15,052 bases of DNA from Ginkgo biloba. Taxonomy: Eukaryota > Plantae > Ginkgophyta. The stretch lies in contig JANKJI020000004.1 of assembly GCA_024626585.2 (NCBI GenBank), forward strand, positions 22,431,426-22,446,477, written 5' to 3'. Both the position numbers and the translations under genes were made by a program. The notes under the pieces were generated by a model that had not been told where the DNA came from, did no database searches, and saw only the letters and a list, made by a program, of their open reading frames with translations. Each line of letters opens with the position of its first letter. Positions within the stretch are counted from its first letter, which is position 1. Positions 1 to 15,052 of this stretch are shown here, in pieces.

Positions 1-256
1 CTAATCCTAAAGGAATTAATCTTACATTAATTTGGTAAGGCGACCTTGGGGCCTTACAAAAGCCTTAAGGAATCATAAAAGAGTTTAAGCAACTCTAGAG
101 GGGTCTTGTGTTAGCCTTATGGGGTTTTAAGTCAATTCCAAGTGACCATAGATCCTAAGAATCATATGACCTAAGCCTATTACCTTGAAAATGTGCAAGG
201 AAGTTGTTGAGTCACAATAATTCCTACTTGGTCATAATCATCACTTATACATCACA
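1..256. mobile_element. Possible terminal part of an LTR
   Basis: Tract with recurring ccttaag/gcctta/gacct words ending in ACATCACA at 256, a common TGTGATG...CATCACA LTR terminus. No partner terminus in the window. Confidence 0.25.
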
Positions 257-980
257 AATATTGGCTGCACATGTAGAGATGTGAACTTAGGATGACCTTC
301 AAGAAGAGCAAAACATTTCTCTCGAGGAAAGACAGTTAGCCTAAAATAAAGGAATAGTTGGAAGCAATCAACTCAAGATTGAATTTTGAACAAAAATACT
401 CCTCAAAGGAACCATCAATGCATGGGGGATGCTAATTGGTTTTTGAAGAAAGAGAAAAAACAATAGCCCAAATATAGAGAGGAAGGTCAACCTAGAGAAA
501 TTTTAGCAAGTGCAAAGGTTGAATTCCAATCTCAGATCTATAGATTGTGTTTATGGAGCAAATCACTAAAGGGATCACAAATGTCACATTTAAGAGGGTT
601 TTATGCCTGTAAAAGTACATTTGAAGCAAGATGCTGACTTAGCAGGTGTCTTGAAATTAATATAAACAATTTTTTGCAGTAGATTCAGGATATACACCAA
701 ATATACTATAGAAAGTGAACTACTTTGTGGTATCTAACAATTAGGAGTTGCAGATACCCTTCTTTTATGCTCAGAAGAACCTGTTGTCAAGTCACCCTAT
801 GAGTTGGAGCCCTCTTGAACCAAATTGCAATATAGACATTGAGTATGGTTCGTAACACGTTGCTGTCTAGTAATATTGTGTATGTAGAAAATAAGAATAA
901 TTGAGTTTCAGAGGACTTAGGGTTTTCTCTAGGACACTTCTCCAATGAAAGAGTGGGTTTTTGACATACCATTCAAAGGA

Positions 981-1024
981 ATACTTCTGCCCTAATCTTG
1001 TTGTATGTATACTTCTGCCCTAAT
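981..1024. repeat. 16-bp direct repeat ATACTTCTGCCCTAAT, 28-nt period
   Basis: Exact copies at 981-996 and 1009-1024. Confidence 0.9.
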
Positions 1025-2697
1025 TTTATGTGAATATACGTATAGCTGAAAACTTACAAAATTTTGTGTTTGTTGGTAAATCATTCTTAAGTTGAATTTA
1101 TGTGCCCCAGAATAGGGTTGAATGTCTATACGTGTATGGCATATATGGCTTTTGTTGAAATGAGAGAGACCGTAGTTTTCTCATAGTTACATGGTTGAAA
1201 ATGCATTAAATGAGAATTGTACCTTGTTGATTTATTATTGAAACTCTCATTAAGCTACCCTAGAAACATGATCCTACTTGTTTTAGAGTTTATAGGGGAA
1301 TAGTGATGAGGAATTGTAGCGCCATTGAGGGAATTGAGGTTTAAACTCAGGCGTATGAATGATACATTTTCATATTAATAAAATATGTAATCGATGCATT
1401 TTGAATTAGTGCAAATAAATAAATGTTAGTCATAGAAGGCTAGTTGGCTCCTAGTGCTTGTGTAGATGATAAGCCCAAGCCTTTAAGGGTTGACGATGGA
1501 AAATCTCGTATCCATATTTGGCCTTAGGAACATGCAAATATACGTGGGAAATNNNNNNNNNNNNNNNNNNNNNNNNNNNNNNNNNNNNNNNNNNNNNNNN
1601 NNNNNNNNNNNNNNNNNNNNNNNNNNNNNNNNNNNNNNNNNNNNNNNNNNNNTACTAGTCTGAGTGAAGCTCTTAAATCTGATTTTATGTTGTATCCATT
1701 GTTTTTTGTTGTTTTTAGATTTTTATTGGTTTTTATCTTTTTCAAATTTTTATGGATTTTTGGTATTGGTTTTCACTAGACCAATACCAATACTGCAACA
1801 CATTTGTACAAGCATATCTACACTCAAATCTAATCGTAATGCCAGTTTTAAGTGGCTGACATTAACCGGTGTGGGTAACAACTGGCCGCCAAATTGCTTC
1901 AAATTTACCGAACCATTACTATTAATTTTGTCAATGAGAAACGGGCCAAGCCTGGTCCTGAATTTGCTATTGTACAGGAGAAATTTATGTCCTTTATGGA
2001 AGGTGGGTGACCTTATGTGTCAGTCTTTCCATGCTTTCTGCCATTAACAGATTTTATAGCTAGTCTCCAATTTTCCTTTTTATGTTGGTGACAGTTCAAT
2101 TGATTACTACCAGTTTGATATTTGTTATTGGGTTAGTGAGAAAAATGTCATAGAAAAATGCTTGCAGAATTTGTGCTTGAAAAATTAGCCAAATACACAA
2201 GTATACTAAAGAATTCATGGCATTCAAGTATTTTTGAAGATACAAAAGTAAAAAAAAAACAATATCCAGAACATCAAAGTGAGCACAGGTTTGTGTAATA
2301 GTCTGAAACAAGAGTTTCACATAGTATGTGGTTGTGTAGCTTGTAATTTAGTTCATTAGAACCTATTTGCTTATTATAATTCTTTTCAACTGTAGATTTT
2401 GGGTTTCCCATCTTCCATACATTTTTAAACACACATTAAGATGCTAAAACATTAAAGAATTCAAGTTTAATGCAAGGATTATCATAGCTTTTGATGATTT
2501 TGGTTCTAACTTCTAGTGCTTCTCAATAGAGCATTAGTGGGATGTTTTTCCTGTTCCTTGTTTTATAATGTTTGGATTAGAAGTTTGGGCTTTTGGGCTT
2601 TTCTGAAATAGCATCTGTTGGAGATTTCATAACTGGTGCAGTTTGAAGCAGAAAACTGAATTTTCCTGAACATTTTTATGCCTACTAATTTCTACAG

Positions 2698-2754
2698 ATG
2701 ACTGCTCAGAGGATCTGCATAATACTTTCTTTCTTGTTCTGATAAGTCTCTTTG
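2698..2754 (+). other. Putative small upstream exon of the nucleoporin gene (5'UTR or coding)
   Basis: Branch-like CTAAT plus TTCTACAG acceptor (AG 2696-2697). Donor TG|GTAAGC at 2755 is followed by a 79-nt AT-rich intron ending TTTCTTTATGATAG at 2833. Confidence 0.55.
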
Positions 2755-2833
2755 GTAAGCTTTCACATGCAAAATTCTTGTCTGTATAAGAGCATTATAT
2801 TAGTGCTTATGTCAATCCGTTTCTTTATGATAG

Positions 2834-2980
2834 GTGTTGCTGCTGCATCAACATCAGCAACTGTATATACAAAGTATAACGAAATTTTGCTTTGCTGAAG
2901 CTACTCCCTCCAGTGCAACTCAAGTGGTCTTTTCTGCTACAGCTGGTGCAGCAATTGTTGTGCAGGTGCTATCATTTGAG
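2834..2980 (+). other. Putative second upstream exon (3' boundary uncertain)
   Basis: Acceptor at 2832-2833; GC-richer Ala/Ser/Thr-type codons; candidate donors at 2874 (AA|GTATAA), 2966 (AG|GTGCTA) and 2981 (AG|GTAGAC). Confidence 0.4.
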
Positions 2981-3112
2981 GTAGACTTACATATCCTACA
3001 TCTTTTAGGATACATTCTGTGGAAAAGAATAGCTCCTATGAATATCCACAGTAAAATTATCTTGCTTTACCATAATGAATAACTATGAGAACTTTTTTTT
3101 TGTTTCCAACAG

Positions 3113-4515
3113 AATCACTGCAGCATCACCAATTACCTCAATGTCCGGGGCATCCTCTCCAGCGACAGGATCAGCCATGTTTGGCACACCAGCATCCTCT
3201 CCCCTTCCCTTTGCATCTCAGCCTACAGTCTCATCTTTATTTTCTTCATCGTCAGCAACAGCTCCACAGACAACATCCGGGTTCTCTTTCAGTGGTGCCT
3301 CGATGCCACAATCATCAGCGTTTGCTTCCCCGGCCTTTAATTTCAAACCACCCTCATCGTCTGCTACAACTGCCACCGCCACTGCGACTACTACTGCATT
3401 TACTGGTTTCTCCTTTGGTTCATCTTTAACTGCTGCCTCCACTCCTGCATCTTCAAACTCAGGTTTAACATTTGCAACACCTGTGTCTTCAGCTTCTGTC
3501 TCGGGTTCACCGTTTGGATCCACAACTGTTTCTCCACTTCCAACCCGTCCTTTATCTTTTGGCACCCCTTTGTCCACACCACCATCAACAAGTTTATCTT
3601 TTGGTGCCTCTGCATCAACACCAGCTTCATCTTTTGGAGCCTTTGCATCATCAGCTTCTACCCCTGGTTTGTCCTTTGGAACACCTGCTTCTTCACCTTC
3701 AATGCCCAGTCTGTCTTTTGGTGCTCCAGTGTCTTCAGCTTCAACCCCGGGTTTGTTCTTTGGAACACCTGCATCAGCACCTTCAACCTCAGGTTTGTCA
3801 TTTGGAACTGCACAATCTTCACCTTCAACCCCGGGATTAACTTTTGGAACTCCAGCTTCTTCACCTTTCGGTGCCCTGTCATCCATGGGATCAGCGCCAA
3901 GTTTATCTTTTGGCGTCCCTGCATCAACACCAGCTTCGTCTATTGGCGCCCCCACATCCACAGCTTCTACCCCCAGTTTGTCCTTTGGAGCACCTGCTTC
4001 TTCAGCTTCAACACCCAGTCTGTCTTTCGGTGCTCCGGCATCTTCTGCTTCAACCCCAGGATTCTCCTTCGGAGGGGCCGCGTCAGCAACTTCAACCTCA
4101 GGTTTTTCTTTTGGAACCTCATCGTCTTCATCTTTTGGACCTGCGGCATCATCTTCAACCTCTGGTTTTTTGTTTGGAACGCTTTCATCAGCTACAGCTC
4201 AACCATCAGTTGGATTTGGAAATGTGGGCGCAGTTGGATCTACAACTGCAGGATCCTCACCACTTCCTTCTTTTTCCTTAGGGTTTGCTTCCTCTGCATC
4301 ATCTTCATCCTCAGTGGCTTCTGCAGGTACATCATTTCCTTCATTTGGGGTACCAGCATCATTATCCACTCCTGCAACACAGTCTACTGTCACTAGCTCC
4401 ACTTCTGCAGGATTGCCAGCTTTTGGGCAAACACCTTCATCGGGAACAACTCCTACATTTTCTTTATCAGTTAAACCATCTTCAACGTCATCAACAACTG
4501 CAACTCCTGCTCTCG
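3113..4515 (+). CDS. NUP62: Large FG-repeat exon of a nucleoporin, most similar to the N-terminal FG domain of plant NUP62; partial gene, with further exons expected beyond the window
   Basis: Lies within ORF 3075-4535. Acceptor TTTTTTTTTGTTTCCAACAG ends at 3112; strong donor G|GTGAGT at 4516 (phase 1). In-frame ATG at 3141 (MSGASSP...). About 22 FG motifs (LSFG, FSFG, SPFG, FLFG, PSFG) in S/T/A/P spacers, with no D/E and only 3 K/R. The MSG start and late FPSFGV segment resemble Arabidopsis NUP62 as I recall it. The diagnostic Nsp1_C coiled coil is not in the window, so FG-Nup is firm and NUP62 specifically is about 0.6. Confidence 0.8.
3556..4115 (+). repeat. Coding tandem repeat, about 42 bp / 14 aa unit (consensus approx. 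PASSASTPSLSFG[AT])
   Basis: Successive units such as tcagcttctacccctggtttgtcctttggaacacctgcttct, tcaccttcaatgcccagtctgtcttttggtgctccagtgtct and tcagcttcaaccccgggtttgttctttggaacacctgcatca; eight LSFG motifs. Confidence 0.9.
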
Positions 4516-5878
4516 GTGAGTACGTGCTTTTATAAAGGTCTTACAAATTTGGTACTTTTCCAAGAAGGCATTCTTGACAAAGTTTGAAAACTCTCACATT
4601 TATGACAAAATGGATATGCCCAATAGCATTTGCCAACTGGTCAAAGTATTTTGAGGGACCAATATCAATTCACATATAATGTAGACCATAATACCTTGGA
4701 TGTATATACCCTAAAATAGGGAACCTAAGCTTCTCTAACCTGGGGGAGCTATAGATTTCTATGCTTCCCATTCATAAGAGCATTCCTTTTGAAATATATG
4801 GGTTCTGGTTTTGCATCTGTGTTAGTGAATATAAGTTAGTGCTTGGTGCCTACCTTAACAAGACACACTATCCTCACGAGCATTAGTTTATTTTAATGTT
4901 TCAGTTCACTTTTGGGCAACCCAAGCTTGAAGTATTTTATGCGGTTCCAATGAACTGGAGGAACAGCATAAACGAGGGATGTAGCAATCAACTTTATAAG
5001 ATTTCACTCTAAGCAAAGTATTATGGATAAATAGAAGCTTCATGATATTTGGCAAACACTTTAATCATTGCCTCAAATCTTATTAGAAAATTGTGAATTA
5101 CTCAAAACTGTACCTTTCACCTTAATTTGTGCAAAATACCCAAGTGTATATTAAGTTACACTAGTACAAGCTCATGGTAACCTACCTCAGCAATATCTTG
5201 CCCTTGTGCATTCAACCACACCAAATATGCTTACACTCATATGAATCTATTATGCAAATAGAACACCCATGGACAGGCTGGAATTGATGGCAAAATTTGT
5301 TGTCAATTCGCTGGAGTTATTTCTATCAATACGACATGTTTTCCGTATTTGATGGGAAGAAAAATTGTGTGGCCTGACAATGTTAGTTGAGGGTAATGAT
5401 TCCTATCAATTGACATACACTTTCCCCTTGAGCACATTAGTTNNNNNNNNNNNNNNNNNNNNNNNNNNNNNNNNNNNNNCCTTGAAGGGAAATGTTCTTT
5501 TATATTTTTACATGGAATATATTAATGATATCAAAGTTTTGTATTTTTCATAATTTTCATATTACACTGTAGAGGAATTGTTCTTCCTAAAGTGGATTAT
5601 TTCCAAAGTTTTATATTTATTCACATCTTGATTGTATGTGTCTTTCTAATCTTTCTTTAAATTTTGAGCACTTTGATGGTGCATTGGCATTGAATGATGT
5701 GGAGGTTATGTTATGGGAGCAAATTGACTGTAGCTTTAGAGCATGAATGTAGGGAACCTAAGATAGGCCAAGAAGTCAAGAAGAGGCAAAGAACAAAGAT
5801 GAAGATGAATAATCAAGGAGGATAAGCTCAAGATTATGAAGAAGATTCAAAAAGGAAGATTATTGATTATCAATTTGG

Positions 5879-5901
5879 TATATATATATATATTTTTTTT
5901 T
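5879..5901. repeat. (TA)7 followed by a T-run
   Basis: Direct reading. Confidence 0.9.
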
Positions 5902-5923
5902 GTTGCAAATATATAAATATATA

Positions 5924-6870
5924 TTTATTTTTCTTTTATCTAGAATAGGCAAAATTACATTAGATTACAACAAAAAAATTGGGCAGCAAAAGGTGTACTC
6001 GCTCTTAGAAACCAGGGCATCATCACGAACATCGCGAACATCAACAAAGACACCCTAGAGGTGAGGTACTCTTCTTAGGGTTATAGTTAAACGTAGGAAT
6101 CACTTGTCACGCAGGGCATCGTCATGAGACAAAACCTATGACACACCCTAACTGAGAATAAAAAGCTTATGTTACCACGTAGGGCATGACAAGCTTTAAA
6201 CACAACACACCAAACCCTAAGCACAAGACAAAACAAACCTCCCGACTGCACTGAGGTTCAAAATGAGAGACTGATGGCGACTCCCTCCCACGAACACTGT
6301 GGACTTTTGATGAAGCTTGAACTGGCAGCTTATTGAAGCCTTGCACCCTGACCTCTATCGACTAAGGGGATCTCCATGGGACACCAAACTTTGAAATGAG
6401 CTACTTGCTGTGAGCATGCCATGAGCCCAGCGAATTGCGAACCTTGGCCACAAAAGATGAAACTGTTGAAAACAATAGACGGAGTTGTCTAGAAGCAAGA
6501 ATTGCCGAAGCATTGAACCACAAACCCTAGCCACCATGAGACAATGTGCATACACTGGCCGTCTCGCTTGCATGATGAACCAACCAACTTGGCCATTGAA
6601 AATTGCAAATAATCTGGACCTCCAATGAACCACGACTTGCCTGAACGAATCTAGAAACACCACTTCCTCCAAGCGATTTGCTAGAGGCGTCTTTCTCCAA
6701 GGCAGATACCTTCTTCCCCCTTGAGTTTTGCCAAGCTATTGCCTCCATTGATGAAAGAGTCGAATCCTAGCATGGTTAAGAGCAGGAGAGCGCTGCTATT
6801 GAGATGGAGAAGTGGTGCCTCTCACTAAACCCTAGTAGAGTTTGACATGAACTTTCAATAGCCTTCACTA
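5924..6870 (-). mobile_element. Probable 5'-truncated L1-type LINE (ORF2 C-terminal remnant, 3'UTR and A-rich tail)
   Basis: GC-richer island. Minus-strand ORF 6355-6672 contains HWRSRLFAIFNG, resembling the plant L1 ORF2 C-terminal W-x-x-R-N-x-x-I-F-x-G motif. The minus strand ends in GATAAAAGAAAAATAAA beside a (TA)n/T-run. No RT or CCHC motif is visible, and the 5' boundary is approximate. Confidence 0.45.
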
Positions 6871-7254
6871 TTGTCTTAGAAAATATCATTTGTTTTTGTT
6901 TTTATGTTCTATGAATACCGTGTCTTACAATTATTATATATTAGTTACTTGAACCCTTAATCAGTGCTAGGTTTATATCTTCCCGAAGGATTTAAACTCT
7001 CTTAGACTTGGTGAAAGTGATATTCATTTACCACTAATTTATGTTTTGGGGACATGTAAGTTAAGTAATGGTTGATGATTTCTAAGTGTTGCTTTTACAT
7101 TCAAAATAGACTTAAAATTTTTCATTATACAGAGGAAGGGAGGAATGCCATAAGCAACATATTATTGGCTATAGTTTAAGATGAGTGAATTATTAATTAT
7201 ATAGGCTAACTTCTTTTAAGCATATTCAGACAAGTGGAATTTATTGTTCAAAAG

Positions 7255-8226
7255 TGTAATGTCGAGACTAATTGTTAGCAGGATAATGGCAATATGGTGA
7301 TAATGTTGCAAGACAGCCTAGTGGCATGGCAAACAACATGACGTTCGTAGCATAATGATGATACAAACAGTAAGCATGATGACATAAGCAACATAATGAT
7401 GGCGCACACAACACATGGAATCTAAGTAGCATTTATGACAAAATCTAGTGTAGAATCTGAGCCTCATTTATGGTAGAAGATGAATAAAGGAAGAATGATG
7501 TCAACGTTGGGTACATTTGTGACCGCAGACTGAGCTGCATTTAATGAAGTACGACGATCATGTTTATTGCCGCATTACAAGTGCATTCATGGTGATTGAT
7601 GATGTCATGACTAGGACGAATTTAAGGCACATTTATTGAGCATTAATGAGGTGCAATAAATGAAGGATAACGAGACATTTATTGAAGGATCTAAGGCGCA
7701 TTAAATGAGCATTAACTAAGGTGCATTAGTGAAAAACCCAANNNNNNNNNNNNNNNNNNNNNNNNNNNNNNNNNNNNNNNNNNNNNNNNNNNNNNNNNNN
7801 NNNNNNNNNNNNNNNNNNNNNNNNNNNNNNACATACCATTTCAAAAGACATGCCATTTGTCATTATAGGAGAGGTATAAACAGAAGAGAGAAAGTCACTC
7901 CAAGATTTGAGAGTTTAGAGGAGTCATCTAGGGTTAAGTGTGAGTGGCTTAGCACTAGATGATTGTACCCCATATGTGTGTGTCTTGAACTTTGTGCAAT
8001 GAATCTATAATGTCCTTCTATAATTAGTGCATGCTAATCCATTATTGATGATGGGCTTTGCACTCAGGACCCACAATTAGTCAATATCTAGTTTTGTTGT
8101 GGAGACCTCGCCTAGTGTGACAGAGAGGTATGAGTTTGAGTGAAGGTAGATAATACATATCCATAACCACTAGGTGAGAAACAATTAAGCAAGTGCATGT
8201 CCTAATTACGAAGAACGTTGGCTACA
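7255..8226 (+). repeat. Probable LTR, possibly the 5' LTR of the downstream gypsy element
   Basis: Starts TGTAATGTC at 7255. Imperfect about 42-nt direct repeats at 7623-7664 and 7692-7733. TATA-like GGTATAAA near 7875-7882 followed by a purine-rich tract. Possible ...GGCTACA end at 8226. No canonical PBS or partner LTR found. Confidence 0.45.
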
Positions 8227-9176
8227 GACACAACGATGGGCTGTAACTAAACCTACTTGTAGCCAAGGGGTCTCCTAATGTCTCAAAGAGGTTGGATAGT
8301 TGTGAAGCCAACAATAATTAAGGAGACAAGAATGACAAGACAGATTTGGTGGACAAAGGAACATGAATCATTTGGAAAAAGGCAATTGCTTAACACAACT
8401 AGCTGCCAAAAAATATAACGATTCGTAAAGGGAGCAAACGAAAGAATGTTGAGGCATTGGAGAAAATGAAAGACACCTAGAAGTGGGTGCGCTATAATAT
8501 TGCTCACCTTTACAAAGAAATAATAGTGGAAAACCCGAATCCCACATAAATTAAAGAATCAATGAGCATAAAGGAAACAAGGGAACAAATGAGATGAGGT
8601 CAAACCTAACAAAGATGGAAAAAATATGACAAAGCCCCGACCACGACATAAAGGCAAGAGGAGACCCCCTAGTCTTTAAAATAAATACTACATTAATCAA
8701 AAAGAAATTCACAACTATTCACTCAAAGAAACTATCAAGTATCCTAGTAGAAAATATAACAAGTAATCATAGTTTACTAGAATAACTAGAATCTGATCAA
8801 TAGTTGTTGATAGTCACATTGGAATCACATACTCTGTTATACCTTGGGAAAATCCACTATATAGAACCATGGCAACCAATCCAACACTTGAGTCTCTAAA
8901 TTCTCATGAAGAATCACCTCAGGAGGCCATCCTGAGGATTTTTGTCCTAGACAACCAATGGGAGGAAGTAATCCCTTCGACCAAAGCCAACTAAGTAATA
9001 GTAACAGTAGCATCAGAGGTTATTGGCTCAATTTTGTTAATAATAATGCTAGTTTTCAAAATATGTTTTAAAATTAACAAAATAGCGGGTCGAGTACATT
9101 CAATGCCAACAATGGCAACCTGACTAACAATTGCAGTTTCAAATGACACTAGAACAATTCATTCTATTTTAATGTA

Positions 9177-9206
9177 AATAATAATAATAATAATAATAAT
9201 AATAAT
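9177..9206 (+). repeat. (AAT)10 microsatellite, in frame as poly-Asn in the N-rich gag leader
   Basis: Direct reading. Confidence 0.95.
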
Positions 9207-10001
9207 CATCTATCTCTCGGATATAACAATTTAATGAGTAATTGGAGTAGTAACCCCAATAACTAGAACAATACCTTTTGTGGCCCGACTAGCACATTCA
9301 AGAGTCAAATTAATACATTCGGCAAATGCAATAACATGACCAGTGGACAGCATAACCCCTTCATTAACTTCAATGGGCCAAATTTTAGTAGTGTCAAGCA
9401 ACAAAATCATGGAGGTTGCAACAACAGCAATGGGAGTAACGTCAATCTAAACAACCATACAACAATAGAAGTGACTTTAGTGGAGGTACACCTAAGAATG
9501 AATCGTTAAAGTGGTAATACAAGTTGGTAGATTATTAGTATCATACTTCTAAGAAATCATGCATNNNNNNNNNNNNNNNNNNNNNNNNNNNNNNNNNNNN
9601 NNNNNNNNNNNNNNNNNNNNNNNNNNNNNNNNNNNNNNNNNNNNNNNNNNNNNNNNNNNNNNNNCATAGCAAACAAAAGATTATACATGTATATATATAA
9701 AAATCCACCCAAGGAAACACCAACACTAGTAGTTTCATCAGTTGAACTTAAGAGACCAACACAAGGTCTCGAAGGAAGCAAAGCAACCTCTACAATGCGT
9801 CTAATACTAGCTACATTAACTAATGAAGAAAAGTTGGACGTTCGTAGGGAATTTATAGATGATTTAAACTAAAGCATTCCATTACACACTTTATTTTAAT
9901 GCTAGGAATCGAAACAACTGTAGAAGCTAAGTGACATTACTTAAGATAGAAAAATAGTTCCAGTTAGGTTTGTGCATCCTAAATTGGATAATGATACTCA
10001 C

Positions 10002-10370
10002 GTATCCATGCAATTGTTAGGTTATATTGTGGAAAAATCCATTATGGATGGCGATTTCGTTGTTAACATATTACTTGAGAATACACAGAAGCCAAATGGA
10101 AGTCCATCCATGATGCTAGAAAAGTACACTTTGACGATGGCATATTAATTACAAGTGTGACCTATGGGCATGATAGAATGTTCCTACAATTGTTGTTGGC
10201 ATGCTAGTACTACAAGAATTCCCAATCATAAGAATGCCGACTAAGGGTACATAGTATCTTGATTTACTTCGGCGAGAATGGTTGCATGAGACTGAGGCTT
10301 TGTAAGATTGGTGGCACTATACTATAACTGTAAGATAGGTGGGCAAGTTAGTGACCTTGCCAATGGTCAC
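10002..10370 (+). pseudogene. Retrotransposon aspartic protease remnant
   Basis: Manual translation: KSIMDGDFVVNILL (catalytic D at 10047; cf. DGGSxVNIL) ... YTLTMAY*LQV*PMG ... YLDLLRREWLHETEAL*DWW (cf. LLGRPWL...HDW). Confidence 0.85.
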
Positions 10371-10714
10371 AGACAGGCTAGCCTTCACAAAAATTAATGA
10401 GGACGCTTCAAACACCATAGTATCCTTCGAATGAACCATCGACTCCTATTCAAAATTTGCATATTATTGCATTACAAAAAACATTCACAAACGAGCCTAA
10501 CTTTTAAGGTGAAGTTGAGATAGTAGTAGTTCACATGATGAAGACTTTGCATGCTTTATGGTAAATTGGTTGCAAGAGGCCTACAAACTCAACCAATATG
10601 CATGTTATAGTATCAATAAACACTATGATATTTAAAAAGATAAAAAAAAAGGATTATAATTAATGACACTAGTGAGATTCAAACGAAGACAAAACCATTG
10701 ACACTAAAATTGTC

Positions 10715-11221
10715 ATGAAACCCCCAGATTCAAGCACATTTAACCTAGAAACTTAGAGTGGAGTTGCACACCCACAAATATGTGTGAAACAATGGGAAGA
10801 GGAAAAGTTTGAGTGGAAAGCATTATGGCATTTACAGTTTTCGCTAACCTTACAAGGTTATGAGCTTGATTGGTTTGTGCTCCACAAATATACACTACAA
10901 GGCTGGAGCGAGTTGTGAGATATTCATTGCTATATTTGGGGTCGGCAATTCTTCCAACTTACCTCAATGTAACATCAATCTCAAGCGTGAGGACCATGTA
11001 AAGAAATGCAAGAAGTTATGGAAACAAAATAGTACTCCATGTCAGCTATGGATATATCTATTCTCGAGTTCATCACCACCTCACTAGTTGGACTAGTACT
11101 AGCAATATGAGAAACAAAGAAATCTAATTGGAATTCATGTGTAAAGAGATTTAATTCCACCTTTCCTTGTAAGTCTGATGTACCAATTATAAACATAATT
11201 TTGAAAAAGATTAATAATTAT
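10715..11221 (+). pseudogene. Two tandem degenerate Gag-capsid-like (Retrotrans_gag type) domains between protease and RT
   Basis: Unit 1: T*SGVAHPQICVKQWEEEKFEWKALWHLQFSLTLQGYELDWFVLHKYTLQGWSEL/CEIFIAIFG. Unit 2: EDHVKKCKKLWKQNSTPCQLWIYLFSSSSPPH*LD*Y*QYEKQR/KSNWNSCVKRFNSTF. Both follow the F-x-x-T/S-L-x-G-x-A-x-x-W-F/Y...W-x-x-L-x3-F-x3-F pattern; unit 2 fits more loosely. Confidence 0.65.
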
Positions 11222-11410
11222 CAACAAATGAGAAAAGAATATCATTAAAACTTCTTTTAACCTTGAATCCACATCGATCACTATTAAAGATGTGCAACAA
11301 CTCTTACTCTTCGAATGTCCATTACATGAAGAACCTCAAGAGGCTGAAGAAGACAAAAAAAAAAAAAAAATGAAGATTGTACAACAATACATCACTAGAA
11401 GCTAAACACA

Positions 11411-12062
11411 CTAGAAGTAAATATTGGTATGAACATAGAGCTAAAGAAGATTATTATGGGTGATTATTGGGACAAAGTGACTATCGCCAAAGCTACAACA
11501 CTATTATCCAAATACCGCCGTATCTGCACGGTCGCATAAGTATTTGAAATAATAGGTGAAGGTTGAATTAGATAAAATGTTGGACATCGGATATATTTAT
11601 CTAGTTGAAAACAGTGAATGGATGAGCTCAGTAGTCATTGCTAAGANNNNNNNNNNNNNNNNNNNNNNNTTATCCAGAAATAAATAAGGTTATAAAGAAA
11701 GACCCTTTCTTGATATTGTTCACCAAGGACATGCTTTATTAACTGGCGAGGCACAAAGTATTCTCATTTATTGATGCCCTTGGTGGTTATAATTAGGTTA
11801 GTATCACCCTAAAAGATCACAAAATGATGTTTGCAACTGAATGGGGTACATGCGCTTATTGTGTTATGCCATTTAGGTCAACCAACATGCTTGGAACATT
11901 TCAACATGTGATCATGCAATTTTTTCACAACACAACCAAAAGGAAGGTAGATGTATTCTTTTATGACTGGACGTTTTTAGAGTGTTGGATAGTCACCTTG
12001 ACCACTTGAAAGGGATGTTAGAGATTTTCTAGAAAAGTAATTAGTGCCTCAATCTAGAAATC
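11411..12062 (+). pseudogene. Ty3/gypsy reverse transcriptase remnant
   Basis: LEVNIG...IMGDYWD; VKVELDKMLDIGYIYLVENSEWMSSVV; NKVIKKDPFL; FSFIDALGGYN*V; FATEWGTCAYCVMPFRSTN; VDVFFYDWTF (catalytic xxDD motif mutated to FFYD). Confidence 0.95.
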
Positions 12063-12071
12063 GTCTCAAAC

Positions 12072-13800
12072 TATGATGCCAACCAAGTTCATAAGAACTT
12101 TTTCTTAGTTCACATGGGTTGATCCTTAGATTAGTCTGCCATTGTTAATGTGAAGTGGGCAGGTGATAGAGTTAGCCTCCCAATGGCTTCCCATGTGCTT
12201 TCTGGTATAACATTCACTATAGAGCCACCATCCACGATTGCCTCTTTATCTCATGCTAGTCGCTCATCATAGACACTTAAGGATCAAGGGCAAGGTTTGG
12301 TTTAATTTACCATGCCGCTTTATCATTTTGATTCTTGCCCTTGCATGCTAGTGAATGTCATAAACTTGGCTCCCATAGCTCCAATATTTTTGTAAGAGGT
12401 ACCGTCAAGTTTAGGTCCTCCACAAGTACTATCAATAACTTCATCTTCTCACTTTGATGAAAGTGGTCCAGGTTCATATTCCCTATTGTTTTTAGGTGGT
12501 TGCAATGTAGTGTCGCTCTGTTCAATAATGGCCTCGTTAGGTTGTTTTCAAATTGACACCTTTATAACACTACAATTTTGCTTATTGCGGTTAATTTCTT
12601 CTTAAGCTTTTTCATGTCGAAGTCGTTCAAGCTCCTCTTTTGCCTTTTTTGTAGCTTCCTTCTTTGCTTGCGCTTCTTTGGCACCTGTGTTGAGTGCTTC
12701 TTTGGTAGCAACAAATCTATCTTTCTCCTTTTCAGATTCAAAAAAATTGTGTCTGCTTGTTTTGTGTTCATCTTCTTTCTTGATCAAGTGTAGAGGTTTA
12801 CATGGTAATTGTCTTGGTTGTTTGGGGTGTGATTGAATATATTGGAAGGTTTATCACTCCTTGTGTAGCCCTTGGTTTTGTGATCACCAAGGCCACATTG
12901 CATACAAATTGCTCCTTTATATTCCTTATGAGGATAGTTTTTAGCATCATACCCCCAGTTCATACAACAAGGACAACGTGTTGAAGGAATATTGCACTAG
13001 TTGGATTATTGAGCTTATTCTATGGGAGGGAATGGCATTGCTTTGTGTCATGTGTATCTTTGTTACATATGTGACACCACTTAGTTTTCACTTTCTCGTC
13101 TTGTTCAACTGTCTTTTTAGTTTGATTATAATTGGTGCCTCGCTTATTTAATTGGATTTTCATCTTCTTGATTTTGTCGGTCAATTTCTCAGTGATTTAT
13201 GCTTTGGGTGTTTTCTTAGGATCACCCTTGTTCATGTTCCAACATGCTAGATCTCTACCTACATAATATTTTTGATCAAGGTCGATTTTAGTTTTGACCA
13301 GAGTTTCAGATTCAAATGCTAGATTGCAAACTTGCTCATATGACTTCATTGGATGGAGTTAGATTTTCTCATAGTTGTGGGCAACAATTCGTTGATGAAA
13401 TACTTCAAAAGGCAACCGAAGGTACTATGTTGTTCCNNNNNNNNNNNNNNNNNNNNNNNNNNNNNNNNNNNNNNNNNNNNNNNNNNNNNNNNNNNNNNNN
13501 NNNNNNNNNNNNNNNNNNNNNNNNNNNNNNNNNNNNNNNNNNNNNNNNNNNNNNNNNNNNNNNTGAAAGTAATCAAGGAATTGCTTCTTGCATGGGTTAG
13601 GACTTCTCCTTGATGCATGCATACCATTGTAGTGCGATTCTACAAAGTGTTGAGAAGAGTCTTTGTTTAATCGTAGTTTCATTCTTGATCCCTTGTTGTG
13701 CTATGTTGTTCAAAAATAGGGCCAAGTGCTGAGATGGATCTCTATAACCTTAATACTTGAGGTGTTGAAGTGAGGTGTCAAGAAATTGGAATACGTTTGG
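12072..13800 (-). mobile_element. Inverted fragment of a second gypsy element: gag capsid, two zinc knuckles, charged linker, N-terminal half of protease
   Basis: Minus strand: KY*GYRDPSQHLALF...RLFSTLCRIALQWY...FLDYF (13564-13800); intact CX2CX4HX4C CHICNKDTHDTKQC (13035-13076); second knuckle CMQCGLGDHKTKGY (12865-12906, last C changed to Y); AIVDGGSIVNVIPESTWEAIG...FTLTMAD (DGGS at 12221-12232). Confidence 0.92.
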
Positions 13801-13901
13801 ANNNNNNNNNNNNNNNNNNNNNNNNNNNNNNNNNNNNNNNNNNNNNNNNNNNNNNNNNNNNNNNNNNNNNNNNNNNNNNNNNNNNNNNNNNNNNNNNNNN
13901 N

Positions 13902-14430
13902 TTTTATCCTGTGCAAAATGACTCACAAAGGTAAAGACATAGCCAATATTTTGATTTCAAAAGTCTACTAAATTTGGTCTTCCTAAGAACATTGTGAGCG
14001 ATCAGGATTCAAAGTTTACTAGTCAAGTATTAATCGAATTATTACGTACTTTGGGGACTAGATTAAATTTTAGTAGTGGTGATCATCCTCAAACTGATGG
14101 ACAGACAGAGTGAGGCAATCGGATTATGGAGGATATGTTGAGGTCTCATGTGGCCACTAGATAGACTAGTTGGGAAGAGAGGCTTCCTTTTGTGGAATTT
14201 GCATATTGCAACAAAAAGCATTCGGCTATAGTTATGGCACCTTTTAAAGCCACGCATGGCGATGAACCCTTAATTCTAATGGAATTTGATTTAAATAATT
14301 TTAAAGGGAAACCACAAGTTTTCCTCGAGATGCTTGAATAAATGAAGGAAGAATTAAGGGAATGCCAAAGGAATATTGAAAGAGCACAAGCACTTGCTAG
14401 ATTGTATGCAGATCACATAGATCATGTTTT
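13902..14430 (+). pseudogene. Integrase catalytic core remnant of a chromovirus-type Ty3/gypsy element
   Basis: FGLPKNIVSDQDSKFTS...LGTRLNFSSGDHPQTDGQTE*GNRIMEDMLR...WEERLPFVEFAY. D at 14000 and E at 14108 give D-x35-E spacing. SDRDxKF and HPQTDGQTE are typical chromovirus-branch wording. Confidence 0.9.
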
Positions 14431-14519
14431 AAGAATTTAATCTTCTTCAAGGATTAAATTATCTAGTAGTGGNNNNNNNNNNNNNNNNNNNNNNNNNNNN
14501 NNNNNCAATAATGTGAGCC

Positions 14520-15052
14520 TCTGATGGGGTGTTCATGATGATTTCCTAGATGCTAAATTCTTCAAGGTCATGGTAGTTACCATTTGGTATCTATGCATCA
14601 CTTAGTACTTGTTAACAAAGACATTTTCAAATGACATATCAATAGCAAAAAGATGGGAAACAAAAAAGGAAATAAGACCTTTCTGATCGATTGGCAGCAT
14701 TTTTACAAAATGGGACATGAGTTGATGCTTCATTGGAGCATTATGCCCAAGGAAGTGAGCAAAGCGTTGAAGGAAGCTCATACAAGAGTGGCATGGGGTC
14801 ATGTACGACTATAGAAGGAATGGCAAGAAAAGTCATGTTTGTAGGACTATGGTGGTTTTGAAGTAATCTTGGGTGTCCATCAATAATTGTGATGCTTTTC
14901 AACACACGTGCAATAGATTAAGAGAGTTTTTATGCCTCGACATCTGGCATTGCCTCAGGAATTTTTCAGGCATGCAGACTGAATTGGGTTGGTTCTTTCA
15001 AGCTTCCCTTCTTGACTATTCATACACCATTATGAATATATGACAAATTGGA
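14520..15052 (+). pseudogene. Integrase N-terminal (H2C2 zinc-binding) region remnant of a non-chromovirus gypsy element
   Basis: GVHDDFLDAKFF...WY...YL; FYKMG; LKEAHTRVAWGH (H 14779, H 14800); ARKVMFVGLWW; NNCDAFQ (cf. CDxCQ); LNWVG (cf. LDFVG); YMTNW (cf. DYxTKW). Confidence 0.88.

What the first reader, a model, noticed from the sequence alone, without database searches (positions are those of the whole stretch)
10715..11221. Two extra Gag-capsid-like domains embedded inside pol, between protease and RT
Seen: about 1 kb of gap-free sequence separates the protease from RT on the same strand. It decodes, with a few stops and two frameshifts (near 10914 and 11120), to two tandem units with the Retrotrans_gag signature. 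Unit 1 (SGVAHP...W...QFSLTLQGYELDWF...GWSEL..IFIAIF) aligns by eye with the genuine capsid of the inverted element (GYRDPSQH...LFSTLCRIALQWY...FLDYF). Established: canonical gypsy order is GAG-PR-RT-RH-INT, with capsid only upstream of PR. Inference: this lineage carries duplicated capsid modules within Pol, which could tether Pol into particles, alter capsid geometry, or act as a self-restriction factor like the Gag-derived p22 of yeast Ty1. No LTR, zinc knuckle or target-site signature flanks the units, arguing against a nested insertion. I recall a similar pre-RT segment in gymnosperm gypsy elements but cannot verify whether it has been described.
Basis: partly seen in the sequence, partly recalled or inferred. 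Interest (0 to 1): 0.8.

Follow-up and report, generated by a model that had tools for sequence, protein, structure and literature searches.

The report
Capsid-like module directly before reverse transcriptase
A decayed plant jumping gene (a Ty3/gypsy retrotransposon) carries a capsid-like (gag-like) coding piece directly in front of its reverse transcriptase, where a protease normally sits; related copies show this is a real family trait, but only this window shows the protease lying upstream of it.

Summary
The segment is real and is not a one-off insertion. Window 10748-11066 (+) is homologous to a gag-like (Retrotrans_gag-type) coding module. In three independent relatives (cDNA contigs L003, L004, L001) that module sits at the same distance upstream of RT. 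No zinc knuckle or protease lies between module and RT, and the module has evolved under purifying selection.

It matches the protease of the inverted element and a profile built from intact relatives.

Three points are not supported:
- The "two domains" look like one capsid-type domain. The second unit is not significant in the window.
- The by-eye match to the inverted element's capsid is no better than chance.
- No capsid fold could be shown, because the models had low confidence.

Whether protease, module and RT belong to one polyprotein is seen only in this window, with a featureless 370-bp spacer between protease and module. I put PR-capsid-like-RT at about 0.5. The rival is a gag-RT deletion lineage lying next to an unrelated protease fragment.

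Eighty more distant relatives have the ordinary gag-knuckle-PR-spacer-RT order, with a spacer of very variable length. TatI/TatII elements are known to hold an extra RNase H in that slot.

Verdict: partly supported; a new variant of a known kind.

The parts
9828..9884 (+). Motif just upstream of the protease, weak
   Evidence: Collinear with window 12450-12394 (-) of the inverted element, with the same 203-204 nt spacing to the protease match. E 1.2 on its own.
10002..10374 (+). Aspartic protease of Athila/Tat type, decayed (stops and frameshifts)
   Evidence: tblastx against the inverted element's protease: E 1.9e-5, 36% identity over 45 aa. Polyprotein profile of 10 intact relatives: 10002-10178 matches model 664-722 (iE 0.0033) and 10189-10374 matches 727-787 (iE 0.0091). 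The protease spans model positions 664-758.
10375..10747 (+). Spacer between protease and gag-like module. No open frame and no detectable homology. A possible junction of two fragments would lie here.
   Evidence: Stop-free pieces of only 26-40 codons, as expected by chance. L003 1-325 against this region is not significant. No profile hit.
10748..10918 (+). Gag-like module, N-terminal part (frame 2), ending in GWSEL. A frameshift follows at about 10916.
   Evidence: tblastx L003 326-481 matches 10760-10915. Profile from L003 and L004 only: iE 1.4e-4. The homologous L003 stretch maps to canonical gag.
10917..11066 (+). Gag-like module, middle part (frame 0). A frameshift follows at about 11061-11063.
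   Evidence: L003 572-631 matches 11004-11063, and L004 390-497 matches 10956-11063. Profile hits iE 0.0098 and 0.002.
11063..11245 (+). Not statistically supported in the window.
   Evidence: Position is collinear with unit 2 of L003, L004 and L001. The four-row alignment has an invariant W and F. A unit-2 profile finds nothing here.
11246..11371 (+). A-rich spacer (Lys/Glu codons) before RT
   Evidence: Translation. L003 has an equivalent Glu/Lys-rich stretch at 860-900.
11372..11524 (+). Conserved stretch just N-terminal of the RT domain (called RT-pre in the report)
   Evidence: tblastx with L001 1104-1250, L003 997-1113 and L005 7-174.
11553..12059 (+). Reverse transcriptase, N-terminal half. 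Assembly gap at 11647-11669. Truncated at about 12060.
   Evidence: tblastn of 80 database hits. Polyprotein profile iE 1e-6 and 2e-24. The big search found 80 proteins, best 56 bits.
12061..12295 (-). Protease (N-terminal part) of the inverted element. It abuts the + strand RT.
   Evidence: tblastn P0012 and P0029, E 2e-5. Athila protease profile iE 1.4e-4. Polyprotein profile iE 1.2e-8.
12790..13760 (-).
   Evidence: Read by eye from the translation. Pfam finds nothing on its pieces. No significant similarity to the gag-like module.

Best explanation
Window 10748-11245 is the decayed copy of a capsid-type (Retrotrans_gag-like) coding module. It belongs to one family of Athila/Tat-like (OTA) Ty3/gypsy retrotransposons. 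In that family the module is fused directly in front of RT, with no zinc knuckle or protease between.

The most likely layout of the original element is one polyprotein: protease, spacer, capsid-like module, short spacer, RT, RNase H, integrase. On this reading a stretch of gag sequence (the end of the gag N-terminal region plus the capsid core) was copied into the protease-RT spacer. That spacer varies greatly in length in this lineage, and in TatI/TatII elements it holds an extra RNase H.

Shown: the module exists, is gag-like, is conserved, and was kept under protein-level selection. A genuine protease lies upstream in this window.

Inferred: protease and module were one reading frame. A capsid-like piece attached to RT co-assembles with Gag, so that the polymerase is carried into particles after the protease has cut. 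The copy in this window is dead, with stops, frameshifts and truncation in RT.
For: 1. Family trait. L003 is collinear with the window from 10760 through RT at a constant offset (10434, 10432, 10411). L004 and L001 share parts of the module next to RT.
2. Independent profile. A model built from L003 and L004 alone finds 10748-10918 (iE 1.4e-4) and 10974-11066 (iE 0.002) as the best hits in the window.
3. Selection. L003 against L004 in the module: 47% aa identity over 70 gap-free codons, pN 0.36 against a saturated pS of 0.76.
4. Gag-like nature. Pfam PF03732 is the only hit for L003 395-637 (E 0.039), and it also hits L003 673-978 (E 0.11). A profile of intact relatives places L003 218-502 on canonical gag positions 83-176 (iE 0.004). 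hhalign gives E 0.0023. MAFFT lines the piece up along the whole canonical domain.
5. No protease or knuckle lies between module and RT in the window, L003 or L001.
6. The protease at 10002-10374 is real and of the same lineage type as the RT. It runs 29 profile positions into the canonical spacer and then stops about 370 bp before the module. A chance neighbour would have to be broken exactly there.
7. The protease-RT spacer ranges from about 100 to about 400 aa in 80 relatives. An extra domain in that slot is known for TatI/TatII (PMC6317226; PMC13468544).
Against: - No second copy shows a protease upstream of the module. L003 and L004 end 325 and 290 bp upstream of it.
- The 370-bp spacer at 10375-10747 has no open frame and no detectable similarity to L003 1-325 or to the canonical spacer.
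- The window is a mosaic of broken gypsy pieces in both orientations, so chance neighbours are common.
- None of 80 more distant relatives, nor the closest ones with 8 kb upstream (L076, L077), carries the module.
- No canonical gag was demonstrated upstream of this protease.
- All gag-likeness scores are below curated thresholds. The structure models were poor.
Confidence: 0.5

Rival explanations
1. Two unrelated fragments lie side by side. The module is simply the ordinary (and only) gag of a family that lost its zinc knuckle and protease by an internal deletion, giving gag-RT-RNase H-integrase. That family is mobilised with a protease supplied in trans. The protease at 10002-10374 belongs to another Athila/Tat-like element, broken in its spacer.
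For: - The window is a patchwork: an inverted gag-PR fragment abutting RT at 12060, integrase pieces out of order, and N gaps.
- The spacer at 10375-10747 carries no coding signal and no homology.
- L003's match to canonical gag starts in the gag N-terminal region (model position 83), and its frame stays open upstream, as a true gag N-terminus would.
- L004 shows that this family does suffer internal deletions: the module is fused to RT motif C.
Against: - A lineage without a protease would have to persist long enough for RT and module to diverge to about 50% aa identity under purifying selection.
- The neighbouring protease has the same orientation and lineage type, and it is broken inside the 140-aa spacer. 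My rough estimate is a few percent for this by chance.
- The stretch just before RT in L003 still matches the end of the canonical protease-RT spacer, model 906-948. That fits an insertion into the spacer as well as it fits a deletion.
Confidence: 0.3
2. The protease truly precedes the module, but there is no other gag. The family has a rearranged order, PR-gag-RT, rather than an extra capsid domain.
For: No canonical gag could be detected upstream of the protease in the window. No family copy reaches that far.
Against: - The profile also failed to detect the inverted element's obvious gag, so the blank is weak.
- All intact relatives, and the inverted element whose protease is homologous, carry gag and zinc knuckles upstream of the protease.
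Confidence: 0.1
3. The segment is the extra RNase H (aRH) that TatI/TatII elements carry between protease and RT, or some other non-capsid helical filler. The gag resemblance is spurious.
For: - aRH in that slot is described for club-moss and gymnosperm Tat elements (PMC6317226).
- All gag scores are sub-threshold.
- No capsid fold was recovered.
Against: - No RNase H family appears for any piece at E up to 10.
- Three different methods each point to the same part of gag: Pfam, hhalign against relatives' gag, and the polyprotein profile.
- The models are all-helical, unlike RNase H.
Confidence: 0.05
4. Chance: the reader saw patterns in AT-rich non-coding DNA.
For: - Both strands of the region have stop-free runs of 70-80 codons.
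- Pfam and PDB sequence searches on the window's own pieces find nothing.
- The word search finds nothing.
Against: There is collinear homology to L003 and L004 with independent profile support and a selection signal.
Confidence: 0.03

Closest known systems
TatI / TatII Ty3/gypsy elements with an extra RNase H (aRH) between protease and RT (Ustyantsev et al.; Neumann et al. 2019, PMC6317226; PMC13468544)
   Same: Both are non-chromovirus OTA-type elements of non-flowering plants. Both have an additional protein module in the protease-RT slot, with the rest of Pol ordinary.
   Different: The module here is gag-like, not RNase H. No aRH was detected. That the module sits in the slot rests on this one window.
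Canonical Gag capsid domain (Pfam PF03732 Retrotrans_gag) of Athila/Tat-like elements, as in intact relatives L016, L019, L022 and L075
   Same: It shares the core motif pattern (F..tL.G.A..WY ... W/F..L...F..rF ... F[LI].GL) and aligns along the whole domain.
   Different: It scores below the Pfam threshold. It is not followed by a CCHC knuckle or a protease. It lies directly before RT instead of at the N-terminus of the polyprotein.
Ogre elements: an intron between the gag-pro and RT-RH-INT reading frames (PMC6317226)
   Same: Both have an unusually long, stop-containing stretch between protease and RT in an OTA element.
   Different: The Ogre stretch is a non-coding intron of about 270 bp. 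Here the stretch holds a conserved coding module under selection in relatives.
Ty1 p22/p18, a Gag-derived self-restriction factor (PMC4551931; cited from the title and abstract returned)
   Same: Both are capsid-derived polypeptides in addition to full-length Gag within one element, so the idea is comparable.
   Different: p22 is an N-terminally truncated product of the same gag gene, made from an internal transcript. It is not a second coding module inside Pol. Nothing here tests restriction.
Non-autonomous LTR retrotransposons with internal deletions (my own knowledge, not tested here)
   Same: Gag is fused to downstream Pol domains after loss of intervening domains. L004 shows such a deletion in this family.
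   Different: Deletion derivatives are usually young and not kept under long-term selection across diverged subfamilies.

Membership tests
Ty3/gypsy, non-chromovirus OTA (Athila/Tat-like) | RT of the Athila/Tat type | tested here: met
   The best database hits are Athila-type proteins. The polyprotein profile of relatives scores iE 2e-24 on 11671-11970. Relative L001 carries RNase H, H2C2 and an integrase core after RT.
Ty3/gypsy, non-chromovirus OTA (Athila/Tat-like) | Domain order GAG-PROT-RT-RH-INT | tested here: not met
   A gag-like module, and no protease, lies directly before RT in the window, L003 and L001. Intact, more distant relatives do have the canonical order.
Ty3/gypsy, non-chromovirus OTA (Athila/Tat-like) | LTRs, primer-binding site, target-site duplication | tested here: not met
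   There are no long direct repeats in the window. No tRNA-Met primer-binding site lies near the element. The copy is truncated, so this says little.
Tat clade (TatI/TatII layout) | [quoted passage not shown] | tested here: not met
   No RNase H family is hit by any piece of the window or of L003/L004 at E up to 10.
Retrotrans_gag (PF03732) capsid domain | Score at or above the Pfam gathering threshold (24.1 bits) | tested here: not met
   Scores are 14.6 bits (E 0.039) and 13.2 bits (E 0.11) on L003 pieces. There is nothing on window pieces. The pieces are cut by stops. A read-through with X had no reference and was left out.
Retrotrans_gag (PF03732) capsid domain | Profile-level homology to bona fide gag of related elements | tested here: met
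   The match is weak but consistent: polyprotein profile iE 0.0041, 0.026 and 0.022, hhalign E 0.0023, and full-length collinear alignment.
Retrotrans_gag (PF03732) capsid domain | Capsid (Ty3/Arc-like helical lobe) fold | tested here: inconclusive
   AlphaFold2 models had pLDDT 48.9 and 52.8 and were all-helical. Foldseek against the PDB gave no match below E 9.8.
Complete retrotransposon Gag | CCHC zinc knuckle after the capsid domain | tested here: not met
   There is no knuckle between the module and RT in the window, L003, L004 or L001. Relatives L016 and L019 have zf-CCHC.
Gag-derived self-restriction factor (Ty1 p22-like) | Separate expression of a capsid fragment that poisons particle assembly | not testable with these tools
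   Only cDNA contigs of unknown 5' completeness are available.

The most novel reading that the evidence does not exclude
A family of Athila/Tat-like Ty3/gypsy elements, found in the window's plant host and with kin in cDNA from another plant, encodes a second capsid-derived domain inside Pol. The domain is fused to the N-terminus of RT downstream of the protease and is kept by purifying selection. It may act as a built-in tether that carries RT into particles, or as a modulator of assembly.
Probability: 0.45. Interest if true: 0.7.

Novelty: new variant of a known kind. Interest (0 to 1): 0.55.

Why it matters
The gag-PR-RT-RH-INT order of LTR retrotransposons is treated as fixed. Reference sets such as REXdb removed elements with repeated or misplaced domains as artefacts (PMC6317226), so a family like this would have been filtered out.

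The protease-RT spacer is already known to accept an extra RNase H in TatI/TatII elements. A capsid-like domain retained by selection in that slot would show that the spacer accepts other modules. It would also give a natural case for testing how Pol is recruited into particles in single-frame elements.

If the rival is right, the family is still of some interest. It would be a protease-less gag-RT lineage that stayed under selection.

In either case the copy in this window is a dead fragment with no function of its own.

Tried and rejected
1. Pfam on 40 or so stop-free window pieces, both strands, found nothing. Even the RT piece was missed, so piecewise Pfam is uninformative here.
2. Word searches with the 79-aa window piece and with alignment A1 gave no candidates in the allowed length range.
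3. PDB sequence searches with both pieces and with profile A1 found nothing relevant.
4. Two AlphaFold2 runs and a Foldseek search gave low confidence and no match.
5. Profiles and an intact RH-INT protein from L006 did not support it. The protease reading was then confirmed.
6. L003's N-terminal frame against the Athila protease-RT spacer gave tblastn E 0.12 without composition correction, but a profile of that spacer finds nothing. This is inconclusive.
7. Scans of metagenome and viral contigs with the module alignment found no relatives.
8. L053 has a 400-aa protease-RT spacer in an intact frame, but it is not homologous to the module and has no Pfam hit.
9. DNA for the Taxus chinensis relative (P0081) could not be fetched because the file is too large. 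An unnamed 174-aa gene lies about where a protease would be.
10. An exact look-up of an L003 product in other samples returned only the same contig.
11. An inversion model joining the inverted gag-PR fragment to the module-RT fragment was rejected, because no RT C-terminal half lies on the minus strand left of 10700.
12. Not done: a read-through of the window's broken frames, with X at the breaks, submitted to Pfam or AlphaFold. There is no reference for such a string, so the step was left out. No repaired or consensus frame was built.

Full report
**What the window is.** The 15-kb window is AT-rich eukaryotic (plant-like) DNA with eight N runs. It is not human-like. It holds an FG-repeat ORF and a patchwork of broken Ty3/gypsy pieces on both strands. 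No LTR pair, tRNA gene or Rfam family was found.

**RT and its relatives.**
- The + strand RT is certain. Eighty database proteins match the 70-aa piece 11797-12006, best 56 bits. They map by tblastn to 11556-12059.
- The named hits are Athila-type proteins of Tanacetum.
- The closest unnamed hit, P0015, lies on cDNA contig L001.
- A word search from P0015 led to a Taxus chinensis protein and to contigs L003 and L004, and later L005.
- L001 and L005 begin with a SMART-type cDNA adapter, so these contigs are transcripts.

**The observation.**
- L003 is collinear with the window far upstream of RT:
  - L003 326-481 matches window 10760-10915.
  - L003 572-631 matches 11004-11063.
  - L003 997-1113 matches 11408-11524, and RT follows.
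  - The offset is almost constant (10434, 10432, 10411).
- L004 303-497 matches 10871-11063. L001 keeps the last part of the module next to RT.
- At DNA level, L003 326-700 against window 10760-11150 scores 216. The null is 123 +/- 21, with 0 of 200 shuffles reaching the observed score.
- A profile built from L003 and L004 alone finds window 10748-10918 (iE 1.4e-4) and 10974-11066 (iE 0.002). These are the two best hits in all six frames, and they are in the right order.
- The frames switch at about 10916 and about 11061-11063. An in-frame stop lies at 11108-11110.
It aligns only weakly.

**What the module is.**
- In the better preserved L003, the only Pfam family hitting piece 395-637 is Retrotrans_gag. 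The score is E 0.039 and 14.6 bits, covering profile positions 3-44.
- Piece 673-978 also hits Retrotrans_gag, at E 0.11 and profile positions 26-58. Both scores are below the 24.1-bit threshold.
- A metagenome scan with the conserved pre-RT stretch (RT-pre) returned 80 relatives. Several of them have intact frames of 1000-2500 aa.
- Pfam shows that these intact relatives run Retrotrans_gag, CCHC knuckle, protease, RT, RNase H, integrase.
- A profile of ten such polyproteins gave these placements:
  - L003 218-502 on canonical gag positions 83-176 (iE 0.0041).
  - L003 610-747 on positions 138-183 (iE 0.026).
  - L004 423-626 on positions 118-186 (iE 0.022).
- hhalign of the module alignment against the relatives' gag alignment gives E 0.0023, over the motif F..tL.G.A..WY ... 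L...F...F.
I therefore read it as one capsid-type domain, possibly with a weak internal echo, rather than two domains.
- It is not RNase H. No such family appears, and the models are all-helical.
The models had pLDDT 48.9 and 52.8, and Foldseek found nothing.

**Selection.**
- Between L003 and L004 the module is 47% identical over 70 gap-free codons, with pN 0.36 against a saturated pS of 0.76.
- The second-unit stretch gives pN 0.31 against pS 0.76.
- The pre-RT stretch of L003 against L005 gives pN 0.17 against pS 0.84.
- The module was therefore a working protein-coding part of diverging lineages. It is not debris.

**The protease.**
- The protease was then confirmed. Window 10032-10217 (+) matches the inverted element at 12247-12061 (-) with E 1.9e-5. 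The upstream motif 9828-9884 is collinear with 12450-12394.
- The inverted copy matches Athila proteases: tblastn 2e-5, profile iE 1.4e-4 and 1.2e-8.
- The polyprotein profile places window 10002-10178 and 10189-10374 on positions 664-787. That is the protease plus the first 29 positions of the spacer.

**Is it one element?**
- No protease or knuckle lies between module and RT in the window, L003 or L001, and the spacing is the same in all three.
- A lineage that diverged under selection needs a protease somewhere.
- The window shows one of the right type, on the same strand, ending about 370 bp before the module.
- For a chance neighbour, that fragment would have to be broken inside its 140-aa spacer.
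- In the 80 relatives the protease-RT spacer ranges from about 100 to about 400 aa. TatI/TatII elements hold an extra RNase H there (PMC6317226, PMC13468544). The slot therefore tolerates insertions.
- Against one element:
  - L003 and L004 end just short of where the protease would be.
  - The spacer 10375-10747 has no open frame and no detectable homology.
  - None of the 80 relatives has the module.
  - The window is a mosaic. The + strand RT and the inverted protease abut at about 12060, and the integrase pieces are out of order.
- I put the one-polyprotein reading at about 0.5 and the deletion-lineage-plus-neighbour reading at about 0.3.

**Novelty.**
- My literature searches found no description of a gag-like domain before RT.
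- The REXdb survey states that elements with unexpected domain order or repeated domains were removed.
- These searches cover only the held library.

**Limits and rules kept.**
- I built no repaired, consensus or ancestral version of the element. Broken frames were read through only with X inside scripts, for searching.
- The X-joined read-through of the window could not be given to Pfam or AlphaFold, because it has no reference, so it was left out.

Noticed in passing
window 3075-4535 (+): A 486-aa ORF made of 42-nt repeats encoding FG/SFG motifs. Pfam Nucleoporin_FG scores E 0.002, below threshold. GC is about 48% against about 33% around it. It is probably an exon of an FG-nucleoporin-like host gene.
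   Followed up: partly
window 12061-13760 (-): An inverted Athila/Tat-like fragment with gag, two CCHC-type knuckles and the N-terminal part of a protease. It meets the truncated + strand RT head-on at about 12060.
   Followed up: partly
window 10146-10148 (+) and about 12139-12141 (-): Both protease copies have a stop at the same codon, right after the shared TLTMA[Y/D] motif. The likely cause is independent CGA-to-TGA decay at a CpG.
   Followed up: no
window 13967-14290 (+), 14528-14855 (+), 2040-1846 (-): The integrase core lies before an integrase N-terminal/H2C2 part on the same strand, so these are separate fragments. A further integrase C-terminal piece lies on the minus strand near 2 kb.
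   Followed up: partly
window 9078-9506 (+): An Asn-rich low-complexity stretch including (AAT)10 at 9177-9206, upstream of the protease. It resembles the N/Q-rich stretch after the knuckle in Athila proteins such as P0080. The resemblance is by eye only.
   Followed up: no
L001 1-26 and L005 1-24: Both Logan contigs start with a SMART-type cDNA adapter (translated WYQRRVL). The family is therefore transcribed in the sampled plant.
   Followed up: partly
L053 (JAEIGA010020144.1) 2-7150: An intact 2383-aa frame with a 400-aa protease-RT spacer. The spacer has no Pfam hit and no similarity to the module. A second protease follows the integrase (residues 2011-2100).
   Followed up: partly
L004 546-698: In this copy the module is fused directly to RT motif C (...KILGEKVAVFLDDW). 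This is an internal deletion of about 870 bp relative to the window and L003.
   Followed up: partly
Taxus chinensis GCA_019776745.2, locus of P0081 (no DNA held): An unnamed 174-aa gene lies 1.2-1.75 kb upstream of the RT gene. That is about where the window's protease lies relative to its RT. Its sequence could not be fetched.
   Followed up: no
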